In this document: in pieces, positions 1-64,000 of the stretch | How the letters are laid out: every line of letters starts with the position of its first letter | How positions within the stretch are numbered: the stretch's first letter is position 1 | Assembly: GCA_965231815.1 (NCBI GenBank) | Contig: OZ246890.1 | Coordinates: 2,833,388-2,897,387, forward strand | From: Acidimicrobiia bacterium | GTDB lineage: Bacteria > Actinomycetota > Acidimicrobiia > Spongiisociales > Spongiisociaceae | Direction: 5' to 3' | Length of the DNA stretch: 64,000 nt | Program-made: the position numbers and the translations under genes | Notes under the pieces: model-generated | Databases searched by the model: none | Seen by the model: the letters and a program-made list of their open reading frames with translations, nothing else | What the model was told of the DNA's origin: nothing

Positions 1-44
1 TTGGTTGGCACTGCCGCGACAGTGCCCGATAGGATGGGATACCT

Positions 45-512
45 ATGGATTACAGGGTTGCCAACACCATAGAAGTGCTGAACCGCGCGACGAGCGCCAT
101 CTGGTACGAGATGCCGGAGGAGGTGCGTCGCTTACTTACCCGCCGGGGGACCAAGGGCTACGGCTGGCCGATGATCATCTGCGCCGAGGAGAACACGCGG
201 GCTTTCGCCGACGACATGGCGGTGTTACGTAACGCGGGGCGGGACCAGTCACTCGACCTAGAGACCCTGAAGCAGGTGATCCGGATGTTCTGTGACGCTC
301 AGCTGGGTATCCTTCACAACTGGTACGGACTCGATGACAGCGTCGAGTTGGTCCGGAGTTCGCTCGATGCCCTCGATCACATTGAATCCCGTGAAGAGTA
401 CCTGGCTTTCACGCATGAGTTGAGCGTATATCTGGGCCGCCTCCATTGGTGGGCGGACACCCTGGTGCCGTGGGACGACATCAGCGCCAAGTACGAGGAA
501 ATGACCAACTAG
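45..512 (+). CDS. hypothetical protein, first gene of the putative BMC operon (5' end may lie outside the window)
   Basis: Complete ORF with helical N-terminus, packed 21 nt upstream of the Gfo/Idh/MocA gene on the same strand; no recognisable motif. Confidence 0.4.
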   Translation: MDYRVANTIEVLNRATSAIWYEMPEEVRRLLTRRGTKGYGWPMIICAEENTRAFADDMAVLRNAGRDQSLDLETLKQVIRMFCDAQLGILHNWYGLDDSVELVRSSLDALDHIESREEYLAFTHELSVYLGRLHWWADTLVPWDDISAKYEEMTN

Positions 513-533
513 CAGGGAATCGAGGAGGAGCCA

Positions 534-1595
534 GTGGCCGGACGAGACGGTAACTACAGGGTCGGGTGCGTGGGTGCGGGCTTCGTCGCCGAGGTGTACC
601 ACCTACCCGTCCAACAGCGGGTCGAGGGTGTGGAGACGGTGGCGATAGCCGATCTCAACATGGACTTGGCCCGGCAAAGAGCAGACGAGTTCGGAGTCGC
701 CGAGGTGTACGGCCCGTTCGAGGACATGATCGAGCAAGCCGACCTGGACATTGTCTCCATATGCGTACCACCGTTTCTCCACCTAGCGGTCACGAAAGCG
801 GCCGCCGCAGCCGGGGTGCATGTCATCTGCGAGAAGCCGATGGCGGCATCACCGGAGGAGGTGGCGGAACTGGTCCAGGTTGTTGAGGACAGCGGGATCA
901 AGTTCATGATCGCCGAGAACTTCTGGTGGTATCCCGACCTGGTCGACGCCAAAGCGAGGATCGACGCCGGGCTGATCGGGGACCTGTTTCATGTGCGAGT
1001 CGAAGATTTCATCAACGACATCGATCCCACCTATCGGCGGGACCACGAACGGTTCCTCATTTACGAGCAGGATGTTCACTACATAGACGTGATCCGCCAC
1101 CTGGTTGATGACGACGTGGTGCGAGTGCATGCGATGACCCGCCGGATCCCCACTCAGCAAATCGCAGGAGAGAACTTTGCCATGATCACCATGGAGTTCG
1201 CCAACGGCGTAATCGCCCGGATCGACGAATGCTGGGTTTCAGCCCGCGGCGATCAGTACGTGATGCGGATGCGCATCGATGGCACCCTCGGCTCGATCTT
1301 CATCAACCAGCCCGATCATCCCTACAAGCTGTACACGGATAAGCAGGGTCTTGAGGGATGGCACTATCCACCAACCGACACCAAGCCTCCGGGCGGGCAC
1401 ACGGTGGTGGGGTATTCGGCCCCCTGGCCGGCCGACGAACTCCGAGAGGGTACGGTGGGGTGCTACATGGCCTTTCTCGACTACCTGAACGACGGCATCC
1501 CGCCCGCCACAGTGGCATCCGATAACGCCAAGACGATGGAGGTCGTGTTCGCAGCCTACGAGTCAGCCGAAACCCAGCAGGTGATCCACCTGTGA
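534..1595 (+). CDS. Gfo/Idh/MocA family NAD(P)-dependent oxidoreductase
   Basis: N-terminal Rossmann motif GCVGAGFVAEVYH, EKP motif (ICEKPMA), length 353 aa typical of the family. Confidence 0.8.
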   Translation: MAGRDGNYRVGCVGAGFVAEVYHLPVQQRVEGVETVAIADLNMDLARQRADEFGVAEVYGPFEDMIEQADLDIVSICVPPFLHLAVTKAAAAAGVHVICEKPMAASPEEVAELVQVVEDSGIKFMIAENFWWYPDLVDAKARIDAGLIGDLFHVRVEDFINDIDPTYRRDHERFLIYEQDVHYIDVIRHLVDDDVVRVHAMTRRIPTQQIAGENFAMITMEFANGVIARIDECWVSARGDQYVMRMRIDGTLGSIFINQPDHPYKLYTDKQGLEGWHYPPTDTKPPGGHTVVGYSAPWPADELREGTVGCYMAFLDYLNDGIPPATVASDNAKTMEVVFAAYESAETQQVIHL

Positions 1596-1645
1596 TCCTT
1601 CGATCCCCCCGACCGGATTACCCCGTTTAGGGGGCAGGCCCTCTG

Positions 1646-2467
1646 ATGGCCACGGCGTTGCGGGACGGGCTGCTCGATTACTTCCGTTCGGACGGGTGGG
1701 CTGCAGCCCAAGCCCTGCTGGAGAATCCGGGGGTCAGTTTCTTCGAGGCGAAGGTAACCACCCGGATCCACCCGTTGTCGCTGGAGTTCTTGTTCGTCGA
1801 GTACCTGGATCGGATCGGCCGTCGGGTGCGTAATGTGGGCCACGCCTTCGTCGGCGAATGGGGGTGGATCAAGATCTACCCGGAGGTCCGACCGGTGCTC
1901 AATATCGTGTGGCGGTACGACGACTCCTCGGTCATCGCAGCCCACCCCGAGGACTTCCTGGATGTGTGGACCGACGAGGGAGAGCGTGAATACCTGGAGG
2001 ATGTCGGGCCGAGAAGGATTGCCCGGGAGGACCGGGACGGGATCCTGTCGTACCTGGTGTCGGCGCACTGGAAGCAGGTTCTGGACCGGTACGCTGATTA
2101 CGAGACAGAGCACTTCCACACCTACCTCAACACCGACCTGCACCCCCACGACCTCGCCCCCTACCTGGTGGAGAGCCTGGCCGAGCGGGGATTCACGCTC
2201 CGGGTTCCCCCCTTCTTCCTGGCAAGGCCCGATCTCGGGCTCATGTGGATCGGCCTAGCTCCCGACGGGATGACCTCCCAGGAGGTGGCCTGCATCCATA
2301 CTCCCGGCACCCTCCTCGAGCCGAAGCGGCTCACCGATCAGGACCGGGAGTATGGGGGTGATCCCTGGACGGTGACCGACTTTCGCCGACGGGTAGCCCG
2401 AGACCCGTACGAGGTTCTCACACTGTCCGAGGCGAGGGGAATAGTCGATGAGATGGTGGGGCAGTGA
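1646..2467 (+). CDS. hypothetical protein (273 aa), translationally coupled to downstream aldehyde dehydrogenase
   Basis: ORF ends with GTGA stop/start overlap with the ALDH gene (GTG 2464). N-terminal amphipathic helix (ALRDGLLDYFRS) is a possible encapsulation peptide. Confidence 0.5.
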   Translation: MATALRDGLLDYFRSDGWAAAQALLENPGVSFFEAKVTTRIHPLSLEFLFVEYLDRIGRRVRNVGHAFVGEWGWIKIYPEVRPVLNIVWRYDDSSVIAAHPEDFLDVWTDEGEREYLEDVGPRRIAREDRDGILSYLVSAHWKQVLDRYADYETEHFHTYLNTDLHPHDLAPYLVESLAERGFTLRVPPFFLARPDLGLMWIGLAPDGMTSQEVACIHTPGTLLEPKRLTDQDREYGGDPWTVTDFRRRVARDPYEVLTLSEARGIVDEMVGQ

Positions 2468-4242
2468 GGAGGTTCGTCACCAGCGAGGACATTCGTCAAC
2501 TAGCCGAGATCGGCGAGTTCGAGTTCATGATGCGCGAGGGCACGGTCCTGACCGATGCAGCCCTCGACGAGGCCCACCGCCTAGGCGTTAGCTTGGTGGA
2601 AGGGTCCCGCCTGGCCGTTCCCCGGCCTGCGGCTACGGATGATCGGCCCGCTTCGTTCCCGCAGGTTCCCACGCCCCGCCCCTCCCAGGCGTTGACCGCT
2701 CCACCTCGAAACGATTCCACGACTCCCTCGGACGACCCGCCCCGCTTCGAGGGTCTTCCGGACCACTCCCACCTTCACTCACAACTCCTGATCGACGGTG
2801 AGTTCCGCGACGCCGCCGACGGGTCCACCAACCCTTCCGTGGACCCCGCCACCAACGAGACCATCCTGGATGTGGCTGCAGCAGCTGCGGAGGACATTGA
2901 TCTGGCAGTCCGGTCTGCTAGGCGGGCCTTTCGTAACTGGCGGCTGATGGACCCGGCTGACCGAGCCGATCTGCTACTCAAGGTTGCCGAGCGGATCGAG
3001 AATGAGCACGAGTTTCTTGCCAAGGTAGAGAGCCAAGACGTCGGGCGGCCGATACGGGAGACCACTCTGATCGACCTGCCGGCTTCCTGGGATCCGTTCC
3101 GGTTCTTCCAGGGCCTTGTACGGGCCATAGACGGTAGGGTTCTGGCCCTTCCCCGGGACTCACTCGACTACGTGCGCAAGGAGCCCATGGGAGTGGTGGG
3201 AATGATCATTCCCTGGAACTTCCCGCTGCACATCGCTTGCCGCAAATCCGCCGCGGCACTGGCGGCCGGCAACACCATCGTTCTCAAACCTCCGGAGTTG
3301 GCCCCCCTAACCTGTCTTGAGTTGGGACGTATTTGCACGGAGGCCGGCCTTCCTCCGGGTGTGTTCAACGTGGTCCCCGGCACCGGGGAGGTGGCGGGGA
3401 GGGCTCTGGTCCGCCACCAGGGTGTGGACAAGATCGCCTTCACCGGATCGACAGTGGTAGGTCGCTCTGTGATGCGGGGATCAGCTGGAACCATAAAGCG
3501 GGTGTCGCTTGAGTTGGGCGGCAAATCCCCGTCGATAGTCTTCGCCGATGCCAACCTCGACCGAGCAGTGAGCGGTGCCCTGTTCGGGATCTACCTGGCG
3601 CAAGGGCAGGTGTGCTCGGCCGGCTCCCGGATACTTGTGGAACGGCCCATATACGATGAGTTCTTGGAGCGGTTTGCCGCTAGAGCGGCATCCATACGGA
3701 TCGGTTTGCCGTGGCAATGGCGGACGCAGTTGGGCCCCTTGGTTAATAAACGCCAGATGGAGCGCGTCAACGAATACGTTGACATCGGCAGGGCTGAGGG
3801 AGCGACGGTTATCGGGGGCGGCTCCCCGCATGATGATGCCGAACTCGCCCGGGGAAACTTTATGGCGCCAACTTGCTTCGCCAATGTGGAACCCGGGTTC
3901 AGGATCGCGCAGGAGGAGATATTCGGTCCTGTGGCTGTGTTGATGCCCTTCAGCGGCGAGGAGGAGGCCGTCCGGCTGGCCAACGATGTTCGATACGGAT
4001 TGGCGGCCGGCATCTGGACCACGGATATCGGTAGGGCGCACAGGGTGGCTCGGGACTTGGAGGCCGGCTCCATCTGGGTCAACCACTTCGGCGTGTATCC
4101 CAGCGAAGCGCCTTTCGGTGGTTACAAGGAGAGCGGCACCGGACACGACCTAGGCTTGGAGTCGCTGCATGAGTACATGGAAACCAAGAACGTGCATGTC
4201 AACATAGGACGCGGATTCAATGACTGGTACAAGAAAAACTGA
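2464..4242 (+). CDS. aldehyde dehydrogenase with fused N-terminal EutQ-type domain and Pro-rich linker (BMC-associated)
   Basis: C-terminal ~450 aa show the ALDH active site (GQVCSAGSR), Glu motif (LELGGKSP) and GxxxxG NAD site. N-terminal ~50 aa (FVTSEDIRQLAEIGEFEFMMREGTVLTDAALDEAHRLGVSL) resemble the EutQ N-terminus (LITANDIRAA...IITPEAREVADLLGF). A ~100 aa P/T/S-rich linker follows. Confidence 0.85.
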   Translation: MRRFVTSEDIRQLAEIGEFEFMMREGTVLTDAALDEAHRLGVSLVEGSRLAVPRPAATDDRPASFPQVPTPRPSQALTAPPRNDSTTPSDDPPRFEGLPDHSHLHSQLLIDGEFRDAADGSTNPSVDPATNETILDVAAAAAEDIDLAVRSARRAFRNWRLMDPADRADLLLKVAERIENEHEFLAKVESQDVGRPIRETTLIDLPASWDPFRFFQGLVRAIDGRVLALPRDSLDYVRKEPMGVVGMIIPWNFPLHIACRKSAAALAAGNTIVLKPPELAPLTCLELGRICTEAGLPPGVFNVVPGTGEVAGRALVRHQGVDKIAFTGSTVVGRSVMRGSAGTIKRVSLELGGKSPSIVFADANLDRAVSGALFGIYLAQGQVCSAGSRILVERPIYDEFLERFAARAASIRIGLPWQWRTQLGPLVNKRQMERVNEYVDIGRAEGATVIGGGSPHDDAELARGNFMAPTCFANVEPGFRIAQEEIFGPVAVLMPFSGEEEAVRLANDVRYGLAAGIWTTDIGRAHRVARDLEAGSIWVNHFGVYPSEAPFGGYKESGTGHDLGLESLHEYMETKNVHVNIGRGFNDWYKKN

Positions 4243-4254
4243 GGAGGTCGGATC

Positions 4255-4533
4255 ATGCAAGGTGCTCTAGGGTTGATAGAGACCCGCGGGCTGGTCGGCG
4301 CCATAGAGGCGGCCGACGCGATGGCCAAAGCGGCCCGCGTCGAGATCATCGGTCACGAGGCGATCGGCGGAGGCTACGTCACGGTCATGGTGCAGGGCGA
4401 GGTTGGCGCGGTGAAATCGGCGGTGGACGTCGGTGCTTCCGCGGCCAAGAAGGTCGGGGATCTCGTGGCCGCCCATCTGATCCCCAAACCCCATAAGGAA
4501 TTGGCGAAGGTGAGCGCTCTGCTCGACGACTGA
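4255..4533 (+). CDS. BMC-H shell protein (PduA/EutM-type, Pfam00936)
   Basis: Canonical BMC domain: GLIETRGLVGAIEAADAMAKAARVEIIGHE...GGGYVTVMVQGEVGAVKSAVDVGASAA...DLVAAHLIPKPH. RBS GAGGAGG 8 nt upstream. Confidence 0.9.
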   Translation: MQGALGLIETRGLVGAIEAADAMAKAARVEIIGHEAIGGGYVTVMVQGEVGAVKSAVDVGASAAKKVGDLVAAHLIPKPHKELAKVSALLDD

Positions 4534-4643
4534 TCATGGTCTCCGATGGGGAGGGTGCCAAAAAGACAATCTAGCAGGGTTTTACGTACCCTCCTCGTCC
4601 GTTGGAGGAGGGATGAGCAGCCGAGAGCGAGAGCGAGGAGGCA

Positions 4644-4913
4644 TTGATGTTGTTGTGCCGTGTTACGGGAACCACCGTCGTGACGGCGCGCGCCGCCGGT
4701 CTGGGAGGAGCCAAGCTGTTGGTGGTCCGGCCGGAGGGCGGTGACTCCGTTTCGTCGTTCGTGGCGGTGGACGCTGTGGGAGCCGGGTCCGGGGATCTGG
4801 TACTGGTAGCCGAGGGCAGCGCGGCGAGGATTCCCGAAGCAATCGTGTCGGCTCCGACCGATGCAGCCGTTGTCGGCATTGTTGACGAAACAAGCCACGA
4901 CCCGGGATGCTGA
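4644..4913 (+). CDS. BMC-P vertex protein (EutN/CcmL/PduN-type, Pfam03319)
   Basis: MLLCRVTGTTVVT...GAKLLVVRPEG...VAVDAVGAGSGDLVLVAEGSAARI...TDAAVVGIVDE matches the EutN/CcmL pentamer family. Confidence 0.85.
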   Translation: MMLLCRVTGTTVVTARAAGLGGAKLLVVRPEGGDSVSSFVAVDAVGAGSGDLVLVAEGSAARIPEAIVSAPTDAAVVGIVDETSHDPGC

Positions 4914-5545
4914 CGGTGACGAGTCCAGGACAATCGGGTAGCGGGAGCGGCAACTCTTTGCGCGCCTACGTATATGTGGACAAGATGCAGCCCACTTGGG
5001 CGGCCTACGTGGGAAGGAACGACAAAGAAAGTTCGGGACTGGAAGGGATGGCGCAGCTTTATGTGGAGGTTGCGCCCGCCACGCTGGTGTTCTCGCTCGC
5101 CAACGCCGCGCTGAAGAACACCGAGACGTCCTCATCCATGCTGGTTGCCGAGCGGAGATACGGGACGCTCGAACTACACTCGGCCAACCCCGACGCGGTC
5201 CGCCAGGCCGGAACCATCATCCTGGCGATGATCGGCAGTTCCTCGGCCCCCGGCATCGTGCCCTCGGCGGTGACTACCCGTATCGTCAACAACGTGACCG
5301 GCATCGAAGCCGGGCTGGTGAACCGGATGCGTGTCCGCAGCCGGCTCAGAGAAGGTGACGCCATGCTGGTCGTGGAGACGGAGCCCGCCGCCTACGTGGC
5401 ACTGGCCGCCAACGAAGTGGAGAAGCACACCTCGCTGCGCATGATCCTCGTGCGGCTCCACGGCGCCAGCGGTCGTCTGATCCTCGCCGGGAGCGAAGCC
5501 GAGGTGGAGATCGGGCGCCAGGTGGCTCTCGGGGCCCTCGGGTAG
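4907..5545 (+). CDS. divergent tandem-BMC-domain (BMC-T-like) shell protein
   Basis: 212 aa with two BMC-like halves. The second half (AAYVALAANEVEKHTSLRMILVRLHGASGRLILAGSEAEVEIGRQVALGAL) aligns to the AxDAxxKAAxVELxxxxxxGxG...GDVxAVxxAV pattern. The first half is more degenerate. The start overlaps the BMC-P stop. Confidence 0.5.
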   Translation: MLTVTSPGQSGSGSGNSLRAYVYVDKMQPTWAAYVGRNDKESSGLEGMAQLYVEVAPATLVFSLANAALKNTETSSSMLVAERRYGTLELHSANPDAVRQAGTIILAMIGSSSAPGIVPSAVTTRIVNNVTGIEAGLVNRMRVRSRLREGDAMLVVETEPAAYVALAANEVEKHTSLRMILVRLHGASGRLILAGSEAEVEIGRQVALGALG

Positions 5546-5554
5546 GGGGGAGTC

Positions 5555-6103
5555 GTGCGCCAGATACTGACCACCGAGGATATCCGGACCGCAATCCGCC
5601 GGGGCAAGACGGAGTTGGTTGTCGAGCCCCCGACCATCATCACCGCAGCCGCTCGGGACGAGGCCAACCTGGCCGGGCTCCGGATCATCGAAGGTCCCAA
5701 GGACCGCAACGCCGACATAGTCATCAAGGTGTCCGGCGAAGATATCCGGGCGACGCTACTACTCGACGAGGCGCCTGTCACCGCGTCGGCCATCCGTGAC
5801 CTCCTTCCCCTCTCCGGTACCGTCAACCATGCCCGCCTAGCCGGCGACGAACTGATGTTCCCGATCCGGACCTACCTGGGTCCGGAGAACCAATCCAAGG
5901 CTCAATCGGCGGGAAACATCGCCTATTGGCCTGACCGGATGATCATCGCCATGTTCTACGGGGACACCGGCGGTGTGGGTCTCACCAACGTATTCGCACG
6001 GGTGGTCGCCGACGACATGGAAGCCTTCCGCAAGGCGGGAGACTTCGTCTGGAAAAACCAGGGAGTGGAACTCCGCATCGAGCATGCCAGGCCGCCGGCG
6101 TAG
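5555..6103 (+). CDS. BMC-associated protein with EutQ-type N-terminal domain (EutQ-like)
   Basis: N-terminus MRQILTTEDIRTAIRRGKTELVVEPPTIITAAARDEANLAGLRIIEG is homologous to the ALDH N-terminus in the same operon and to the EutQ N-terminal region. The C-terminal ~110 aa are of uncertain fold (no His cupin motif). GTG start with GGGGGGAG RBS. Confidence 0.55.
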   Translation: MRQILTTEDIRTAIRRGKTELVVEPPTIITAAARDEANLAGLRIIEGPKDRNADIVIKVSGEDIRATLLLDEAPVTASAIRDLLPLSGTVNHARLAGDELMFPIRTYLGPENQSKAQSAGNIAYWPDRMIIAMFYGDTGGVGLTNVFARVVADDMEAFRKAGDFVWKNQGVELRIEHARPPA

Positions 6104-6307
6104 CAGAGTTCGGCTAAGGGAGCTCCGCACCGAGAGGCCGCGTTCGTCCCTGATGCCGGGTCGCTCAAGTGCGTGTCACTTCTGCAAAAGTTTATCCCCC
6201 CAATTCACTCGTGCGGGTTGTTGTGAACCGTACCGGGTATTCCCGATGCGTGTCACACCCCCGCCGTACAGTTACAAGTGTTGATCGGCGGACCAGCAGA
6301 CCGTTGC

Positions 6308-6385
6308 CTAGCCCCGATTATTCATGGATAGGGGTATGGAGGATGAGTGGAGTAGACCAGTTTCACACCCTGACCAGGCAATACG
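6308..6385 (+). mobile_element. truncated 5' copy of a CTAG-terminated MITE-like element (family R1)
   Basis: CTAGCCCCGATTATTCATGGATAGGGGTATGGAGGATGAGTGGAGTAGACCAG... is ~85% identical over ~75 nt to the 5' ends of the full copies at 30719 and 45330 (reverse). No 3' inverted repeat is present. Confidence 0.45.
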
Positions 6386-6677
6386 ACATCATGAGCGACA
6401 TGGTAGACCTGACAGCCATCCTCACGAACAGGCCGCACATGTTGGCCATCGGCGAACAGGGTTGCCCCTTCGATGAACGGAGCACCGCTTCGCCGCTTGG
6501 CCGCGACGTTCGACGATCTCCGTCTCGGAGCCAGACTCGTTACCGACGAAGACAAGGAATGGCTCCGCATCGGCGCGCGGAATGCCGAGACTCAGGGTCG
6601 TCTAACGTTCTGGGAAGCTGAGCTTCAGCGGCTTTCTGGTGCCGGGTCGGAGCTCTTCTTCCTGCAGGGAGGCTATC

Positions 6678-7454
6678 ATGATGAGATTTAAGGATCGGGT
6701 TGCGATCGTAACCGGAGGGGCGTCGGGAATCGGTGCCGCCACCGCCAGGGAGTTCCTGCGGGAAGGTGCCCGCGTAGTCGTAATCGATTTGCGACCGGCG
6801 GATCACGCTTACCTAACCCGTGACCTGGACTGTTCCCGGTCGATGCTTCGATCCATCAAAGGCAACGTGGCGGAGATCGAGGACTGTCACCGTGCCGTCG
6901 CTGAAGCCGTCGACGCCTTCGGTCGTCTGGACTGCCTGGTGAACAACGCGGCCAGCTTTGTTGCGCAAGGGATTGACGTGACGAAAGAAGGCTGGAATGC
7001 CAGTTGGTCCACCAACGTCCTCGGCGCCACCAACATGGTCAAAGCCGCTTGCGAACCTCTAAAGGAGAATGGCGCCGGGGTAATCGTGAACGTCGCCAGC
7101 GTGGTGGCGGTCGTCGCCAAACCGGGTGCCTGGACCTATCACGGCACCAAGGGAGCGTTGCTTTCTCTCACCAAGTGCATGGCGATCGACCTAGGTGTCC
7201 ACGGTATTAGGGCGAACACCGTTAGCCCCGGCTGGACCTGGACGGAAGCGACCGCGGCCCTAATCGACCGCGATGCCTACGAGAAGTACATAGTCCCGCA
7301 TATGATGCTCAACCGCTGCGGCGAGACCATCGACGTGGCCCGCGCCATCCTATTCCTGTGCAGCGACGACGCCTCTTTCGTCACCGGAACGGACCTTAAG
7401 GTGGACGGCGGATACAGCGCCATGGGCCCGGAGGGCAAAGCCAACCCGGTGTGA
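6678..7454 (+). CDS. SDR family short-chain dehydrogenase/reductase
   Basis: TGGASGIGAATAREF glycine-rich NAD(P) motif, NNAA motif, YxxxK region (YHGTKGAL). Start taken at the ATG following the GGGAGG RBS. Confidence 0.85.
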   Translation: MMRFKDRVAIVTGGASGIGAATAREFLREGARVVVIDLRPADHAYLTRDLDCSRSMLRSIKGNVAEIEDCHRAVAEAVDAFGRLDCLVNNAASFVAQGIDVTKEGWNASWSTNVLGATNMVKAACEPLKENGAGVIVNVASVVAVVAKPGAWTYHGTKGALLSLTKCMAIDLGVHGIRANTVSPGWTWTEATAALIDRDAYEKYIVPHMMLNRCGETIDVARAILFLCSDDASFVTGTDLKVDGGYSAMGPEGKANPV

Positions 7455-7467
7455 CACCACTCCCGAT

Positions 7468-8694
7468 TCAACCGCCTTGCCGGGCGATCGCCCGGTAAAG
7501 AGCGGCGGAGAGGGCACGGGGCCGGCGGTCGGTTCCGACTTCCATGTGGGTCTGGTTCATCACGTATCCGAACCCCACTTGCGATACCGGGTCGGCGTAG
7601 CCCACCGCGCCGCCGATACCCTGCATCCCGAAAGCCTTGTCGTCGGGTCCCAACGACAAACCGCCCGGGGTGGAGCGGCCATAGCCGAGAGCTACCCGGG
7701 ATTCCCCGCCGAATACGGCGTCCGTGCCGCGTGCCTGCTCCGCGGCGTGGACGGTGATCGACTCCTCCGACACGATTCGCGTCCCGTCGAGTTTCCCTCC
7801 CCCGGCCAGCATGGCGTACATCCGGGCCACGCTGCGAGCATCACCGATGCCATTCACCGCCGGAACCTCAACCCCCCAGAAGTCGTGATCGTTGGCCAGA
7901 TCGATCGGCGATCCCCGCCCCGGACCGATGAACAGGGCGGCGGCGGCGGGGTTCTCAGGTCCCCCAAGCACCCGGATAAGATCAAACGCCGGATCCGGAT
8001 CGTGCAGGAGCGTCGCCACCCTCCGATGATGCTCGACGGGAAGCCCGATCCAGAAGTCAAGACCGAGCGGACCCGCCACCTCGTCCGCGAAGAACGTCCC
8101 GGGCGTTCGGCCGTCGATCCGCCGTACCAACTCGCTCACCAACCAGCCGAAGGTAATGGAGTGGTATCCGAGCCGCGTGCCCGGCTCCCAGGCAAGGGGT
8201 GCACCCGCCAACCGGGCGGCGATCTCATCGGTACGCCCCCAGCCGGAGGCATCGTCGAAGCTCACCAGGTCCCAGTACTCGGGGAAGGACGGCACCCCCA
8301 CGGTATGGCTCAGAACGTGACGGACCAGCGCCCCGCCCTTGCCCCGAACCCCGAACTCGGGCCAGTAAGCGGCGACCGGTTCGTCAAGATCCATCTCACC
8401 CCGGTCAACCAGGATCTGGGCAACCAGGGCTGCCGGCCCCTTGGTCACCGAGAATACGGGCACCAGCGTGTCCTCCCCCCACGGACGATCGGAAGTGGCC
8501 ATCCCACCCCAGACGTTGACCACGCACTCGCCGCCCAAGTAGGCGCAGAACTCCGCACCCACTTCACCCCTCGTGGCGAAGTTCTCCTCGAACGCGTCGA
8601 CCACCGGCTCGAAGCCGACCACCGCATGCCCTCTGATGTCGGTCACCGCGCTCCTTCCCCCGCCGGCAGGAGCAGTCCCGGCCCGGGGGAACAT
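7468..8694 (-). CDS. serine hydrolase of the beta-lactamase/esterase (EstB/PBP-like) family
   Basis: S-x-x-K motif (FSVTKG) near the N-terminus; length 408 aa; family-typical conserved segments. Confidence 0.75.
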   Translation of the reverse strand: MFPRAGTAPAGGGRSAVTDIRGHAVVGFEPVVDAFEENFATRGEVGAEFCAYLGGECVVNVWGGMATSDRPWGEDTLVPVFSVTKGPAALVAQILVDRGEMDLDEPVAAYWPEFGVRGKGGALVRHVLSHTVGVPSFPEYWDLVSFDDASGWGRTDEIAARLAGAPLAWEPGTRLGYHSITFGWLVSELVRRIDGRTPGTFFADEVAGPLGLDFWIGLPVEHHRRVATLLHDPDPAFDLIRVLGGPENPAAAALFIGPGRGSPIDLANDHDFWGVEVPAVNGIGDARSVARMYAMLAGGGKLDGTRIVSEESITVHAAEQARGTDAVFGGESRVALGYGRSTPGGLSLGPDDKAFGMQGIGGAVGYADPVSQVGFGYVMNQTHMEVGTDRRPRALSAALYRAIARQGG

Positions 8695-8761
8695 CCGGAC
8701 TGCTCGCTACGCGATGCAGGCCCCGGGTTCGGCCCGGGGCCTGCTCTCGTACGCCGAGACC

Positions 8762-10120
8762 TTATAGCGGCTTCATGATCCATGAGACTAGGTCCGGCCG
8801 AGCCTGGAGCTTCTGGAACCATTCCTTCTCAACCTCGAACACCCGCCAATCGGAATCGGCCGGGACGGTTTCCGCTTCGACCGCGTTCCTGTGCGAGTGG
8901 GCGATCGACAGGTCCATGTTGGTGGGAGAACCATCGGCGAAGTAATGATCCCAGGCGTCCTGGAACCGTACGTAGTCCTCGATGTTGAACAACTCCGCGA
9001 TCAGATCCTCGTCGCTCACCAGTACGCCGCCCGCTCGGCGCACCGCTTCGTGCATTGGCGGGAGCACTTCGTCGGTACGGTTGTGCAGGTAGCGGGTGGT
9101 CCGGTACCAGATGGCCAGCAGACGCAACGCTGTCTCCTCGTTCGCGGCCAACCAGTCCTCGGTGGAAGCGAAAGTGCTGTACCAGAGTCCGGTCGCTCCG
9201 AATGCCTGGAACGGGGCGGCCGACACGAACTTGTCTCTCAGGTCAGGAGCGGTCAGCATCCGGTGCATCTGGATGCTGTCGCCCATGTGGTAGTCACCCT
9301 CCCCGGCGATGAACGAGGTGGAGGCAACGTTGATGTCCGCGAAGCCGATGATCTCAACGTCGTCGAGGGTGAGCCCGCCCTGTTCCAGCAGAGCCTTGAG
9401 GGTCGGAACACTGCCTGGGTCCCAGATTGTGAAGCTCCGTCCGGCGAGGGACGCGGAAAACTCCCGGTTGGCCTCGTCCAGATCACCGCCTGCGTCAACG
9501 AAGAAGTCGAGCCACGGCTTGTGTACCGGCCCGCCGACTTCGGGATCCGCGCGGCCTATCACCTGGAAACCCCTCCATTGGTATGACGTAATCCAGTTCC
9601 GGAACTCTGGAATGCTCTCGTACACACCGAACGCGCAAGCCGGGCAGGAGGCGATCACGTCAAACTCGCCTCGCTTCAGAGCAGCCGTGGGGAAGAAACC
9701 CTGGCTCGAGATGTCAAGTTCGATGTTCAACTCATCGGCTATGCCAAGCTGCTTGGAGGCGGCCCACAGGTTGAATGGATAGAACGGCCCGCCGTTGATC
9801 CGCACCGTGACGAGTGGCGCGTCCGGGATCATCGGCGCCATCTCATCCTCTTCCTCCGGCTCCACGAGCACCTCGCGTACGATCTCTCGGATCACCGTTG
9901 TCGGAGGCGCGGTCGTGGTGGGTCCGGCTGTGGTGGTAGGGGCCGCGGTCGTCGTCGGCGCCAGGGTCGTGGTCGGCGCGGCTGTGGTGGTAGGGGCCGC
10001 GGTCGTCGTCGGCGCCAGGGTCGTGGTCGGCGCTGGCTCGTCTGCCCCACAAGCGGTCGCTACTAGGGCCACCACCGCCATTATAGAAAATAATCTCCAC
10101 CGCTTGAGCGAGCTTCTCAC
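8762..10120 (-). CDS. ABC transporter substrate-binding lipoprotein (NMT1/SsuA/TauA-like) with Thr/Pro-rich linker
   Basis: Lipoprotein signal (VALVATACG), (TTTAAPTTT)n linker, then a type-2 periplasmic binding fold; adjacent to two SsuC-like permeases. Confidence 0.7.
   Translation of the reverse strand: MRSSLKRWRLFSIMAVVALVATACGADEPAPTTTLAPTTTAAPTTTAAPTTTLAPTTTAAPTTTAGPTTTAPPTTVIREIVREVLVEPEEEDEMAPMIPDAPLVTVRINGGPFYPFNLWAASKQLGIADELNIELDISSQGFFPTAALKRGEFDVIASCPACAFGVYESIPEFRNWITSYQWRGFQVIGRADPEVGGPVHKPWLDFFVDAGGDLDEANREFSASLAGRSFTIWDPGSVPTLKALLEQGGLTLDDVEIIGFADINVASTSFIAGEGDYHMGDSIQMHRMLTAPDLRDKFVSAAPFQAFGATGLWYSTFASTEDWLAANEETALRLLAIWYRTTRYLHNRTDEVLPPMHEAVRRAGGVLVSDEDLIAELFNIEDYVRFQDAWDHYFADGSPTNMDLSIAHSHRNAVEAETVPADSDWRVFEVEKEWFQKLQARPDLVSWIMKPL
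9928..10035. repeat. perfect 54-bp tandem duplication (x2) inside the SBP linker-coding region
   Basis: GGCTGTGGTGGTAGGGGCCGCGGTCGTCGTCGGCGCCAGGGTCGTGGTCGGCGC occurs twice head-to-tail, encoding repeated TTTAAPTTT linker units on the minus strand. Confidence 0.8.
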
Positions 10121-10202
10121 CTTGTCCTCCTATCTCGTAGGCTCCGTCCATCCTGTGCCAAAAGTTGCTCGGATCGGGCGAATCAAGGCTTTCGCGCACG
10201 GG

Positions 10203-11066
10203 TTAGTTGCCAAGCATGCTACCGACCAGTCCCCGATCCGTGCGTGGACTCCAGCGGGTTACTTTTGCCGATAAGTAACGAACCATCTGATCGAAGATGA
10301 TCGCCATAACGCAAAAGAGTGCCACGATCATCAGCATTCCGGACGGATCAAGGTACTGGTTACGGACCAGCAAGATATATCCGAGCCCTTCCCGTGAGCC
10401 CAGAAATTCGGCCGCAACATCGAGCCCCCACGCCGAAGCCACCGCTAGACGGAGAAACCCCACCAGGTGCGGAATGATCGCCGGGATGACAACCGTCCGG
10501 TAAATGAGGAATCGGCTCGCTCCCGTCGTGAGGGCGGCCTGCACGTAGATGTGGGGAACGTTGCGGATAGCTTCCAACGTGACAAGAGTGAACATGAGGA
10601 ACATACCAAGCGCCACCAGACCCACCTGGGGTAGGAAGCCGATGCCGAACCACAGAATGAACAACGGAATCAGCGCGAACAAGGGAACGGGCCGGACCAG
10701 GTTATCCAACGTGGCCTCGAAGAATCTTCTGACGAAAGGGCTGTATCCGAAGATAATGCCGGTGGTCAGACCTAGCACGCTTCCCAGGACCAACCCCAAC
10801 AAGACCATCTGTAAAGACACCCACGCGGCCGACGGGATGAGGTCGATTATCTCTATCAGAGACCCGAGAACCCTGTCCGGTCCGGGGAGTTTGGCCGGAT
10901 CAATGATGCCCCTCGTTAGCACGTACCAGAACACCAGCCCTATCAACGGAACCACCGACGCTTCAGCGAGCCGCCTTCCCGTCCCGACCGTACCCGGCTG
11001 CATGTGAAACTGCCTTCCCCCACTTCCCCTCACGGATCGGGAGGCGCGCCGCCCCATGGCCGTCAA
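10203..11066 (-). CDS. ABC transporter permease (SsuC/TauC-like, BPD_transp_1)
   Basis: Multiple TM helices and an EAA-like loop (ALTTGASRFLIYRTVVIPAIIP); overlaps the upstream permease by 4 nt. Confidence 0.8.
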   Translation of the reverse strand: MTAMGRRASRSVRGSGGRQFHMQPGTVGTGRRLAEASVVPLIGLVFWYVLTRGIIDPAKLPGPDRVLGSLIEIIDLIPSAAWVSLQMVLLGLVLGSVLGLTTGIIFGYSPFVRRFFEATLDNLVRPVPLFALIPLFILWFGIGFLPQVGLVALGMFLMFTLVTLEAIRNVPHIYVQAALTTGASRFLIYRTVVIPAIIPHLVGFLRLAVASAWGLDVAAEFLGSREGLGYILLVRNQYLDPSGMLMIVALFCVMAIIFDQMVRYLSAKVTRWSPRTDRGLVGSMLGN

Positions 11067-11971
11067 TTCCCCAACATGTGGCCGACCATGCCTTTTCTAG
11101 CCCTAGGGCTCCATCGTGTCAGTCGCGAGGCGGCAAACCGCACCGACTGATCGAAGATCACGGCCAGCGAGCAGAAAATGAAAACGATCAGAACGATCGA
11201 AGCGGTGTCCAGATAATACGAACCCCTGCTGATCATGATGTATCCGAGACCTTGCTGGCTTCCAGAGAGCTCAGCGGCCACGTCGAGTCCCCAGGCGTAG
11301 GCAGCCCCGAGCCGGACCGACGAAATGAGATGCGGTGTTATGGCCGGCATCACGACTGTCCGGTAGATCCGAAACCGCCCGGCCCCTGCGGTCAGGGCGG
11401 CCTTTACGTAGATTTGCGGGACATTCCGAACCGCTTCGAGGGTCGTCAGGCTCAACAACAGGAAGATACCTATCGCCACCAGGGCGACCAAGCGCACCAT
11501 CTCAACCCTGAACCACAGGATCATCAGAAAGATGAATGCGATGAACGGTACCGGGCGGACCAGGTTGTCGAGAGTGGCCTCGAAGTAGCGACGGACCGCC
11601 GGGCTGTAGCCGAGTAGGAGGCCTGCCGAGATCCCGGATAGGCCGCCGATCGTCAGGCCGATCAGTACGATCCGCAGAGAAGTCCAGAGAGCACCGGGCA
11701 GATCGTCCCGGAGCTCTACTCCACTATTGAACACGGCTTCAGGCGAAGGCAGATACACCTGATCGATCCGAGAGAACCCCGGCTCCCCTGTTGTGAAGAA
11801 CACTCGAAGAGCGGAGGGCAGGCTCTCGGGCTCGATCGGCATCTCTCTAGTGAGGAGGAACCACACGACCGCCAGGATTATCGGCACCACCGCGGCATGA
11901 GCGATCAGGAGGGACTGACGCGAGAAGCGCGCCTGGCCGAGCAGCGCTAGCCGACCGACACCTATTCCCAT
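11063..11971 (-). CDS. ABC transporter permease (SsuC/TauC-like)
   Basis: Paralog of the adjacent permease (same EAA loop, ALTAGAGRFRIYRTVVMPAITP); 6 predicted TM segments. Confidence 0.8.
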   Translation of the reverse strand: MGIGVGRLALLGQARFSRQSLLIAHAAVVPIILAVVWFLLTREMPIEPESLPSALRVFFTTGEPGFSRIDQVYLPSPEAVFNSGVELRDDLPGALWTSLRIVLIGLTIGGLSGISAGLLLGYSPAVRRYFEATLDNLVRPVPFIAFIFLMILWFRVEMVRLVALVAIGIFLLLSLTTLEAVRNVPQIYVKAALTAGAGRFRIYRTVVMPAITPHLISSVRLGAAYAWGLDVAAELSGSQQGLGYIMISRGSYYLDTASIVLIVFIFCSLAVIFDQSVRFAASRLTRWSPRARKGMVGHMLGN

Positions 11972-12305
11972 CCGGTTCCTCTCCGACGCGGGGCAGATAG
12001 TACCGACTCAACCCCCGTTCTTCATGTTTCCCACACCCCTATGAAGGGCCACTTCACGCTTGGTTTAGTGACTTTCATCGCATGCACTCGACGGGCAAGG
12101 GTCACAGTCGACTCGACAGGGGTGTCGAATCTGCCGTTATGCCAGGTTAGGGGGTTCGACAACCGGGCATCATCGGCTCGGACAACCCTGTGCAGAAAAA
12201 ATGGGGGATAACCTCCGTTCCGTCACCTGTCGGCCTCCTCAACCTGGTACGGAGAGGTAGGATCAGATACCAACCCATTCGATCCCCGAACGAGGAGGAA
12301 GGCCG

Positions 12306-12740
12306 ATGAGGCGTCGAATTGTTCTGGGGATCGTTCTCCTGCTGCTCGCTGCATGCGGGACCGGCTCGGGCCCGGCCGCCACCACTACCACCTCGACCTC
12401 CACCACACTGCCACCTACCACCACACTGCCTCCGACGACCGTGGTGGCGCCCACGGAAGGGCTTCCGGATGACTACCCGCCTGAACTGGTTCCGCCCGGT
12501 ACGACCTCGGTCTACTGGGAACCGACCGGCGCCGGTACCGACGTTTTCTTCGAGTCCTCCGCTGGTTTCGACGAGGTTCTCGACTTCTTCACCAACGTAC
12601 TCGAACCGCCACTCGATGTCAGGACCGAGGACGGTGTCGAGCGGGCAATCTGGGTCTACAAACCCGGCGTGGAACACATCGCGGTCATCCTCGAATACGA
12701 CTCGGAAGGCCTCCACATAAGAGTGTCAGGGCTGTTCTGA
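12306..12740 (+). CDS. small secreted lipoprotein with Thr/Pro-rich linker, function unknown
   Basis: Signal peptide plus lipobox (LLLLAACG), TTTSTSTTLPPTTTLPPTT linker; GGAGGAAGG RBS. Confidence 0.5.
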   Translation: MRRRIVLGIVLLLLAACGTGSGPAATTTTSTSTTLPPTTTLPPTTVVAPTEGLPDDYPPELVPPGTTSVYWEPTGAGTDVFFESSAGFDEVLDFFTNVLEPPLDVRTEDGVERAIWVYKPGVEHIAVILEYDSEGLHIRVSGLF

Positions 12741-13121
12741 CCGTCACGGTCTGCGTCTCGATCGGACTGAATTGCCAAACAAGGGTGTTGCCTTGACCGG
12801 ATGAACCGGGCGCACGCTGTTGCCGATGCGTGGGCCGACGTAGAGATATAGCAGCGTTCACCGTTGCACACATCAAGAAGTAGCCCGACCCGGAGTTCGA
12901 CCGTGGCCAGTCTCGAACCTGGTCACAGCCCGCTGCCGCGTGCGATCAGTTCGATTCGCTTCCGGGCCGTCCAAGGCCGCACGCACAGCTGGGCGCCGAC
13001 CGTGAAGAACGCCCTACATCGCTCGTCGGACCCCGCCGTTCGGCCCCGCCAGCCACGAAACCAGTTGCGCCTCCCGTCCACCGAGGCAATAATCGGCTCA
13101 GCTACCTTGGGAGGAGGAGCG

Positions 13122-14336
13122 ATGCCTGATGGCCGTGACCCGCTTAGCAGGAGGAACTTCGTAAAGCTAGTTGGTAAGGGGGCGGTGGTGGCAGGCGCTA
13201 TGCCGGCCGCGCTGGCCGCCTGCGGCGAGGACGCTCCACCCGAAACGGTGATCGTCACCGAGACCGTCATCGAGGAAAAGATTGTCACCGAGACCGTCAT
13301 CGAGGAAGCGCCGACTACCACGCTCAGCCCGCGTGATGCGGGCTTGGCGTCCGAGAACGGCGCCGACCTTCTCGTATACGCCCCTCCCGGACGAGAGATC
13401 CCCACCCAGTGGCCGGGTTACCTGGGTAGGTTCCCGGAGCCGCAGTTCGCTGCCACCGCGGGAAGCTTCGCTTCGCTCGGCGAGCTGCAGTTGGGCGCTA
13501 TCGAGCCGGATATCTGGAACCCGTGTTTCGCGGTGTTCGACACCGCGGTAAGCGAGGGGCTCGTCCAGCCGTGGGATACGGACCTGATCCCCAACTTCAA
13601 GGATCTGAACCCCAACCTGACCGCCGCCACCCAGCGTGACGGTCAGCAGTATGCCATTCCGCTGCTCTACGGTCTGGCGATCCCGATTTACCGGGCCGAC
13701 CTCTACACACCCAAGGAGAACTCGTACTCCATCCTCTTCGATGAGGACTTGGCGGGGAAGGTCACGTGGACGGACTCGGCGGAGTGGTTCGTGGTGGCCG
13801 GGAAGCTTCCCGAGAACAACGTTGCCAACCCGCTTGATCCGACCGAGGAGGAACTGGACCGGCTGGTCGAGTTCCTGAAGGCGAAGATCCGGGTGGTGCC
13901 GGCGGCTCTGTACAGCGATCTTGCGACCAACCAAACAGATATGGCCACGGGCAACATCGTGGCGTCCTACGTAGCGCCCACCCAATGGATCGAGTTGACC
14001 AAGCAGGGCGTCGACATCGCTTTCGTCACCCCTGATGAGGGCTTCATCGGGTTCTCGTGCGGGTACTTCCTTCTCGCCGGGGCCGACCAGTACTACCACG
14101 CCCACGAGTGGGTCAACGCGGCGGTCAGCGTCGAGGCGTCCCTGACCATCTCGAATAAGTTCAACTTCGGGAACTCCAACCTGAAGGCGACCGCCGTTGA
14201 CAACCCTTTGCTGGTTGACGTGATGGGTCTGGGTAACCCCTCCGCGCTGGACGGAGTTTCGCTACTAGACAAGATGCAGAACATCGACAGGCTGAACGAC
14301 GCCTGGATTGAGGTCAAGGCCTCGGCGGGAGTCTGA
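13122..14336 (+). CDS. ABC transporter substrate-binding protein (PotD/PotF-like polyamine/opine family), Tat signal
   Basis: Start reassigned to the ATG after a GGAGGAGG RBS. Twin-arginine motif (SRRNFVKL), AACGED lipobox-like region, and a PotD-family fold downstream. The upstream part of the long ORF has no coding signal. Confidence 0.75.
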   Translation: MPDGRDPLSRRNFVKLVGKGAVVAGAMPAALAACGEDAPPETVIVTETVIEEKIVTETVIEEAPTTTLSPRDAGLASENGADLLVYAPPGREIPTQWPGYLGRFPEPQFAATAGSFASLGELQLGAIEPDIWNPCFAVFDTAVSEGLVQPWDTDLIPNFKDLNPNLTAATQRDGQQYAIPLLYGLAIPIYRADLYTPKENSYSILFDEDLAGKVTWTDSAEWFVVAGKLPENNVANPLDPTEEELDRLVEFLKAKIRVVPAALYSDLATNQTDMATGNIVASYVAPTQWIELTKQGVDIAFVTPDEGFIGFSCGYFLLAGADQYYHAHEWVNAAVSVEASLTISNKFNFGNSNLKATAVDNPLLVDVMGLGNPSALDGVSLLDKMQNIDRLNDAWIEVKASAGV

Positions 14337-14393
14337 TCCGCATTCAATTCCGGTGGTCTGTCCGTCCGGTAGGCTGACGAGCCGGGCTGACCC

Positions 14394-15323
14394 TTGCCGT
14401 TAAGCACCGTGACACCCGAGAACGACACCTCCGAGAAGTCAGGTCGCGTGGCCGGCCTGGAGCGCCGACGCCATCGGGTAACGCGCTCCCTGCTGGCCTT
14501 GCCGCTGGGGTGGCTGCTACTTTTTTTTGTTATCCCGGTATCGCTGGTGGTGGCTTACAGCGTCGGGATTCTGGCGACCTTCACCAAGGAGGAGGGGGTC
14601 AGCTTGGAGAGCTGGCGGCTCTTCCTGTCCGGGGAAAACGTCTACATGCTGCTGTTCCTCAAGTCATTCCGGATGGCGTTGATCGTGGCCGTGGTGGTGG
14701 TGATCGCCGCCTACCCCATCTCCTACTTCCTGGCGATGATCGCCGACAAATACAAGTACTCGTTGCTGCTATTGATGATCGCTCCGTTCATGACCAACTT
14801 CTTCATGCGGGTGATGGCCTGGAAGGTGTTGCTCGGCAAGCAGGGGGTGATCAACTCCTTCCTGGTTTGGTCGGGTCTCCGCGAAGTGGGGAATCCCATC
14901 GAGAGCCTTGCCTTCGGCGAAGTCCCGGTGATGATAGTGTTGGGATACGTCTGGATTCCCTTTGTGATGCTCCCTATGTTCGCAGCCATGATCAGTATGG
15001 ACCGCCGGCTGCTGGAGGCGGCCGCCGACCTAGGGGCGAGCCGATGGCGGGCTTTCTGGAAGGTGACCTTCCCGCTCAGCCTCCCCGGAGTGGTGGCGTC
15101 CTTCTTCTTCGTCTTCATCCCGACCATCGGGGAGTTCGTGGTGCCCAAGCTCGTTGGTGGGACTAGGGGTTACATGTTCGGGAGCGCCATCGACGACCTG
15201 TTCGGAATGGGCCTCGACTGGCGCACCGGCTCCGTACTTTCCCTTTGGCTGGTTATGGCCGTGTTCGTACTGGCTCTGGTATTCATGCGGTTGGTACGCT
15301 TCGGCAGGTTGGCAGAGTCATGA
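14394..15323 (+). CDS. ABC transporter permease (PotB-like)
   Basis: 6 TM helices and an EAA motif region (EAAADLGASRWRAFWKVTFP). Confidence 0.8.
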   Translation: MPLSTVTPENDTSEKSGRVAGLERRRHRVTRSLLALPLGWLLLFFVIPVSLVVAYSVGILATFTKEEGVSLESWRLFLSGENVYMLLFLKSFRMALIVAVVVVIAAYPISYFLAMIADKYKYSLLLLMIAPFMTNFFMRVMAWKVLLGKQGVINSFLVWSGLREVGNPIESLAFGEVPVMIVLGYVWIPFVMLPMFAAMISMDRRLLEAAADLGASRWRAFWKVTFPLSLPGVVASFFFVFIPTIGEFVVPKLVGGTRGYMFGSAIDDLFGMGLDWRTGSVLSLWLVMAVFVLALVFMRLVRFGRLAES

Positions 15324-16201
15324 TCGACATCGCCACCTCCCGGTGGGCCAAACGAGCCCTGATAGCGGTATTTATCTTCGAGATAATCTTCCTCTACGCC
15401 CCCATCACCATGCTCTACATTTTCTCATTCAACGAGGGCACGGTGGTGGGGTTCCCGTTCGCCGGTTTCACCTTGGACTGGTACAGGGAGGCCCTTACCA
15501 ACCGAGGTCTCCTGCTTTCTATGAGAACCAGCGCAACGATCGCCCTCATGTCTAGTACTGCATCGATAGTGGTCGGCCTCTTGATGGCCATCCCTCTGGC
15601 CCGGCGCAAGTTCAAGGCAAAGGCGCCGATCATGGCGCTGGTGCTCAGTCCTCTCGTGGTACCCCATCTCGTGTTCGGGGTTGCGTTGCTGATCACCTTC
15701 AGGAGCGTTGAGGTTCTGACCAACGGAGCTTTCGAGTTCCCCTTATCACTTCCTTCCGTAGCGATTGGCCACGTCGTGGTTTTGATGCCGCTTATAGTCT
15801 TGATCCTGATACCCCGTCTACAACGAATCGATGCTCACCTCGAGGAGGCGGCCGAGGACTTGGGCGCCAGCGGGTGGCGAACCTTCCGGAGCGTGATCCT
15901 TCCACTGATCGCGCCGGCTCTGATGGCGGCATACGTGATCTCGTTCATCATCTCGTTCAACGAGTTCGCGGTGGCGGTATTCGTGAGCGGACCTACCACC
16001 ACCTTCCCGATCTACGTGCTGGCCCAACTCCAGTATCCGGTGGACGTGCCCCAGGTCATCGCTATCTCGGTCATCGTCGTAACCATCTCCCTGCTGGTGG
16101 TGGTGGGCGCCGAGGTGCTACGGCGAGTGTTCGAGCGGCGGTACCGGGTACTGAACCAGACCGCCGGACTGCTCGGCGTGGCCGACGCCGATACGGAGTG
16201 A
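15320..16201 (+). CDS. ABC transporter permease (PotC-like)
   Basis: Start set at the ATG overlapping the upstream stop (ATGA). EAA motif (EEAAEDLGASGWRTFRSVILP). Confidence 0.8.
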   Translation: MIDIATSRWAKRALIAVFIFEIIFLYAPITMLYIFSFNEGTVVGFPFAGFTLDWYREALTNRGLLLSMRTSATIALMSSTASIVVGLLMAIPLARRKFKAKAPIMALVLSPLVVPHLVFGVALLITFRSVEVLTNGAFEFPLSLPSVAIGHVVVLMPLIVLILIPRLQRIDAHLEEAAEDLGASGWRTFRSVILPLIAPALMAAYVISFIISFNEFAVAVFVSGPTTTFPIYVLAQLQYPVDVPQVIAISVIVVTISLLVVVGAEVLRRVFERRYRVLNQTAGLLGVADADTE

Positions 16202-16232
16202 GCATGAGCGTCCGCCGGGAACGGAAAGCGTA

Positions 16233-17990
16233 ATGTCGGATCGGGCATCTTTGCTCCAGCCCTACTCCCGGAAGACTCACGCTTGGGCGGGTGTCGATCT
16301 CGAACGCAACGTCGAGATGCAGACCAGGGACGGAGTGACGTTGAGAAGCGACATCTACCGACCGCTCGGTGACGGCCCGTGGCCGGTCCTGCTCCACCGA
16401 ACACCCTACGGTAAGGACTTCGTCCACGACGGTCACTACTTACACCCCGGCTGGTACGTACGGAGTAGCTTCGTTGTGGTGGTACAGGACGTGAGGGGCA
16501 GGTTCGGATCGGATGGCGCTTTCACTCCCTATCTCAACGAGGCGTCCGACGGATACGACACGGTGGAATGGGCGGCCGGTTTGGAGGGTTCCAACGGCCG
16601 GGTGGGAATGTACGGGGCGAGCTATCCAGGGATGGTCCAGTATCTGGCGGCGGTCGAAAGCCCTCCGAGCCTCGGAGCGATCTCTCCCACCGTTGCCGCT
16701 GCCGACCTGTACAGCCATTGGACCTACGAGGGGGGCGCCCTGCGCATGTTCGTCCCCCACTGGACGGCTGCCCTTCTTATGGAAATCGGCATGCGGCGTG
16801 GCCAGCCCGATCTGACCGCCCGCGGTAGGGCTATCAGGTCAGTGCCTTCGCAGGCGGGTGCATGGCTGGGCTCGGCGGCACCGGTGGAGTTGGATCCGCT
16901 CGAGCACGCCGACTTCTACAGGGAGTGGCTGGAGCATCCCACCAATGACGCTTTCTGGAAGGAACGCAGCGCTCTCCACCGCATGGACTCGGTGCAGTGC
17001 GCGGTTCTCCACATCGGGGCCTGGTTCGACACCTTCCTCGAAGGCGCCCTAGCGGCCTACCGGGAGTTGGCTTCCCGACCGGACGGCCCTGAGCAATGGC
17101 TGATCATCGGTCCGTGGGGACACCTCCCGGGCGGTGAGCGTATAGGAGACCTGATTCTCGGACCTCAGGCCAGAGGTACTGTGAATCTCGACCAGGTTCA
17201 GGTCGACTTCTTCCACCGCCATCTCGGTGCGAGCACTTCGGCAAGCGACGAGAGTCGGGTCCGCTACTACGTGTTGTTCGAGAACCGCTGGCGTGACACC
17301 CCGACATGGCCGCCTTCCGGGACAGAAACCACTCTCTATCTCCGTTCGGATGGAACCGCCAACACAGTGGGCGGTGACGGCCGGCTCGATCAGCTACCTC
17401 CGGAGGCGCCGGAACCGGCTGACCTGTATCACTACGTTCCCCGCATCCCGGTGGCGGCAGCCGGTGGACACACCTGCTGTGACGAGAACGCCATGCCGGC
17501 CGGACCGCGCAGCCAGCACTTCCTGGAGAGGCTGCCCGAAATACTTGTCTACTCGACCGAGCCTTTCGCCGAAGAGGTCACTATCGCCGGTCCGGTCACG
17601 GCCCGGTTGTGGACCGCTACCGAAGCGGTCTCGGCCGACTACGTAACCCGCCTCTGCATGGTCCGCAACGGCAGGTCGCTGAACATCAGCGACGGGATAA
17701 GGCGGATGCCCGCCGAGGACCTTGCTCAGGCGCGGGACGGGGATGGTGTAGCTCAGGTTGAGATTCGGATGCAGTCCACCGCCGCGCTGATCCGCCCCGG
17801 CGACCGGTTGCGTCTTCATGTCACCAGCGGCGCCTTCCCGGCTTTCGACATCAACCCGCAGACCGGGGCCCTGCCCGCCACGACCCCGACCTGGGACGGG
17901 ATGGCTGCCATGCACGGTGTCTGCCACGAGCCGGGACGGGAGTCATCGCTAATCTTCACACTGACCAAGGAGAGGGATCATGACGGCTAG
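16233..17990 (+). CDS. CocE/NonD family alpha/beta hydrolase (S15 X-Pro dipeptidyl-peptidase-like)
   Basis: N-terminal LHRTPYGKD signature and GASYPG nucleophile elbow. The large C-terminal beta-sandwich domain is typical of CocE/NonD. Confidence 0.75.
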   Translation: MSDRASLLQPYSRKTHAWAGVDLERNVEMQTRDGVTLRSDIYRPLGDGPWPVLLHRTPYGKDFVHDGHYLHPGWYVRSSFVVVVQDVRGRFGSDGAFTPYLNEASDGYDTVEWAAGLEGSNGRVGMYGASYPGMVQYLAAVESPPSLGAISPTVAAADLYSHWTYEGGALRMFVPHWTAALLMEIGMRRGQPDLTARGRAIRSVPSQAGAWLGSAAPVELDPLEHADFYREWLEHPTNDAFWKERSALHRMDSVQCAVLHIGAWFDTFLEGALAAYRELASRPDGPEQWLIIGPWGHLPGGERIGDLILGPQARGTVNLDQVQVDFFHRHLGASTSASDESRVRYYVLFENRWRDTPTWPPSGTETTLYLRSDGTANTVGGDGRLDQLPPEAPEPADLYHYVPRIPVAAAGGHTCCDENAMPAGPRSQHFLERLPEILVYSTEPFAEEVTIAGPVTARLWTATEAVSADYVTRLCMVRNGRSLNISDGIRRMPAEDLAQARDGDGVAQVEIRMQSTAALIRPGDRLRLHVTSGAFPAFDINPQTGALPATTPTWDGMAAMHGVCHEPGRESSLIFTLTKERDHDG

Positions 17991-19098
17991 CTCCTCGCCG
18001 ATGCCCGATGTCGGGATCCGCCTCGAGGGCGTAACCAAGCGATTCGGGGAGGTAGTGGCGGTCGACAACGTCGACATCGTCATCCGTGAAGGGGAGTTTT
18101 TCTCCTTGCTGGGACCGAGTGGGTGTGGCAAGACGACCAGCCTGCGCATGATCGCAGGGTTCGAAGCTCCAGACGCCGGTCGGGTCCTGCTGCGTGACAA
18201 GGACGTAAGTGGGGAGCTTCCCAGCAAGCGCAACGTGAATATGGTGTTCCAGCACTATGCATTGTTTCCCCACATGAACGTCGAGGAAAACGTCACGTTC
18301 GGGCTGCGCGTCGCCGGGGTCCGAAGGAATGAACGCGTCAAGCGAGTGACTGAAATCTTGGAGATCGTCCGTATGCCCGGTTTCCAGAAGCGCAAGCCAT
18401 GGCAGTTGTCGGGCGGGCAGCAGCAGCGGGTCGCCCTCGCCCGAGCGCTGGTCAATCGACCTTCGGCTCTCCTCCTCGACGAACCCCTAGGCGCCCTTGA
18501 CGTAAAGCTGCGCCGCGAGATGCAATTGGAGCTGAAGGCCATCCAGCATGAGTTGGGTACCACCTTCGTGTATGTCACCCATGATCAGGAGGAGGCGCTC
18601 ACCATGTCGGACCGCATTGCGGTCATGAACCTGGGCAGGGTTGAGCAAACCGGTACTCCACGGGAGATCTACGAGCAGCCACAGTCGTCCTTCGTGGCCG
18701 GCTTCATCGGTTCCCTCAACGCTATGAGTTTAGTGGTCGAGCAATGCCGCGACGGCATGGGTATAACCCCGGTCGGTGGTGGTCGGATTATGGCTCGGGT
18801 GGGGGATTCCTCTAAACCTGGCGCCGCGTTGAGAGTGGCGGTCCGTCCCGAACAGATAGCACTGGGTCCGCCGAACGCGCCCGTCCACCCGGACGGTTCG
18901 GTCGTGGTCGGAACTATCGAGGAGGTGATCTACCTGGGGGCGGTAAGTCTCTTCCATCTCGGAGTCCCTGGCTTGGACCGGCTGGTCAGCCAGCGCATGT
19001 CACATGAAGAGGAGTCCGCCTTCCAGGTCGGCGACCGCGTGTCCGCCTCGTGGGAGTCCGTCCACACCTTGGTGCTCGAGGCGAATCCAGACACCTGA
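17980..19098 (+). CDS. ABC transporter ATP-binding protein (PotA-like, with C-terminal TOBE domain)
   Basis: Walker A GPSGCGKTT, Q-loop, signature LSGGQQQRVALARAL, Walker B LLLDEPLGALD, H-loop. Confidence 0.85.
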   Translation: MTASSSPMPDVGIRLEGVTKRFGEVVAVDNVDIVIREGEFFSLLGPSGCGKTTSLRMIAGFEAPDAGRVLLRDKDVSGELPSKRNVNMVFQHYALFPHMNVEENVTFGLRVAGVRRNERVKRVTEILEIVRMPGFQKRKPWQLSGGQQQRVALARALVNRPSALLLDEPLGALDVKLRREMQLELKAIQHELGTTFVYVTHDQEEALTMSDRIAVMNLGRVEQTGTPREIYEQPQSSFVAGFIGSLNAMSLVVEQCRDGMGITPVGGGRIMARVGDSSKPGAALRVAVRPEQIALGPPNAPVHPDGSVVVGTIEEVIYLGAVSLFHLGVPGLDRLVSQRMSHEEESAFQVGDRVSASWESVHTLVLEANPDT

Positions 19099-19374
19099 TC
19101 GGTCGGAAGTTAACATCAAACGGAGCATCATAGGTACGGTATATAGTTATTGGATATGATTCCAACATTGCTTCTGCGGTATTCCCGGACGCGTGGTCAA
19201 CTACGGAGGACGCAGTTCCGCCTAACCCCCGCCCCCGCCCAAACCTACATGACGGCCCTCGCTAACCCACGCTCTCTGCCGCAGTTCTGCTGACCCCCAC
19301 AGCCCACCAACCGGCCCCGGCAAGGCCCCCCGGTAGATTCAGGGCTAGCCTGATCGCGCGGCAAGGAGGAATAC

Positions 19375-19875
19375 GTGATCGCAAGCGCGGACCCGTTTCA
19401 GGATATGTTCAGGAACATTATGTCGAACTTCGCGTCCAGCGTGACCGTGGTCACCAGTTTCGCCCAGGGTCGGCACCACGGGCTAACCGTATCCGCCTTC
19501 ACGTCCGTGTCGCTCGATCCGCCCCTGATCCTGATCTGTATCGATCATGCATCTCACAGCATCGACGCCTTGCGGATCGCGCCCGGCTTCACCGTGAACA
19601 TGTGCCGCGAAGGCACCGCGGAGGTCGCCAAACTGTTCGCATCCAAGCACCCCGACAAGTTCGCCGGACTGGTGGCGCGGGAACCCGAATACGACGGAGC
19701 GGGGCTGGTCCTCCCGGCCGATTCTTACGCCTCCCTCGAGTGCCGAACCGTCGAATCGCTGGAGGCGGGCGATCACACCGTCTTCATCGGCCACGTCGAA
19801 CACGCCTCATACCACCAGACCGCCCAGCCGCTTCTCTACTGGCAACGGGAGTTCCGTCGGCTCAGAAACGACTGA
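19375..19875 (+). CDS. flavin reductase (NAD(P)H:FMN oxidoreductase-like) domain protein
   Basis: Flavin_Reduct domain pattern: SVTVVTS...GLTVSAFTSVSLDPPLILICI, 166 aa. Confidence 0.75.
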   Translation: MIASADPFQDMFRNIMSNFASSVTVVTSFAQGRHHGLTVSAFTSVSLDPPLILICIDHASHSIDALRIAPGFTVNMCREGTAEVAKLFASKHPDKFAGLVAREPEYDGAGLVLPADSYASLECRTVESLEAGDHTVFIGHVEHASYHQTAQPLLYWQREFRRLRND

Positions 19876-20110
19876 TATATCTCGCCACACGGTCCCTCCG
19901 TCGTCGCCCTTGATCCAACCGAGCCTTCCTCTCCACATCCGGCAGCCGTGAAACGGCGCCTCTCTACAAGGTCGATTATTTGTCACAGCCATCGACTAGG
20001 TATGCGAGTACAGACCGCGGAACAAGGAGAGAATTACATGGATGTGACTACAATACCGCGAAAGGGGATATCCAGGCTGCACGATTCTGAGCGGAAACGA
20101 GGTCTGCATC

Positions 20111-21122
20111 ATGGCGAGCTATGAACTCCATCGTGGAGACGTTTCGGAGGCCTATTCCTGGTGGCCGGCCCCGGCCACCATCATTTCGGACGGCGCCTAT
20201 GGCGTAGGGGGTTTCCCAGGGGATCCGCGCACCCCGGATGGCATCGTGGATTGGTATCGGCCGCACGTCTCAGAATGGGCGAAACATTCTCAACCGGCCA
20301 CGACTCTCTGGTTTTGGAATACGGAACACGGATGGGCGTCGGTACATCCAATTGCTGCTCGAACATGGTTGGAAGTACGAACAGGCAATCGTTTGGGACA
20401 AGGGAATACGCCACGTTGCGGGAAACGCCAACGGCAAGACGTTACGGAGGTTTCCGGTTGTGACCGAAGTCTGTGTCCTCTATTCCCGTGAACTCATGTT
20501 GCCGACAGAGGATGGTGTGCTGCCGGCCCAGCAGTGGCTCCGGCATGAGTGGCGCCGTTCAGGACTACCTCTGTACCGCGCCAACGAAGCATGCGGGGTC
20601 CGAAACGCAGCTACCCGTAAATACCTGACCACCGACTGGCTCTGGTACTTCCCGCCCCCGGAGATGGTGGAGCGAATGGCACGCTACGCGAACGAGTACG
20701 GGCGTCCCACATATCGCCCATACTTCTCGTTAGACGGGACCCACATGATCAAGGGTGATGATTGGGGTGCCTTGCGGTATCGGTGGAACTTCGAGCACGG
20801 CCTTACCAACGTATGGAGCCACCCACCCGTAAACGGCAAGGAACGGTATCGAGCAAATGGCCGCCGATCTGCCCCACGGAACTCGAACCCGGGATCGCAG
20901 GCTGCGGCACACCTCAACCAGAAACCACTCAAATTGATGAAGCGACTTATAGAAGCATGCACGACCGTTGACGATGTCGTTTGGGAACCGTTCGGTGGTC
21001 TCTGTACCGCCTCTGTTGCGGCCGTTGAGTTGGGTCGGCACGCCTTTGCGGCGGAAATCGTCGATTACTTCGCCCAAGTAGCGGCGGATCGTCTAGCCAG
21101 AGCGAGCGGAAGCGGTGACTAG
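20111..21122 (+). pseudogene. frameshifted orphan N4/N6 DNA methyltransferase (PF01555-like) with degenerate DPPY motif
   Basis: The C-terminal frame (20238-21122) carries motif I (QKPLKLMKRLIEACTTVDDVVWEPFGGLCTASVAA). The N-terminal frame (20111-~20340) carries the motif-IV position as IISDGAYGV instead of (D/S)PPY. The two frames abut near 20320-20350. No cognate endonuclease gene is nearby. Confidence 0.6.
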
Positions 21123-21240
21123 CACAGCCGGGCGTGGACGGGACTCCGGCAGTCGATTGGATGTGCTCTGCGCCGGTGTCGAGAAAGCCTTGCATGCGTT
21201 ACCCGCTCGCAGGAAGGAGTCTCCTGCTCTCGCTAGTCTG

Positions 21241-21930
21241 TCACAAGCCGAAGTCGTGGTCGATGAAGGCTTGGAGAGTGGCCGCGTTCAGTTGGCCCTG
21301 TATCTGGCGTACCACGGCGCCGTCGGCGTCGATCAGGTAGGTAACCGGTAGCCCGATGAAGGGATAGCCGTTCTTAACGGTGAGCGCCTCGTCGATTCCG
21401 AGCGGGTAGGAAGCCTTCACCTCGGCTGCGAACGCCTCGGCCGGGCCGCGAGCGTCCTCCACCGCCACTCCGATAAAGGCAACCCACGGGTTGGTCTCGG
21501 CGACGTGGGAGAACTCCGGTATCTCCCTCCGGCATGGAGTGCACCAACTAGCCCATAGGTTCAGGACCACCGGCCTCCCGTCAACCGACAGGTGTCGCGA
21601 AAGCACGAATTCGGCGCCGTCGAACAATTGAACGACTATCTCGGGGGCCGGCTCACCCGCCAGCGCCCCCACCGGGAAACTCTCTACATCGATAACCGGT
21701 GACGCGCCTTCGAGCACCCCGGGTACGCTGCTGCTGACATCAGGGGCAGGGTCGACCGGCCCGCGGTCCGCCCGCAGGAACAGTAACCAGCCCGCCGTCG
21801 CCACCAACACAGCGATCACGGTGGTTAGCGCGACCCGTCGCCGCGCCGGGGGAGCGGCTCTTTCAGGAACGCGGTTCAGCTGCTGATCGGGGCCCGATTC
21901 ATCCATGCCTGAGAGGATACCGGTGAACAA
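21241..21930 (-). CDS. TlpA/ResA-like membrane-anchored thiol-disulfide oxidoreductase (redoxin)
   Basis: N-terminal TM anchor and a thioredoxin fold with the WASWCTPCRRE CxxC motif. Confidence 0.75.
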   Translation of the reverse strand: MFTGILSGMDESGPDQQLNRVPERAAPPARRRVALTTVIAVLVATAGWLLFLRADRGPVDPAPDVSSSVPGVLEGASPVIDVESFPVGALAGEPAPEIVVQLFDGAEFVLSRHLSVDGRPVVLNLWASWCTPCRREIPEFSHVAETNPWVAFIGVAVEDARGPAEAFAAEVKASYPLGIDEALTVKNGYPFIGLPVTYLIDADGAVVRQIQGQLNAATLQAFIDHDFGL

Positions 21931-21964
21931 CCGTAAGTCGGCTCGGCGCCGGAGAGGGGACTAC

Positions 21965-24649
21965 CTAGCCGGTGGAAGCCATTTCCTTCAAGACCGTGTG
22001 GAGAATGCCTCCGTTCCGGTAGTAGTCCACCTCGACCGGGGTATCCATCCGTACCAGGGCCCTGAACGATCTCGCCGGACCGCCGCCGCGCACGTTGATC
22101 GTAACCTCGCTGCGGGGTCGAAGCTCGTCGTCGACATCTATATCGAACTCCTCGGTTCCGTCAAGTTCAAGCGAGTGAGCGCTCTCGCCGGCCAGAAACT
22201 GGAGAGGGAGTATTCCCATGCCGATCAGATTCGAACGATGGATACGCTCGTAGCTTTCTGCTATCGCCGCCTTGACGCCTAGGAGGAACGGGCCTTTGGC
22301 GGCCCAATCCCGGCTGGACCCCATCCCGTAATCGTTCCCGGCGATAACGATGGTGGGGATTCCCGCCGACCGGTAATTCATGGCCGCCTCGTAAATCGTT
22401 TTGACCTGCCCGTCCCCGAAATCGGTCGTCCATCCGCCTTCAGTGCCGGGCGCCAGAAGGTTCCGGACCCGCAGGTTGGCAAAGGTACCTCGCGCCATCA
22501 CCCGGTCGTTGCCCCGCCGGGATCCGTAGCTGTTGAACATCAACTCCGATACCCCGCACTCTTGCAGATATGCGCCGGCCGGGGTGTCCGCAGGAATGGC
22601 CCCCGCCGGGGAGATGTGGTCGGTGGTTACCGAGTCTCCAACCATTACCAGCACGCGGGCGCCGTGGATCGCCTTGATAACACCCCTCTCCGTTGTTAGA
22701 CCATCAAAGAAAGGCGGCGCCTGTATGTAGGTACTGGAGGTATCCCAGTTGTAGAGGTCGGATGGCTCCGTATTGATCTGCCGCCATTCGGGCGGACCCT
22801 CGAACACAGTGGAGTACTGCTCGGTGAACTGTTCGGGAGTGATAGAACGGGAAACGATGGCCGCAACCTCGGAGGGATCGGGCCAGATGTCTCTCAAATA
22901 GACGTCCCGACCGTCCTTATCCTGGCCGAGCGGCTCCGTCATCAGGTCGATGTCGATCCTTCCGGCCAGAGCGTAAGCCACGACCAGGGGAGGCGAAGCC
23001 AGGTAGTTGGCCCTGATGTGAGGGCTGATCCTGCCCTCGAAGTTACGGTTTCCCGAAAGCACCGACGACACCACCAGATCGTGACTCTCGATGGCGTCGG
23101 CGATCGGTTGGGGGAGAGGGCCCGAGTTTCCGATACAGGTCGTGCAGCCGTATCCCACGTTGAAGAAGCCGACCGCTTCCAGATCCTCCATGAGGCCGGC
23201 CCGCTCCAGATACTCGGTCACCACTCTGGAACCCGGAGCGAGAGAGGTCTTCACCCACGGTTTACGGACCAGTCCCATTTGCCTTGCCTTGCGAGCGGCT
23301 AGGCCGGCGCCCACCATCACGTCGGGATTGGAGGTGTTGGTACAGCTGGTTATCGCCGCGATGACAACCGCCCCGTTTGCCAGATCGAAGGTCTCTCCAT
23401 CTGCCGTGACCTCTTCGGCGCCGCCGGAGCGACCGTGACCCGCAAAGGTAGTTTCCCGATCCTTGGCCCATTGCTCGCTCATCCCCGAAAGCGCGATCCG
23501 GTCTTGGGGCCGGCGCGGCCCGGCCAGGGAGGGCTCGATGCTACCCATGTCCAACTCCAACTCGGAGGAGTAGACGATCTGGCGGCTGTCATCCCGCCAC
23601 ATTCCCTGCGACCTGGCGTACTGTTCCACCGTTTCGATCAGTTCGGGCGGTCGTCCTGTCAGCTCCAGGTAGGCAATGGTCTGGGAATCCACCGGAAAGA
23701 ACCCGCAGGTGGCCCCGTATTCCGGCGCCATGTTGGCGAGGGTGGCCCGATTGGCGACCGGCATCGAGTCGAGACCGGGACCGTAGAACTCGACGAACCG
23801 TCCTACCACCCCATGCTCGCGGAGCATCTCTGTCACCCGCAAGACCAGATCGGTAGCGGTCGAGCCTTCCGGAAGCCTACCGGTGAGCCGCATTCCCACC
23901 ACCTCCGGAACCAGCATGAAAATCGGTCTCCCGACCATTGCCGCCTCGGCTTCGATCCCGCCTACTCCCCATCCCAGCACACCCAACCCGTTAATCATCG
24001 TGGTATGCGAGTCGGTACCCACCACCGAATCCGGATACAACTCGGTACCGCCATCCCACACCACCTTGGCAAGGTATTCGAGGTTGACCTGGTGGACGAT
24101 TCCGGTGGCGGGCGGTACCACCCGGAAGTTGTCGAACGCCGACTGACCCCATTTGAGGAAGCCGTACCTTTCCTGGTTCCGTTCGAACTCCCGCCGGGAG
24201 TTGATGGTCAACGCAAGGCTGGAGTTGAACGCATCAACCTGGACGGAATGGTCGATGACCAGATCGCATGGAACCAGCGGGTTAACCTTCCTCGCCTGTG
24301 CGACATCGCCGGTCATCCCGACGATCGCATCGCGCATCGCGGCAAGGTCCACCACGGCCGGCACTCCTGTGAAGTCTTGCAACACCACCCTGCCGGGCGA
24401 GAACGGGATTTCCGTCTCGGCCACCTTGGCGCCGTCGTATGACGCCAACGCGATAACGTCCTCGGGAGCGACGATCCGGCCGTCGCAATTCCTTAGAGCT
24501 GCTTCGAGCAACACTTTGATCGAGTACGGCAGGGTTTCAATATCTCCGTGGTCTCGGAGTGCGTCCAAGCGGTGGATCACCCGGTCACCCAAAGGTGTCG
24601 AAACTTTGGCGGCCGCCTTAAACGGATTCTCGTGGGTTGTACTTGCCAT
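21965..24649 (-). CDS. acnA: aconitate hydratase A (aconitase)
   Basis: 894 aa. Fe-S ligands and the aconitase family signature ([30 protein letters not shown]); swivel domain at the C-terminus. Confidence 0.9.
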
Positions 24650-24967
24650 GGTCCTCGCTCCCCCTCGTCTACGTCACATTAAGTTGCGAATCGCATACCG
24701 ATTGTAAATGCCTAAAACCCCCGAAGCCGGTTTACACCGCTTGATTCTCCCGGCGACACCGTACGCGCCGGAGCCTTCAGCATTGCGGCTCGTACCTGCT
24801 GTCCGGCGTCCGTTGAATTCACGTAGCGTGGCCTCCCCACCCTGCCGGTGCGTTCTAGGCATCCGAACGAGATGTCCGGCGAACGGCTTATGATGGGAGT
24901 AGGCAAGCTAGACAGGGGTCGTGATGGTCGCAATCGAGGCATACGAACACCGCATCCCCTGCCGCCG

Positions 24968-26059
24968 ATGAACAATTCTCGAGACAAGTTGGTGGCCGAC
25001 GCTCTGGCCGGGACCACGGATCCAATCCTCAATCGCCCGTTGCATACCCTCGGCTACATCCGGTCGGTGCGCGTCAAACGCCTCGGGACAGCCGTCATCG
25101 ATCTGGCCCTGCCCGTTCCCGGCGCTCCCGGTCACCGATTGATCGAAGCCGTTACCGTCGCAGCCGGCTCGGTCGCCGGGATCCGCTCGGTCCGGGTCGA
25201 ACATCATCTGATGACCGACGACGACCGGATGGAGCTGATGACGACGGTGCGGGGGGAGAAACGACCGGTCGGAGGACCGGGTTCCTCCACATTCGTGGTG
25301 GCGGTTTCCTCGGGCAAGGGGGGAGTCGGCAAGTCGTCGGTGACCACCAATCTCGCGGTCAGCCTCGCCTCGCAAGGGCACACGGTGGGAGTCATCGACG
25401 CCGACGTGTGGGGCTATTCGATACCCAGAATGCTGGGCGCTGACGGCGCTCCGGTGGTGATAGCGGATTCGATCCTGCCTCTACGAGCGTACGGGGTGTC
25501 GGTGATCTCCATCGATTACTTCGTACCCGAAGACCAAGCGGTAGTCTGGCGAGGTCCGATGCTCCATAAGGCGTTGGAGCAGTTCCTTACCGACGTGTTC
25601 TGGGACGATCCTGACTTCCTTCTGATCGATATGCCCCCAGGCACCGGCGACGTCGCTATCTCCATCTCGCAGTTCGTTCCTAGGGCCAGGGTCCTGCTGG
25701 TTACGACTCCCCAACCCACCGCCCGTCGCGTTGCGTCCCGCGCCGCTCGTATGGCGGATCGTGTGGACCAGAAGCTCATCGGTGTGGTGGAGAACATGAG
25801 TTGGTTCACCGGAGACGACGGTAAACGCTACCCGATCTTCGGTGAGGGAGGTGGAGCGGCCCTGGCTGCCCAGTCGGGGGTGGAACTCTTGGCCCAGATC
25901 CCGATCCTTACCGAAATGAGAGCCGGCGCCGATAGGGGAGAGCCTGTCAGTGTATCCGCCCCCGATAGCGAAGCGACCACCGCTTTCGCCGCCCTGGCCC
26001 GTCACCTGGTCAAGACCCGGCCTCGGATCAGAACCCATCCTGAACTGCGAATCGGCTGA
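24968..26059 (+). CDS. mrp: Mrp/ApbC/NBP35 family Fe-S cluster carrier ATPase with N-terminal DUF59 domain
   Basis: Deviant Walker A (AVSSGKGGVGKSSVTTNLA), the CxxC-containing region replaced by family-typical motifs, and a DUF59-like N-terminal segment. Start moved to an internal ATG after ~40 non-coding-looking codons. Confidence 0.85.
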   Translation: MNNSRDKLVADALAGTTDPILNRPLHTLGYIRSVRVKRLGTAVIDLALPVPGAPGHRLIEAVTVAAGSVAGIRSVRVEHHLMTDDDRMELMTTVRGEKRPVGGPGSSTFVVAVSSGKGGVGKSSVTTNLAVSLASQGHTVGVIDADVWGYSIPRMLGADGAPVVIADSILPLRAYGVSVISIDYFVPEDQAVVWRGPMLHKALEQFLTDVFWDDPDFLLIDMPPGTGDVAISISQFVPRARVLLVTTPQPTARRVASRAARMADRVDQKLIGVVENMSWFTGDDGKRYPIFGEGGGAALAAQSGVELLAQIPILTEMRAGADRGEPVSVSAPDSEATTAFAALARHLVKTRPRIRTHPELRIG

Positions 26060-26096
26060 GGTTCGCAACCGGGACCGGCAGGCCGACCACGCCGAT

Positions 26097-26441
26097 TCAT
26101 AACCGACGGCTTGTCCCGGAATCGAGTCCTACGAGGTGAAGGACACGGTCCCCCTGAACCCGCAGATAGGCCAGGCCGGAGGGGAGTCGACCTAACAGGG
26201 GGCGCAGGATCACCATCGCTTCCCGTGCCCGTGCCTTCGCTCCCAAACGTCGCAAGGTTCCCCCGGGTAGAGATAGAGGAACCTCGGCATAAACAGCCTT
26301 TAATCCATCCAGCATGGCGGCTACCGCTTGTGGCCATCGAGCCGGGTTACCGCACCGGACCACCACCAACCGATCAGGGCGCACACCTGCCTCCCACGCC
26401 GCCAACGGGCAAACCCATCCCCGAACGTCTACCACCGCCAC
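26097..26441 (-). CDS. hypothetical protein (114 aa)
   Basis: Only sizeable ORF in the 440-nt gap between mrp and the ROK kinase; no motif recognised. Confidence 0.2.
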   Translation of the reverse strand: MAVVDVRGWVCPLAAWEAGVRPDRLVVVRCGNPARWPQAVAAMLDGLKAVYAEVPLSLPGGTLRRLGAKARAREAMVILRPLLGRLPSGLAYLRVQGDRVLHLVGLDSGTSRRL

Positions 26442-26499
26442 CCACCCATCTCAGGTTGTCGGTTGTTTCTGGTAGACATTCGAATAACAATGGAGGCTG

Positions 26500-27468
26500 T
26501 TGACGCCACGCGATGCAGGGAGGGTGACGGTCGGTAAACGCAACCTGACGCTGGGTATCGACCTGGGCGGAACCAAAATGGCGCTGGCCCTTATCGACGC
26601 GGCCGGACGTATTGTCGATTTCCGGTCAATGCCCCGACCAGCCACGGCCGAAGCGATGGACGTTCTCCCGGTGGAGGCGGCCGAGGAGATGATGGATTCC
26701 GGAGTCCTGGCAATAGGAATCGGCGCCGCCGGTCTGGTCGATGCAGATGAGGGGGTACTGATCTGGGGACCCAATGTCGAAGGTAGAAAGGTGCGCTTCC
26801 GTGAGATCTTCGAGCGTGAGATGGGGCTCCCCACCGTGGTGGACAACGATGCCAATCTCTCCGGGTTTGCCGAGTCACGCATCGGTGCCGCGCGCGGGTA
26901 CAACCATATCTGCATGATCACGCTCGGTACGGGCATAGGCGGTAGCTGGATAATCAACGGTGATCTGTATCGGGGGCGGGCGTTCGCGGGCGAGATCGGC
27001 CATATGCCGGTGGATGTGGGTGGACCGCTGTGTACGTGCGGTCAGCGAGGGTGCTGGGAGACATTCGCGTCCGGGAGGCGCCTGGATCAGATGTCCAGGG
27101 ATCTGGTCGCCACCCGACCCGACGGTTTGGTTGCAAAGCTGGCCGAAGGAACCACGCCGGTCGGTCTGCACCTCACCCGTGGAGCGATTGAAGGGGATCC
27201 CGACGCCTTGGAATCTCTCAAAGAGATGGCACGGTGGCTGGGCTTGGGCATCGCAGGGCTCGTTGCCGCCTTCGATCCTGAAGTGGTGGTCATCGGGGGT
27301 GGCGTATCGATGGCCGGAAATCTCTTCCTCGACGAGGCTCGGGCAGCGTTCCAGGATGCTCTAGAGGGAGCGGATCATCGAGAGCCGACCCCGATCGTGT
27401 GTGCGGAACTCGGCGAGGACGCGGGCGTTATCGGCGCCGGGCTATACGCGCGGGAGCGTCTGCTGTGA
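26500..27468 (+). CDS. ROK family sugar kinase (glucokinase-like)
   Basis: N-terminal LGIDLGGTKMALALID ATPase motif, ROK zinc motif (CTCGQRGCWE), 322 aa. Confidence 0.8.
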   Translation: MTPRDAGRVTVGKRNLTLGIDLGGTKMALALIDAAGRIVDFRSMPRPATAEAMDVLPVEAAEEMMDSGVLAIGIGAAGLVDADEGVLIWGPNVEGRKVRFREIFEREMGLPTVVDNDANLSGFAESRIGAARGYNHICMITLGTGIGGSWIINGDLYRGRAFAGEIGHMPVDVGGPLCTCGQRGCWETFASGRRLDQMSRDLVATRPDGLVAKLAEGTTPVGLHLTRGAIEGDPDALESLKEMARWLGLGIAGLVAAFDPEVVVIGGGVSMAGNLFLDEARAAFQDALEGADHREPTPIVCAELGEDAGVIGAGLYARERLL

Positions 27469-27872
27469 TCCGCGATTGGCTCAAGCGCGTGTTTTCCGAT
27501 CCGGACATTCGGGATAAGGCGCGCACTGTCCTAATGGTCGGGCCGAATCTGGCCAAGTTGATGATCGGCTTGGCCAGGGATCCGCGAGTTCCACGCCGGG
27601 TCAAGATATTGGCGGCCGCCGCGGCCGCCTACATAGTTTCCCCCGTGGATCTGGTACCGGACTTTATTCCCTTTATCGGACGCTCGGATGACATCGTGAT
27701 CGTGGCTCTGGTGCTTGACTCCCTCATCCAACAGGTCGGTCTACCGGTCATCAAGGAACATTGGGATGGTCCGGACGAGGTGCTGGCCGTGGTCGTGGAT
27801 GTGGTGGACGTGATCGCGGGGCTGGTTCCTCGTCCGGTAAGGATCGCCGTCAACGCTTATATGCGTCGCTGA
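27465..27872 (+). CDS. DUF1232 (YkvA-like) membrane protein
   Basis: SPVDLVPDFIPFIGRSDD matches the DUF1232 signature (PIDLIPDFIPVLGYLDD). GTG start overlapping the ROK stop (GTGA). Confidence 0.55.
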   Translation: MIRDWLKRVFSDPDIRDKARTVLMVGPNLAKLMIGLARDPRVPRRVKILAAAAAAYIVSPVDLVPDFIPFIGRSDDIVIVALVLDSLIQQVGLPVIKEHWDGPDEVLAVVVDVVDVIAGLVPRPVRIAVNAYMRR

Positions 27873-28083
27873 CGACCATCGGGCTGTGCCCGGCCTGTCG
27901 TGTCGGCGCACATGCCGAACGTCGGCGTCCCCGAAACCGGTCCGGGCCCTGGTTAAGCTTCGGAGCGAATCCGAAGGTTCATGACTGAACCGGCGAAGAG
28001 GCGTTCGTGGCCTCAACGGGAGCGAGCCTTTCCGTTAAGAGGATCAGGTTTAGGTACTTTGTTGGTCTGATAAGAGGTATGGA

Positions 28084-29697
28084 ATGAAATACGACCTGGA
28101 TACCTTACGGGGAGACGTATTCGGTGGTCTCACCTCCGCCGTTGTGGGTATCCCGGTTGCTCTCGGCTTCGGAATCGTTTCCGGTTTGGGACCGTTGGCC
28201 GGAATGTACGGCGCCATCGCGGTCGGTTTCTTCGCAGCGGTGTTCGGCGGAACCCGCTCTCAGATATCCGGTCCGACAGGTCCGATGGCGGTAGCTATGG
28301 CAGTGATAGTTACCAGCTATGCGGATAGCCTCGCCGAGGCCTTCACGATCGCCGTCATGGCGGGTCTGTTACAGATCCTGCTCGGCACGATAAGGATCGG
28401 CCGTTTCGTCGCCTATACGCCCTATTCGGTTATCTCGGGCTTCATGTCCGGTATCGGGCTGATCATCCTCATCTTGCAAAGCCTGCCCTTCCTCGGGGCG
28501 TCGGTTGCCGAAGGTGGTCCGTTGGCTGCGATCCGAGCCTGGCCGGAGGCTATAGGAAATCTGAATATCGGTGCAGCGGTCATCGCAACGGCCACGTTGG
28601 TGGTGGGCGTATTCTGGCCCACCCGGCTGCGGAAATACCTTCCCCCGACTCTGGTTGCTCTAGGGGTCGGAACCGTTATCGGTCTGTTATGGGCGGGTGA
28701 GGTGCCTGTCATAGGCGATGTACCTACCGGACTACCGGAGTTCAGATTTCCTGTATTCTCGGTCGATCTAATACTGGGAGCTCTCCAGCCCGCCTTCACT
28801 CTCGCTCTACTCGGCTCGATCGACAGCTTGCTCACCTCGTTGATAGCCGACTCGATGACCCGGACCAGCCACAAGCCCAACCGCGAGCTGATAGGTCAAG
28901 GAATCGGCAACATGGTTGCGGGGTTTCTCGGAGGGCTTCCCGGCGCCGGCGCCACCATGGGCACGGTGGTGAACCTTCGAGCCGGAGGGCGCACCCCCGT
29001 GTCGGGCATGATTCGATCTGCGGTGTTGCTGGCTCTGGTGCTGGGACTCGGGGACCTTGTCGAATCGATCCCGCACGCGGTCCTGGCGGGGATACTGATG
29101 AAGGTGGGGTGGGACATCATCGATTGGCGTTTCCTTACCCGGATCCACCGTATCCAGAAGGACCATCTCCTAGTGATGATCGTGACCCTGGGGTTGACGG
29201 TGTTCCTGGATCTGGTCACCGCGGTGATTCTCGGCCTGCTCGTGGCGGGCATGGTGGCGGCGCGCCAGTTTGAACGCCTCGAACTGGACAGCGTCCTATC
29301 GGTGCCGTTGCTGGACCAATCCTTCCTGGACGGCCATGAAGGGGATGATTTCTCGGCACGGGTGGGTTTGGTGGCCTTCCGAGGCAACTTCACCGTTGCG
29401 TCGTCCGGAAAGATGATCAGCACCGTAAGCGTTGACATACGTGACCATGAAGTGGTAATCCTCGACTTCTCGAAGACATCGTTCATTGATGACAGCGCCG
29501 CTCTGGTAATCGAGCAACTGATCGACTCCGCCATTGCGGAGGACACCGACTGTATCGTTGCCGGGTTAACGGGTACGCCGGCCTCCGTCATGGATGCATT
29601 GGACGTCCTCCGCCATGTCCCTACCGATCGAATCGTTGCGGACATAGAGGAAGGTCGCCGGGTTGCCCATCGTTTGCTCGAGCTACGGGAATCCTGA
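28084..29697 (+). CDS. SulP family inorganic anion transporter with C-terminal STAS domain
   Basis: Sulfate-transporter family signature near the N-terminus (GLTSAVVGIPVALGFG), ~11 TM segments, and a STAS domain at the C-terminus. Confidence 0.85.
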   Translation: MKYDLDTLRGDVFGGLTSAVVGIPVALGFGIVSGLGPLAGMYGAIAVGFFAAVFGGTRSQISGPTGPMAVAMAVIVTSYADSLAEAFTIAVMAGLLQILLGTIRIGRFVAYTPYSVISGFMSGIGLIILILQSLPFLGASVAEGGPLAAIRAWPEAIGNLNIGAAVIATATLVVGVFWPTRLRKYLPPTLVALGVGTVIGLLWAGEVPVIGDVPTGLPEFRFPVFSVDLILGALQPAFTLALLGSIDSLLTSLIADSMTRTSHKPNRELIGQGIGNMVAGFLGGLPGAGATMGTVVNLRAGGRTPVSGMIRSAVLLALVLGLGDLVESIPHAVLAGILMKVGWDIIDWRFLTRIHRIQKDHLLVMIVTLGLTVFLDLVTAVILGLLVAGMVAARQFERLELDSVLSVPLLDQSFLDGHEGDDFSARVGLVAFRGNFTVASSGKMISTVSVDIRDHEVVILDFSKTSFIDDSAALVIEQLIDSAIAEDTDCIVAGLTGTPASVMDALDVLRHVPTDRIVADIEEGRRVAHRLLELRES

Positions 29698-29786
29698 TCG
29701 AAGACCATGATCATCCGCCCTGGTTACAAGAAGACGGAGGACCGGGCCGCATGCCGGTAACCCGAGCGAGGTCGGCGGAGTCGAAG

Positions 29787-30722
29787 ATGAGCGTGAGGTA
29801 CGCAGTTCTCTTTCCAGGCCAGGGAAGCCAGCGGGTCGGGATGGGCGCCGATCTGTTCCGTTCGCGCCCCGATCTTCTGATCGAAGCCGCGGATCGAGTG
29901 CTGGGGTGGTCGCTCCGAGAAGTGTGCCTTGAAGGACCCGAGGACCGTCTGACCGCCACCGAACACGCTCAACCGGCTCTCTACGCCCTCTCTTATGCCC
30001 TATGGAAGGAACTGGCTGAACGGGCAGGGCGCCTTCCCGCTGCGGCTGCGGGGCATTCGCTCGGCGAGTACACGGCTCTGGCAGCTGCCGGTGCGGTGTC
30101 ATTCGAGGACGGATTGGAACTAGTGGCGGCCCGAGCCCGGGCGATGGCGGAGGCCGTTCAGGAGGAGCCATCCGGCATGGCCGCGGTGTTGGGGGCGACC
30201 GCAGAACATGTCGAGCGGATAGCGGCCGACCGCCGGTCGCGGGGCGGACGGTTATGGATTGCCAATCGAAACGCACCGGGACAGATCGTTCTCTCCGGGA
30301 GTTCGGAGGACATTGATTGGGTGGTTGCAAACGGACGCCGGCTGCGTCTCCGGCGGGTGGTGAAGCTCAACGTAGCCGGGGCGTTCCACTGCCCTTTGAT
30401 GGAGTCGGCCCTACCAGGCCTGCAAGACGCATTGGATTCGGTGCGGATAGGAGCTTCTGTCTTTCCTGTGTGGTCCAACGTGACCGCTAGTCCCCACATT
30501 GCGGGTGAGGAAAGCCGGATGCTTGCCCGCCAGCTGATCGCACCCGTTCGTTTCTCTGCCTCGCTACGGTCTATGGCCGCATCGGGAGTGGAAACGTTCG
30601 TTCATATCGGGCCGGGCGATGTCACGGCAGGGATGGCCAGGCGAACGGTCAAAGGATCGAGAACCCTGGCTGTCTCGTCCGTCGCGCAAGCGGAAAAGAC
30701 TGCCGGCGATCTCGTCGTCTAG
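29787..30722 (+). CDS. fabD: ACP S-malonyltransferase
   Basis: LFPGQGSQ...GHSLGEYTALAAAG active-site Ser motif. Start set at the internal ATG (MSVRYAVLFPGQGSQ). Confidence 0.85.
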   Translation: MSVRYAVLFPGQGSQRVGMGADLFRSRPDLLIEAADRVLGWSLREVCLEGPEDRLTATEHAQPALYALSYALWKELAERAGRLPAAAAGHSLGEYTALAAAGAVSFEDGLELVAARARAMAEAVQEEPSGMAAVLGATAEHVERIAADRRSRGGRLWIANRNAPGQIVLSGSSEDIDWVVANGRRLRLRRVVKLNVAGAFHCPLMESALPGLQDALDSVRIGASVFPVWSNVTASPHIAGEESRMLARQLIAPVRFSASLRSMAASGVETFVHIGPGDVTAGMARRTVKGSRTLAVSSVAQAEKTAGDLVV

Positions 30723-30935
30723 CCTCGATTATTCATGGATGGGGCTTTGGAGGATGAGTGGAGCAGATGCCGTAAAAGTGCCCTGAACAGGCAATATATC
30801 TGTCCGGGGCGTTTCCCGTCCCGGTCTGGTGTGGGGAGATTCATCTGCCGGGTGAACAGTGGGATTCTCCTGATTACCGGGGTTGAATCGGCGTTATGTG
30901 CCTCGATGTGTGGGAAACCCGAACGATCAGGCTAA
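30719..30935 (+). mobile_element. full-length CTAG-terminated MITE-like element (family R1) in the fabD-fabH intergenic region
   Basis: 5' CTAGCCTCGATTATTCATGG and a degenerate 3' inverted repeat (CCCGAACGATCAGGCTAA). ~70-85% nt identity to the 45121-45330 copy across ~215 bp. Confidence 0.5.
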
Positions 30936-31121
30936 AAGTGGTGGACTTCCATTGGGAGGGGTTCACCTCCCGGAATACAATAGGAAAGCTTCTTGATACA
31001 ACGAGGGCCGGCTTAACCTAGCCGGTAGGCTGCGAGCCGCCATTTGAAGAGACGGTTTCGGTCCGAACAGGACACAGTCATGAGTTGGGCTAGATTCCCG
31101 TGAAAGAAGGACTGGGACCAT

Positions 31122-32201
31122 ATGCTGCGGTACGCGGAAATTACCGGATGGGGCAAGGCGCTGCCTCCGACTGTGCTCTCCAACTCCGATCTTGAACAGA
31201 TAGTCGATACCAGCGACGATTGGATTACCAGCCGAAGCGGGATCAAGGAGCGGCGTATTTCTCATGTGCCGGCCTCCGATCTAGGCGCTCTGGCTGCTCG
31301 TCGGGCTGCGGCGGCGGCCGGGATCGGCGTTGGGGATATAGATCTGATCCTAAATGCGACCTGTACTCCCGAGTCCATCATTCCTGCTTCGGCCTCCTAC
31401 ATACAAGCGAAGCTCGGGGCGAGTCGTTCCGGCGCTGTGGATGTCAATGCCAACTGCTCGGGGTTTGTTTACGGGTACGTAATGGCCGATTCGATAGTTC
31501 GTTCCGGGGCAGCTCGAACGGTAGTGCTGGTAGGAGTGGAGCGTCTCAGTTGGTTGGTTGACTATACCGACCGAAGTACTTGCATACTGTTCGGTGACGG
31601 CGCGGGAGCAGTGGTGATCCAGGCGACGAGCGAACCTGCCGGAGTGCTCGCCTCGGAGCTAGGGGTTGACGGAACGATGGCCGACATACTGTGCGTCCCG
31701 AACGATGGAACTATCGAACCCGGCTCGGCGAGTCCTCGAACCCGGTTGGTCATGCAAGGTTCAGACGTGTTTCGTCGGGCGGTCACGGCGATGGCCGATG
31801 CGTCCGAAAGCGTGGTGAAGCAGGCCGGGTGGGAACTTGATGACATCGACCTCCTGGTACCACACCAGGCCAACCAGCGAATAATCGACGCTACGGCGAG
31901 ACGACTCAAGCTGGATCAATCGCGGGTGTTTCTCAACATCCATGCATACGGCAACACAAGCGCCGCGACCATCCCGATCGCTCTGACCGAAGCCATCGAA
32001 GCGAGAAGGGTGCCCTCCCGCGGGAACCTGGTGTTCGCGGCATTCGGGGGAGGGCTTACCTGGGCGGCTGCCGCGGTGCGGTTCGGAGAACGCGTCGAAC
32101 CTGTCGAAATGATCGAGGATGAGCTCCCCGGAACCGACCGTACCGTGTGGGAGTTGATCCAGCCGAACTTCGACTATTACGGTCGGCTGGATAGGCGATG
32201 A
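31122..32201 (+). CDS. fabH: beta-ketoacyl-ACP synthase III
   Basis: Catalytic Cys (ANCSGFVYG) and His/Asn region (LVPHQANQRI...GNTSAAT); 359 aa. Confidence 0.85.
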   Translation: MLRYAEITGWGKALPPTVLSNSDLEQIVDTSDDWITSRSGIKERRISHVPASDLGALAARRAAAAAGIGVGDIDLILNATCTPESIIPASASYIQAKLGASRSGAVDVNANCSGFVYGYVMADSIVRSGAARTVVLVGVERLSWLVDYTDRSTCILFGDGAGAVVIQATSEPAGVLASELGVDGTMADILCVPNDGTIEPGSASPRTRLVMQGSDVFRRAVTAMADASESVVKQAGWELDDIDLLVPHQANQRIIDATARRLKLDQSRVFLNIHAYGNTSAATIPIALTEAIEARRVPSRGNLVFAAFGGGLTWAAAAVRFGERVEPVEMIEDELPGTDRTVWELIQPNFDYYGRLDRR

Positions 32202-32932
32202 GCCGGGTAGCTCTTGTTACCGGAGGGTCCCGCGGTATCGGCAGGGCCGTCTCTCTCAGACTTGCCGCCAAGGGTCACGCGGTGGCTGTCAACTACCGGG
32301 CCCGAGACGAGTCGGCAATGCGGTTGGTCAAGACAATCGAGGCGTCGAACGGGGTGGCGGCGCCGTTCAAAGCGGATGTGAGTCGTCCGGACGAGGTCGA
32401 CAGACTGTTCGCCTTGATCGAGGAGAGGCTGGGCCGTCCCGAAATACTGGTCAACAACGCCGGAGTTACCTCCGATAGCCTGCTGGTTAGGCTGGACGAG
32501 GAGCGCTGGGACAGGGTGATGGACATCAACCTGAAGTCGGTCTACCTATGCAGCAAAGCGGTTCTTCGGGGCATGCTGCGAGCGCGGTGGGGGAGGATCG
32601 TATCCTTGGCTTCTGTCGCAGGAATATCAGGGAATCCCGGCCAGACCAATTACGCAGCCTCGAAGGCCGGTGTGATAGCGTTTTCCAAGTCGCTGTCGAA
32701 AGAGGTGGGTTCCAGGGGTATTACGGTTAACGTAGTCGCGCCCGGTTTCATTGACACCGAACTCACCGCCGGGTTACATAAGCGGGTCGTTGACCAGGTA
32801 CTCTCAGGCACCAGCCTCCGACGGTTAGGTAGACCGGACGAGGTTGCTTCGGCTGTCGGGTATCTAGCCTCTGATGAAGCGTCATACATAACGGGCCAAG
32901 TCCTCGTCGTAGACGGCGGACTCGCCCTGTGA
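32198..32932 (+). CDS. fabG: 3-oxoacyl-ACP reductase
   Basis: SDR with TGGSRGIG, NNAG, YAASKAG motifs. Sits between fabH and acpP; overlaps the fabH stop (ATGA). Confidence 0.8.
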   Translation: MSRVALVTGGSRGIGRAVSLRLAAKGHAVAVNYRARDESAMRLVKTIEASNGVAAPFKADVSRPDEVDRLFALIEERLGRPEILVNNAGVTSDSLLVRLDEERWDRVMDINLKSVYLCSKAVLRGMLRARWGRIVSLASVAGISGNPGQTNYAASKAGVIAFSKSLSKEVGSRGITVNVVAPGFIDTELTAGLHKRVVDQVLSGTSLRRLGRPDEVASAVGYLASDEASYITGQVLVVDGGLAL

Positions 32933-32974
32933 CTGATAAACCACTCTAAGCAATCACACTAAGGAGACAGCAAG

Positions 32975-33217
32975 ATGGATCGCTCGCAAGTCCAGTCCAA
33001 GATGCAGGATCTGCTCGTGGACGAGCTCGGTTTGGACGCCTCGAAGATCAACGATTCGGCAACCTTTGAAGAGGATCTCGAAGTGGACTCCTTGGGGGTC
33101 GTTGAACTTCTGATGGCGCTTGAGGACGAATTCGGGGTGCGTATTCCCGATGAGGAAGCCGAAAACATCACCTCGGTGGGCGAGGCGGTCAATCTAGTGA
33201 TCGCCAAGCTGGGCTAG
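32975..33217 (+). CDS. acpP: acyl carrier protein
   Basis: 80 aa with the phosphopantetheine attachment motif LEVDSLGVVELLMALEDEFG. Confidence 0.85.
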   Translation: MDRSQVQSKMQDLLVDELGLDASKINDSATFEEDLEVDSLGVVELLMALEDEFGVRIPDEEAENITSVGEAVNLVIAKLG

Positions 33218-33239
33218 CCGGTAACTCGAGATCGTATTC

Positions 33240-34499
33240 ATGCGTCCCGAGGCCCGGCGGGTGGTGGTGACCGGTATCGGCGCGATAACACCACTCGGCC
33301 ATACGGTTCGTGAAACCTGGGAGGCGTTGCTAGCCGGCCGTTCCGGGATCGGACCCATAACTCAGTTCGACCCCGCCAATGTGGCCACCTCATTTGCCGG
33401 TGAGGTCCGAGGATGGGATCCGGAGTCGGTGATCATAAAGCGGGAGGCTCGCCGCCTTGATCGTTCTGCTCAGTTGTTCATCGGAGCAGCTCAGCAGGCT
33501 TTGGACGATGCCGGGCTGGACTTCGTTGAGGACGAATCCGACTCGGATCGGGCCGGAGTGATCGTCGGATCCGGTTTGGGCGGGATGCTGTCATTCGACA
33601 CTCAGCTCAAGGTAATGATCAGCCGGGGGGCGCGTCGCATCAGCCCTCTGGCCGTCACGATGATCATTCCCAATGAAGCGGCCGGAGTTGCCTCCATTCG
33701 GTTCAACATGAGAGGTCCGGTAACTTGTGTGGTGACCGCCTGCGCAGCTTCAGCCAATGCGATCGGAGACGCCGCGGAGATCATTCGAAGAGGAGCCGCT
33801 GACGTGATGCTGGCCGGGGGCGCCGAAGCGACCATCTGCGAGTTCGGTATCGGCGCCTTCAACAGGAGTCGCGCCCTTAGTACCCGCAATGACGATCCCC
33901 GGCGGGCGAGCCGTCCCTTTGATTTGAACCGGGACGGGTTCGTAATGTCTGAAGGAGGAGCTTGCGTGATTCTCGAGGACCGGAAGCGAGCCTTGGCCAG
34001 GGGAGCGCGGGTGTACGGTGAGGTGGTCGGCTACGGCATGACCTCGGACGCTTATCACGTCACCCTCCCTCGACCCGGAGGAAGCGGCGCGGCGAAGTCG
34101 ATGAAGGCCGCCTTGGAAGATGCCGGCCTCAACCCCGGACAACTGGACTACATAAACGCGCACGGTACCTCTACCAAGGCGAACGACGTTACCGAGACGA
34201 TGGCGATAAAGCATGCCCTAGGCGAAAACGCGGCCCGGTCGGTGCCGGTGTCCTCGACCAAGTCAATGACCGGTCACCTCATGGGAGGCGCCGGGGCTAT
34301 CGAGTCCATCTTTTGCCTGATGGCTATGGTATCGGGCGTCCTGCCTCCGACGATCAACTACGAAACTCCGGATCCGGAATGTGACCTCGATTACGTACCC
34401 AATGAGGCTCGTGAAGCACGGGTGGAGTATTCCATGACCAATTCCTTCGGCTTCGGCGGACATAACGTTTCCTTGATATTCGGTCCGGCCGACGCCTGA
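33240..34499 (+). CDS. fabF: beta-ketoacyl-ACP synthase II
   Basis: Active-site Cys (VVTACAASANAIG), His-His (NAHGTSTKANDVTE...KSMTGHLMGGAGA), 419 aa. Confidence 0.85.
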   Translation: MRPEARRVVVTGIGAITPLGHTVRETWEALLAGRSGIGPITQFDPANVATSFAGEVRGWDPESVIIKREARRLDRSAQLFIGAAQQALDDAGLDFVEDESDSDRAGVIVGSGLGGMLSFDTQLKVMISRGARRISPLAVTMIIPNEAAGVASIRFNMRGPVTCVVTACAASANAIGDAAEIIRRGAADVMLAGGAEATICEFGIGAFNRSRALSTRNDDPRRASRPFDLNRDGFVMSEGGACVILEDRKRALARGARVYGEVVGYGMTSDAYHVTLPRPGGSGAAKSMKAALEDAGLNPGQLDYINAHGTSTKANDVTETMAIKHALGENAARSVPVSSTKSMTGHLMGGAGAIESIFCLMAMVSGVLPPTINYETPDPECDLDYVPNEAREARVEYSMTNSFGFGGHNVSLIFGPADA

Positions 34500-34831
34500 T
34501 CGGGCAAACCCCTCCCGGTGTCGTGAATCGTTGTTTCGCTTGTGTTTGGGAGACCGCGAAATCTTTGTGGCGGGCGCGACCCGACATCCGGGGAAATCTG
34601 TCACACCCGGTCTGCATACTGGTGGGTAACCGCAAGCACCGACGGTTGGGTCAGGTACCGACCGGACCGGGGTTGGGATCATCTTGCTTGTTTCTTCTGC
34701 CTTGCCTCTGTTTGGCCAGGCGAGGGGTTAGCGGGACGCGTTTCGACGCCGAGGAGGCGGCGGCCGGGGGTGGGTCCCACTTGAGAGTGGTCCCATCCGG
34801 GTAGTTCGGTTTTCGCGGTCTTAACCCGGGT

Positions 34832-34950
34832 CTGTGCCGGAAGGCTGAGAAACCCCGTACAAAGGGGTTCAGACACTAGCCTGCAACTCTCTGACCAGGC
34901 GGTTTGCCTACCACCTACCCCGTGAGATTCGTTTTTCAGGACCCTCCTAG
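34832..34950. repeat. ~118-nt structured repeat, copy A (family R2, MITE-like or small-RNA-like)
   Basis: ~85% identical to 37835-37952. Contains a conserved hairpin (AACCCCGTACAAAGGGGTT), a second conserved block (CAACTCTCTGACCAGGCGGTTT), and a closing stem ending ...CCTCCTAG. Confidence 0.5.
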
Positions 34951-35206
34951 CTGTCTTCGTCGGAGGCTGAAGCTGTCCTGCCTTCCGGGTTCCGGGCCGT
35001 GACTACGGTGATAATCAGTCCGGTTACCGAGACGAGCATGCACACCCCCGGCAGGACTACCGCTAATAGTGGGATCCGTCCGAGTAGCGCCCCGAGACCC
35101 AGGGCCATGATGCTTAGCATCAGGGATAAGGCGCCGCCCACCACCAACGTGACCAACCCGAGATCGGCCCAGGCTCGGTTCCCGCCAATCCTGCCGCTCA
35201 AGCCGC

Positions 35207-35548
35207 TCAATCCTGCGCCGCGGTACCGTCCGCCGGCCCGGGTTTGGCGGTGTCTTCTCTATCGGATGCCCGCCATTCGTTCCATTCGCGCAAGGATCGA
35301 TCGGCTAGAACCACCACGATTCCTACTCCTGCCGAGGCAACCAGTGCGGCCAGGAATCCGACGACCACGCTGGTCAACCAACTGCATGTGGCACCGGTAC
35401 AACCCACCTCGGTCACCGTCCAGCCGATGAATCCGCCGATCGCCCCGGCTAGCAGAACCGGCAAGGCGAAGGTGTATCGAATCCGGGCCACGTCAGTCCT
35501 CCCTCCGCACGGGACGCCCCGTCCTGTCGTAGCCCACGGCTTCCACAA
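35207..35548 (-). CDS. small membrane protein (2 TM), function unknown
   Basis: ORF with two hydrophobic helices, located between the R2 repeat copy and a larger membrane-protein gene; true start uncertain. Confidence 0.35.
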   Translation of the reverse strand: MWKPWATTGRGVPCGGRTDVARIRYTFALPVLLAGAIGGFIGWTVTEVGCTGATCSWLTSVVVGFLAALVASAGVGIVVVLADRSLREWNEWRASDREDTAKPGPADGTAAQD

Positions 35549-36254
35549 GCCCTGGCGGTGCCAGCTCCGGGTGGACCGTTATCGTTTCGACCCGCCGGGG
35601 AACCGGGCGCATGACCGCGCGGCGGGCGTCGGTGGTCCAAGCCAGGAAAGTGAGAGCCAAGATCACGGCCAGCATACCCAACACCTGTGGAGCCCGCAGA
35701 CCTACCGTCGAGATGGCGCCCAGGAAAGGCAGCAGGAGGCGGATCATCCAGATGGCGCCGGGCACAGCCCGGGAGTAGGCCCAACCCCCGGCAAGTCCGA
35801 AACCGGCTATCACCCACCCGGTGGAGGGCATATCGGGTATCGCGAAGGCTGCCACGAAACCGGGCAGCCACAACAGCCCGAGAGCGAGAATGGTTGCCCG
35901 GGCCGGAACACGATCGGGCTTGGCCTGGTGAAACCATCCGTCCAGCGGCCTCGCCCATGCTGTTCCTACCCCTCCGGCGTGGGCCAGCATGGCGGCAACC
36001 CAGAAAGGATCGATCGATAGAGCAGCGGCCGCTAATGCCCAGAAAGCAGCCAGGGCGGCGATCGAGTTACGTACCCACCGACCGGGAGAGAGAAGCATCG
36101 CGACCAGGTTTACAGCGTTGGCCAGGAGCAGGGATACCGCTAGGAGCGACGCTACCCGCGGTTCCCACGGGGTCGATCCGAAAACGAGCCGACCTGCCCA
36201 GAGCGAGGCGCCTAGAAGCATGAGGGCTGCCGAGACCGAGGCGATACGGAACAT
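35493..36254 (-). CDS. polytopic integral membrane protein, function unknown
   Basis: ~7 hydrophobic segments. Start set at an internal Met (MFRIASVSAALML) to avoid overlap with the divergent NUDIX gene; the longer ORF extends to 36332. Confidence 0.45.
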   Translation of the reverse strand: MFRIASVSAALMLLGASLWAGRLVFGSTPWEPRVASLLAVSLLLANAVNLVAMLLSPGRWVRNSIAALAAFWALAAAALSIDPFWVAAMLAHAGGVGTAWARPLDGWFHQAKPDRVPARATILALGLLWLPGFVAAFAIPDMPSTGWVIAGFGLAGGWAYSRAVPGAIWMIRLLLPFLGAISTVGLRAPQVLGMLAVILALTFLAWTTDARRAVMRPVPRRVETITVHPELAPPGLVEAVGYDRTGRPVRRED

Positions 36255-36312
36255 CTCTCCATTGTGGCGCGTGTGAGGTGACATGTGAAGCCACCGTCTA
36301 CCCTTTCGGATA

Positions 36313-36849
36313 GTGAAGTCGGCGAGCGACATTTCATGGCCCGGTGAGGCTGTCTTCTGTTCGGCTTGCGGTACCCGTCTTGAGCGTGCGTACCTGCACT
36401 CGCGGGAGCGGGGAGTATGCCCGGAGTGTGGCCGGATCGACTTCCGTTCGCCCTCCGTGGCGGTGGCGGTGGTGCTACGCGACGATGCAGGCCGTGTCCT
36501 GATGGTGAAGCGAGGGCCGGGTTCGTCGCGGCCCGGTCGGTGGTCGATTCCCGCCGGGTATATGGATTATGGCGAGGAAATCAGGGAGGCAGGCGCCCGA
36601 GAAGTCCTTGAGGAGACGGGCTTGGTGGTCGAAGTGGGGGCGCCGATCTTCGTTGCTACCAATTTCCACGACCCGCTCAAAGTGAGCGTGTGTGTCTGGT
36701 TCGCGGGATGTGTGGTGGGTGGCCGGCCCGCCGCCGGGTCGGATGCGGTCGACTTGGGATGGTTCGCTCTCGATTCCTTGCCCGACCTCGCTTTCGAAAC
36801 CGACACCGAACTGTGTCGGCTCTTGCGATCCGATGACCTTTCCGGTTAG
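36313..36849 (+). CDS. NUDIX hydrolase with N-terminal zinc-ribbon
   Basis: CxxC...CxxC (CSACGTRL...CPECG), then the Nudix box GYMDYGEEIREAGAREVLEETGL. Confidence 0.8.
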   Translation: MKSASDISWPGEAVFCSACGTRLERAYLHSRERGVCPECGRIDFRSPSVAVAVVLRDDAGRVLMVKRGPGSSRPGRWSIPAGYMDYGEEIREAGAREVLEETGLVVEVGAPIFVATNFHDPLKVSVCVWFAGCVVGGRPAAGSDAVDLGWFALDSLPDLAFETDTELCRLLRSDDLSG

Positions 36850-37007
36850 AGATTTGCTTCGAAGCCGCTCGAATCGTGTCACCGGCTAGCTAGCCCGGGG
36901 CAAGAAACACAACGCAGCGGTGATAGGGGAGGGGTACGAAGCCTGCACCCTTTGGCGTCCCTTGGTCTGCGCATGAGTGACGGCAACCGCCTGCCGGACA
37001 CCCACCA

Positions 37008-37241
37008 TTGCTGTCTCTGATGGTGTATTGTAGGTGTATGGCTCGTACGAACATCGACATCGACGACGCGGCTTGCGCAGCGGTGATGCGGCGTTACCGG
37101 CTGGACACCAAGCGTGAAGCCGTGAACATGGCGTTGCGAACACTGGCCGCCGAGCCCCTCACATTGGCGGAGGCCCGCGCGATGCGTGGTTCGGGCTGGG
37201 TGGGTGATCTCGACAAGATGCGGGCCTCCCGCCAGTTGTGA
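37008..37241 (+). CDS. vapB: type II antitoxin VapB (ribbon-helix-helix-like)
   Basis: 77-aa protein (MARTNIDIDDAA...) immediately upstream of, and overlapping (ATGA), a PIN-domain gene. Confidence 0.65.
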   Translation: MLSLMVYCRCMARTNIDIDDAACAAVMRRYRLDTKREAVNMALRTLAAEPLTLAEARAMRGSGWVGDLDKMRASRQL

Positions 37242-37627
37242 TCCTCATCGATAACTCCGCCTGGGTGGAATTCTTGCGCGGGACGGGAAGCCCTGTGTGC
37301 AATTGCGTTGAGGATTTGCTGGATACTGAGATAGCCACCTGCGACGCGGTACGCATGGAGGTTCTGGCCGGTGCCCGTGATGAGCAGCACCTCCAGTCAT
37401 TGCGCCGCTTGCTGGCGCGAGCCGTAACCCTTCCGACTAGACCGTCAGACTATGAGGATGCGGCACTCCTGTACCGTTCGTGCCGCCGCGGCGGCGAGAC
37501 GGTTCGCAAACTGATCGACTGCTTGATCGCCGCAGTCGCACTGCGGAATGGCGCCTCGATCCTGCACGCCGATAGCGACTTCGACGTTATCGTCCGTCAC
37601 AGCGCTCTTGATGTGGTCAACGTCTGA
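37238..37627 (+). CDS. vapC: type II toxin VapC (PIN domain ribonuclease)
   Basis: MILIDNSAWVEFL... has the N-terminal Asp of the PIN family and further conserved acidic residues; 129 aa. Confidence 0.8.
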   Translation: MILIDNSAWVEFLRGTGSPVCNCVEDLLDTEIATCDAVRMEVLAGARDEQHLQSLRRLLARAVTLPTRPSDYEDAALLYRSCRRGGETVRKLIDCLIAAVALRNGASILHADSDFDVIVRHSALDVVNV

Positions 37628-37834
37628 AGAGGTAGAATCCCCAACGCCATCGCAGCTTCTTATTCACCCTCGACCTTGGACACGACGTACTCGACTCCGT
37701 AATCGGCGCCCGCCCACTTCGTCCATGTGTGGGACCGCACGATCATTCCGGCCCGGCGCGGATCTCCGCCGGAGTCGTGCAGGGTTCTCCCGACCACCGA
37801 CCTCGGATCATCCCCCAAGGCGACTGCGACCGTT

Positions 37835-37952
37835 CTAGGAGGGTGCTGAGAAACCCCGTACAAAGGGGTTCAGCCACTGATCCGCAACTCTCTGACCAGG
37901 CGGTTTACCGACCATCGAACCCCGTAAGATTCGTTTTTTAGCACTCTCCTAG
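37835..37952. repeat. ~118-nt structured repeat, copy B (family R2) with 13-15-bp terminal inverted repeats CTAGGAG(G/A)GTGCT
   Basis: 5' CTAGGAGGGTGCTGAG ... 3' TTAGCACTCTCCTAG. Internal hairpins are identical to copy A. Confidence 0.5.
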
Positions 37953-38254
37953 TTGGGGTCTTCGCGAACTACCCCTGACCGGGGGGTAATGGTAGTGGTC
38001 CCACGGGCCTGTCTCCTCCTCGACCGGGTTCTGTCTCCTTTTCTCAGTCGCCGCGACAGCGGCCAATGCGCCCGTACCCCAGAGCCACCGGACCGGTTGG
38101 CTTGTCAAAGTCCAGGGTCCGTGTCTTCCCTGACAGGTGAACACACGGATGTTCGCAGATGTTATCCATCGTGCCAGGACGCTTAGTGTCGCCTGGCCCG
38201 GCGTGGGCGAACTCGCCCGCTTCTTCGGCGGCGGCCCGGGCCAGTCCCGGACGC

Positions 38255-38584
38255 TCAGGTAAGGTAGAATACCCCTTCATCGCTCCTACCGAAAGCGAGT
38301 AGCTGCTCGTAAGCCCTACGCAAAGCGGATTCGATCATTTCCGTTGGCGCATTTCTGATTCGGACGCTAATCAGCTTAGGTGGCCACCCGCGCTGTTCGC
38401 TCAGATCGATATAGTCCCTGTCCTTGCTGGTAACGATGTAGTCATAATGCTTGGCGTATTCCCAGACCGACCGATCATCTGTGCTTTTACGCCCAATGTC
38501 AAAGACGTGAGTGGATCCAGGGTATATATCTGCCAGCATGCCAGGCAACTTGTCGGAGAGCATCTCGTCGAACAGCAGTTTCAC
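38255..38584 (-). CDS. DUF5615 family PIN-like putative toxin
   Basis: VKLLFDEMLSDKL matches the DUF5615 N-terminus (MRFLLDENLS). GTG start forms a GTGA overlap with the upstream DUF433 stop; an alternative ATG start lies at 38638. Confidence 0.6.
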   Translation of the reverse strand: MKLLFDEMLSDKLPGMLADIYPGSTHVFDIGRKSTDDRSVWEYAKHYDYIVTSKDRDYIDLSEQRGWPPKLISVRIRNAPTEMIESALRRAYEQLLAFGRSDEGVFYLT

Positions 38585-38832
38585 GGGTTCGGGGGTCTCC
38601 TGGGAACCATTTGCTCGTCTGTTACGTAGTCGTAGCACGCGAGTAGGTCCTCTTCGGTCAAACGGGGGAACTCATCAAGCAATTCCCCGTGTGTCATGCC
38701 GCCAGCCAGGTACTCGAACACATCGAACACTGTGATGCGCGTGTCGCGGATGCAGGGCTTGCCGAACCTGCGATCCGGGTCGATGGTGATGATGTCAGCG
38801 TGCTTCACTACTTTATACATGCCCAGTCCCAT
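38581..38832 (-). CDS. DUF433 family putative antitoxin
   Basis: 83 aa. DPDRRFGKPCIRDTRITVFDVFEY is typical of DUF433, which is usually paired with DUF5615. Confidence 0.6.
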   Translation of the reverse strand: MGLGMYKVVKHADIITIDPDRRFGKPCIRDTRITVFDVFEYLAGGMTHGELLDEFPRLTEEDLLACYDYVTDEQMVPRRPPNP

Positions 38833-39284
38833 CCTAACATCGATCCACGGGGAGTTCCCTGGCCTGGCACCTAACCCGCGAACTCAAAACCCCACAACAC
38901 GCGAATACCCCGTTACCCCGTCCCACGCAATCGCTTCGGCAATAATAAGGGTCATGACGCCGAAGCCCAAGCGGATTGTGAAGCACGGGGCACCAACGAA
39001 CGATCTGGTGTTCAGCGCGAGCGCGGACGGCAACGAACGGGTCTTCCCCCGCATCCTGGACCTTTTGTCGAGCGCACGCTGGATGTCTCTCTCAGACAGA
39101 CCATGGCGGAACGCAGACCGCGAGAACCGGGGCATGAAAACGAAGGCTAGCGGCCCTGGCGGCGGCGCCCCCAAGCCCTAACCTGCGAACTCGACAACCC
39201 CAACACGCGAATACCCTCGGGCGGGGACGAGCGACCCACAGGTCAACCCCAGCTTCCTTACGCCCAGCCGGCTTCTCCGTTAGG

Positions 39285-42200
39285 TCAGCCGGCGGGGTGT
39301 GGGTCGTCTGGGGGCAGGGAGGGGGGCAACCCGTCGACGGTGCGGACGGTGCGGACGGACACGGTGATCAGCCTGCATAGGTGTTCGATCAGGTTGTAGG
39401 GCTGGTTTGCCCAGGTGTGCCACCGGTTCGGGTCGCGGGTGATCCCGCTCGTTTTGTCATGGGTAGCCCGTAGACGGTCGATGGCCCAGCCGAGCGGGGT
39501 TTTCCCGTTGATCACATACTCGTGCGCTTCCGGGGGGATGTTTTCGATTCGGCACCGGTCGTTGACCACGAGCACGCTCAGGTCGTTGGTGAGTTTCTTG
39601 TCTTCGCCGCGGGTTCTGGCCCACCGTATCGGCTTGTGGATACGGTACACGTCGGGGCTGTCACGGTCCGGGTCGGCCGCCTGCCCGTCTACCAGCACTC
39701 GCACATGCGGATACGGTTCGCAGATTTCGTAGCCGACGTGTAGGTCGATCAGCTCCCGGCCCGCCTGGGCGAACGGCCAGAAGTCGTCGGTGTAGGGGAT
39801 ACGGGGTAGACCTTTGCGTAGATCGTTCGCGTATCTGGTTCGCCAGTCGGGGGCGTGCATCACTCCGTATATGTATGCCCAGATGTGGTCTTTGGTGATG
39901 GCAGGGTCCTGGTAGCGGCTGCGGAACTGGTTGAGGCACCAGTCGGTGATGTTGTCCACCCGGCCTTGGTCGTCGGGCCGGTCGCCGGTGGGGTCTAGGT
40001 CCCCCAAGTCCAGCATCGGAGTAGTGCCGGCGTTCATCGGCTGGTCTCCTTCGGATACGTGTACCGGGGGAACGCTTGTCCGTTGCCCATGAATTGGATG
40101 TCCGGAGGGATGTCGCTTATCAACGTCGAGAAGGGGCCTTTCCAGCCTGGTCCGGTCATGCTGATCACCTGATTCATCCGGTCGGGTGGGTGTATCGGGG
40201 GAACGCTTGTCCGCCTGACAGCAGATGCAGGTCCGGGGGACAGTCGCTGACGAGTGTTGAGAACCCGACCGATGCTCCCGGCCCGGTGATGTAGATGACC
40301 TGGTCGGTCGGTCGGTCGGTCGGTCGGTCGGTCGGTCGGTCGGTCGGTCGGTCGGTCGGATTATGATAGGAGGTTCTTGGCATCACCTGACCTTTGGACA
40401 CCAGCTCCAGGTCCGGTGCTGTGTCCGTCACCACCGTCGAGAACTCACGGGTCGATCCCCTCCCCGCTACGACTATCGCCTGGTTAGCGCCGTCGGGACG
40501 GTGAGGGAACATGAGCGGGACACGGTAGACCCGAGTGATGAACAGCGGGTCGTAGTAGAGCCACATCTTGGTGAACGGTCGGTAGTGGACTTCCCGAATG
40601 TTCCGTTCGTCGTAGGTGGCGGGCAGGCCGCGTCGTAGCGGTCGTCGCAGGTCACCCGTCCATTTGATGACATGTGGTCTGACGTTTCGGGTGGCTTGTT
40701 CGACTGTCGCCTCCCCGGTGCTCACACGGTGTCGTTGGTGTTCGTATTCGTCGACCATTGCTTCGGCCCGTTCTTCCAGACCGTCCTTGTCGTAGTCGTA
40801 CATATATGGGTCGCGACCGGTCGCGAGGCCGAGCGAGTAGATGTGGAACACGGTCGGGGAGTCAGCGCCCGATCCGGCCGACCCGCGCAGGGCTGCCTGT
40901 TTGGTGGTCTTGTCCCCGAGTGGCATTAGGTGTTGCCAGGTGGGGTCGGATTGGTTGATCCAGTCGTGGTTGCTGTCGGGTTTGATCCGTTGCCAGCCTT
41001 CCCCGTCGCCGCTCGTCGGCGCATGCCCCATGTCTTGGAGGGCCTGTTTTTCTGCTCTGCGGTCAGGTAGTCGCCAACATCGTGGTACCAGATGCGGGAT
41101 TGGCCGTCGGGATGTGGCTGCTGGGGGTGTTTGATCAGTACGGATACGAGTATGCCCACCCTCGTGCTGCTGCCGAAGACGTTGCCCTTTTCCCGCCTCC
41201 TGGCTTCTCCGGAGAGGCGGGCGTCGCCGCGTAGGTTGAGTAGGTACAGGCTGTGGTATTCGTCGGCTAGGCAGGCGCGCATGCCTGATTCGGCGTTGCC
41301 GTCGAGGTAGCCGTTGGGTGTGACGAAAGCGACGATGCCTTGGTCGCCGATGCGGTCGGTCGCCCACCTGATCGCCAGCTTGTACAGGTCCATCAGTTGC
41401 CTGCGGTTCTGGGTCTTGCTTTTCGCTGCGTAGGTGTCGCGGATGCGTTCCCGCAGTTGTGGGTAGACGATGTTGGGGTTGTCCTCAGCAGCGGATCTCT
41501 GTCCTGCGGACCAGGGCGGGTTCCCGACTATGATGTCGATGCGTTGGCCGGCTTGTTGTTCGGCCCGTCGGCTGTTGCCTGACAGGGTGTCGAACTGTTG
41601 CTGGTCGGGTTGGCTGTAGAACGTATCGCAGAGGACGATGCCTGCGAATGGCTTGTAGTCGCTATGTGGTAGTCGTTGGCGCCGTCCTTCTTCGATTTTG
41701 ACGGCGGCGATCTAGTAGGCCAACAGCAGCATTTCGTTGGCGTATATCTCGGCTGTGTATTTGCGGTCCAGGTCTTCGCCTGTGATAAGCGGCCGGCCGT
41801 TGCTGTCGTTGATGGTGAGTAGCCGGTTGATGAAGGTGCCGGTTCCGGTGAACGGGTCCAACACATGAACGTCGGGGTCTGATAGGGCCTTGCCGAAGTG
41901 GTGCTGGGAGAGCCGGTCGGCTGATCGGAGAACATAGTCCACCACCTTGATGGGGGTGTAGGCGACGCCGAGCCGGTCGGTTTCCCGTTTCATGCCTTTC
42001 GCGAAGAACGATTCGTACAGTTCGAGCAGGATTTTGAGGCGGCCTTCGGGGTCGGTGACCTGGCGGACCCGTTCGGTCACGCTGTCGTATAGGCGGTCGA
42101 GGCGGGCGGTGTCGGCTCGGATGTGGTCCCGGTCCAGCGTGTCCACCATCTGGTTCAACGCAGCAACAACCGGGTTGAGGGAAGCGAACGCGGCGGAGCC

Positions 42201-44588
42201 GAACAGGGCGTTGAACACGGGCAGCGTGACTATGTGGCAGGCCAACATGTCGACGAGGTCGGCTTCTTGTAGGTGTTCGTTGATCGTCTGACGCATCTCT
42301 GTGAGGAACCGTCCGAACGCTTCCGCAGTGTGCGGACGGGATCTGATGAGTCGGCTGATGCGGGCTGCGACGGTTCGGGTGACTTCTCCTACGTCGTCCC
42401 CCCAAGTCGCCCAATACGTGCGGTCCCCGCAGATTTCGACCAGCGCCGACGCGATTTCGGAGTTCATGGGGAGGGTCATCTGCGCAACGGTGGCAGGGTC
42501 CAACTCCCCACCGTTATCCGTGCCGTCGTCGTCGCCGTCGTCGCCGTCGTCGGTGCCGCCTATGACGTTTATGGGTGGTTTGCCGCCTTTGTCGGCGGTG
42601 TTGACCCACGCGTTCATCCGTTCGTCGTGGGATCGTAACGCCCGGATCACGTCCCAGACTGGCTTGAACCTTGGGCTGCGCAGAACGGCGTCGTCGATAC
42701 GGGTTTTCCCTTCGGGCAGGATGACGGGCAGGATGATGTAACCGCGTTCTTTCCCCGCGGCGGTTCGCATGACCCGTCCGACGGCCTGGACGATGTCGAC
42801 GATCGATCTGCGGGGGGCTAGGAACAGCACCGCGTCGAGGGCGGGCACGTCGACGCCTTCGGACAGGCAGCGGGCATTGGACACGACCCGGCACCGGCCG
42901 TCGGGGATGTCGGATTGAAGGTCGGCGATGGCGGTGGCCCGTTCCGACGCCCGTGTGGTTCCGTCCACATGGGTCACGTCCAACCCCAGCCGGCCGTTGT
43001 CGGCGCCGGAGGGTCGCTGTTCCGTGTATCCGTCGATGACGGGTTCCCACAGGCGGGAGAGCTGCCGCGACGCTTTGATGGTGTTCTGGAACGCTATAGC
43101 CCGTTTCACGGCACGGCCGGGGTTCGGGTTGGTCTGGCCGGTGCGCCGACCGTGGCCGGGTCCGCGGGAGAGCGGGTCGGCCATCGCGTCCCAGCAGCCC
43201 AGCATGGCCACCACATCGTCCGCTCGGATTTCTTCTCCGTGGTCCAGCTGGAGGGTGTTGACAACGTTGTCGGCCAGGTCGCCGTAAAGGCCCCGGTCGA
43301 CTGCGACTATCGCTACCTGATAGTCCGACAGCCATCCCCCATCGACTGCGGCCTTGAATGACATCTCATAGAACACGTCCCCGAACACGTTCGGGTCGTC
43401 CATCGAGAACACTGCGATGTCCTTCGAGCGGGCATTCCGTCTGGCCTGTGGGGTGTACAGGCGGGGCGTGGCGGTCATGTACAGACGGCGGTGTGCCCGT
43501 ATCTTCTGGTTGTCATGCACGAGGGTGAACGGGCTGACACCTTTCGTGGCGGTTTCGACTCCGGTGGTGCGGTGCGCTTCGTCACATACGACCAGATCGA
43601 ACACCGCTCCGGACTGCTGCTGCGCCGTGGCGACCCGGTCGAGTGACTGATATGTGGAGAACACCACCGTGGTCGCCCCGCCGCGGGTGGGGTTAGTGAG
43701 GGCTTGGGCTATATCTTCGGGGTCGGTAGTGACCGGAATCGACAGCTCAGTCAAATCCGACGACTCCGCGCCGCCCCGTTTCCCCGCGGTCCGATCCGAG
43801 CAGACACCCACATATGTTTGGACGGTGCGCCGCTGCGCCGCCCATTCCCGCATCGTCTGCCCCAGCAGCGAAATGGACGGGACCACATACAACACCGTCC
43901 CATCTGCGGGGACGGTCTGTTCGGCGATCCAAAGCGTCACCACGGATTTGCCTGTCCCACAAGGAAGGATCATCTGTCCCCTGCCGGCGCCAGCGTCGAA
44001 ACCGGCCACCACCGCGTCTATGGCGTCCTGCTGGTAGGGGTGCGGTTCGTACAGCACCCCCGGGATCGGGGCACGGTCGGGATCAGCAGCAAGTTCGGTC
44101 CAGGGAACCGGCCACTGCGCCAGATCCCCGTGATACAGCACACGGCATCCCGCCCCCTTCAGCTTCTTCGCCCCGGCCCGGGTAACCGGCGGAGAAGCCC
44201 GCGACGTCGAAATGAACATGCGATGCTGGAACCGGGCTGTGTTCGCTTTCGCCAAATACGAGTCCACATCCGCTTCCGGTGCGCGGGCGTCCCGATAGCA
44301 TTTCGTCTGGATCGCCCACCGGTCCCCGTCAGTGTCTGTCGCTATCAGGTCGATGCCCGAATCGGGACCGTCCCGTCCTTCCCACTCCCCCCAGGGAACC
44401 ACCTGGGTGAACCGGCCGCGGAACTCGCCCGGATGCTCTAGCAGCACCCGACACATCAACCGCTCGAACCTTCCGCCCACCCCACGCTGCGACGACGCCG
44501 ACCGCCGTATCGTCTCCAACGCCGCGTCCAGACCCGACAACGGTGGGACCAGCCGTTTCGACAGCCGCACCGCACCCATGTCACTCAT
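39285..44588 (-). pseudogene. disrupted Type ISP-like restriction-modification gene (Mrr-like nuclease - SF2 helicase/translocase - gamma-class N6A methyltransferase - C-terminal TRD)
   Basis: Nuclease motif (GIDLIA...WAIQTKCY) and helicase motifs (GTGKS; VVCDEAHRTTG). MTase motif I (VLDPFTGTGTF) lies before an in-frame TAG at 41709-41711, and motif IV (IIVGNPPWSAG) lies after it. There is a frameshift at a T5/A5 run near 41046-41050. A (GGTC)14 tract lies at 40302-40357. Three degenerate ~114-nt coding repeats follow (FSTxVxDxxPDLxLxSxGQxxPRY), with 1-nt frameshifts near 40180 and 40050. The C-terminal fragment (YIYGVMHAPDWRTRYANDLRKGLPRIPY) is typical of Type IIG/ISP enzymes. Confidence 0.7.
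40302..40357. repeat. (GGTC)14 tetranucleotide simple-sequence repeat inside the R-M coding region
   Basis: 14 uninterrupted GGTC units, read as (PTDR)n on the minus strand. Unit gain or loss changes the downstream reading frame. Confidence 0.85.
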
Positions 44589-44649
44589 CGTCGGTCGCTC
44601 CCCTCTGTTCGGCTAGCTTGGTCGGGTTGTTACCCACAGCGATCTGTAT

Positions 44650-45063
44650 CTGCCCCTGCACACCAGCGACGCCCGGCGATATCAACAGTTACCATCCCCA
44701 GCCAGGACCAGGTACCGTACTCGGCGCCCGGACGCTCGCAGAGCATTCGAGGGACGACCCCGAACGCTACACCAGCGCCAAGTCTCGCAGAAACTACGCC
44801 GGAACGTCGCCCATCACAGTCGCATCAGGCCGCAAACACGCCGTGGTCGCCCGCCACGTCCGCAACCGGAGACTCCACAACGCCCTCGACCAATAGGCGT
44901 TCTGTTCCCTAAACAACAGCCCAGACACCCGAACCTTCCTACGACCAAAACGAGCAGCCGACAACCTCCACCACCAAACACTACGAGCCCTCGCCAACCG
45001 ACTCGTAGGAACCCTCCACGGCTGCCTCAAACACCAAACCCCCTACAACGAACACACCGCCTA
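44650..45063 (+). pseudogene. IS110-family transposase C-terminal remnant with internal stop
   Basis: ...PGPGTVLGARTLAEHSRDDPERYTSAKSRRNYAGTSPITVASGRKHAVVARHVRNRRLHNALDQ*AFCSLNNSPDTRTFLRPKRAADNLHHQTLRALANRLVGTLHGCLK matches the conserved IS110 C-terminal region. The N-terminal DEDD half is absent. Confidence 0.5.
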
Positions 45064-45120
45064 GACACACCGAACCACCATCGACCAAACCGCAGCTTCA
45101 CATTTACACTCCTGGGGTGT

Positions 45121-45330
45121 CTAGCCCTGATTATTCAGGCTTCCCACACACGGGGGCATGTAACGCCAGTTCAACCCGAGTATTGGGGGAAACCCGCCGT
45201 TCACCCTGCAGGTGAATATCTATACCGGGCCGGGATGGGAAACGTCGATAGCTGTATTCCCTGGTCAGGGTACGAGTATGGTCTACTCCGCTCATCCTCC
45301 AAACCCCCGTCCATGAATAATCGGGGCTAG
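45121..45330 (-). mobile_element. full-length CTAG-terminated MITE-like element (family R1) with ~19-bp terminal inverted repeats
   Basis: Read on the minus strand, it runs from CTAGCCCCGATTATTCATGG through ~170 nt to CCTGAATAATCAGGGCTAG. The terminal inverted repeats are 17/19 identical. Confidence 0.5.
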
Positions 45331-45346
45331 AGGCGACTTACGTCTA

Positions 45347-45700
45347 CGACCCGGCAAACTTCACAACTGCTTACGGTACGCACGTAGCGGTGGTGGATGT
45401 GGATGTTGACACCGGCAAGATCGACCGGGTCAAGTACGTGGTGGTGGACAATTGCGGCACCATAATCAATCCGTTGCTGGTGGAGGGCCAGATACACGGA
45501 GCACTCGCGCAGGGCCTCGGATGTGCCGCTCGAGGAGTTCGTCTACGACGACGAAACCGGGCAGCTTCTCTCCTCGGCTCTGATGGATTACTTGCTGCCG
45601 TCTTTCACGGACCTGCCCGACTTCGAGACACATCACCTGGAAACCCCGTCACTCCACACCGAAGGCGGGTTCAAAGGTATGGGTTAAGCAGGGTGTTTAC
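45347..45700 (+). pseudogene. frameshifted C-terminal fragment of a molybdopterin dehydrogenase large subunit (CoxL/XdhA family)
   Basis: VDVDTGKIDRVKYVVVDNCGTIINPLLVEGQIHGALAQGLG, then in another frame EEFVYDDETGQLLSSALMDYLLPSFTDLPDFETHHLETPSLHTEGGFKGMG. Only ~110 codons remain, directly abutting the MITE. Confidence 0.45.
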
Positions 45701-46214
45701 CGTCTCTAGCGGCGCTGACCAACGCGGTTAGCGCCGACCTCTCCCACCTCGGTATCGAAGCGAACTAGACGCCGGTGACTCCTAGCCGGTTGCGGGCGGA
45801 TGAGGTCAAGGGCGCTCTAAGATGGCGGCCAAGCCTTGACCACCCTCGATGGTGGTAGAACCCGGCTCGTAGGAGTCGATCTTGCTGAGCGAGCCTCCGT
45901 ACGTTCTTATGGCAGTCCGAGCCGCCCCGACCACTGCGGCAGGATCCACATCAAGCATTCCGTTCCTTTGTGCGCTCATTTTTCTTTTTCGTTACCGGAC
46001 CCAGGATATTCGGTGGACTTGCACCGCATCGTGTAACCGGCCCTCCCTTGCGACGTTTGATTCATGTGACACGAAAGGCGGAAGGCGGCGGCGCACAGGC
46101 CCGGGTTGTCGTGTGCTGTCCGTTGGCCCTGATGGCCACAACGGTCCTTCCGCTGTCTCCGTTTCATCATGGTCGTTGAGTACAGCCGCCGGGTTGTGTA
46201 ATCTCAAATGCCAC

Positions 46215-48707
46215 ATGACCAAGAAGACACCCACCCGCAGGGCAGCGGGGCGGAGGCGGGTGTCAAAAGTACATGCCGGCAGTCCGGGCAAAAGATCACG
46301 GGCCAAGGTTGCCGCCGGCTCCAAGCGTACGCAACGGAGCGGCAACGGAACGCGCCCGTCCGGGCCCCGACTGGTTAGCCAACCGGCAACTCGGCCCTCG
46401 GAAACGCGATCGAATGCAGCAGGGGGCCTCTTTGATCGTATCCGCTTCAGTTTCGGTCGCCAGACCCACAATATGGTCGGATTGGCCCTCGCTATGGTCG
46501 GTCTGTTGACGGTGATCGCCTTCTTCGGAGGCGCCGGTCCGGTCGGACGGTGGTTACTGGGGGTTCTACGCTTTCTGGTCGGGGTTTGGGTCTACGTTCT
46601 GCCCGCCCTGTTCATCGGTATCGGCGGCGTGTTGCTGCTCGGTCGTCATCGTGATGACTTTCGCCGGGTTCTGGTCGGTTCCGCTCTATCCTTGGGCGGC
46701 GGGGTGGGTCTGTTCCACCTGATCATGGGGGGCGCCGCGCTGGCCGGCAACAGCGAGGTCGTCCGGAGCGCAGGTGGCGCGATCGGATCACTCGTAGCGT
46801 TTCCGCTGCAACGCCTACTCGGGTTCTGGGGGGCGTTCCTGGTGGTCTCGATGCTCACCGCGCTAGGGATCATGATCGTGACGAGGGCATCGATCAGGGA
46901 GGTGATGGTTGCGGCCGGTGGTCTGACACGATACGGCGCCGGATACCTCCGAGCGAGGTGGGTGGCGCGGCGCGCGGCGCGATCCGCAAATAGACCTCCG
47001 GCCAAGAGGCCGCGCGCTCCCGGCGCACGCACTCGCAGAGTGGCGCGCCGTCCTCCGAAGGTTAAGGCGCCCTCCGTTCCGCCTGATCGTCGATCGCCCC
47101 CCGGTGACGAAGTAAAGGAGGAGAAAGCTACCGTCCATGCGGAGGGTCGGATGGCCCAGGTAGTTCGGTTACCCAAACGACCGGCCCCGCCTGCGAGTCC
47201 TGACGGAGATGGCGACCATGATGACACCCCGCCCCCAACCCCCCATCCGGTAGACAACGATGAGGGTTATTCCTTTCCGCCCGTGTCGCTGCTCGAGCGC
47301 GGCGGAAAGGAACGTCAGACCAGGGAAGGGCTTGACGAGACGGCTCGCCAACTTGATAACACACTGCGTCATCACAAGGTGGGTGCCCGCATAACCAACG
47401 TCGTGCCGGGTCCTACCGTGACCCGTTTCGAAATCGAACTGGAACCAGGGGTCAAGGTATCACGGGTTACCAACCTTTCCGGAGATATCGCCTACGCGCT
47501 GGCTACCCCGGATGTCCGGCTGCTGGCCCCGATTCCGGGCCGCTCGGCGATCGGTGTAGAGGTGCCTAATCGGGTTCGGCGCTTGGTTACCTTGGGGGAT
47601 GTTCTATCGTCGCCGGAAGCAGCCAAGCATCGCCATTCCCTGGCTGTAGGGTTGGGTGAGGATATCTCGGGCAAGCCGGTCCTGCTCAACCTGGCGGAGC
47701 TACCACATGTCCTGATTGCGGGCGCTACCGGGGCAGGTAAGTCATCCTGCATCAATTCGATCGTCACCAGCATCTTGATGCGTACGGATCCTGAGGATGT
47801 TCGACTGATAATGGTCGATCCCAAGCGGGTCGAACTCGGCCAGTACAACGGGGTGCCCCACCTCCTTACTCAGGTTATATCGAAACCGAAGAGGGCCTTG
47901 GAGGCTTTGGAATGGGCGGTGTCCGAAATGGACCGTCGCTACGACCTGCTGGCGGAGGCGGGAGTTCGTGATATCGACAGCTATCGCAACCGGCTTGAGG
48001 ATGGCGAGCTAGCCGAGGAGCGGTTCGATCGTTTTCCGTTCCTCGTGGTCCTGATCGATGAGTTGAACGACCTGATGATGGTGGCTGGACGGGCGGTGGA
48101 GAGCGCCATCGTTCGGATCGCCCAGATGGCCCGGGCGGTAGGAATCCATCTGGTGATCGCGACCCAGCGACCCTCGGTCAACGTCATAACCGGAGTTATC
48201 AAGGCGAACGTTCCCAGCCGACTCGCTTTCTCGGTTGCTTCCCAGACAGATTCGCGGGTGATCATCGATACGATCGGCGCCGACAAGCTGGTTGGCATGG
48301 GCGACATGTTGGTGGTGACAGCTCTCGAGCCTCGCGCCAAGCGGGTTCAAGGCGCCTGGGTTAGCGAAGCGGAGGTCTCGGCCGTGGTGGACTGGGTAAA
48401 GGCCCAGAAGGAGGTCGAGTACCGTCGCATCTCGGAAGAGGTATCGGTAGAACGCCGAGCTAACGCCGAGGAACTGGACGGGGAGGATGCTGATCTGGTC
48501 AAGAGGGCTACCGAGTTGGTGGTTCGCTCGCAGCTTGGTTCTACTTCGATGTTGCAGAGGAGGTTACGGATCGGTTTCGCCCGAGCCGGTCGAATAATGG
48601 ACATTCTCGAGCAGAAGGGGATCGTCGGGCCTTCCGAGGGTTCCAAGGCTCGTACGGTATTGGTAACGATCGAGGAGTTCGAGAACCCGGAAGGTAGTCC
48701 GGTCTGA
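46215..48707 (+). CDS. ftsK: DNA translocase FtsK/SpoIIIE
   Basis: N-terminal TM helices, an R/P-rich linker, and a motor domain with Walker A (LIAGATGAGKSSCINS), FtsK alpha/beta motifs and a C-terminal gamma domain. Start set at MTKKTPTRR (the upstream 111 codons lack coding signal). Confidence 0.85.
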   Translation: MTKKTPTRRAAGRRRVSKVHAGSPGKRSRAKVAAGSKRTQRSGNGTRPSGPRLVSQPATRPSETRSNAAGGLFDRIRFSFGRQTHNMVGLALAMVGLLTVIAFFGGAGPVGRWLLGVLRFLVGVWVYVLPALFIGIGGVLLLGRHRDDFRRVLVGSALSLGGGVGLFHLIMGGAALAGNSEVVRSAGGAIGSLVAFPLQRLLGFWGAFLVVSMLTALGIMIVTRASIREVMVAAGGLTRYGAGYLRARWVARRAARSANRPPAKRPRAPGARTRRVARRPPKVKAPSVPPDRRSPPGDEVKEEKATVHAEGRMAQVVRLPKRPAPPASPDGDGDHDDTPPPTPHPVDNDEGYSFPPVSLLERGGKERQTREGLDETARQLDNTLRHHKVGARITNVVPGPTVTRFEIELEPGVKVSRVTNLSGDIAYALATPDVRLLAPIPGRSAIGVEVPNRVRRLVTLGDVLSSPEAAKHRHSLAVGLGEDISGKPVLLNLAELPHVLIAGATGAGKSSCINSIVTSILMRTDPEDVRLIMVDPKRVELGQYNGVPHLLTQVISKPKRALEALEWAVSEMDRRYDLLAEAGVRDIDSYRNRLEDGELAEERFDRFPFLVVLIDELNDLMMVAGRAVESAIVRIAQMARAVGIHLVIATQRPSVNVITGVIKANVPSRLAFSVASQTDSRVIIDTIGADKLVGMGDMLVVTALEPRAKRVQGAWVSEAEVSAVVDWVKAQKEVEYRRISEEVSVERRANAEELDGEDADLVKRATELVVRSQLGSTSMLQRRLRIGFARAGRIMDILEQKGIVGPSEGSKARTVLVTIEEFENPEGSPV

Positions 48708-48747
48708 GGCATCCCCGACCTGACCGGGGACCGCTTATCATGGAGGG

Positions 48748-49911
48748 TTGATGGCTTATGTGTTCCTGCTTCCTGACATAGGGGAGGGCTTGGTAGAGGC
48801 GGATATCGTTCGCTGGCGCGTTCAGGTTGGTAACCGGATCGAAAGCGATGAGGTGCTCGTCGAGGTCGAGACCGCCAAAGCAGTAGTTGCCCTACCCTCT
48901 CCCGCTGCCGGTACCGTGCTTCATCAGGGCGCCGGCGAGGGCGCCACCCTGATGGTCGGATCCGTCCTTGCCGTGATCGGTGACCCGGGGGAGAACTGGC
49001 AGGGTGAGGGTGACGGAGACCCGATCGACGGTGATGAGACCGCCGTTACGGCCGAGAACCGGTCGACGAAACGCCGTCGAGGTCGAGGAAAGGCCCTCCC
49101 TGTAATACGCAAGTTGGCTCGGGAGCAGGGGGTTGATCTGTCCACCGTGGACGGTAGCGGCCCGGGGGGTCGGATCACCAGGGAGGATGTCCTGGCGGCG
49201 GCAGCCATGAAGGCTAAGCCGGTGGCCGAAGGAGATGAACGGATCCGTCTCTCCATGCTGCGCCGTACCATTTCCGATCATATGACCAGGTCGTGGCGGG
49301 AGATCCCGCACGTAACGATCTTCCATGACGCAGATGCGTCCCGCTTGCTGGCCGCCCGGCGCGCCCTTGGAGTCCGGCACGGGAGAGACATTCCGATGGA
49401 GGCCATGGTTGTCAAGGCGTTGGTACCCATCCTGGCTCGGTTTCGGGAGTTCAACGCCACTCTGGACGGCGATGAACTGGTGCTGCACCGAGCACTTGAT
49501 ATCGGGATAGCGGTGGACACCAGCGACGGCTTGCTCGTGCCGGTAATCCAAGATGTTGGGAAGCTCGGGTTGATGTCGCTGGCAGATTCCATATCGGATC
49601 TCGGAGTGAGGGGTAAGGCCCGCACGCTGGAGGCTGGTGAACTGACCGGGTCGGGCTTTACGGTGTCCAACTTCGGGGCTCTCGGAGGGGGCCGGGGAAC
49701 CCCGATCATTCCGCACGGTACGACGGCCATTCTGGCGATAGGCCGAGCGACCGACACCCCCGTGGTCAGGGACGGCAAGGTGGTCATTGCGACGATGATG
49801 CCCCTGTCCTTGGCGCTTGACCATCGGGTGATAGACGGAGGGTCAGGTCAGCGCTTCATGGGAATGCTGGTCGAGAACCTGGAGGAGCCGGCACTTTTCC
49901 TGGCTGACTGA
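48748..49911 (+). CDS. 2-oxo acid dehydrogenase E2 component (dihydrolipoamide acyltransferase)
   Basis: N-terminal lipoyl domain (VEVETAKAVVALPSP), a peripheral subunit-binding domain (LPVIRKLAREQGVDLSTVDGSGPGGRITRED), and a catalytic domain with DHRVIDGG. Confidence 0.8.
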   Translation: MMAYVFLLPDIGEGLVEADIVRWRVQVGNRIESDEVLVEVETAKAVVALPSPAAGTVLHQGAGEGATLMVGSVLAVIGDPGENWQGEGDGDPIDGDETAVTAENRSTKRRRGRGKALPVIRKLAREQGVDLSTVDGSGPGGRITREDVLAAAAMKAKPVAEGDERIRLSMLRRTISDHMTRSWREIPHVTIFHDADASRLLAARRALGVRHGRDIPMEAMVVKALVPILARFREFNATLDGDELVLHRALDIGIAVDTSDGLLVPVIQDVGKLGLMSLADSISDLGVRGKARTLEAGELTGSGFTVSNFGALGGGRGTPIIPHGTTAILAIGRATDTPVVRDGKVVIATMMPLSLALDHRVIDGGSGQRFMGMLVENLEEPALFLAD

Positions 49912-49924
49912 TCGACAAGTTTAC

Positions 49925-49952
49925 AGGCGTCGAGCAGGGCTCTCGACCCTCT
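49925..49952. terminator. possible bidirectional hairpin between convergent E2 and GNAT genes
   Basis: GTCGAG-CAGGGCT-CTCGAC stem-loop followed by CCTCTTT. Confidence 0.3.
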
Positions 49953-49966
49953 TTGGATGCATGGTC

Positions 49967-50572
49967 TCAGCCGGTGAGCACCTTCTCGTAGACTATCGAC
50001 TTCTGTAAGCGATCCTCGGGTACATCGAAGTAGGTTCTGAGGATTGACTCGGAATCATCCGACAGCAGGTATCCCGCTCGTTCCAGTTGGCCACGGGCCT
50101 TGTAGTTGGCCATGTACGTCCCGATTAGAATCCGGACCGGGACCGGTAGGGCGCCCTCCAGATGGGTTAGCAGCTTTGTGCCGATTCCGATCCGCTGGTA
50201 CTGCGGCAGGACATAGGCATGGCGCATGAGCACCGCGTCCCCGGCCGGTTCGCACCCCATCACCCCCACGAGCAATCCATCGAGGAACGCTCCCCACCAG
50301 GTCATGCGTTGTGCTTCGCCATCCCAGCCGGCTTCGTCCATCTCGGCGGGCTGGTGTTCCTCACTGCTCAAGAACTCCCGGTACCACTCGGCTGCCGTGT
50401 TGATGACATGTAACGCAGCGCCTCGTTCGCTACTCGTTACCGGGCGAAAGGTCGGACGCTGCTCGGATGTGTGCGCAAGCGCATCTCGAACCTCTAATCG
50501 ATGAAGGTGCGGAGCCTTCGCGTGTCTCACCGATTCATGTCCGGATTCTCGCATACTCACTTGGTGGTCCAC
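49967..50572 (-). CDS. GNAT family N-acetyltransferase
   Basis: Acetyl-CoA binding motif (QRIGIGTKLL) in the C-terminal half; true start probably internal. Confidence 0.65.
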   Translation of the reverse strand: MDHQVSMRESGHESVRHAKAPHLHRLEVRDALAHTSEQRPTFRPVTSSERGAALHVINTAAEWYREFLSSEEHQPAEMDEAGWDGEAQRMTWWGAFLDGLLVGVMGCEPAGDAVLMRHAYVLPQYQRIGIGTKLLTHLEGALPVPVRILIGTYMANYKARGQLERAGYLLSDDSESILRTYFDVPEDRLQKSIVYEKVLTG

Positions 50573-50908
50573 CCACCGCTCTCCACCAAGCCGTGTCCGG
50601 CCACGTTGGACATGCGCCCTGATGCCGGCAGGGCGGCCACTTCGGCGATATCCCCCGGTTTCGCAGCCCTGCCAACCGGAATGCGAGACTCGATTGCGGT
50701 CCGGAGGTCAGATTGGTCCGACAGCCACTTGGTCATCGGGGTCCACCATACCCGGACCAACCCGGCGAGCGCCCACACGCGCAATCGCGACAAATCGAGG
50801 CGCCGAGTCGATTCACGATGGCAGCATCCGTGTATCCTCCTTGCGGGTGCCGACGAAATCGGCTTGTTGACTGGTCAGTGTGGAGCCGGGTTTTGGCCGG
50901 GGGGGGGG

Positions 50909-51838
50909 TTATGACGCGGTAGCGGTGGTGGTTGTTGTGGTGTAGGGGGTGAGGATTGTGTCGGCGGCTTCGATCATCGGAGCGCACACCGGGTGATTGG
51001 GGTCGCCGAACTCCATAATGTAGAACTTGGTTCTCCACGCGTACCAGCGGACGTTTATGGCTGCTTCACCTATTTCACGGATGTCCTGAACAGATGAAAC
51101 TCCCAGATTCGCCAACGCTTGGAGGTCGGCGCTGTGTACCCTATCGTAGTAGTCATAGGACAGCAAGTCCGGGTTTACTTGGAGCAGGCCCGGCTTGAGT
51201 TTGGTGATCGTGGCGACCATCTTGTCGAAACCGGAGCGACCCGGTTCAACTTCGAAGGTCGGATCACGCAGAGCCGCATCTATCAGGAAGGCCTCTTCGG
51301 AATTGTAGAGGCCTTCGTCTCGACTATCGTAATCCCAAGAAGGATCATCATAAACCATCTCAATTCGGAAAGTCTTGGCGCATTCGGTGGCGGGTAAGCC
51401 CTCCCAGGTGCTGGGTAGGCGGTGGTCCCAGGTGGGGTGGTGAACCCGGCGAGGAACCGATCTGTCCGAAGTAGTGGTCGTGACGGACAGTTGTGGGGCA
51501 GTGGTGATAGTTGTAGTCGTCTGGTCGTTTTGTGCAGGCGAATCGACTTCGGGTTCCGGTTGGGATAGTGGAGTTGTGTGATCGGTCACCGAGATGCCTC
51601 CCGTCCCGCCGTCGCTAGCCACGTCGTAGCCGCCTGAGGGGTCGAGCCATCCCGCTACGGTGGTGTCCGTCACCGCGAAACCGTCCTCACCGGTCGTCGC
51701 GGTTGTCTGCTCAGGAACCGTTGTCGTGGTGTTAGTGCCGTCGCCCTCGGTACCCATTGCGGAGACCACCGACAGCACGACCAACCCGCCGACCAGTACA
51801 CCGGCGACCGCGACAGCCCAGACACCGAAGCTGTTCAC
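50909..51838 (-). CDS. secreted/anchored Thr-rich protein, tandem paralog 1 (unknown C-terminal domain)
   Basis: Signal-anchor (WAVAVAGVLVGGLVVLSVVSA), a T/D-rich region, and a conserved C-terminal domain. ~75-80% nt identity to the adjacent gene, including ~60 nt of 3' flank. Confidence 0.6.
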   Translation of the reverse strand: MNSFGVWAVAVAGVLVGGLVVLSVVSAMGTEGDGTNTTTTVPEQTTATTGEDGFAVTDTTVAGWLDPSGGYDVASDGGTGGISVTDHTTPLSQPEPEVDSPAQNDQTTTTITTAPQLSVTTTTSDRSVPRRVHHPTWDHRLPSTWEGLPATECAKTFRIEMVYDDPSWDYDSRDEGLYNSEEAFLIDAALRDPTFEVEPGRSGFDKMVATITKLKPGLLQVNPDLLSYDYYDRVHSADLQALANLGVSSVQDIREIGEAAINVRWYAWRTKFYIMEFGDPNHPVCAPMIEAADTILTPYTTTTTTATAS

Positions 51839-51931
51839 CGTGTTTGCACCTCTCGCCCTCCTCGCCGGTTCCGATCATATCGGCTTGTTGACTGACTCGG
51901 TGTGGAGCCTGGTTTTGGCCGGGGGGTGGTT

Positions 51932-52852
51932 TTATGACGTGTAGGGGGTGAGGATTGTGTTGGCGGCTTCGATCATCGGAGCGCATGACGGGTGATTGGG
52001 GTCGCCCCATTTGTTGATTAGGCGATTCACCCTCCATGTGTACCAGCGGACATTGGCGGCGGCTTCGCCCATGTTACGGATGTCCTGTACAGACGAAACC
52101 CCAAGGTTCGTCAACGCTTGGTGGTGAATGTCGTATGTCTCGTTGTAGTAGTCGTAGGACAGCAAGTCCGGGTTTACATCTAGTAGGTACGGGTTTAGTT
52201 TGGTGATCGTGGCGACCATCTTGTCGAATCCGGAGCGGCCGGGTTCAACTTCGAAGGTCGGGTCACGCAGGGCCGCGTCTATTAGAAAGCTTTCGGCGGT
52301 TCCGTAGAGGCCTTCCATCCGAAGGAAATCATCCCAGGCATGCCATGCACGACGTATCTTAACTCGGAAGGTATTAGCGCATTCGGTGGCGCGCAACCCA
52401 CCCCAGGTGCTGGGTAGGCGGTGGTCCCAGGTGGGGTGGTGAACCCGCCGAGGAACCGACCTGTCCGAAGTAGTGGTCGTGACGGCCAGCGGCGGGACAG
52501 TGGTGATAGTTGTACTGGTCGGGTCGCTTTGTGCGGCAGGGTCGGTGGTTTGTTCCGATCCGGAAACCGGAACGGTGGTATCGGTTACCGAGATGCCTCC
52601 CGTCCCGGCGTCGCCAGCGGCAGTGTCGTAGTCGCCTGATGGGTCGAGCCATCCAGCCACCGTGGTGTCCGTCACCGCGAAACCGTCCTCACCGGTCGTC
52701 GCAGTTGTCTCATCGGGAAGGACCGTGGTGGTGTTGGCACTGTCGCCCTCGGTACCCATGGCGGAAACCACCGACAGCACAACCAGCCCGACGAGCAGTA
52801 CACCGGCAACCGCGGCAGCCCAGAAGCTGCGACGGTTCGCTCGTGGTTGCAT
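51932..52852 (-). CDS. secreted/anchored Thr-rich protein, tandem paralog 2
   Basis: Same architecture as 50909-51838. The duplicated unit is ~1.0 kb. Confidence 0.6.
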   Translation of the reverse strand: MQPRANRRSFWAAAVAGVLLVGLVVLSVVSAMGTEGDSANTTTVLPDETTATTGEDGFAVTDTTVAGWLDPSGDYDTAAGDAGTGGISVTDTTVPVSGSEQTTDPAAQSDPTSTTITTVPPLAVTTTTSDRSVPRRVHHPTWDHRLPSTWGGLRATECANTFRVKIRRAWHAWDDFLRMEGLYGTAESFLIDAALRDPTFEVEPGRSGFDKMVATITKLNPYLLDVNPDLLSYDYYNETYDIHHQALTNLGVSSVQDIRNMGEAAANVRWYTWRVNRLINKWGDPNHPSCAPMIEAANTILTPYTS

Positions 52853-52961
52853 CCATCCTCCTGATTTCCGTGTTCTGGTTGTTGCCGGTTGCGGTGTTAG
52901 TGTAGCGGTCCGGATTCGATACCGTCCGCGGGTGCGGTTGTCGGTTGAAGGAGGGCAAGGC

Positions 52962-55900
52962 TTGGTTCGTCGGTTTTCGTTGGTCGGTTTGTTGTGGACT
53001 GTCGGGCTGGTGTCGTTATTCGTGGTTTCCAGTGTGAGTACCTCGTGGTCGGGTGCTCAGGCGCCGGGTTCGACTACTTCCACGACGGTGTCTCCCTATG
53101 AGCCTGATCCGAAGGGTTTGGTTGCGCATGTCGACCGGTTGCGGCGTCATTCGTTGGGTACGGATGTGTGGCAGGTGTGGGTGTGTGAACTCGAGGAGGA
53201 GAAGCTGACGCTTGATCCTGAAGAGTTGGTTGAGGAGTGGGAGAGGGAGATCAGACCGTATTTCTGGTGGCTTTCGGATAAGCGTTATAACCCGGTGTTC
53301 GTAGCGGGCGGCGAACCGGTATCGGCCAACGTTGAAAACACGGGTATAGAAATCGTGGAGATGGCTTGCGCTGAGGCGGTGGAACATGCGGTCGAGTCCG
53401 GCGGGTCGCTTGTTTCGGGGGCGGAAGCGACGGAGCCGAACGGGGTGATCATCGTGGTCAACTCCAACAGAATCGGTCCAGCGTCTCGTTCAGCCTTGGG
53501 TATCGGAAGCGGTATGTCGGTTGGTGATCCGTGTTTAGAACCAAGACCTGCTGCGGGGTGTGATTCGTTTCCTGGGAATGGTCGGTATGTGATGGTGGCG
53601 GGCGGGCGTGTTGTTCCCGGTATTGGTCAGCGACGGTTGCTGGTGGCGCATGAGATGGGGCACACGATCGGGTTTCCGCATTCTCATGCCTCCGATGACA
53701 ATAAGTATGACAATCCGATGGATGTGATGAGCAATGCTTTTCGTCATGTGTATGAGGATCGTCGGGGTGTGTGGAGGAGCAAGTTGAGGGTGGGGACTAT
53801 CGGGGTGAACAGGTATCAGGCTGGTTGGGTCGATCCTGGTCGGGTTGTGGATGATCATCCGGGTGGTGTGGCGGTTACTTACGCGTTGGTTCCCCCGGGG
53901 TTTTCTCGGGGGAAGTCTTTGCTTCCGGTGGGGACGTTACCGGAGTTGATGGCGTTCAAACGGCAGGCGGGGGTGTTCGTGTCGTTGGGTGCTCGGGTGG
54001 CTGAGGGTTACGACTCCGAAATCGCCGTGAAGCCTATCGGTCATGACGCGGGGACGGGAAAGGTGGTGGCGGCGGGGCAGGAGGGGGTGGAGGTGTATGT
54101 GGTTGATCAGCGAACGACGCAGTGTGGCGCAAACTACAGTGTTGACGGTGCGTGTATCTCTGTAGTGCGGGCTACCACTCAGTCTCCTGCGAATGGTTTG
54201 TCGACGGATCATGTGTATGGGGTGGATCAGGAATTCGTGACGGGGGCATACCGGTTCGGTGGGTTGCTGATACCGGGGTTCGGGGTTCGGGTCGTGGAAC
54301 GGGTGAACGACGCTTGGTTGCTTCGGGTCACGCCACCGAGCGGCGCCGCCGGGCCTTTCAACGATATCTCCGGGAACAGCGACCGGTTCCGTATCGAGTT
54401 GTTGAAGTGGTTGGATATTACGAGTGGGTGCGGTTCCGGTGTGGGGTATTGCCCTTCCAGGGTCACGAACCGGGCGGAGATGGCGGTGTTTCTGGTGCGG
54501 GCGTTGGGGAAGGATCCGGTTCTTAAGTCTGAGAAGCCGACGTCAACGTTTGGTGATGTGCTTCGGTCGTATTGGGCGTGGGGGTATATAGAACGACTGC
54601 ACGAGTTGGGGATCACTCAGGGCTGCGGGCGTTCTACAGATAGAGTTAAGCGTTACTGCCCGGAGTCGCAGGTGACGAACGGGCATGTAGCCGTGTTCGT
54701 GGTACGGGCCTTGGAAAAAGACAAGTCGCTGCCCACCGCAGGGCAGACATTCGGGGATGTTCCCCCCACCCATTGGGCGCACGGTCACATCGAACGTCTC
54801 GAAGAACTCGACATCGCTATCGACGTCGAAATGCGCGGGAAACGGTACTTCTCTCCCGACGCCAAAACCCGCCGCGGTGCCGCGGCTCGCCGGTTGACCG
54901 AAGCCGCGGTCACCCTGCAAGACGTTTCGCACACGCCGGTTATTGACGGTGACGCACCGTCCATGCCTCTCAACGTAACTGTCGGAGGCGTGTGGGATCT
55001 GAGTTGGGATCCGCCCGCCGCGTCGAGTCCCGGACCCACGGCCGGATACGAAATCTCATACGGACTAGTCGACGGACCCGGTTGGATCGCTTCGGTCGGC
55101 GACACCGAAACCGTGGACCTGTACACCTTCGTAGATGACAATAGGGGTAAGACACTGTACGCGAAGGTTCGGGCGTACAACAACCACGGAGCGTCAAGAT
55201 GGGCAGCCGCCCCAACGATCATAGCCCCACCCGTCGCGCTGGGGGTGCCGCCGGCGCCTACCAACGTCAAAGCAGTGTCGAACACCGCAGGCCGGGTCAC
55301 CCTCACCTGGAACCCACCCCCCACACCGAACATCGCCGCAACCGAAGCTAACAATGGTGATGACGACCTCACCGCGATCGTCGGTTACCGGATCCTCCGC
55401 AAACCGGTCGGCGACGAAAACACATTCGAGGTCATCGCTGCGAACACCGCCGCCACCGCCACCACCTACACCGACACCACCGTCACCCCCGGCGTTCGAT
55501 ACCAGTACCGGATCCACGCCATCAACAAAGGCCGGCTCATCAGCACCCAAGGCTCCACGGTAGAAGTCACCGTCAAATCCCCACCCACCACCACAACAAC
55601 CACCGTCCCGACAACAACCACCACCGAAGCCGCCACCGGGCTGACCCTATCCGTTTCCGACGCTACCGCCACAGAAGGCGAAACCATGGTGTTCAACGTG
55701 TCGTTGAACAAAGAACCACTCGGTGTCCAAGTAGTAGTCAACTACCAATCACAACCCGTCACCGCCACCGCCGGAACCGACTACATCGCACCGAGCGGAA
55801 CATTCATCTTCGGACCCTACGAAACCCGAAAAACCATCAGAGTAGGCATCAGAGACGACAACAGAACGGAAGAAACCGAAACCTTCCGAATCACCCTCTC

Positions 55901-55964
55901 ACAACCCTACGGCGCCACCATCACAAAACCCATCGGCACCGGCACCATCACCGACAACGACTAA
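52962..55964 (+). CDS. large cell-surface protein: metzincin-type Zn metalloprotease + 3 SLH-like domains + 2 FN3-like domains + Thr-rich linker + Calx-beta domain
   Basis: HEMGHTIGFPH matches the HExxHxxGxxH metzincin motif. Three SLH-like repeats (FGDVLRSYWAWGYIERLHELGITQGC...YCP...VTNGHVAVFVVRAL). Calx-beta at the C-terminus (ATEGETMVFNVSLNKEPLGVQVVVNYQSQPVTATAGTDY...DDNRTEETETFRITL). Start set at a TTG 6 nt after the GAAGGAGGG RBS; the upstream part of the ORF is antisense to paralog 2. Confidence 0.7.
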   Translation: MVRRFSLVGLLWTVGLVSLFVVSSVSTSWSGAQAPGSTTSTTVSPYEPDPKGLVAHVDRLRRHSLGTDVWQVWVCELEEEKLTLDPEELVEEWEREIRPYFWWLSDKRYNPVFVAGGEPVSANVENTGIEIVEMACAEAVEHAVESGGSLVSGAEATEPNGVIIVVNSNRIGPASRSALGIGSGMSVGDPCLEPRPAAGCDSFPGNGRYVMVAGGRVVPGIGQRRLLVAHEMGHTIGFPHSHASDDNKYDNPMDVMSNAFRHVYEDRRGVWRSKLRVGTIGVNRYQAGWVDPGRVVDDHPGGVAVTYALVPPGFSRGKSLLPVGTLPELMAFKRQAGVFVSLGARVAEGYDSEIAVKPIGHDAGTGKVVAAGQEGVEVYVVDQRTTQCGANYSVDGACISVVRATTQSPANGLSTDHVYGVDQEFVTGAYRFGGLLIPGFGVRVVERVNDAWLLRVTPPSGAAGPFNDISGNSDRFRIELLKWLDITSGCGSGVGYCPSRVTNRAEMAVFLVRALGKDPVLKSEKPTSTFGDVLRSYWAWGYIERLHELGITQGCGRSTDRVKRYCPESQVTNGHVAVFVVRALEKDKSLPTAGQTFGDVPPTHWAHGHIERLEELDIAIDVEMRGKRYFSPDAKTRRGAAARRLTEAAVTLQDVSHTPVIDGDAPSMPLNVTVGGVWDLSWDPPAASSPGPTAGYEISYGLVDGPGWIASVGDTETVDLYTFVDDNRGKTLYAKVRAYNNHGASRWAAAPTIIAPPVALGVPPAPTNVKAVSNTAGRVTLTWNPPPTPNIAATEANNGDDDLTAIVGYRILRKPVGDENTFEVIAANTAATATTYTDTTVTPGVRYQYRIHAINKGRLISTQGSTVEVTVKSPPTTTTTTVPTTTTTEAATGLTLSVSDATATEGETMVFNVSLNKEPLGVQVVVNYQSQPVTATAGTDYIAPSGTFIFGPYETRKTIRVGIRDDNRTEETETFRITLSQPYGATITKPIGTGTITDND

Positions 55965-56242
55965 ATATCTATAACCTCTAATCGACAAGTACGAGACCGT
56001 CGCGTTTCGTGGTGTGGGCTGTTGTCGCGGGTGGTCTTGGGTATAGCGGCGGGTTGTTTGGTGTCTGTGATGGTTCCGGGTTGAACCTTGTTCGTTGGAT
56101 GGAGAAATCAGACATGGGGGATCTACCCCGAGACTTTCTTGCCGTCCGCCGGGGTCCGCCGAGGTTACCTTCTCTCACGGAGATTGTCGGCTATCGTCAC
56201 GGTGCAAAGTGCCCAACGCTTCTGGGGAAGGTGAATTACAGG

Positions 56243-57301
56243 ATGGCCGGAATCGTACACATCGTCGGGACGGGAACTATCGGAGAGCCCCTCATCGGGC
56301 TCATGGCGGATAACCAAGAAGCCTTCGGGATCGACGAGGTTACCTTCCACAAACGAACCCCCCTCCTGCTAGAGCGGGGAAAGGTCAATGATCTGGTAAG
56401 GCGTGGCGCCCGACTCTCGGTGGACGCAGACCGGTGGTCCGGATTCGAGGAACTGGGCCATGCCCCCAAACTGGAGGCATGGGAGGCTATCGAGCGGGCC
56501 GACGTAGTGGTCGACTGCACGCCGGCAGGCAATGCCAACAAGGAAAAGTACTACCGACACGCAACCGAGGTCGGCGGTTTCCTGGCTCAGGGATCGGAGT
56601 TCGGCTTCGGGAAGATGTACGCCCGCGGGATCAACGATGAGGCTCTGGTCCGAGAGGAGGACCGCTACCTCCACATCGTCTCATGTAATACCCATAACAT
56701 CGCGGTACTTCTCAAAACCCTCGGGTTCGATCAAGACGGCGCCAACCACGTAGTCGAGGGGACTTTCCTGTGTATCAGGCGGGCCAACGATATCAGCCAA
56801 GCCGGGAAGTTTATCCCCGCCCCGGAAGTCGGGACCCATCCCAAAGGTCGTTTCGGGACTCACCACGCGAAAGACGCCCACCACCTATTCCAGACTATCG
56901 GCCACGAACTCGACCTGTTCTCATCCGCTCTCAAAGTGAACAGCCAATATATGCACGCGCTCCACTTCGAGATCGTTCTCGACAAGGAGATAACCGTTTC
57001 AGAGGCCCAGGAGAGGCTGGAGGCCAACCCCAGGGTGGCCATTACCTACAAGCGGTCCGCCAACCAGATATTCTCCTTCGGTCGGGATCATGGCTACTAC
57101 GGGCGGATCCTCAGCCAGACCGTCGTTCCGGTCGAGACCTTGACGGTGCGCGGCGGCAACAGGATCGTCGGTTTCTGCTTTACTCCCCAGGACGGCAACC
57201 CGATGCTCTCCACGGTGGCCGCCACACTCTGGTACCTGCACCCGGGCGGGTTCGAAGAGCGGCTGAACGTGTTGAGGCGCTACATATTCCCCGAGGTTTG
57301 A
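56243..57301 (+). CDS. type II (archaeal-type) glyceraldehyde-3-phosphate dehydrogenase-like oxidoreductase
   Basis: N-terminal VHIVGTGTIGEP Rossmann motif and catalytic-Cys motif VSCNTHNIAVLLK (compare SCNTT in archaeal GAPDH); ~352 aa. Confidence 0.45.
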   Translation: MAGIVHIVGTGTIGEPLIGLMADNQEAFGIDEVTFHKRTPLLLERGKVNDLVRRGARLSVDADRWSGFEELGHAPKLEAWEAIERADVVVDCTPAGNANKEKYYRHATEVGGFLAQGSEFGFGKMYARGINDEALVREEDRYLHIVSCNTHNIAVLLKTLGFDQDGANHVVEGTFLCIRRANDISQAGKFIPAPEVGTHPKGRFGTHHAKDAHHLFQTIGHELDLFSSALKVNSQYMHALHFEIVLDKEITVSEAQERLEANPRVAITYKRSANQIFSFGRDHGYYGRILSQTVVPVETLTVRGGNRIVGFCFTPQDGNPMLSTVAATLWYLHPGGFEERLNVLRRYIFPEV

Positions 57302-57379
57302 TCTTGATGATACGCAGCGACCAAGCCTTCAATACCTGAACCGCTTGTAATGGTTAACTCTCCTTAGGTCGAATAGGCA

Positions 57380-58933
57380 GTGGATACACGCCGCCGTTGG
57401 TGGGCACGGGTCGGGTCTCGGTCGGTGCCTTACTTGGCCGCCTTGACGATCTTTTGTGCCTCTTTGCAGGTTGGCATACCCGCGGGCGCGTCTCAGGGTT
57501 TCTGGGATATCGGAAGAGCCCGCTTCCATACTCCTGCGGTTTCTATTCTCGACCACATAGGCATCATCGACGGTACCGAGTGTGACGAGGGTCGTTTCTG
57601 TCCTGACGGTTTCATGAACCGATGGGTGATGGCGGTATGGATCTACCGGGCTCTCGATCTTGATGAGCCTGAAGAGGAAGAGAGCGGCACCTTTTCCGAT
57701 GTGGGCGGCTCCTGGTGGTCCGGCCATGTGAACCGGCTGACGGAATCGGGAGTAACGGTGGGCTGCGACGAGGGCTCGACCATGTATTGCCCGTACCGGG
57801 TGGTGACACGTGGGCAGATGGCGAGTTTCCTGGTCCGGGCATTCGACATCCCATCGGCTGACAGTTCGATTTTCACCGACACAGATGGGGACGTTCACGC
57901 GGAGAATATCGAAGCTCTTGCAGCCCACGGGATAACCGGAGGCTGCGCCACCGACCCGGACCGCTACTGTCCGAACGCACCGGTTACCCGAGGTCAGATG
58001 GCGACCATGCTGGCCAGGGTACTGGGTTTGGTACCCCCGGCTCGGTTCAGCGACGCGGTGGAGACGTATTCTATCGGTCACCTAGTGTCGCAGTTCACCA
58101 CCTACTATCGATGTTGCCAGAACAGGGTGGTCAACATCCATCGCTTCGCGGACAAACTGACCGGCGCGGTGGTTGCTCCTAAGGAGAGCTTCAGCCTCAA
58201 TCGATACATAGGTAGACGAACCAGTGCGGACGGGTTCCGCGCCGCCGGTACCCTGATAAGAGGCAGGCTGGTCAACACGGTCGGCGGTGGGGTGAGCCAG
58301 GCAGCCACCACCTTTTACAACGCGATGTTCTGGGGAGGGTATCAATCGGTATCCCATAAGCCTCACAGCATCTACTTCCCCCGCTACCCCGAAGGTATCG
58401 AAGCCACCATTAACTGGCCGGATATAGATCTGGTGTTCCGCAATGACACTTCCGATCACATTCTGATCGTGGCTAGCTACACCCCAACGTCGCTAACCAT
58501 CGCGTTCTACGGAAACAACGATGGACGGGTATTGGTGGGGGATTGGGAGGACGGGGAAGGCGCCATGACGGTGGTGTCGGAAGGAGGGGCCGGGGCGCGG
58601 GTCGTGGGCGCAACGGTGTCGGAGCGTTACCGCTGGCGATCTCCACCTGCGCCGCTCGTACTCACGGATGCCAACCTGGGGTTCGATGAGCGGAGGGTGG
58701 TCCAGACGGCTCAGGTAGGTTGGTCGGTCAAGGTCACTCGCACGGTCGAAGTACGGGGGAGCGCGTCGACGCAGGACTGGACCGTTCGGTACGTGCCGAG
58801 GCAGAGGATTGTGGTGGTTCATCCCTGTACCTTGACGGATTCCTGTACGGTTCCCGATGAGGAAGGTACCGTGGAAGAGGAAGACCCGGTACCGGAAGAG
58901 GTAGGGGAGGAGTTACCGGTCTCGCCGATCTGA
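57380..58933 (+). CDS. secreted protein with 3 SLH-like domains and a VanW domain
   Basis: Signal peptide. Three SLH-like repeats with a GC...YCP insert (WSGHVNRLTESGVTVGCDEGSTMYCPYRVVTRGQMASFLVRAF). VanW core (GGGVSQAATTFYNAMFWGGY). Confidence 0.65.
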   Translation: MDTRRRWWARVGSRSVPYLAALTIFCASLQVGIPAGASQGFWDIGRARFHTPAVSILDHIGIIDGTECDEGRFCPDGFMNRWVMAVWIYRALDLDEPEEEESGTFSDVGGSWWSGHVNRLTESGVTVGCDEGSTMYCPYRVVTRGQMASFLVRAFDIPSADSSIFTDTDGDVHAENIEALAAHGITGGCATDPDRYCPNAPVTRGQMATMLARVLGLVPPARFSDAVETYSIGHLVSQFTTYYRCCQNRVVNIHRFADKLTGAVVAPKESFSLNRYIGRRTSADGFRAAGTLIRGRLVNTVGGGVSQAATTFYNAMFWGGYQSVSHKPHSIYFPRYPEGIEATINWPDIDLVFRNDTSDHILIVASYTPTSLTIAFYGNNDGRVLVGDWEDGEGAMTVVSEGGAGARVVGATVSERYRWRSPPAPLVLTDANLGFDERRVVQTAQVGWSVKVTRTVEVRGSASTQDWTVRYVPRQRIVVVHPCTLTDSCTVPDEEGTVEEEDPVPEEVGEELPVSPI

Positions 58934-59019
58934 CCGGCTTGGGGAAAGTCATCGGACGGAGGATTCGCTTCCGGCATTGCCGGTCAACCTCGTTCGATCC
59001 CCCCGGTAGACTGTCGTGC

Positions 59020-60369
59020 ATGACCTCCCGCTCGGCCCCATCGGTTCACATCACCACCTTGGGATGCTCGAAGAACCAGGTCGACTCGGAAAAGATCACA
59101 GCCTTACTCACACAGGCGGGCTACCGGACAGCAGGATCCGGTGACGAGGCGGATGTGGTGATGGTCAACACCTGCGCCTTCGTTGAAGCGGCTCGCCGCG
59201 AATCGGTCGAGACGATCCTCGATGTTGAACAGTCCAAGGCTGACGACAGTCGGCTGGTGGTGATCGGATGCATGGCCCAGCGCTACGGGTCGGAGCTCGA
59301 GGATTCTCTGGACGGAGTAGACGCAGTGGTCGGTCTCGACCGGTACGGCGAGATGGTAACCGTGCTCGACTCGATAACCGACTGGGTTCCGGTTCGTCTC
59401 GGTCCCAGGCCGCCTGCCATGGATCTGCTGCACCTTGTGGACCGTCCGGCGCCTGACCTGCCGTATGCCTACGTCAAAGTTGCGGAGGGTTGTGACAAGA
59501 CATGCGCCTTCTGTGCCATCCCTCTAATCCGGGGAAAGCAGCGGTCCCGCCGTCCGACCGATATCCGCGAGGAGATCGCTCGCCTCAGCGCAGGCGGTGT
59601 GTCGGAGGTGATACTGGTAGCTCAGGACCTGGCTGCATACGGACGGGATATCGGGGTGAGGAGAGACGAGACGATTGTCGACCTGCTGCGTTTCGTCTCA
59701 GACGTGGAAGGGTTGGCCAGGTTACGGTTGCTGTACCTTTACCCCACCGAGATTCGGCCTGCTCTTATCGAGGAAATGGCATCGAATCCCAGACTGGCGC
59801 CCTACTTCGATCTAAGCCTCCAGCATGCCTCCCGGACTCTTTTGCGTTCGATGCGGAGACCCGGCAGCACAACCAGCCATCTACGCCTGATCGATCGGAT
59901 ACGGCAGGCCGAACCTGAGGCAGCCCTCCGATCCTCCTTCGTAGTGGGTTTCCCCGGCGAAACCGATGATGACGTGGACGAACTACTGGATTTCTTGTCG
60001 GCTGCGCAGCTCGATTGGGCCGGGTTCTTCCCGTATTCACCCGAGGATGGCACGAGGGCCTTCGATCTGTCCGGACGAATCGGCCGTGACGAGATCTCCG
60101 AGCGGGTGAGGGAACTGACCAGAGCGCAGGACGAGATAACCGCCCGCCGCAACTCCGAGCAGGTCGGCAAGGTGTTCGATGTCTTGATCGACCAGGTGGA
60201 GGACGGTATCCCCGTCGGGAGGTCCTACCGTGAAGCACCCGATATCGACGGCATGATATGTCTTGACGAGGGTTCGCCCGGCATGTGGATGGAGGTTGAG
60301 ATTACCGGGAGCTACGAGACGGATCTGGTGGCGCGTTCGCTGGCCCGAGTCGGTACCCCGGAACCCTAG
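59020..60369 (+). CDS. rimO: ribosomal protein S12 methylthiotransferase RimO (radical SAM, MTTase family)
   Basis: MTTase N-domain (ITTLGCSKNQVDSE), radical-SAM CxxxCxxC (EGCDKTCAFCAIP), and a TRAM domain at the C-terminus. Confidence 0.75.
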   Translation: MTSRSAPSVHITTLGCSKNQVDSEKITALLTQAGYRTAGSGDEADVVMVNTCAFVEAARRESVETILDVEQSKADDSRLVVIGCMAQRYGSELEDSLDGVDAVVGLDRYGEMVTVLDSITDWVPVRLGPRPPAMDLLHLVDRPAPDLPYAYVKVAEGCDKTCAFCAIPLIRGKQRSRRPTDIREEIARLSAGGVSEVILVAQDLAAYGRDIGVRRDETIVDLLRFVSDVEGLARLRLLYLYPTEIRPALIEEMASNPRLAPYFDLSLQHASRTLLRSMRRPGSTTSHLRLIDRIRQAEPEAALRSSFVVGFPGETDDDVDELLDFLSAAQLDWAGFFPYSPEDGTRAFDLSGRIGRDEISERVRELTRAQDEITARRNSEQVGKVFDVLIDQVEDGIPVGRSYREAPDIDGMICLDEGSPGMWMEVEITGSYETDLVARSLARVGTPEP

Positions 60370-60385
60370 CCGAGGGGAGTGGCGG

Positions 60386-61639
60386 GTGATCGTCGAAGTG
60401 GTAGCGGTCGGTACCGAGTTGTTGCTCGGGCAGATCGTCAACACCAATGCCTCCTACCTGGGCGGACGGTTGGCGGAGTTGGGCCTTGATGCCCACTACC
60501 AGGTGGTGGTAGGGGACAATCACGATCGTATGGTTGACACCATCCGGACGGCCATGCGCAGATCCGACGCGGTGATAATCACCGGTGGCCTCGGACCTAC
60601 CCAGGACGACATAACTCGGGAGGCTCTATGTGCGGCAACGGGACGGGACATGCTGTACAGCGAGACGCACGCCGCAAGGTTAAGGGCCTTCTGGGACAGG
60701 CTGGGTAGGGAGTTCCCGGAGAGCAACCTCTGCCAGGCGCAGTATCCCGAAGGTTCGGAGCAGCTGGACAATCCCCGAGGTACCGCGCCCGGTTTGTTCC
60801 TTGACCACCTGGGCACCCTTGTTTTCTCTCTACCCGGGGTTCCGGCCGAGCTTTACCAGATGATCGAAGACCACGTTGTGCCCCGTCTCCGGCAGGGTAT
60901 CGGGGGTGATCAGGTCCTCGTAAGTAGGGTGCTGCGCACCTGGGGACTGGGAGAGTCGGCGGTGGCCGACCTGCTTGATGATCTATATCACACAGGCGTG
61001 AACCCCTCCATGGCGTTTCTCGCCTCAGCCGGAGAAGTCAAGGTTCGTCTAACCGCCAAGGCCTACACGGCGGCAGAAGCCCGTTCGATGATCGAACCGG
61101 TGGAGCGCGGCGTGCGAGAGCGGCTGGGCGCTGCGGTGTTCGCCACCGATGACCAGACGCTGGAACAGATCATCCTGGACGAACTCCGGGAACGGGGCTG
61201 GACGATCGGAACCGCCGAGTCGGTAACTGCGGGGATGCTGGCTGCCCGCTTGAGCCTCCTGCCCGGATCCTCGCAGGTGTTCCGGGGGAGCTTGGTTACC
61301 TACGCTACCGAACTCAAGCGGAACCTGCTCGGGATAGGGCAGGAGGTGCTCGATACCTACGGGGTGGTGAGCGCCGAGACTGCTACCGCTATGGCTGACC
61401 GAACGGCCGGCATTCTGGAGGTCGATGTGGTGACAGCTCTAACGGGGGTGGCGGGTCCCGATCCCCTCGAGCACCCACCCGGTACGATCTTTATAGCCGT
61501 CCGGACCCCGGACGGGACCCGTTCCCGGTCCCTGCGGATGCCCGGTGACCGCGAACGGGTCCGTGCCTACACCACCACCACCGCCCTCCAGATGACCCGA
61601 CTGGCCATCATCGGTGAGTGGTGGAACGGTGAGCGATAA
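60386..61639 (+). CDS. cinA: competence/damage-inducible protein CinA (MoeA-like N-domain + PncC-like NMN amidohydrolase C-domain)
   Basis: VIVEVVAVGTELLLGQIVNTNASYLG start motif and a C-terminal CinA domain (TAESVTAGMLAA). GTG start chosen. Confidence 0.8.
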   Translation: MIVEVVAVGTELLLGQIVNTNASYLGGRLAELGLDAHYQVVVGDNHDRMVDTIRTAMRRSDAVIITGGLGPTQDDITREALCAATGRDMLYSETHAARLRAFWDRLGREFPESNLCQAQYPEGSEQLDNPRGTAPGLFLDHLGTLVFSLPGVPAELYQMIEDHVVPRLRQGIGGDQVLVSRVLRTWGLGESAVADLLDDLYHTGVNPSMAFLASAGEVKVRLTAKAYTAAEARSMIEPVERGVRERLGAAVFATDDQTLEQIILDELRERGWTIGTAESVTAGMLAARLSLLPGSSQVFRGSLVTYATELKRNLLGIGQEVLDTYGVVSAETATAMADRTAGILEVDVVTALTGVAGPDPLEHPPGTIFIAVRTPDGTRSRSLRMPGDRERVRAYTTTTALQMTRLAIIGEWWNGER

Positions 61640-61683
61640 GAATCCGGGGGAGGTACTTCGTAGCCATTCCGCTACCGGCGGAG

Positions 61684-62193
61684 GTGAGGATGGCGATCGA
61701 CGACTGGCGCCAAGGACTCGACCTGCCGGGCCGGGCCGTTCCGCCGTCGAACCTGCACGTTACGTTGAGATTCGTAGGATCCGCGTCGGTGACCGGCAGG
61801 GACCGCCTGGCGGCCGAGCTTGATACCGCCGAACTGGGCGGCCCGTTCTCCTTTCGGATCGGTGGGCTGGGTGGGTTCCCGAAACTGAGAAAAGCCACCG
61901 TGGCGTGGGCCGCGATCGAGGAGGACGGTGGAAGGGTGACCGATCTGGCAGGGATTGTGGAGGAGGCGGTTGCGTCGGCCGGGTTCGGTTATGAGGATCG
62001 ACCGTTCAAGGCCCACCTCACCCTTGCCAGGATCCGTCCGCCGCGTGACCTACGTCAGCATGCAAACGAGAGGATCGCCCGGATCCGTGTCCGGGTAAAC
62101 GAGGTTGTTCTCTACCGGAGCCGATCTAGGAGTCGCACCGTTGTCTACCACGCCGTGGAACGGTTCCCGCTAGCTCGAGGGGATTCCGGTTAG
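61684..62193 (+). CDS. thpR: RNA 2',3'-cyclic phosphodiesterase (LigT/ThpR, 2H phosphoesterase)
   Basis: Two H-x-T-x motifs (LHVTLRF, AHLTLAR). The conserved family N-terminus (RYFVAIPLPAEVR) is encoded upstream of the first canonical start, in frame. Confidence 0.7.
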   Translation: MRMAIDDWRQGLDLPGRAVPPSNLHVTLRFVGSASVTGRDRLAAELDTAELGGPFSFRIGGLGGFPKLRKATVAWAAIEEDGGRVTDLAGIVEEAVASAGFGYEDRPFKAHLTLARIRPPRDLRQHANERIARIRVRVNEVVLYRSRSRSRTVVYHAVERFPLARGDSG

Positions 62194-62235
62194 GCGTATC
62201 CCCATTAGGTGGGTCGGCGCCCTAAAAGCTGTGAA

Positions 62236-62251
62236 TCGAACGGATGTTCGA
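62236..62251 (+). promoter_or_regulatory. LexA (Cheo/SOS) box TCGAAC-N4-GTTCGA upstream of recA
   Basis: Perfect palindrome TCGAACGGATGTTCGA, 205 nt upstream of the recA start. Confidence 0.7.
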
Positions 62252-62377
62252 CTAACCTCCAAATAGCGATCCAATAGATAACATGGATGTAAGCGGGTGG
62301 TAGTCGGGTGTACACGCCATTCGTTACTTCGATAAAGCGCCCGGAAACAGTACCGAGTGGAAGGAAGTCCACGATTC

Positions 62378-62399
62378 TGTCACAGCCGACTCGTATCTT
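62378..62399 (+). promoter_or_regulatory. RecA-NDp-like (LexA-independent, PafBC-type) promoter motif
   Basis: TGTCACAG-N8-TATCTT matches the actinobacterial tTGTCRgtg-N8-TAnnnT consensus, ~58 nt upstream of the recA ATG. Confidence 0.5.
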
Positions 62400-62456
62400 G
62401 TTCATTAAGGGCACGCAGTTACGAGTTCACCGGCTCGGCGAGATGAAGGAGCAAAC

Positions 62457-63506
62457 ATGAAGCAACGTAAACAGGCGCTTGATACGGCCATGTCGCAAAT
62501 CGAACGGCAATTCGGCAAGGGATCCATCATGAGGTTGGGGGCCAGCCCCCACCAGAAGATCGAACACATACCAACCGGTGCACTGGCGCTTGATCTGGCG
62601 CTTGGTATCGGAGGAGTGCCGAGAGGGCGCATCGTTGAGGTGTACGGACCCGAGTCGAGCGGCAAAACCACCCTGGCCTTGCACGTAGTGGCAGAGGCAC
62701 AACGCAACGGGGGAATAGCCGCATTCGTGGATGCGGAGCATGCCTTGGATCCTGTCTATGCGAAGGCCGTAGGGGTAGACATAGATGAGTTGCTCATCTC
62801 TCAGCCCGATACGGGGGAACAGGCACTGGAGATCACCGATATGCTCATCAGATCGAGCGCTCTCGACGTGGTAGTGATTGATTCGGTGGCCGCGTTGGTA
62901 CCTCGAGCAGAAATCGAAGGAGAAATGGGCGACACCCACGTAGGTCTCCAAGCGAGGTTGATGTCCCAGGCGCTCCGCAAGCTGACCGCCAACATCAACC
63001 GTTCCAAAACCACGGCCATCTTCATCAACCAGCTACGGGAAAAGATCGGCGTGATGTTCGGATCTCCTGAGGTTACGCCGGGCGGGAGAGCGTTGAAGTT
63101 CTACTCCAGCGTCCGTCTGGACATCCGTCGTATCGAGACTATCAAAGACGGGAAAGACCAAGTCGGTAACCGGGTCCGGGTCAAGGTCGCCAAGAACAAA
63201 TTGGCGCCCCCGTTCCGGATGGCCGAGTTCGACATCATGTTCGGACAGGGGATCTCATGGGAAGGCAGCCTGCTTGACGTAGCGGTCAATGCCGGCATCG
63301 TCAGGAAGAGCGGCGCCTGGTATACCTACGAAACCGATCAACTCGGTCAAGGACGCGAAAAAGCGAAACGCTTTCTGAGGGAAAACCCCGGGTTGGCAAT
63401 GCAGCTGCAGGCCAGAGTGTTGAAGGCGGTGGGGATTGCCGACGATGAGGAGCCGGATCAGCAGGGTACCGGCACCAAGCCGGGATCCAGAAAGAAATCT
63501 CGCTGA
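62457..63506 (+). CDS. recA: recombinase RecA
   Basis: Walker [13 protein letters not shown] and the RecA signature ([14 protein letters not shown]); 349 aa; no intein. Confidence 0.95.
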
Positions 63507-63653
63507 ACGAGGCTCGGTCGGTATTCCATTACCATCCAAGCTCCGGTAACGAGCCGGGCCGCTGCAAATGTGCTGCAAGTTGTATTGTCACGGTAGCGGT
63601 CCGGCACCCTAGCCGGGTGAGTATTCCCAGGATCTGGCGAGGGAGTCGGGCTG

Positions 63654-64000
63654 ATGGCGCGAGACCACAAGAACAATTCGGGGCGGAAGCGGCGCGGTCG
63701 CTCGCCAGGTACACCACCTGCCTCCAGGAAGGGTTCGCCCCGGGGTAAACGCGCGTCATCCGGGCGTTCGACCAGGTCGGATCAGTCCGGGAGGACCGCC
63801 CGAACCAACCGTAGACCATCGGGAGGCTCTCCCGGCGGAAAACCCCGCCGGAGGGCATCAGGGACGGGATCTCGAACCGGAGGGTATTCCACCTCGAAAT
63901 CGGCGCGGCGCGGAAAGAAGCCCGGTGGCCGATCCCGCCCGTATTCCCGTTCCGAGCCGACGAGAAAACCGGATCGGAAAGCTCCACACGCGGGAGCGGG
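63654..64000 (+). CDS. partial ORF (runs off window) encoding an Arg/Ser/Gly-rich N-terminal region; possibly RecX-like regulator with basic extension
   Basis: ATG at 63654, open to the window end. The composition is highly basic and low-complexity, so identity cannot be established from this portion. Confidence 0.2.
   Translation, partial: MARDHKNNSGRKRRGRSPGTPPASRKGSPRGKRASSGRSTRSDQSGRTARTNRRPSGGSPGGKPRRRASGTGSRTGGYSTSKSARRGKKPGGRSRPYSRSEPTRKPDRKAPHAGA

What the first reader, a model, noticed from the sequence alone, without database searches (positions are those of the whole stretch)
39285..44588. Type ISP-like single-polypeptide R-M gene caught in multi-hit decay
One minus-strand reading frame encodes, in order, an Mrr-like nuclease, an SF2 helicase-like motor (DEAH), a gamma-class N6A MTase (motif I DPFTGTGTF, motif IV NPPW) and a Type IIG/ISP-style C-terminal TRD. 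It is interrupted by four lesions. The first is an in-frame TAG at 41709-41711, lying between MTase motifs I and IV. The second is a 1-nt frameshift at a T5 run (~41046-41050). The third is a 1-nt shift in a C-rich run near 40180. The fourth is a further shift near 40050, where the last fragment restarts at an ATGA overlap. Flanking genes in the window (2.7-kb acnA, ftsK) are intact, so clustered sequencing error is unlikely. Together with the frameshifted orphan MTase, the IS110 and the CoxL remnants, this indicates relaxed selection on this island.
Basis: partly seen in the sequence, partly recalled or inferred. Interest (0 to 1): 0.7.

Follow-up and report, generated by a model that had tools for sequence, protein, structure and literature searches.

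The report
Repeat-switched recognition cassettes in restriction gene
What looked like a decaying restriction-modification gene is a two-gene Type ISP system in which three alternative copies of the DNA-reading loop sit in different reading frames behind a slippery (GACC)14 repeat; this design is conserved in sponge-symbiont bacteria and probably switches the enzyme's target sequence, although this particular copy also carries two real knock-out mutations.

Summary
Two of the four reported lesions are genuine and unique to this genome: TAC→TAG at 41709-41711, and A6→A5 at 41046-41050.

The other two "frameshifts", at about 40175 and 40035, are conserved stop/start (ATGA) junctions.
- A perfect (GACC)14.5 repeat lies at 40302-40359.
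- It is flanked by three tandem 42-aa cassettes in different frames, each under purifying selection in its own frame.
- A separately initiated 250-aa ORF follows, encoding the rest of the target-recognition domain.

The cassette aligns to the LlaGI β-hairpin plus Loop VI, which reads target bases. The residue equivalent to H1368 is E, H or Q in cassettes 1, 2 and 3.

In relatives from sponge-symbiont metagenomes:
- 27 of 28 loci carry a non-triplet repeat at a multi-frame cassette array, against 1 of 56 canonical ISP loci.
- Changing repeat length alone reaches 90 of 92 cassettes.
- The read-through paths are almost stop-free (3 stops observed, 81 expected).
- Near-identical alleles differ by indels only at the repeats.

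Best reading: a repeat-driven reading-frame switch of R-M specificity, recently inactivated here. I found no description of it in the searched literature.

The parts
41712..44588 (-). Large ORF, first part: Mrr-family nuclease, SF2 helicase-like motor (DEAH), ISP coupler, MTase motif I (DPFTGTGTF); 958 codons, ending at the amber codon
41709..41711 (-). Amber codon TAG. Genuine lesion: TAC (Tyr, LLAYYIAAVKIEEG) in both L001 and L002
41049..41708 (-). Continuation in the same frame: rest of the gamma-class N6-adenine MTase, including NPPW
   Evidence: Eco57I 8e-9
41046..41050 (-). Homopolymer (T5 on + strand, A5 on coding strand) that has lost one base relative to L001 (A6) and L002. Genuine -1 frameshift or homopolymer sequencing error
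40486..41049 (-). N-terminal part of the target-recognition domain (Type_ISP_C profile about 2-111), read in the frame set by the 1-nt deletion
40360..40485 (-). Cassette 1 (NQAIVVAGRGSTREFSTVVTDTAPDLELVSKGQVMPRTSYHN), upstream of the repeat. Corresponds to LlaGI hairpin 1347-1358 plus Loop VI 1365-1374; H1368-equivalent is Glu
40302..40359 (-). Perfect tetranucleotide repeat, (GACC)14.5 on the coding strand. Stop-free in all three frames (PTDR/DRPT/TDRP); 21.8 units in L002; replaced by (CAGC)30.8 in L014
40174..40301 (-). Cassette 2 (..VIYITGPGASVGFSTLVSDCPPDLHLLSGGQAFPRYTHPTG*). In frame with cassette 1 at the present repeat length; H1368-equivalent is His; ends at TGA 40174-40176, overlapping the ATG of cassette 3
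40034..40177 (-). Cassette 3 (MNQVISMTGPGWKGPFSTLISDIPPDIQFMGNGQAFPRYTYPKETSR*) in the -1 frame. H1368-equivalent is Gln; ends at TGA 40034-40036, overlapping the ATG of the small ORF
40046..40051 (-). Shine-Dalgarno-like AAGGAG, 8 nt upstream of the small-ORF ATG, embedded in the last codons of cassette 3
39285..40037 (-). Small ORF (250 aa): end of the TRD core plus the 'guide' subdomain (LlaGI about 1386-1570). Conserved as a separate gene in the clade

Best explanation
The locus is a split, repeat-controlled Type ISP restriction-modification system.

Components:
- A large ORF encodes the nuclease, motor, methyltransferase and the first half of the target-recognition domain (TRD).
- A small, separately initiated ORF encodes the rest of the TRD.
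- The 3' end of the large ORF is an array of alternative 42-aa cassettes. Each encodes the beta-hairpin plus Loop VI that reads target bases in LlaGI. They lie in successive -1 reading frames behind a hypermutable non-triplet repeat, here (GACC)14.5.

Proposed mechanism: slipped-strand changes in repeat length decide which frame is read, and therefore which cassette ends the large subunit. In this window:
- The present length gives cassette 1 plus cassette 2, then a stop.
- One more unit gives cassette 1 plus cassette 3, then a stop.
- Two more units give cassette 1 alone, fused through an unconstrained linker to the small ORF.

The inferred consequence is a heritable, reversible switch of the DNA sequence that the enzyme methylates and restricts, at the base pair read by the H1368-equivalent residue (Glu, His or Gln).

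In this genome the system also carries an amber codon and a 1-nt deletion upstream in the MTase/TRD region. It is therefore probably switched off permanently and recently, unless these are assembly errors.

Shown here: the anatomy, its conservation, selection in each frame, repeat-length polymorphism, and homology to Loop VI. Inferred: the change of specificity, assembly of the two subunits, and in-population reversibility.
For: Anatomy:
- Perfect (GGTC)14.5 at 40302-40359, the only such repeat in 64 kb.
- Three cassettes matching Type_ISP_C 112-157, and a small ORF matching 163-339.

Selection:
- Window vs L001: cassette 2 own-frame omega 0.065, against 1.4 and 5.8 in the other frames. Cassette 3: 0.068, against 0.84 and undefined (0 syn, 9 non).
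- Ten independent cassette pairs: own-frame omega 0.15, against 2.0 and 3.1.
- The loop residues are invariant within a cassette type across loci.

Structural mapping:
- Cassettes align to 5ffj_A 1180-1218, which is LlaGI 1344-1382. His of cassette 2, Gln of cassette 3 and Glu of cassette 1 align with H1368.
- Loop VI 1365-1374 and H1368/G1372/Q1373 read target position +3 (PMC4872093).

Split gene:
- The best 120 homologues of the small ORF are stand-alone proteins of 182-412 aa.
- In L009, L010 and L012 the small ORF lies upstream of the large ORF, with a stop/start overlap in L009 and a gap of a few nt in L010 and L012.
- The AF2 model of the small ORF (pLDDT 88.9) matches only LlaBIII, LlaGI and DrdV C-terminal TRD parts.

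Generality:
- 27 of 28 clade loci have a non-triplet repeat at a cassette array, and all but two (L012; L018, a partial cassette at a contig end) carry at least two cassettes. More than 10 different repeat motifs occur.
- Only 1 of 56 canonical ISP loci has a repeat there, and each has a single in-frame cassette.

Reachability:
- Repeat-length changes alone make 90 of 92 cassettes in 29 arrays the terminal in-frame cassette.
- The paths leading to them contain 3 stops in 2884 codons, against 80.8 expected (P about 7e-31).

Polymorphism:
- Window 14.5 units against 21.8 in L002, at 95% identity.
- Six of seven near-identical sister-locus alleles were aligned (≥99.75% identical over 5.2 kb). Their only indels are in C9/C10 and in (CT)9-12; the seventh carries C9 and (CT)12.
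- L031/L033 and L027/L029 sit in different cassette states, and the only frame-changing indel inside the large ORF is at the repeat.

Window-specific lesions.
Against: - No read-level, methylome, proteomic or biochemical data exist. The specificity change is inferred only from homology to LlaGI Loop VI.
- In window-type arrays cassette 1 is always translated upstream of the repeat. Two states therefore give a subunit with two cassettes, and it is not known which one enters the fold.
- Many natural alleles are off or mutated: the window, L001 (in-frame TGA), L094-L100 (poly-C out of frame), and both L009 arrays. The system may be costly or often dispensable.
- The cassette dN/dS set was selected by peptide similarity, which biases own-frame omega downward. 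The window-vs-L001 test, defined by coordinates, is free of this bias.
- The loci are phylogenetically related, so the P-values overstate independence.
- Fused single-polypeptide relatives exist (P0152, P0153, P0161).
Confidence: 0.75

Rival explanations
1. Plain pseudogene. This is a formerly single-polypeptide Type ISP gene degraded by four independent random lesions, and the repeat and duplications are by-products of decay.
For: The TAG and the 1-nt deletion are absent from L001 and L002. On the window branch the small ORF has 0 synonymous and 5 nonsynonymous changes, against 7 and 0 on the L002 branch. An IS110-family fragment lies upstream, and synteny breaks 90 nt before the start codon.
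Against: The two downstream 'lesions' and the triplication are shared with loci 77-94% identical. They are under purifying selection in their own frames. Repeats accompany such arrays in 27 of 28 clade loci but in only 1 of 56 canonical loci. Whole-gene omega is 0.25-0.35.
Confidence: 0.05
2. Silent-cassette recombination. The out-of-frame cassettes are never translated in place. They are donors that are moved into the expressed position by homologous recombination or gene conversion, and the repeat is only an ON/OFF switch.
For: L002 carries a cassette 2/3 hybrid produced by a 131-nt deletion between the two cassettes, so recombination between cassettes does occur. Donor cassettes would also be conserved in their own frames.
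Against: Recombination does not require cassettes to lie in successive -1 frames, each closed by a stop. Nor does it require the paths from repeat to cassette to be stop-free (3 stops against 81 expected), or 90 of 92 cassettes to be reachable by tract-length change alone. Near-identical alleles differ at the repeats, not by cassette rearrangement.
Confidence: 0.1
3. Co-expression by slippage. RNA-polymerase or ribosome slippage on the long repeat produces all frames in every cell. Each cell would then carry a mixture of enzyme isoforms, rather than the population switching heritably.
For: Long homopolymers (G10-C23 in many loci) are classical sites of transcriptional slippage (general knowledge). 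Frameshift suppression at phase-variable repeats has been reported for a Type III mod gene (bioRxiv 10.64898/2026.04.01.715767).
Against: DNA-level tract-length differences between near-identical alleles are observed directly. Slippage on tetranucleotide and octanucleotide repeats at the RNA level is not established. The two mechanisms are not exclusive.
Confidence: 0.1
4. The switch is real but controls something other than target sequence. The alternative C-terminal cassettes would tune docking of the small subunit, activity level, or the balance of restriction against methylation.
For: The cassette is the last element before the break between the two polypeptides. In window-type arrays cassette 1 is always present, which could keep specificity constant.
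Against: Differences between cassette types concentrate in the omega-loop tip and Loop VI, including the H1368-equivalent residue. These positions are invariant within a type, while scaffold positions drift. In L013- and L031-type arrays there is no constitutive cassette, so each phase supplies the only Loop VI.
Confidence: 0.15

Closest known systems
Type ISP restriction-modification enzymes LlaGI / LlaBIII (PDB 5FFJ, 4XQK)
   Same: Same domain order: Mrr nuclease, SF2 motor, coupler, gamma-class N6A MTase, TRD. Same Pfam families. MTase+TRD matches 5ffj_A at E 2e-96. The fold of the small ORF matches their C-terminal TRD.
   Different: The TRD is split between two ORFs just after the PRFTY strand, at about LlaGI 1385/1386. 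The hairpin/Loop VI element is present in 2-10 alternative copies in different frames. A hypermutable repeat sits at the array. None of these features occurs in 56 canonical ISP loci examined.
Repeat-mediated phase-variable R-M genes (Type III mod phasevarions; Type I hsdM/hsdS with repeats, e.g. PMC5909438, PMC7383803)
   Same: A long perfect non-triplet repeat lies inside the coding region of an R-M gene. Tract-length polymorphism occurs between near-identical alleles, and frame changes alter the product.
   Different: Those switches are described as ON/OFF or as truncation. Here the alternative frames each lead to a different homologous, selected functional cassette. In some loci several repeats form a hierarchy reaching 6 cassettes.
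Specificity-switching Type I systems with duplicated hsdS genes (shufflons; PMC7394358)
   Same: Several alternative recognition-determining sequences are kept at one locus, and random switching between them is inferred to change methylation and restriction specificity.
   Different: Those switch by recombination between inverted repeats, usually with a recombinase. Here I recognised no inverted-repeat or recombinase system, and switching is by reading-frame choice after repeat slippage. The swapped unit is one 42-aa loop element, not a whole TRD.
C-terminal phase variation proposed for Helicobacter canadensis (PMC2823697)
   Same: A repeat near the 3' end changes the C-terminal sequence without abolishing expression.
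   Different: There the alternative tails are a few unrelated residues with no evidence of function. Here they are homologous, selected cassettes of a known DNA-reading element, combined with a split-gene arrangement that makes every frame usable.

Membership tests
Type ISP R-M enzymes | N-terminal Mrr-family (PD-(D/E)xK) nuclease | tested here: met
   Pfam Mrr_cat_2 5e-18, Mrr_cat 2e-6
Type ISP R-M enzymes | SF2 helicase-like ATPase (DEAH) followed by the ISP coupler domain | tested here: met
   ResIII 2e-21, Helicase_C 5e-10, ISP_coupler 3e-35; VVCDEAH in the translation
Type ISP R-M enzymes | gamma-class N6-adenine MTase (motif I then NPPW) | tested here: met
   DPFTGTGTF and NPPW are present, and Eco57I matches at 8e-9. 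In this genome an amber codon lies between the two motifs.
Type ISP R-M enzymes | C-terminal TRD of the Type_ISP_C kind | tested here: met
   PF18135 matches at 2e-43 (profile 2-157), 4e-6 (112-157) and 6e-51 (163-339) in three pieces. It aligns to LlaGI and LlaBIII.
Type ISP R-M enzymes | All functions in a single polypeptide | tested here: not met
   The last 250 aa are a separate ORF with its own ATG and Shine-Dalgarno sequence. The best 120 homologues are stand-alone. In L009, L010 and L012 the small ORF is upstream of the large one. A fused form arises in only one repeat phase.
Type ISP R-M enzymes | ATP-driven translocation and cleavage on collision of enzymes from head-to-head sites | not testable with these tools
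   Biochemical property.
Repeat-mediated phase-variable (contingency) loci | Long uninterrupted repeat, unit length not a multiple of 3, within the reading frame | tested here: met
   (GGTC)14.5, 100% matches, at 40302-40359.
Repeat-mediated phase-variable (contingency) loci | Tract length differs between otherwise near-identical alleles | tested here: met
   14.5 against 21.8 units in L002. In the sister locus the only indels in 5244 nt are C9/C10 and (CT)9-12.
Repeat-mediated phase-variable (contingency) loci | High-frequency reversible switching within a clonal population | not testable with these tools
   Needs reads or cultures. Six short-read contigs end exactly at the repeat, which is consistent but not proof.
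Specificity-switching R-M systems (shufflon type) | Alternative recognition modules exchanged by site-specific inversion (inverted repeats plus recombinase) | tested here: not met
   No long, high-identity inverted repeats flank the cassettes. No recombinase family matched among the neighbouring ORFs scanned; the nearest mobile-element trace is an IS110-family transposase fragment.
Specificity-switching R-M systems (shufflon type) | Different states methylate different DNA motifs | not testable with these tools
   Inferred only from E/H/Q at the LlaGI H1368-equivalent position.
Pseudogene | Disabling mutations absent from close relatives | tested here: met
   TAC→TAG and A6→A5 are unique to the window.
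Pseudogene | Loss of purifying selection along the gene | tested here: inconclusive
   Omega is 0.25-0.35 overall. The window branch has 29 syn/31 non against 30/23 for L002. Only the small ORF hints at relaxation (0/5 against 7/0).

The most novel reading that the evidence does not exclude
Sponge-symbiont bacteria (Acidimicrobiia and other lineages sharing that habitat) have evolved 'reading-frame multiplexing'. One or several hypermutable repeats act as a decision tree that routes translation into one of 3 to 6 or more alternative, overlapping-frame cassettes encoding the base-reading loop of a Type ISP enzyme. The rest of the recognition domain has been moved to a separate subunit so that every frame yields a working enzyme. 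This would be a heritable, recombinase-free, multi-state switch of restriction and methylation specificity, and a general new way for bacteria to encode protein variants.
Probability: 0.55. Interest if true: 0.9.

Novelty: new variant of a known kind. Interest (0 to 1): 0.85.

Why it matters
Phase-variable R-M systems are known to diversify phage defence and to act as epigenetic switches. Known mechanisms are repeat-driven ON/OFF switching and recombinase-driven shuffling of whole specificity genes.

This locus and about 30 relatives point to a third mechanism. Repeat slippage would choose among alternative recognition-loop cassettes stored in the three reading frames, and a split recognition domain would make all frames productive.

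If confirmed, it would:
- provide a natural set of Loop VI variants on a common scaffold for understanding and engineering Type ISP/IIG specificity;
- explain why such genes look 'frameshifted' and get annotated as pseudogenes in MAGs;
- add a population-level defence strategy to the biology of sponge symbionts, which face very high viral exposure.

It also warns that frameshifts next to simple repeats in R-M genes should not be scored as decay.

Tried and rejected
1. All four interruptions as random lesions: rejected for the two downstream ones.
2. Assembly artefact for the triplication and repeat: rejected, because the same layout occurs in independent assemblies from different projects.
3. 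Inverted repeats or a recombinase that could drive a shufflon: nothing convincing.
4. Exact-sequence look-up of the window's small ORF to find its source contig: not on record.
5. Literature searches for repeat-controlled or multi-cassette Type ISP enzymes, or for phase variation in sponge symbionts: no relevant paper.
6. The first narrow cassette HMM gave weak hits in distant arrays. This was solved by iterating the model.
7. I considered modelling the large-subunit C-terminus with the small subunit, to see which cassette is used. I did not attempt it, because the tool folds one chain and accepts only unmodified window or database sequences.
8. I considered programmed ribosomal frameshifting at the ATGA junctions. 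I dropped it because DNA-level repeat polymorphism explains the states and I recognised no slippery heptamer.

Full report
OBSERVATION

The minus strand between 44588 and 39285 encodes, in order:
- an Mrr-family nuclease;
- an SF2 helicase-like motor with DEAH;
- the ISP coupler;
- a gamma-class N6-adenine methyltransferase (DPFTGTGTF ... NPPW);
- a Type_ISP_C recognition domain.

These come from Pfam Mrr_cat_2 5e-18, ResIII 2e-21, Helicase_C 5e-10, ISP_coupler 3e-35, Eco57I 8e-9, and Type_ISP_C 2e-43 / 4e-6 / 6e-51. The last of these is at an ATGA overlap.

A perfect tetranucleotide repeat, (GGTC)14.5 on the + strand (GACC on the coding strand), lies at 40302-40359. It is the only repeat of its kind in the 64-kb window.

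The 42-aa segment matching Type_ISP_C profile positions 112-157 is present three times in tandem:
- Cassette 1 (40360-40485) lies before the repeat.
- Cassette 2 (40177-40301) lies after it in the same frame. It ends at a TGA that overlaps the ATG of cassette 3.
- Cassette 3 (40034-40177) is in the -1 frame. It ends at a TGA that overlaps the ATG of the last 250-aa ORF (39285-40037), which is again in the -1 frame.

An AAGGAG lies 8 nt upstream of that last ATG. There is none before the ATG of cassette 3.

RELATIVES

A scan of representative genomes found three related loci in Acidimicrobiia MAGs.
- L002 is 95% identical at the DNA level and has an uninterrupted 1730-aa ORF.
- Against L002 the window differs by TAC→TAG, a 1-nt deletion, 7 fewer GACC units, 131 extra nt and an in-frame 9-nt indel. 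L002 carries a cassette 2/3 hybrid, which is a deletion between cassettes and accounts for the 131 nt.
- The 'intact' ORF of L002 reads cassette 1 in frame, then (PTDR)n, then cassette 2 out of frame as a linker, then the last domain.
- L001 (about 77% aa identity) has all three cassettes in the same frame arrangement with the same ATGA junctions. Its repeat at the same place is (GCAGAGGG)3.5, and it has one in-frame TGA.
- L014 (94% identical in the small ORF) has (CAGC)30.8 there.
- Both L001 and L002 have TAC and the extra A at the two upstream sites, so those two lesions are derived in the window.

SELECTION

Between the window and L001, 11.5 of 14 substitutions in cassette 2 and 7 of 9 in cassette 3 are synonymous in the cassette's own frame (omega 0.065 and 0.068). 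In the other two frames omega is 0.84 or more or undefined, including the 'through' frame that gives the long ORF of L002. Ten independent cassette pairs from other loci give 0.15, against 2.0 and 3.1. The cassettes are therefore translated in their own frames and are not relics.

Whole-gene omega is 0.25-0.35. With L001 as outgroup, the window branch shows no overall excess of nonsynonymous change (29 syn/31 non, against 30/23). The small ORF shows a hint of relaxation (0/5 against 7/0). Any inactivation is recent.

THE LAST ORF IS A SEPARATE GENE

The best 120 homologues of the 250-aa ORF are all stand-alone PF18135-only proteins of 182-412 aa. Those that carry a source name come from MAGs labelled Acidimicrobiaceae, Ca. 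Spongiisocius, Dadabacteria or simply 'bacterium'.

In context:
- The small ORF follows the large ORF in L006, L007 and L013.
- It precedes the large ORF, overlapping its start (TAATG) in L009 and separated by 4-6 nt in L010 and L012.
- L009 holds three tandem large+small sets.

An AF2 model of the small ORF (pLDDT 88.9) matches only the C-terminal TRD of LlaBIII, LlaGI and DrdV.

A search of 50%-identity representatives shows that fused forms also exist:
- P0152 is a canonical single-cassette fusion.
- P0153 looks like a 'fused phase' with a read-through linker.
- P0161 has a poly-Gly stretch inside Loop VI.

WHAT THE CASSETTE IS

The MTase+TRD region aligns to LlaGI (5ffj_A, E 2e-96), DrdV and LlaBIII. 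The cassette aligns to chain residues 1180-1218. With the 164-residue offset of the nuclease-deletion construct, these are LlaGI 1344-1382. The offset is confirmed because chain H1204, G1208 and Q1209 fall on H1368, G1372 and Q1373.

Kulkarni et al. 2016 (PMC4872093) describe:
- a beta-hairpin/omega loop at 1347-1358 that supports Loop VI;
- Loop VI at 1365-1374 as a base-specific recognition element;
- H1368 (N1360 in LlaBIII) reading the purine at target position +3;
- G1372 and Q1373 reading the opposite base.

The H1368-equivalent is Glu in cassette 1, His in cassette 2 and Gln in cassette 3. Across loci the omega-loop tip and Loop VI are invariant within a cassette type and are the main difference between types. 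Scaffold positions drift.

The small ORF's N-terminus, MNAGTTP, aligns with LlaGI GMFAGRTD directly after PRFTYETD. The split is therefore at about residue 1385/1386.

GENERALITY AND CONTROLS

A metagenome scan with an alignment of small ORFs returned 80 further loci. An iterated cassette HMM and a repeat scan separate two groups.

Canonical ISP loci (34-43% identity; 56 with a cassette detected):
- Each has exactly one cassette; where checked it is in frame with the downstream domain.
- None has an adjacent repeat, apart from one A8 in AT-rich DNA.

Clade loci (≥50% identity):
- They have 2-10 tandem cassettes in different frames, usually successive -1 frames with overlapping ends, each closed by a stop.
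- 27 of 28 have a long non-triplet repeat at the head of the array or inside it.
- The repeats include (CCGA)n, (CAGC)n, (GCAGAGGG)n, (TC)20, (AG)18-21, (GA)27, (CA)19, (CT)20, (CGAA)12, (GTCA)8(GACA)10, and poly-G or poly-C of 8-23.
- Six short-read contigs end exactly at the repeat.

In L013 and L031 there is no cassette upstream of the repeat. Each of the three phases then ends the large ORF with a different single cassette, or with none in one phase of L013. In L010 and L009 three poly-G tracts, each preceded by a TAA that closes the previous cassette, form a hierarchy that reaches six cassettes.

Simulating tract-length changes alone makes 90 of 92 cassettes in 29 arrays the terminal in-frame cassette. 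The read-through paths from repeat to cassette contain 3 stops in 2884 codons. From the off-frame stop density of the same genes, 80.8 are expected (Poisson P about 7e-31; relatedness of loci inflates this).

DIRECT EVIDENCE OF TRACT-LENGTH VARIATION

Seven assemblies of one sister locus from different samples were recovered, and six were aligned over 5244 nt. These are ≥99.75% identical, and their only indels lie in a poly-C tract (C9 or C10) and a (CT)9/10/11/12 tract between cassettes 1 and 2. L031/L033 (95% identical) and L027/L029 (93%) sit in different cassette states. The only frame-changing indel inside the large ORF is at the repeat.

INTERPRETATION FOR THE WINDOW

At the present repeat length the frame coming from the TRD N-half reads cassette 1, (PTDR)~5 and cassette 2, then stops. 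One more GACC unit would lead to cassette 3. Two more would give cassette 1 alone, fused to the small ORF.

In this genome the amber codon and the 1-nt deletion upstream would prevent translation from reaching the array. On the sequence as given, the system is inactive. This is either a recent loss or, for the homopolymer at least, a possible sequencing error.

The locus lies in a small variable patch:
- A DUF433/DUF5615 pair lies downstream.
- An IS110-family fragment lies upstream.
- Synteny with L002 breaks 90 nt upstream of the start codon.
- Housekeeping genes flank it: ftsK, an E2 acyltransferase, NUDIX and KAS.

COMPARISON WITH KNOWN SYSTEMS AND NOVELTY

The parts are familiar: Type ISP domains, repeat-mediated phase variation of R-M genes, and specificity switching in Type I systems. 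The combination is not. Here reading-frame choice after repeat slippage selects among homologous, selected recognition-loop cassettes, and a split TRD makes every frame usable.

Full-text searches found nothing describing this. The nearest ideas are:
- 'C-terminal phase variation' (PMC2823697);
- repeat- or inversion-driven Type I and Type III phasevarions;
- frameshift suppression at mod repeats.

It fails the 'single polypeptide' criterion of Type ISP, and it lacks the inverted repeats and recombinase of shufflons.

LIMITS

- No reads, methylomes, proteomics or biochemistry were available.
- The specificity change and the subunit assembly are inferences.
- It is unknown which cassette is used when two are present.
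- It is unknown how cells avoid self-restriction after a switch.

Noticed in passing
window 42522-42560: A GC-rich 9/12-nt tandem repeat encodes an acidic Gly/Asp linker (GGTDDGDDGDDDGTDNG) between the helicase and the coupler. It differs by in-frame indels from L002 (9 nt) and L001 (6 nt).
   Followed up: partly
window 44543-44896 (+) and 44678: An IS110-family Transposase_20 fragment overlaps the 5' end and upstream region of the ISP gene. Homology with L002 stops 90 nt upstream of the ISP start codon, so the promoter region may have been rearranged in one of the two genomes.
   Followed up: partly
window 38255-38832 (-): An overlapping DUF433/DUF5615 gene pair (toxin-antitoxin-like) lies immediately downstream of the small ORF. 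A DUF433-like gene also lies near the ISP locus in L010.
   Followed up: no
L003 11497-11508; L009 2472-2484 and 9283-9293; L010 9300-9310; L094-L100 poly-C at about 5270: Second homopolymer tracts occur inside the large ORF, far from the cassette array. In L003 the G12 tract sits exactly at the frame break. In L094-L100 the tract is C9 or C10, both out of frame (C8 or C11 would be in frame). These look like separate ON/OFF switches layered on the cassette switch.
   Followed up: partly
L012 6980-6989; L027 6953-6961; L029 3093-3103: Poly-G or poly-C tracts lie just upstream of the small ORF as called; in L012 the tract reads in frame with it. The small subunit may also be phase-variable where it is the first gene.
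   Followed up: no
L003 14700-16460: About 1.7 kb lies between the cassette array and the small ORF. It holds 20-23-nt tandem repeats and a 444-aa ORF (15007-16341) with a Walker-A-like motif (GQRGSGKT).
   Followed up: no
L009 1829-14690: Three Type ISP large ORFs lie in tandem. Two of them are immediately preceded by a small TRD-C ORF, and two arrays of 4 and 6 cassettes are present. Both arrays are currently in a phase that ends without a cassette.
   Followed up: partly
L008 2437-7690: In a Ca. Spongiisocius genome the small ORF and the large ISP ORF are divergently oriented. An ISL3 transposase lies nearby. A poly-C15 tract on the coding strand heads three cassettes.
   Followed up: no
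L001 10513-10515: An in-frame TGA replaces the Trp of the conserved FTKMWLYY motif. This is another independently inactivated allele of the same system.
   Followed up: partly
L006 about 1730-1745: Relative to the window, a 1-nt change at the C-run in 'TTCCCCCG' at the end of cassette 2 shifts cassette 2 into the frame that runs on into the small ORF. In L006 the fused phase therefore carries cassette 2.
   Followed up: partly
P0161: A 1773-aa fused relative has a run of six glycines (probably a poly-G tract) inside Loop VI itself (HDLNLHRGGGGGGAFPKF), followed by an apparent read-through linker.
   Followed up: no
window 9896-10059: An imperfect 54-nt-period tandem repeat (also scored at periods 18 and 36) lies in GC-rich sequence elsewhere in the window.
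   Followed up: no

What the first reader, a model, noticed from the sequence alone, without database searches (positions are those of the whole stretch)
40302..40357. (GGTC)14 tetranucleotide tract inside the R-M enzyme specificity region: possible phase-variation switch
The tract has 14 perfect GGTC units in coding sequence (read as PTDRPTDR…). It lies between the MTase core and the three tandem TRD-like repeats. Tetranucleotide tracts of this length are classic slipped-strand phase-variation devices in mod/res genes of Haemophilus and Neisseria. They are rarely reported in high-GC Actinomycetota. Each unit change shifts the frame of everything downstream. The frames on either side of the tract are open for long distances, which is what is expected of an ON/OFF switch. 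The other inactivating lesions may mean the switch is now a fossil.
Basis: partly seen in the sequence, partly recalled or inferred. Interest (0 to 1): 0.65.

Follow-up and report, generated by a model that had tools for sequence, protein, structure and literature searches.

The report
Repeat-driven cassette selector in restriction enzyme
A slippery four-base repeat inside a bacterial anti-phage restriction enzyme gene appears to choose, by shifting the reading frame, which of three alternative DNA-reading modules is made; related sponge-symbiont genomes share this design, though the copy in this window is also broken elsewhere.

Summary
The tract is real: 14.5 perfect GGTC units at 40302-40359, (GACC)n on the gene strand, in a minus-strand Type ISP restriction-modification gene (44588-39285). 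It varies: a 95%-identical sister genome has 21.75 units in an intact 1730-aa gene. Other relatives carry a different frame-shifting repeat at the same site.

It is more than an ON/OFF switch. The three "TRD-like repeats" are alternative ~42-aa cassettes. They align to the beta-hairpin plus base-reading Loop VI of LlaGI/LlaBIII. The tract lies between cassettes 1 and 2. Cassette 2, cassette 3 and the C-terminal TRD half each sit one frame further on.

After in-silico repair of the other lesions, tract length decides whether the enzyme ends in cassette 2, ends in cassette 3, or is fused to the C-terminal half. The off-frame cassettes evolve as coding sequence in their own frames (pooled differences [8,1,32], P=6e-9). 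SSR plus rotating-frame cassette arrays recur in about nine distinct Type ISP genes, mostly from sponge metagenomes. Some have the C-terminal half as a separate gene.

In this window a TAG codon and a 1-nt deletion also inactivate the gene, so the switch is currently silent. A change of DNA specificity is inferred, not shown. No paper found describes this.

The parts
39285..44588 (-). Type ISP restriction-modification gene, inactivated in this genome: Mrr nuclease, SF2 helicase, coupler, gamma-class N6-adenine MTase, Type_ISP_C TRD
   Evidence: Pfam hits. tblastn against intact homologs shows the frame structure. The orthologue in L002 is an intact 1730-aa ORF.
41712..41714 (-). In-frame TAG nonsense codon. 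L001, L002 and more distant homologs have Tyr here (...LLAY[Y]IAAVKIE).
   Evidence: It is the only stop in frame A between 44588 and 41049.
41047..41051 (-). A5 run carrying a 1-nt deletion relative to L001 (A6) and L002. It shifts the frame so that the MTase C-terminus, TRD N-half and cassette 1 leave the N-terminal frame.
   Evidence: Three-way DNA alignment; sequence.
40363..40491 (-). Cassette 1 (NQAIVVAGRGSTREFSTVVTDTAPDLELVSKGQVMPRTSYHN), upstream of the tract and always translated together with the TRD core
   Evidence: Module HMM; three-frame translation; alignment to LlaBIII 1334-1373.
40302..40359 (-). (GACC)14.5 simple-sequence repeat, (GGTC)n on the + strand: the slippage-prone frame selector
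   Evidence: It is 28 nt (7 units) shorter than in L002.
40174..40301 (-). Cassette 2 (QVIYITGPGASVGFSTLVSDCPPDLHLLSGGQAFPRYTHPTG) plus TGA at 40176-40174. It is in frame with cassette 1 at the present tract length.
   Evidence: Differences from L001 by own-frame codon position are [3,0,11].
40034..40177 (-). Cassette 3 ORF (MNQVISMTGPGWKGPFSTLISDIPPDIQFMGNGQAFPRYTYPKETSR), one frame back from cassette 2. Its ATG overlaps cassette 2's TGA (ATGA), and its own TGA at 40036-40034 overlaps the next ATG.
   Evidence: Own-frame codon-position differences from L001 are [3,0,6].
40046..40051 (-). AAGGAG Shine-Dalgarno-like motif 8 nt upstream of the ATG of the C-terminal half
   Evidence: Junction sequence. 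Comparable SD-plus-start signals precede the C-half in L002, L009, L013, L016, L017 and L018.
39285..40037 (-). C-terminal half of Type_ISP_C (end of the TRD core plus the 'guide' subdomain), 250 aa. It has its own start, is in the same frame as the gene's N-terminus, and becomes fused to cassette 1 if the tract loses one unit or gains two.
   Evidence: Pfam profile positions 163-339; in-silico registers. The homologous piece is a separate gene in L003, L012, L013, L014, L016, L017 and L018.

Best explanation
[quoted passage not shown] Three alternative ~42-aa cassettes lie in tandem downstream of the conserved TRD core. Each encodes the conserved beta-hairpin plus Loop VI, one of the three TRD loops that read bases in LlaGI and LlaBIII. 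Cassette 2, cassette 3 and the C-terminal TRD half each lie one reading frame behind the previous element. Cassettes 2 and 3 are each followed at once by a stop that overlaps the next start (ATGA). Slipped-strand gain or loss of GACC units, 4 nt each, therefore rotates the ribosome among three outcomes. In the first, the large polypeptide ends in cassette 2. In the second, it ends in cassette 3. In the third, translation runs through both cassettes out of frame as an unconstrained linker and fuses to the C-terminal half. When it is not fused, the C-terminal half (end of core plus guide subdomain) is made from its own SD and ATG as a separate subunit. Because the cassettes differ most in Loop VI, the registers are inferred to give enzymes with different DNA target specificity for both methylation and restriction. 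Shown: the anatomy, tract-length polymorphism, conservation of the design, purifying selection on each cassette in its own frame, stop-free out-of-frame paths, and separate guide genes in relatives. Inferred: that switching happens within populations at a useful rate, that split enzymes assemble, and that specificity changes. In this window the gene also carries a TAG nonsense codon and a 1-nt deletion. As sequenced, no tract length can restore the enzyme, so the switch here is recently silenced.
For: (1) The tract is perfect and far beyond chance.
(2) Its length is polymorphic: 14.5 units here against 21.75 in the 95%-identical L002, with otherwise collinear flanks. In another gene, 12 against 15 units occur with identical flanks and 100% identical cassettes.
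(3) Close relatives have different frame-shifting units at the same site: (CAGC)>=30 in L009 and (GCAGAGGG)3.5 in L001.
(4) L002 is an intact 1730-aa ORF in the fused register. It reads cassette 1, then (PTDR)7, then an out-of-frame linker, then the C-half.
(5) Window-versus-L001 differences by own-frame codon position are [3,0,11] for cassette 2 and [3,0,6] for cassette 3. These cassettes are 89-94% identical in DNA against 83% gene-wide. The same changes fall on codon positions 1 and 2 of the linker frame. The independent pair L013/L016 gives [1,1,9] and [1,0,6]. Pooled, the count is [8,1,32], P=6e-9.
(6) In six distinct genes the three frames after the SSR stay open for about 41-62, 78-95 and 120-207 codons (or run into the fused C-half). 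Each ends just after a cassette. By my count the out-of-frame stretches within them total roughly 700-850 codons without a stop, against a background off-frame stop rate of 0.0225 per codon.
(7) An SSR plus rotating-frame cassette array occurs in about nine distinct Type ISP genes. Single-cassette relatives have no SSR.
(8) The cassette aligns to LlaBIII 1334-1373. The base-contacting LlaBIII N1360 / LlaGI H1368 aligns to E, H and Q in cassettes 1, 2 and 3. That column and the rest of Loop VI are among the most variable, while the framework columns are invariant.
(9) Cassette types recur in different orders in different loci.
(10) The C-half is a separate, divergently transcribed gene in L012, L014 and L017, and has its own SD and start elsewhere.
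(11) The in-silico registers behave as described once the two lesions are repaired.
(12) Different registers occur in nature: cassette 2 (window, L013), cassette 3 (L018, L023), cassette 1 (L026) and fused (L001, L002).
Against: There are no read-level data, so switching within one population has not been observed. There is no methylome or biochemistry, so the change of specificity is inferred only from homology to LlaGI/LlaBIII Loop VI.

In the window clade cassette 1 lies upstream of the tract and is always translated. Registers 2 and 3 would therefore carry two Loop VI modules, and which of them would fold into the TRD is unknown.

The window copy is dead (TAG plus a 1-nt deletion), and L001 has a TGG-to-TGA stop. 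Only one of the three full-length members of this clade is intact. Some arrays are partly degenerate: L017 cassette 2 has an internal stop and L013 cassette 1 is split.

The selection tests rest on two sequence pairs and 41 substitutions. The register difference between L026 and L018/L023 involves a 2-nt flank difference as well as unit number. All the data come from metagenome assemblies, and several contigs break at the SSR.
Confidence: 0.7

Rival explanations
1. It is a plain ON/OFF phase-variation switch. Only one register gives an active enzyme (the fused one in this clade). The other two are simply OFF, and cassettes 2 and 3 are leftovers of past duplication or recombination that now serve only as linker DNA.
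For: The intact allele L002 is in the fused register, and L001 is also in the fused register. [quoted passage not shown]
Against: The off-frame cassettes are the best-conserved part of the gene. Their substitutions sit on the third positions of their own frames, and on positions 1 and 2 of the linker frame. In the L018, L016, L013 and L017 type loci there is no fused register at all. Every register ends in a cassette, and the C-half is a separate gene. Cassette types are shared and shuffled between loci.
Confidence: 0.15
2. It is a neutral microsatellite that expanded in a decaying pseudogene. The frame pattern is then accidental.
For: The window copy has a nonsense codon and a frameshift besides the tract. 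Gene fragments lie nearby (a MoCoBD_2 fragment).
Against: Apart from the two lesions the 5.3-kb gene has no other stops. The orthologue in L002 is intact and carries an even longer perfect tract. Frame-shifting SSRs of different units occupy the same site in many distinct genes. The out-of-frame paths are stop-free far beyond chance.
Confidence: 0.05
3. The cassettes are silent donors for homologous recombination (gene conversion or deletion), and that is what changes specificity. The SSR would be incidental, or only an ON/OFF gate.
For: L002 has lost 131 nt through recombination between cassettes 2 and 3, giving an in-frame hybrid cassette. Cassette types appear in different orders in different loci, which implies recombination over evolutionary time.
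Against: Silent donors would not need to rotate through the three frames, would not each need a stop immediately afterwards, and would not need stop-free out-of-frame paths leading from the SSR. No invertase or recombinase gene and no inverted repeats were noticed beside the arrays, but I did not search for them systematically.
Confidence: 0.1

Closest known systems
LlaGI / LlaBIII Type ISP restriction-modification enzymes (PDB 5FFJ, 4XQK)
   Same: The domain order is the same: Mrr nuclease, SF2 helicase, coupler, gamma-class MTase and Type_ISP_C TRD. The cassette aligns to the beta-hairpin plus Loop VI, and the C-half aligns to the end of the core plus the guide.
   Different: The Lactococcus enzymes are single polypeptides with one Loop VI and no SSR. 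Here there are three alternative Loop VI cassettes in three frames behind an SSR. The C-terminal half can be, and in some relatives always is, a separate gene.
SSR-containing Type I hsdS genes (NgoAV poly-G; GCAA[n] hsdS of Haemophilus parasuis and P. aeruginosa)
   Same: An SSR inside the specificity determinant changes the frame. The result is an active enzyme of different specificity rather than ON/OFF (PMC7383803).
   Different: Those systems have two states, full-length or truncated HsdS, and whole TRDs in a separate S subunit. Here there are three registers addressing sub-TRD cassettes inside a single-chain R-M enzyme.
'Extended' three-TRD hsdS of Mannheimia haemolytica and Fusobacterium nucleatum
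   Same: When the SSR is in frame, an extra downstream recognition module is added and is proposed to replace the upstream one in the folded protein. This parallels cassette 1 plus cassette 2 or 3 in the window clade.
   Different: Those genes have one extra TRD and two states, with no rotation through three frames. They belong to a different enzyme type.
Type III mod phasevarions (tetranucleotide AGCC/AGTC tracts in Haemophilus and Neisseria)
   Same: A long perfect tetranucleotide tract sits inside an R-M methyltransferase ORF, and its length varies between strains (PMC5909438, listed; repeat units from my own knowledge).
   Different: Those tracts give ON/OFF switching of the whole Mod protein, and allelic TRDs are not selected by the SSR. 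Regulon control has not been tested here.
Inverting Type I hsdS systems (S. pneumoniae SpnD39III, Mycoplasma pulmonis)
   Same: A library of alternative recognition modules at one locus gives several specificities.
   Different: Those systems switch by site-specific DNA inversion, not by reading-frame choice at an SSR.
Phase-variable Type IIG Cj0031 of Campylobacter jejuni, and the poly-G tract in pglX of the Streptomyces coelicolor Pgl (BREX-like) system
   Same: An SSR lies inside a single-chain or TRD-bearing MTase gene (PMC4889913, listed). Pgl is a precedent in a high-GC actinomycete (my own knowledge, not checked here).
   Different: Both are homopolymer ON/OFF switches without alternative cassettes.

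Membership tests
Type ISP restriction-modification enzyme | N-terminal Mrr-family nuclease | tested here: met
   PF13156 Mrr_cat_2 at 5e-18 on the 958-aa N-terminal ORF.
Type ISP restriction-modification enzyme | SF2 helicase-like ATPase followed by the ISP coupler domain | tested here: met
   ResIII 2e-21, Helicase_C 5e-10, ISP_coupler 3e-35.
Type ISP restriction-modification enzyme | Gamma-class N6-adenine MTase with motif I and motif IV (NPPW/Y) | tested here: met
   DPFTGTGTF in the N-terminal ORF. GNPPWS and an Eco57I-family hit at 8e-9 downstream of the TAG.
Type ISP restriction-modification enzyme | C-terminal Type_ISP_C specificity domain on the same polypeptide | tested here: inconclusive
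   Type_ISP_C is present: profile positions 2-157, two extra copies of 112-157, then 163-339. It is fused only in one of the three tract registers, and is split into a separate gene in several relatives.
Type ISP restriction-modification enzyme | An intact, expressible gene | tested here: not met
   The window copy has TAG at 41714-41712 and a 1-nt deletion at 41047-41051. The orthologue in L002 is intact.
SSR-mediated contingency (phase-variable) locus | A long perfect SSR, with a unit not divisible by 3, inside the ORF | tested here: met
   (GACC)14.5 with 100% matches.
SSR-mediated contingency (phase-variable) locus | Tract length differs between closely related genomes while the flanks are conserved | tested here: met
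   14.5 against 21.75 units between the window and L002. 12 against 15 units with identical flanks in L018 and L023.
SSR-mediated contingency (phase-variable) locus | A change of length changes the encoded product | tested here: met
   In silico, on the repaired gene, the products are 1471, 1519 and 1766 aa with different C-termini. As sequenced there is no effect, because the TAG lies upstream.
SSR-mediated contingency (phase-variable) locus | Reversible switching observed within a clonal population | not testable with these tools
   This needs raw reads or cultures. Only assemblies are available.
Phasevarion (a phase-variable MTase controlling a regulon) | Methylation-dependent change in the expression of several genes | not testable with these tools
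   No methylome or transcriptome is available for these uncultured symbionts.
SSR-switched Type I hsdS (NgoAV-like) | A separate HsdS subunit with two TRDs and the SSR between them | tested here: not met
   The SSR lies inside the TRD of a single-chain Type ISP enzyme, between sub-TRD cassettes. No hsdS, hsdM or hsdR genes are involved. It resembles NgoAV in mechanism only.

The most novel reading that the evidence does not exclude
This would be a previously undescribed coding architecture. A simple-sequence repeat addresses an array of alternative protein cassettes laid out one per reading frame, with staggered stops. [quoted passage not shown] That would give uncultured sponge symbionts a three-state (or, with extra SSRs, higher-order) reversible switch of restriction and methylation specificity.
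Probability: 0.5. Interest if true: 0.9.

Novelty: new variant of a known kind. Interest (0 to 1): 0.8.

Why it matters
Phase-variable R-M systems are known mostly from host-adapted pathogens, and mostly for Type I, Type III and a few Type IIG enzymes. In the paper library searched here I found no report for Type ISP enzymes.

The coding trick itself is unusual. Three alternative modules are packed into three reading frames, each frame ending at its own stop, and a slippery repeat addresses them. That gives more than two states from a single SSR.

If the cassettes do set specificity, they form a natural library of interchangeable Loop VI elements. That bears directly on re-engineering the specificity of restriction enzymes, which the LlaGI structure paper calls an unaccomplished challenge (PMC4872093).

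It would also show that high-GC uncultured Acidimicrobiia in sponges, where defence genes are enriched (PMC5099237, PMC5649159), use contingency loci in their arms race with phages. The split form, a large subunit plus a guide subunit, would be a new organisation for this enzyme type.

Tried and rejected
- **Exact-protein look-ups.** Look-ups for four window proteins found nothing.
- **Frameshift as a 5-bp duplication.** I first read the shift near 41050 as a GCAGA|GCAGA duplication. The three-way alignment shows a 1-nt deletion in an A-run instead.
- **Recent in-situ triplication.** Rejected because the copies are only about 65-69% identical in DNA, while the rest of the gene has just two lesions. 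Cassette 1 also groups with the sole cassettes of single-cassette relatives.
- **Programmed ribosomal frameshifting at the ATGA junctions.** Reaching the C-half would need +1 at one junction and -1 at the other. Termination and reinitiation, or independent initiation at the SD-ATG, fits better.
- **Regex search for modules.** It missed the divergent cassettes; an HMM found them.
- **Apparent (GA)20 versus (AG)19 polymorphism in L019/L020.** Not real. Both have 19 units, and L019 is cut by the end of its contig.
- **Register difference between L026 and L018/L023.** It is not purely a matter of unit number; a 2-nt flank difference contributes.
- **Distant homolog loci L006-L008, L010, L021, L022.** They have a single cassette and no SSR, so the architecture is not family-wide.
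- **Structure prediction and fold search.** Not run, because direct sequence alignment to the solved LlaGI and LlaBIII structures sufficed.
Full report
**Observation.** The window contains 14.5 perfect GGTC units at 40302-40359. All 12 occurrences of (GGTC)3 in the 64-kb window lie inside this tract, against 0.07 expected from shuffles. No other tetranucleotide tract was found in the window.

The gene is on the minus strand, where the tract reads (GACC)n. [quoted passage not shown]

**Anatomy in the window.** tblastn with intact homologs and three-frame translation show the following.
- The N-terminal 958 aa (44588-41715) is in frame A and ends at an in-frame TAG (41714-41712). Relatives have Tyr at that codon.
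- Frame A continues to an A5 run (41051-41047). A 1-nt deletion there, relative to L001 and L002, moves the reading to frame C.
- Frame C carries the rest of the MTase, the N-half of the TRD and a first copy of a ~42-aa module (cassette 1, 40491-40363). It then carries the tract and a second copy (cassette 2), which ends at TGA 40176-40174.
- A third copy (cassette 3, 40177-40034) is one frame back. Its ATG overlaps the preceding TGA.
- The C-terminal half of Type_ISP_C (40037-39285) is one further frame back, again with an ATGA overlap. It is preceded by AAGGAG-N8.
- There are no other stops. The lesions are therefore exactly two, plus the tract register.
- The three copies are only about 65-69% identical in DNA.

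**Relatives.** One scan of species genomes found three Acidimicrobiia/Acidimicrobiales MAG loci.
- **L002** is 95% identical. It has the same tract with 21.75 units and a single intact 1730-aa ORF. That ORF reads cassette 1, then (PTDR)7, then a 44-aa linker that is the out-of-frame reading of a cassette 2/3 hybrid, then the C-half. Against L002, the window differs by four indels: an in-frame 9-nt indel, the 1-nt A-run deletion, 28 nt (7 units) of tract, and 131 nt that L002 lost by recombination between cassettes 2 and 3.
- **L001** is 79% identical. It has all three cassettes in the same three frames. At the tract position it has (GCAGAGGG)3.5, which is also frame-shifting. It is in the fused register but carries a TGG-to-TGA stop upstream.
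- **L009** came from the metagenome scan. It is 94% identical over the C-half and has (CAGC)>=30 at the same site in front of an identical cassette 2.

So tract length differs between close relatives, and the repeat unit itself has been replaced more than once at one site.

**Selection on the off-frame cassettes.** Differences between the window and L001, counted by codon position in each cassette's own frame, are as follows.

| Region | Differences at positions 1, 2, 3 | DNA identity |
|---|---|---|
| Cassette 1 | [5,1,14] | 84.1% |
| Cassette 2 | [3,0,11] | 88.6% |
| Cassette 3 | [3,0,6] | 93.5% |
| N-terminal part of the gene | [150,108,325] (third-position fraction 0.56) | 83.4% |

The same substitutions fall on positions 1 and 2 of the "linker" frame. 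Cassettes 2 and 3 together give [6,0,17], P=8e-5. An independent pair of loci, L013 and L016, gives [1,1,9] and [1,0,6]. Pooled, the count is [8,1,32], P=6e-9.

The cassettes that are out of frame in the fused register therefore evolve as protein-coding sequence in their own frames.

**A recurrent architecture.** An HMM of the module, run on all frames of all loci, and three-frame views show the same design in about nine distinct Type ISP genes.
- A frame-shifting SSR is followed by about three cassettes that rotate through the reading frames, each followed promptly by a stop. The SSRs seen are (GACC)n, (CAGC)n, (GCAGAGGG)n, (CGAA)n, (ACCCG)n, (AG)n, (CA)n and poly-C/G.
- In L013, L017, L018 and L023 the SSR sits directly after the conserved "MFP" motif. 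Every register in these loci ends in one cassette, so no fused register exists.
- Arrays with more than three cassettes carry extra SSRs in L020, L017 and L012. L003 has five cassettes and only one SSR.
- After the SSR the three frames stay open for about 41-62, 78-95 and 120-207 codons. By my count from that output, the out-of-frame stretches within them total roughly 700-850 codons without a stop. The background off-frame stop rate in the same genes is 0.0225 per codon.
- Single-cassette relatives have no SSR: L006-L008, L010, L021 and L022. L006 hides a degenerate second cassette inside its long linker.
- Cassette types recur in different orders in different loci, and one type (T4) is always last wherever it occurs.
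- In one gene sampled four times the cassettes are 100% identical in DNA, while the tract has 12, 15, 18 and 18 units.
- Naturally occurring sequences occupy every register: cassette 1 (L026), cassette 2 (window, L013), cassette 3 (L018, L023) and fused (L001, L002). The L026 register also depends on a 2-nt flank difference.

**The C-terminal half is a separable subunit.** In L012, L014 and L017 it is a separate gene on the opposite strand, divergent from the large-subunit gene. In L003 it lies about 1.8 kb downstream of the array, after an AAA_16 ATPase gene. In L013, L016 and L018 it follows the array with its own SD and start. The window clade keeps an SD-ATG as well and can additionally be fused.

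**What the cassette is.** Sequence alignment to solved structures places the cassette on LlaBIII residues ~1334-1373. According to the LlaGI/LlaBIII structure paper (PMC4872093), this span contains the conserved beta-hairpin (LlaGI 1347-1358) and Loop VI (LlaGI 1365-1374). Loop VI is one of the three TRD loops that read bases.

LlaBIII N1360 and LlaGI H1368 read the same target position. Both align to the residue after "PD[LI]", which is E, H and Q in cassettes 1, 2 and 3. LlaGI G1372/Q1373 align to the variable "G-Q" segment.

Across cassettes the framework columns (F, DL, P-R) are invariant. The hairpin loop and the Loop VI columns are the most variable. The C-half corresponds to the last part of the core plus the guide subdomain, which does not read bases.

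**Mechanism proposed.** Slippage in the SSR rotates the frame and thereby selects which Loop VI cassette completes the TRD core. The guide part is supplied by fusion or as a separate polypeptide.

With the two other lesions repaired in silico, the window tract gives three products.

| Tract length | Product |
|---|---|
| n = 14.5 | 1471 aa, ending in cassette 2 |
| n + 1 | 1519 aa, ending in cassette 3 |
| n - 1 | 1766-aa fused enzyme |

As sequenced, every tract length gives the same 958-aa truncation. In this genome the device is therefore silent. The tract is still perfect and the gene has only two lesions, which suggests that inactivation was recent. The inference that registers differ in DNA specificity rests on homology to Loop VI and on the cassette variability pattern. 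It has not been demonstrated.

**Comparison with what is known.** Full-text searches found no paper linking Type ISP enzymes with SSRs or phase variation.

The nearest precedents are SSRs in Type I hsdS genes (PMC7383803). These switch between two specificities by truncation (NgoAV), or by adding a third TRD that may displace the second (M. haemolytica, F. nucleatum). A 2026 preprint shows non-binary expression from mod-gene SSRs in M. bovis, but not cassette selection.

The present design differs in four ways: the enzyme type, the switching of a sub-TRD loop cassette, the use of all three frames, and the split guide subunit. I therefore rate it a new variant of a known kind.

**Provenance.** The LXNI and MKWU records are Mediterranean sponge metagenomes (PMC5099237, PMC5649159). 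The SB0661 label appears in the text of a comparative study of Actinobacteriota and sponge symbiosis (PMC11706023), which I did not open. The window probably comes from a related Acidimicrobiia symbiont. I was not told its origin and infer this only from the 95% identity to L002.

**Caveats.** All sequences are metagenome assemblies, and several contigs break at the SSR. The selection tests use two pairs of loci. Two of the three full-length members of the window clade carry a nonsense codon. No read-level, methylome or biochemical data were available.

Noticed in passing
L018 914-922; L023 4130-4138; L012 1913-1923 (minus-strand gene): Homopolymer tracts (G9, G9, G11) lie inside the MTase part of the large-subunit genes, exactly where tblastn changes frame. 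This may be a second, ON/OFF-type SSR switch upstream of the cassette selector.
   Followed up: partly
L003 14713-15011 and 15007-16341: Between the cassette array and the separate C-half gene of L003 lie 20-23-nt tandem repeats and a 444-aa AAA_16 ATPase ORF. The L003 large-subunit gene is also split near 11540, next to a '...AGGGG' stretch.
   Followed up: partly
L007 2550-3608: A DDE_3/HTH transposase gene lies between the large N-terminal gene and the Type_ISP_C-bearing gene of this Type ISP homolog (called genes).
   Followed up: no
L006 5559-5654: The long 'linker' of the single-cassette homolog P0001 hides a degenerate second cassette in another frame (HMM iE 1e-3). It looks like a relic of a two-cassette array without an SSR.
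   Followed up: partly
window 44600-45880: The stretch between the R-M gene and the large FtsK-like ORF (45882-48707, identified by eye only) holds only gene fragments, including a MoCoBD_2 (molybdopterin enzyme) fragment at 45390-45731. This suggests local gene decay.
   Followed up: partly
window 36313-38832: Downstream neighbours are a NUDIX hydrolase (36313-36849), a VapB/VapC(PIN) toxin-antitoxin pair (37008-37627) and a DUF433/DUF5615 pair on the minus strand (38255-38832).
   Followed up: yes
window 9896-10059 and 12378-12430: Other tandem repeats in the window: 18/36/54-nt periodic repeats at 9896-10059 and an imperfect (CCA)15 / 18-nt repeat at 12378-12430. All have periods divisible by 3, unlike the GGTC tract.
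   Followed up: no
window 42522-42560 vs L002: A 9-nt in-frame length difference in a GAC/GGC-rich (Gly/Asp) repeat in the helicase-coupler linker separates the window from L002. It is ordinary triplet-repeat slippage that does not change the frame.
   Followed up: partly
L013 1501-1513; L016 1-14; L020 129-145: Long poly-C tracts (C13, C14, C17) occur at the 5' end of a large-subunit gene (L013) or in front of or inside cassette arrays (L016, L020). They appear to play the same selector role as the multi-base SSRs.
   Followed up: partly

What the first reader, a model, noticed from the sequence alone, without database searches (positions are those of the whole stretch)
50909..58933. Surface-protein cluster with SLH-like domains, a metzincin, a Calx-beta domain, a VanW domain and a recent tandem gene duplication
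Within 8 kb lie two ~1-kb tandem paralogs (signal-anchor + Thr-rich + unknown C-terminal domain), a ~1000-aa protein (metzincin HEMGHTIGFPH + 3 SLH-like + 2 FN3-like + Thr-rich linker + Calx-beta), and a 517-aa protein (3 SLH-like + VanW). An archaeal-type GAPDH-like gene sits in between. The SLH-like modules suggest anchoring to a secondary cell-wall polymer or S-layer, which is notable for an Actinomycetota-like genome. The duplicated unit includes 3' flank, with a G10 homopolymer just 3' of paralog 1 and G6TGG at the same position in paralog 2. This indicates recent duplication with slippage-prone flanks.
Basis: partly seen in the sequence, partly recalled or inferred. Interest (0 to 1): 0.6.

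Follow-up and report, generated by a model that had tools for sequence, protein, structure and literature searches.

The report
Sponge-symbiont wall-anchored protease plus variable gene array
This stretch of a sponge-associated actinobacterial genome encodes a cell-wall-anchored zinc protease next to a fast-changing tandem array of exported proteins with an unrecognised fold, a lineage-specific surface module flanked by two ordinary genes, not one recently duplicated cluster.

Summary
Two tandem paralogs are 74% identical in protein. A 1000-aa protein carries an HExxHxxGxxH motif, three SLH repeats, two fn3 domains, a Thr linker and Calx-beta. A 517-aa protein combines SLH and VanW. There is a distant type-II-GAPDH relative and a G10 tract. 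The SLH calls pass Pfam's threshold and match the solved Sap SLH domain.

The interpretation needs correcting. The duplication is not recent: paralog dS is 0.44, against about 0.05-0.13 between sister genomes that already carry the array. The 8 kb is not one unit. The GAPDH-like gene is a housekeeping gene found across Acidimicrobiia. VanW belongs to a peptidoglycan LD-transpeptidase family, here with Ser replacing the catalytic Cys, as in five other actinobacterial sequences examined.

The conserved unit is the metzincin-SLH gene transcribed divergently from an array of one to five paralog copies. It occurs in seven genomes of sponge-associated Acidimicrobiia, in at least three genomic contexts. 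The paralog family is tiny (26-28 proteins in billions searched). Its C-terminal domain is confidently modelled, all-alpha and without a PDB match. The arrays turn over faster than their neighbours. Function is inferred, not shown.

The parts
50735..50816 (-). Degenerate remnant of the 5' end (start codon and signal-peptide region) of a further paralog copy, at the end of the array
   Evidence: It aligns with the 5' ends of par1 and par2, and is conserved in L002 and L019. An 81-82-aa fragment gene sits at the same place in L019.
50836..50908 (-). Duplicated 3' flank of par1, including the G10 (C10 on the coding strand) tract at 50899-50908
   Evidence: Tract length varies between copies and genomes (C6, C6, C10, C14).
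50909..51838 (-). Paralog 1 (309 aa). Order of parts: N-terminal hydrophobic signal or anchor ending VVSA|MG, two VTDTT-type motifs, Thr-rich disordered stalk, all-alpha C-terminal domain (residues 125-303, two invariant Cys), Thr tail
   Evidence: dS to its positional counterpart in L002 is 0.40, against 0.04-0.13 for flanking genes.
51932..52852 (-). Paralog 2 (306 aa), same architecture as paralog 1
   Evidence: It is 97-98% identical to its ortholog in L002, dS 0.042.
52853..52961 (.). 109-bp divergent intergenic region between the paralog array and the metzincin-SLH gene
   Evidence: Essentially identical (97-100% per 200-nt block) to L002. No sigma-70-type promoter consensus was found.
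52962..55964 (+). 1000-aa exported multidomain protein. Signal or anchor 52965-53063; metzincin-fold region about 53094-54344, with zinc motif HEMGHTIGFPHS at 53649-53684 and Met-turn candidate YDNPMDVMS at 53706-53732; three SLH repeats 54357-54908; two fn3 domains 54957-55580; Thr-rich linker 55581-55640; Calx-beta 55641-55961
56243..57301 (+). 352-aa divergent type-II-GAPDH-like dehydrogenase with the catalytic VSCNT motif kept. A housekeeping gene, not part of the surface module
   Evidence: dN/dS is 0.04. It is absent from the other module loci.
57380..58933 (+). 517-aa exported SLH-VanW protein. SLH repeats 57500-58027; VanW domain about 58121-58510; GGGVSQ (Ser at the catalytic-Cys position) at 58283-58300
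   Evidence: PMC11348318.

Best explanation
The region contains three things.

(1) A lineage-specific cell-envelope module of sponge-associated Acidimicrobiia. Its first part is a secreted zinc protease of the metzincin fold. The protease is held on the wall by three SLH repeats and extended outward by two fn3 spacers, a Thr-rich linker and a terminal Calx-beta domain. Its second part, transcribed divergently, is a tandem array of about 300-aa exported proteins. Each has a signal or anchor, two VTDTT motifs, a Thr-rich disordered stalk and a 170-aa all-alpha domain with no recognisable relative.

(2) An unrelated housekeeping type-II-GAPDH-like dehydrogenase.

(3) An SLH-anchored VanW-domain peptidoglycan enzyme of the actinobacterial Ser type.

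Proposed working:
- The SLH triples bind a secondary cell-wall polymer non-covalently. This is inferred from the family's known mechanism.
- That binding places the protease and the VanW enzyme in the wall.
- Calx-beta and fn3 face the sponge matrix. This is inferred from the reported enrichment of these domains in sponge symbionts.
- The array proteins are displayed on, or shed from, the surface on mucin-like stalks (inferred).
- The array grows and shrinks by unequal crossing-over between 1-kb units, and individual slots are overwritten by recombination. This is shown by copy numbers of 1 to 5, by identical copies in one genome, and by dS 0.40 at one slot against about 0.05 in the flanks.
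- The likely result is variation in what the cell shows to its host or to phages (inferred).
- The protease may process the array proteins. This is inferred from linkage only.
For: Domains:
- Pfam hits above threshold for SLH, fn3, Calx-beta and VanW.
- The SLH profile matches Sap at 2e-24.
- HExxHxxGxxHS and YDNPMDVMS are invariant in 11 homologs.
- The AF2 model of the N-terminal region matches fragilysin and ADAMTS metzincins (E 3e-4, probability 1.0).

Linkage: the protease gene and the array are adjacent and divergent in W, L002, L019, L005, L006, L007 and L012. These lie in at least three genomic contexts, and protease identity falls to 44%.

Array dynamics:
- Copy numbers are 2, 2, 3, 4, 2, 5 and 1.
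- In L007 the period is 1213 bp and three copies are 100% identical.
- The par1 slot has dS 0.40 against 0.04-0.13 for the flanks.
- L005 and L006 share a 95.6% identical protease, but their paralogs are only 75-78% identical.
- A truncated extra copy is present.
- dN/dS of 0.3-0.45 shows these are real, constrained genes.

Family rarity: 26 hits among 5.8 billion clusters and 28 among 1.84 billion representatives with a profile.

Fold: pLDDT is above 90 for residues 125-303. The best Foldseek E-value is 2.6 against PDB and 3.0 against BFVD.

Envelope link: several family members carry true SLH domains ahead of the same C-terminal domain.

Context:
- Relatives come from MAGs titled Candidatus Spongiisociaceae or Acidimicrobiia.
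- fn3 and Calx-beta are enriched in sponge-symbiotic Acidimicrobiia (PMC11706023).
- The GAPDH-like gene has more than 6797 homologs at 70% identity or more across the class.
Against: - No experiment or expression data support any step. The function of the all-alpha domain is unknown.
- Paralog arrays exist without the protease within 8-10 kb in the distant-member loci L008-L011 and L013, and in L020, a much closer relative (about 55% identity) (L014 covers the same place as L011). More distant metzincin-SLH homologs lack array neighbours. Coupling is therefore not obligatory.
- No csaB-type pyruvyltransferase is present in the window.
- The first SLH repeat of each protein is too divergent for the Pfam model when scanned alone.
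- The metzincin region fails every Pfam and NCBIfam peptidase threshold, and its AF2 model is only moderate (pLDDT 71).
- Whether the paralog N-terminus is a cleaved signal or a membrane anchor was not tested.
- The sponge origin of the window itself is inferred from the record titles of relatives.
Confidence: 0.55

Rival explanations
1. One reading: a single surface-protein cluster whose paralogs arose by a recent duplication, with slippage-prone homopolymer flanks acting as a switch.
For: The tandem units include the 3' flank and are 78% identical. G10 is the only long G/C homopolymer in the window, and its length differs between copies and genomes.
Against: Paralog dS of 0.44 is about 3 to 10 times the divergence from sister genomes that already have the array. 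The tract lies after the stop codon, so it cannot switch the reading frame. The GAPDH-like and VanW genes are not linked to the module elsewhere.
Confidence: 0.1
2. Protease-partner pair: the array proteins are dedicated inhibitors, chaperones or substrates of the neighbouring metzincin. From memory, serralysin proteases are similarly encoded next to their inhibitor.
For: Divergent adjacency is kept in seven genomes and at least three contexts while protease identity falls to 44%. The conserved VTDTT motifs and the invariant RRVxHPTWDxRLP boundary could be recognition or cleavage sites. The weak structural resemblance of the protease region to O-glycopeptidase Amuc_1438 (E 1e-3) fits Thr-rich partners.
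Against: Arrays occur without the protease nearby at six other places, and the protease occurs without arrays. Copy number ranges from 1 to 5 against a single protease gene. Profile comparison shows no relation between the two families. The Amuc_1438 alignment has rmsd of about 15 A.
Confidence: 0.15
3. The all-alpha domain is itself an enzyme or glycan-binding module acting on the cell wall or on host polysaccharide. The array is a set of isozymes rather than a set of variable surface antigens.
For: Polar residues H134, D138, R140, R254 and R264, plus W137 and W265, are invariant, E196 is nearly invariant, and there is a conserved Cys pair. Purifying selection is acting (dN/dS 0.3-0.45). Some members are fused to SLH or fn3.
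Against: No match to any Pfam, NCBIfam, PHROG or PADLOC family, or to any PDB or BFVD fold. Rapid slot replacement is unusual for a housekeeping enzyme.
Confidence: 0.15
4. Chance neighbourhood or mobile or phage-derived cargo with no envelope role.
For: In L012 the module lies next to IS21-type transposase genes. In L020 the pair lies next to a fragment of an isocitrate-dehydrogenase-family (Iso_dh) gene.
Against: No PHROG or PADLOC hits. All components carry export signals and wall-binding or extracellular domains. Linkage is conserved across contexts.
Confidence: 0.03

Closest known systems
SLH-anchored surface proteins of Firmicutes (B. anthracis Sap/EA1, G. stearothermophilus SbsB, P. alvei SpaA)
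   Same: Both have three tandem SLH repeats. The family profile matches Sap at 2e-24 and SbsB at 3e-16. TR[AG][EQ]-type motifs are present in two repeats of the VanW protein, and an NRAE motif in one repeat of the protease.
   Different: In the protease the SLH triple is internal, not terminal. Most repeats carry a GC...YCP cysteine pair. The first repeat is degenerate. The host is an Acidimicrobiia symbiont. No csaB gene is in the window, and the ligand is unknown.
Fragilysin (BFT) and ADAM/ADAMTS-type metzincins
   Same: The HExxHxxGxxH zinc motif is present with a conserved Met downstream. The predicted fold matches at E 3e-4 to 1e-3 with probability 0.99-1.0.
   Different: Sequence identity is 9-14%. 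The region scores below every Pfam and NCBIfam peptidase threshold. It has an extra beta-rich domain and then SLH, fn3 and Calx-beta. Only about 10 homologs were found.
VanW-domain LD-transpeptidases (C. difficile Ldt4/Ldt5; PMC11348318)
   Same: The VanW domain scores 129.6 bits. The residue aligned to the proposed catalytic Asp (D111) is kept in all nine sequences and the aligned His (H90) in eight of nine.
   Different: Ser replaces the catalytic Cys (GGGVSQ against GGG[IV]CQ). Five other Actinomycetota VanW sequences share the Ser. Wall targeting is by SLH rather than PG_binding_4. Activity of the Ser type is untested.
Eukaryotic-like fn3 and Calx-beta proteins enriched in sponge-symbiotic Acidimicrobiia (PMC11706023)
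   Same: The protease carries two fn3 domains and one Calx-beta domain, and relatives come from sponge-associated Acidimicrobiia.
   Different: That study counted domains. It does not mention SLH or a metalloprotease (no occurrence of those terms in its main text).
Akkermansia O-glycopeptidases (Amuc_1438, OgpA)
   Same: There is weak structural and sequence resemblance around the zinc site. Both are associated with Thr-rich, mucin-like proteins.
   Different: The alignments are poor (rmsd about 15 A; sequence E 0.26). This is a lead only.

Membership tests
SLH domain (PF00395) | Score above Pfam's gathering threshold | tested here: met
   28.8 bits (protease) and 41.6 bits (VanW protein) against a cut-off of 20.8.
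SLH domain (PF00395) | Three tandem repeats forming one wall-binding unit | tested here: inconclusive
   Repeats 2 and 3 score 19.8-27.2 bits when scanned alone, and repeat 1 scores nothing. The family profile does align across the whole three-repeat SLH regions of Sap and SbsB.
SLH domain (PF00395) | A CsaB-type pyruvyltransferase in the genome to make the ligand | not testable with these tools
   No PF04230 hit among window ORFs of 200 aa or more. The rest of the 4.08-Mb chromosome was not available.
Metzincin clan | Extended zinc motif HExxHxxGxxH | tested here: met
   HEMGHTIGFPHS is invariant at H, E, H, G and H in 11 homologs.
Metzincin clan | Met-turn below the zinc site | tested here: inconclusive
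   YDNPMDVMS is conserved 9-17 residues after the third His. Its position in the 3-D model could not be inspected.
Metzincin clan | Metzincin catalytic fold | tested here: met
   Foldseek top hits are fragilysin and ADAMTS1/4/5, E 3e-4 to 7e-3, probability 0.95-1.0. The model pLDDT is 71.
Peptidase M10 / M12 families (Pfam) | Score above the family threshold | tested here: not met
   Reprolysin_5 19.2 against 27; Peptidase_M10 14 against 24; Reprolysin_2 13.1 against 27.
Calx-beta (PF03160) | Score above threshold | tested here: met
   60.9 bits against 27.
fn3 (PF00041) | Score above threshold, two copies | tested here: met
   42 bits against 25, in two stretches.
VanW LD-transpeptidase (PF04294; PMC11348318) | VanW domain above threshold | tested here: met
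   129.6 bits against 27, with the full-length profile covered.
VanW LD-transpeptidase (PF04294; PMC11348318) | Catalytic Cys of the Cys-His-Asp triad | tested here: not met
   Ser sits at the position of the only conserved Cys in the Bacillus, Paenibacillus and Deinococcus sequences. The aligned His and Asp are kept.
Type II (archaeal) GAPDH (NF003251 / TIGR01546) | Score above the equivalog cut-off | tested here: not met
   76.8 against 185, and 56.8 against 232.9. The catalytic VSCNT and HHAKD motifs do align.
Recent tandem duplication | Paralog divergence lower than divergence from the nearest sister genomes | tested here: not met
   Paralog dS is 0.44 against 0.04-0.13 for orthologous flanks. 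The array is present in L002 and L019.

The most novel reading that the evidence does not exclude
The metzincin-SLH gene and its neighbouring array form a previously undescribed symbiosis surface system of sponge-associated Acidimicrobiia. In this reading a wall-anchored protease matures or sheds rapidly diversifying, mucin-like proteins whose head domain is a new fold. The Calx-beta and fn3 arm docks to sponge matrix components. Together they set how the host, or phages, recognise the symbiont.
Probability: 0.15. Interest if true: 0.65.

Novelty: new variant of a known kind. Interest (0 to 1): 0.4.

Why it matters
How sponge symbionts are told apart from food bacteria is an open question, and current evidence is mostly counts of 'eukaryotic-like' domains. 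This locus offers a concrete, conserved gene pair to test. One partner is an SLH-anchored protease with fn3 and Calx-beta. The other is an orphan protein family, restricted to these bacteria, with a confidently predicted unknown fold, variable copy number and fast allele replacement. The locus also shows that six of six actinobacterial VanW domains examined carry Ser where the characterised LD-transpeptidases carry the essential Cys. That bears on what this large enzyme family does in Actinomycetota. If none of this holds up, the region is simply a set of lineage-specific envelope genes beside housekeeping genes.

Tried and rejected
- Recent duplication: rejected on dS and synteny.
- Homopolymer as a frame switch: rejected, because the tract lies after the stop codon.
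- Phage or defence origin: no PHROGs, PADLOC or BFVD matches.
- Structured RNA, promoter or terminator in the intergenic regions: no Rfam hit, and the consensus scans were no better than shuffled sequence.
- The all-alpha domain as a diverged SLH or a piece of the protease: hhalign probability 0.2%.
- Neighbours of distant metzincin-SLH homologs (L021-L023): none belongs to the paralog family.
- The 260-bp indel between the protease and GAPDH-like genes relative to L002: no repeats found.
- csaB: not found in the window.
Full report
OBSERVATION

- Paralog 1 is 50909-51838(-), 309 aa. Paralog 2 is 51932-52852(-), 306 aa. They are 74% identical in protein.
- At DNA level the units 50836-51822 and 51857-52824 are 78% identical over 993 columns. 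Each unit includes about 73 nt after the stop codon.
- G10 at 50899-50908 lies directly after the par1 stop codon. It is the only G/C homopolymer of 8 nt or more in the window. The equivalent position after par2 reads G6TGG.
- The large gene starts at TTG 52962, behind a GAAGGAGG ribosome-binding site, and encodes 1000 aa. This matches the 1001-1002-aa orthologs called in sister genomes.
- Pfam for the large protein gives Calx-beta 60.9 bits, fn3 42 bits in two stretches, and SLH 28.8 bits. Pfam for the 517-aa protein gives VanW 129.6 bits and SLH 41.6 bits. All are above the curated cut-offs.
- The two paralogs match nothing in Pfam, NCBIfam, PHROGs or PADLOC.

SLH

- They pass the Pfam thresholds.
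- A profile of the protease family matches the solved SLH regions of B. anthracis Sap (E 2e-24) and SbsB (3e-16). The VanW protein alone matches Sap at 2e-8.
- Scanned singly, repeats 2 and 3 of each protein score 19.8-27.2 bits, while repeat 1 is too divergent to score.
- No PS_pyruv_trans (CsaB) domain occurs among window ORFs of 200 aa or more. The rest of the genome was out of reach.

METZINCIN

Pfam and NCBIfam peptidase hits all fall below threshold. The positive evidence is as follows.
- Eleven homologs keep HExxHxxGxxHS and a downstream YDNPMDVMS invariant.
- An AF2 model (pLDDT 71, pTM 0.74) retrieves fragilysin, ADAMTS1/4/5 and, more weakly, the Akkermansia O-glycopeptidase Amuc_1438 (E 3e-4 to 1e-3).

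I therefore call it a metzincin-fold protease of an unassigned family. Only 10 homologs of the N-terminal region were found, and nine of the ten carry SLH (the exception is a 414-aa protein on a 1.9-kb contig).

ORGANISM

Family members lie on complete chromosomes of MAGs titled Acidimicrobiia or Candidatus Spongiisociaceae. Spongiisociaceae is a sponge-derived family of Actinomycetota. Sponge-symbiotic Acidimicrobiia are reported to be enriched in fn3 and Calx-beta proteins (PMC11706023). SLH/CsaB is described as retained in 'a few' Actinobacteria and has been noted in some orders. SLH here is therefore uncommon but not unprecedented.

WHAT BELONGS TOGETHER

A sister genome (L002, 4.14 Mb) has the whole region in synteny: ftsK, E2, GNAT, two paralogs, protease, GAPDH-like, SLH-VanW, rimO, cinA. 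A third genome (L019) has the same locus with three paralogs.

Further away, only two parts stay together. The protease gene, at 44-54% identity, lies divergently next to one to five paralog copies in L005 (4 copies), L006 (2), L007 (5) and L012 (1). The surrounding genes differ between these loci.

The GAPDH-like and VanW genes are not present at those loci.
- The GAPDH-like protein has more than 6797 homologs at about 70% identity or more across Acidimicrobiia.
- It is 99.4% identical between sister genomes, with dN/dS 0.04.
- It keeps the VSCNT and HHAKD motifs of archaeal GAPDH.

It is a housekeeping enzyme that happens to sit here.

THE PARALOG FAMILY

Size and spread:
- A sequence search of 5.8 billion clusters found 26 members.
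- A profile of the C-terminal domain searched against 1.84 billion representatives found 28.

Architecture:
- a hydrophobic N-terminus ending in a conserved VSA|MG-like site;
- two to four [VT]TD[TS]T motifs;
- a Thr-rich segment (25-28% Thr);
- an invariant boundary HPxWDxRLPxT;
- a 170-aa domain with two invariant Cys;
- a short Thr tail.

Structure: AF2 gives pLDDT above 90 for residues 125-303, all helical, and disorder for residues 1-124. Foldseek finds nothing in PDB (best E 2.6) or BFVD (best E 3.0).

Variants: some members insert true SLH domains (39 bits) between the signal and the VTDTT motifs. Others add fn3 domains or a second copy of the C-terminal domain. These variants tie the family to the cell envelope.

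AGE AND DYNAMICS OF THE DUPLICATION

- Between the window and L002, flanking genes have dS 0.04-0.13 and par2 has dS 0.042. Par1 against its positional counterpart has dS 0.40 (dN/dS 0.30). Par1 against par2 has dS 0.44.
- The duplication therefore predates the split of these genomes several-fold.
- The par1 slot holds a non-orthologous allele. The identity profile drops to 76-81% across par1 between flanks at 97-99%.
- L005 and L006 share a 95.6% identical protease, but their paralogs are only 75-78% identical.
- In L007 three of five copies are 100% identical, with a 1213-bp period.
- A truncated 5' end of a further copy closes the array in the window, L002 and L019.
- The poly-C tract after the stop codon is 6, 10, 6 and 14 nt in the four copies compared.

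Taken together, this is a long-lived array that expands, contracts and exchanges alleles. It is not a recent one-off duplication.

VANW

VanW domains were shown in 2024 to be LD-transpeptidases with an essential Cys in a Cys-His-Asp triad (PMC11348318).
- The window protein has GGGVSQ where Bacillus, Paenibacillus and Deinococcus have GGG[IV]CQ.
- Streptomyces, Tsukamurella, Nonomuraea, Nocardia and Rhodococcus VanW also have Ser at that position.
- The aligned Asp is conserved in all nine sequences and the aligned His in eight; Nonomuraea has Met there.
- The seven foreign proteins tested in that paper come from Firmicutes genera.

Ser-type activity is therefore unknown. I treat the protein as an SLH-anchored peptidoglycan-active enzyme of uncertain reaction.

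MECHANISM

Shown:
- domain content;
- export-type N-termini;
- conserved protease-array linkage;
- array dynamics;
- purifying selection on the paralogs.

Inferred:
- SLH-mediated wall anchoring;
- outward display of Calx-beta and fn3 and of the stalked all-alpha domains;
- a role at the host- or phage-facing surface;
- possible processing of array proteins by the protease.

The linkage is not universal. Arrays occur alone at L008-L011, L013 and L020 (L014 covers the same place as L011), and distant protease homologs lack arrays.

VERDICT

The region is a lineage-specific envelope module plus two ordinary neighbours. Interest is moderate. It rests on an orphan family with an unrecognised fold and rapid turnover, linked to an SLH-anchored metzincin in sponge symbionts.

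Noticed in passing
window 58283-58300 (GGGVSQ); also L015, L018, L024, L025, L026: All six Actinomycetota VanW domains examined have Ser where the Bacillus, Paenibacillus and Deinococcus sequences have Cys, the residue shown to be essential for LD-transpeptidation. The aligned Asp is kept in all nine sequences and the aligned His in eight of nine. The papers read did not mention this.
   Followed up: partly
window 39285-44588 (-): A Type ISP restriction-modification enzyme appears split into three consecutive ORFs. 41712-44588 carries the Mrr nuclease, helicase and coupler domains. 40174-41367 and 39285-40037 carry the two halves of the Type_ISP_C specificity domain. No methylase domain was seen, so the gene is probably disrupted.
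   Followed up: no
window 56243-57301 (+): A 352-aa type-II-GAPDH-like family is conserved at 70% identity or more across Acidimicrobiia, with more than 6797 hits. It has no Pfam domain on record and scores far below the NCBIfam GAPDH cut-offs, yet keeps the catalytic VSCNT and HHAKD motifs. Its substrate is unverified.
   Followed up: partly
window 50735-50816 (-): A remnant start (GTG, then a VNRLG... signal-peptide-like region) of an additional paralog copy lies between par1 and the GNAT gene. It is conserved in L002 and L019, and in L019 it is called as an 81-aa gene.
   Followed up: yes
window 56080/56081 versus L002 5458-5716: The sister genome has about 260 bp more between the protease and GAPDH-like genes. 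No direct or inverted repeats were found in that interval.
   Followed up: partly
L007 2421-5858 and 12077-13318: The protease ortholog in this genome replaces Calx-beta with two copies of an unannotated domain of about 110 aa, separated by long Thr runs. A protein that looks, by eye only and without a Pfam scan, like a secreted Amidase_2/PGRP-type amidase lies just beyond the five-copy array.
   Followed up: no
L020 8589-12611: A tandem paralog pair sits between a 125-aa fragment and a full-length gene of the isocitrate/isopropylmalate dehydrogenase family (Pfam Iso_dh). This suggests insertion with partial target duplication. No protease gene is nearby.
   Followed up: no
window 54400-55400: Within the protease gene, the SLH and fn3 region is 83-92% identical to the sister genome, while the catalytic region and the Calx-beta end are 96-99% identical.
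   Followed up: no
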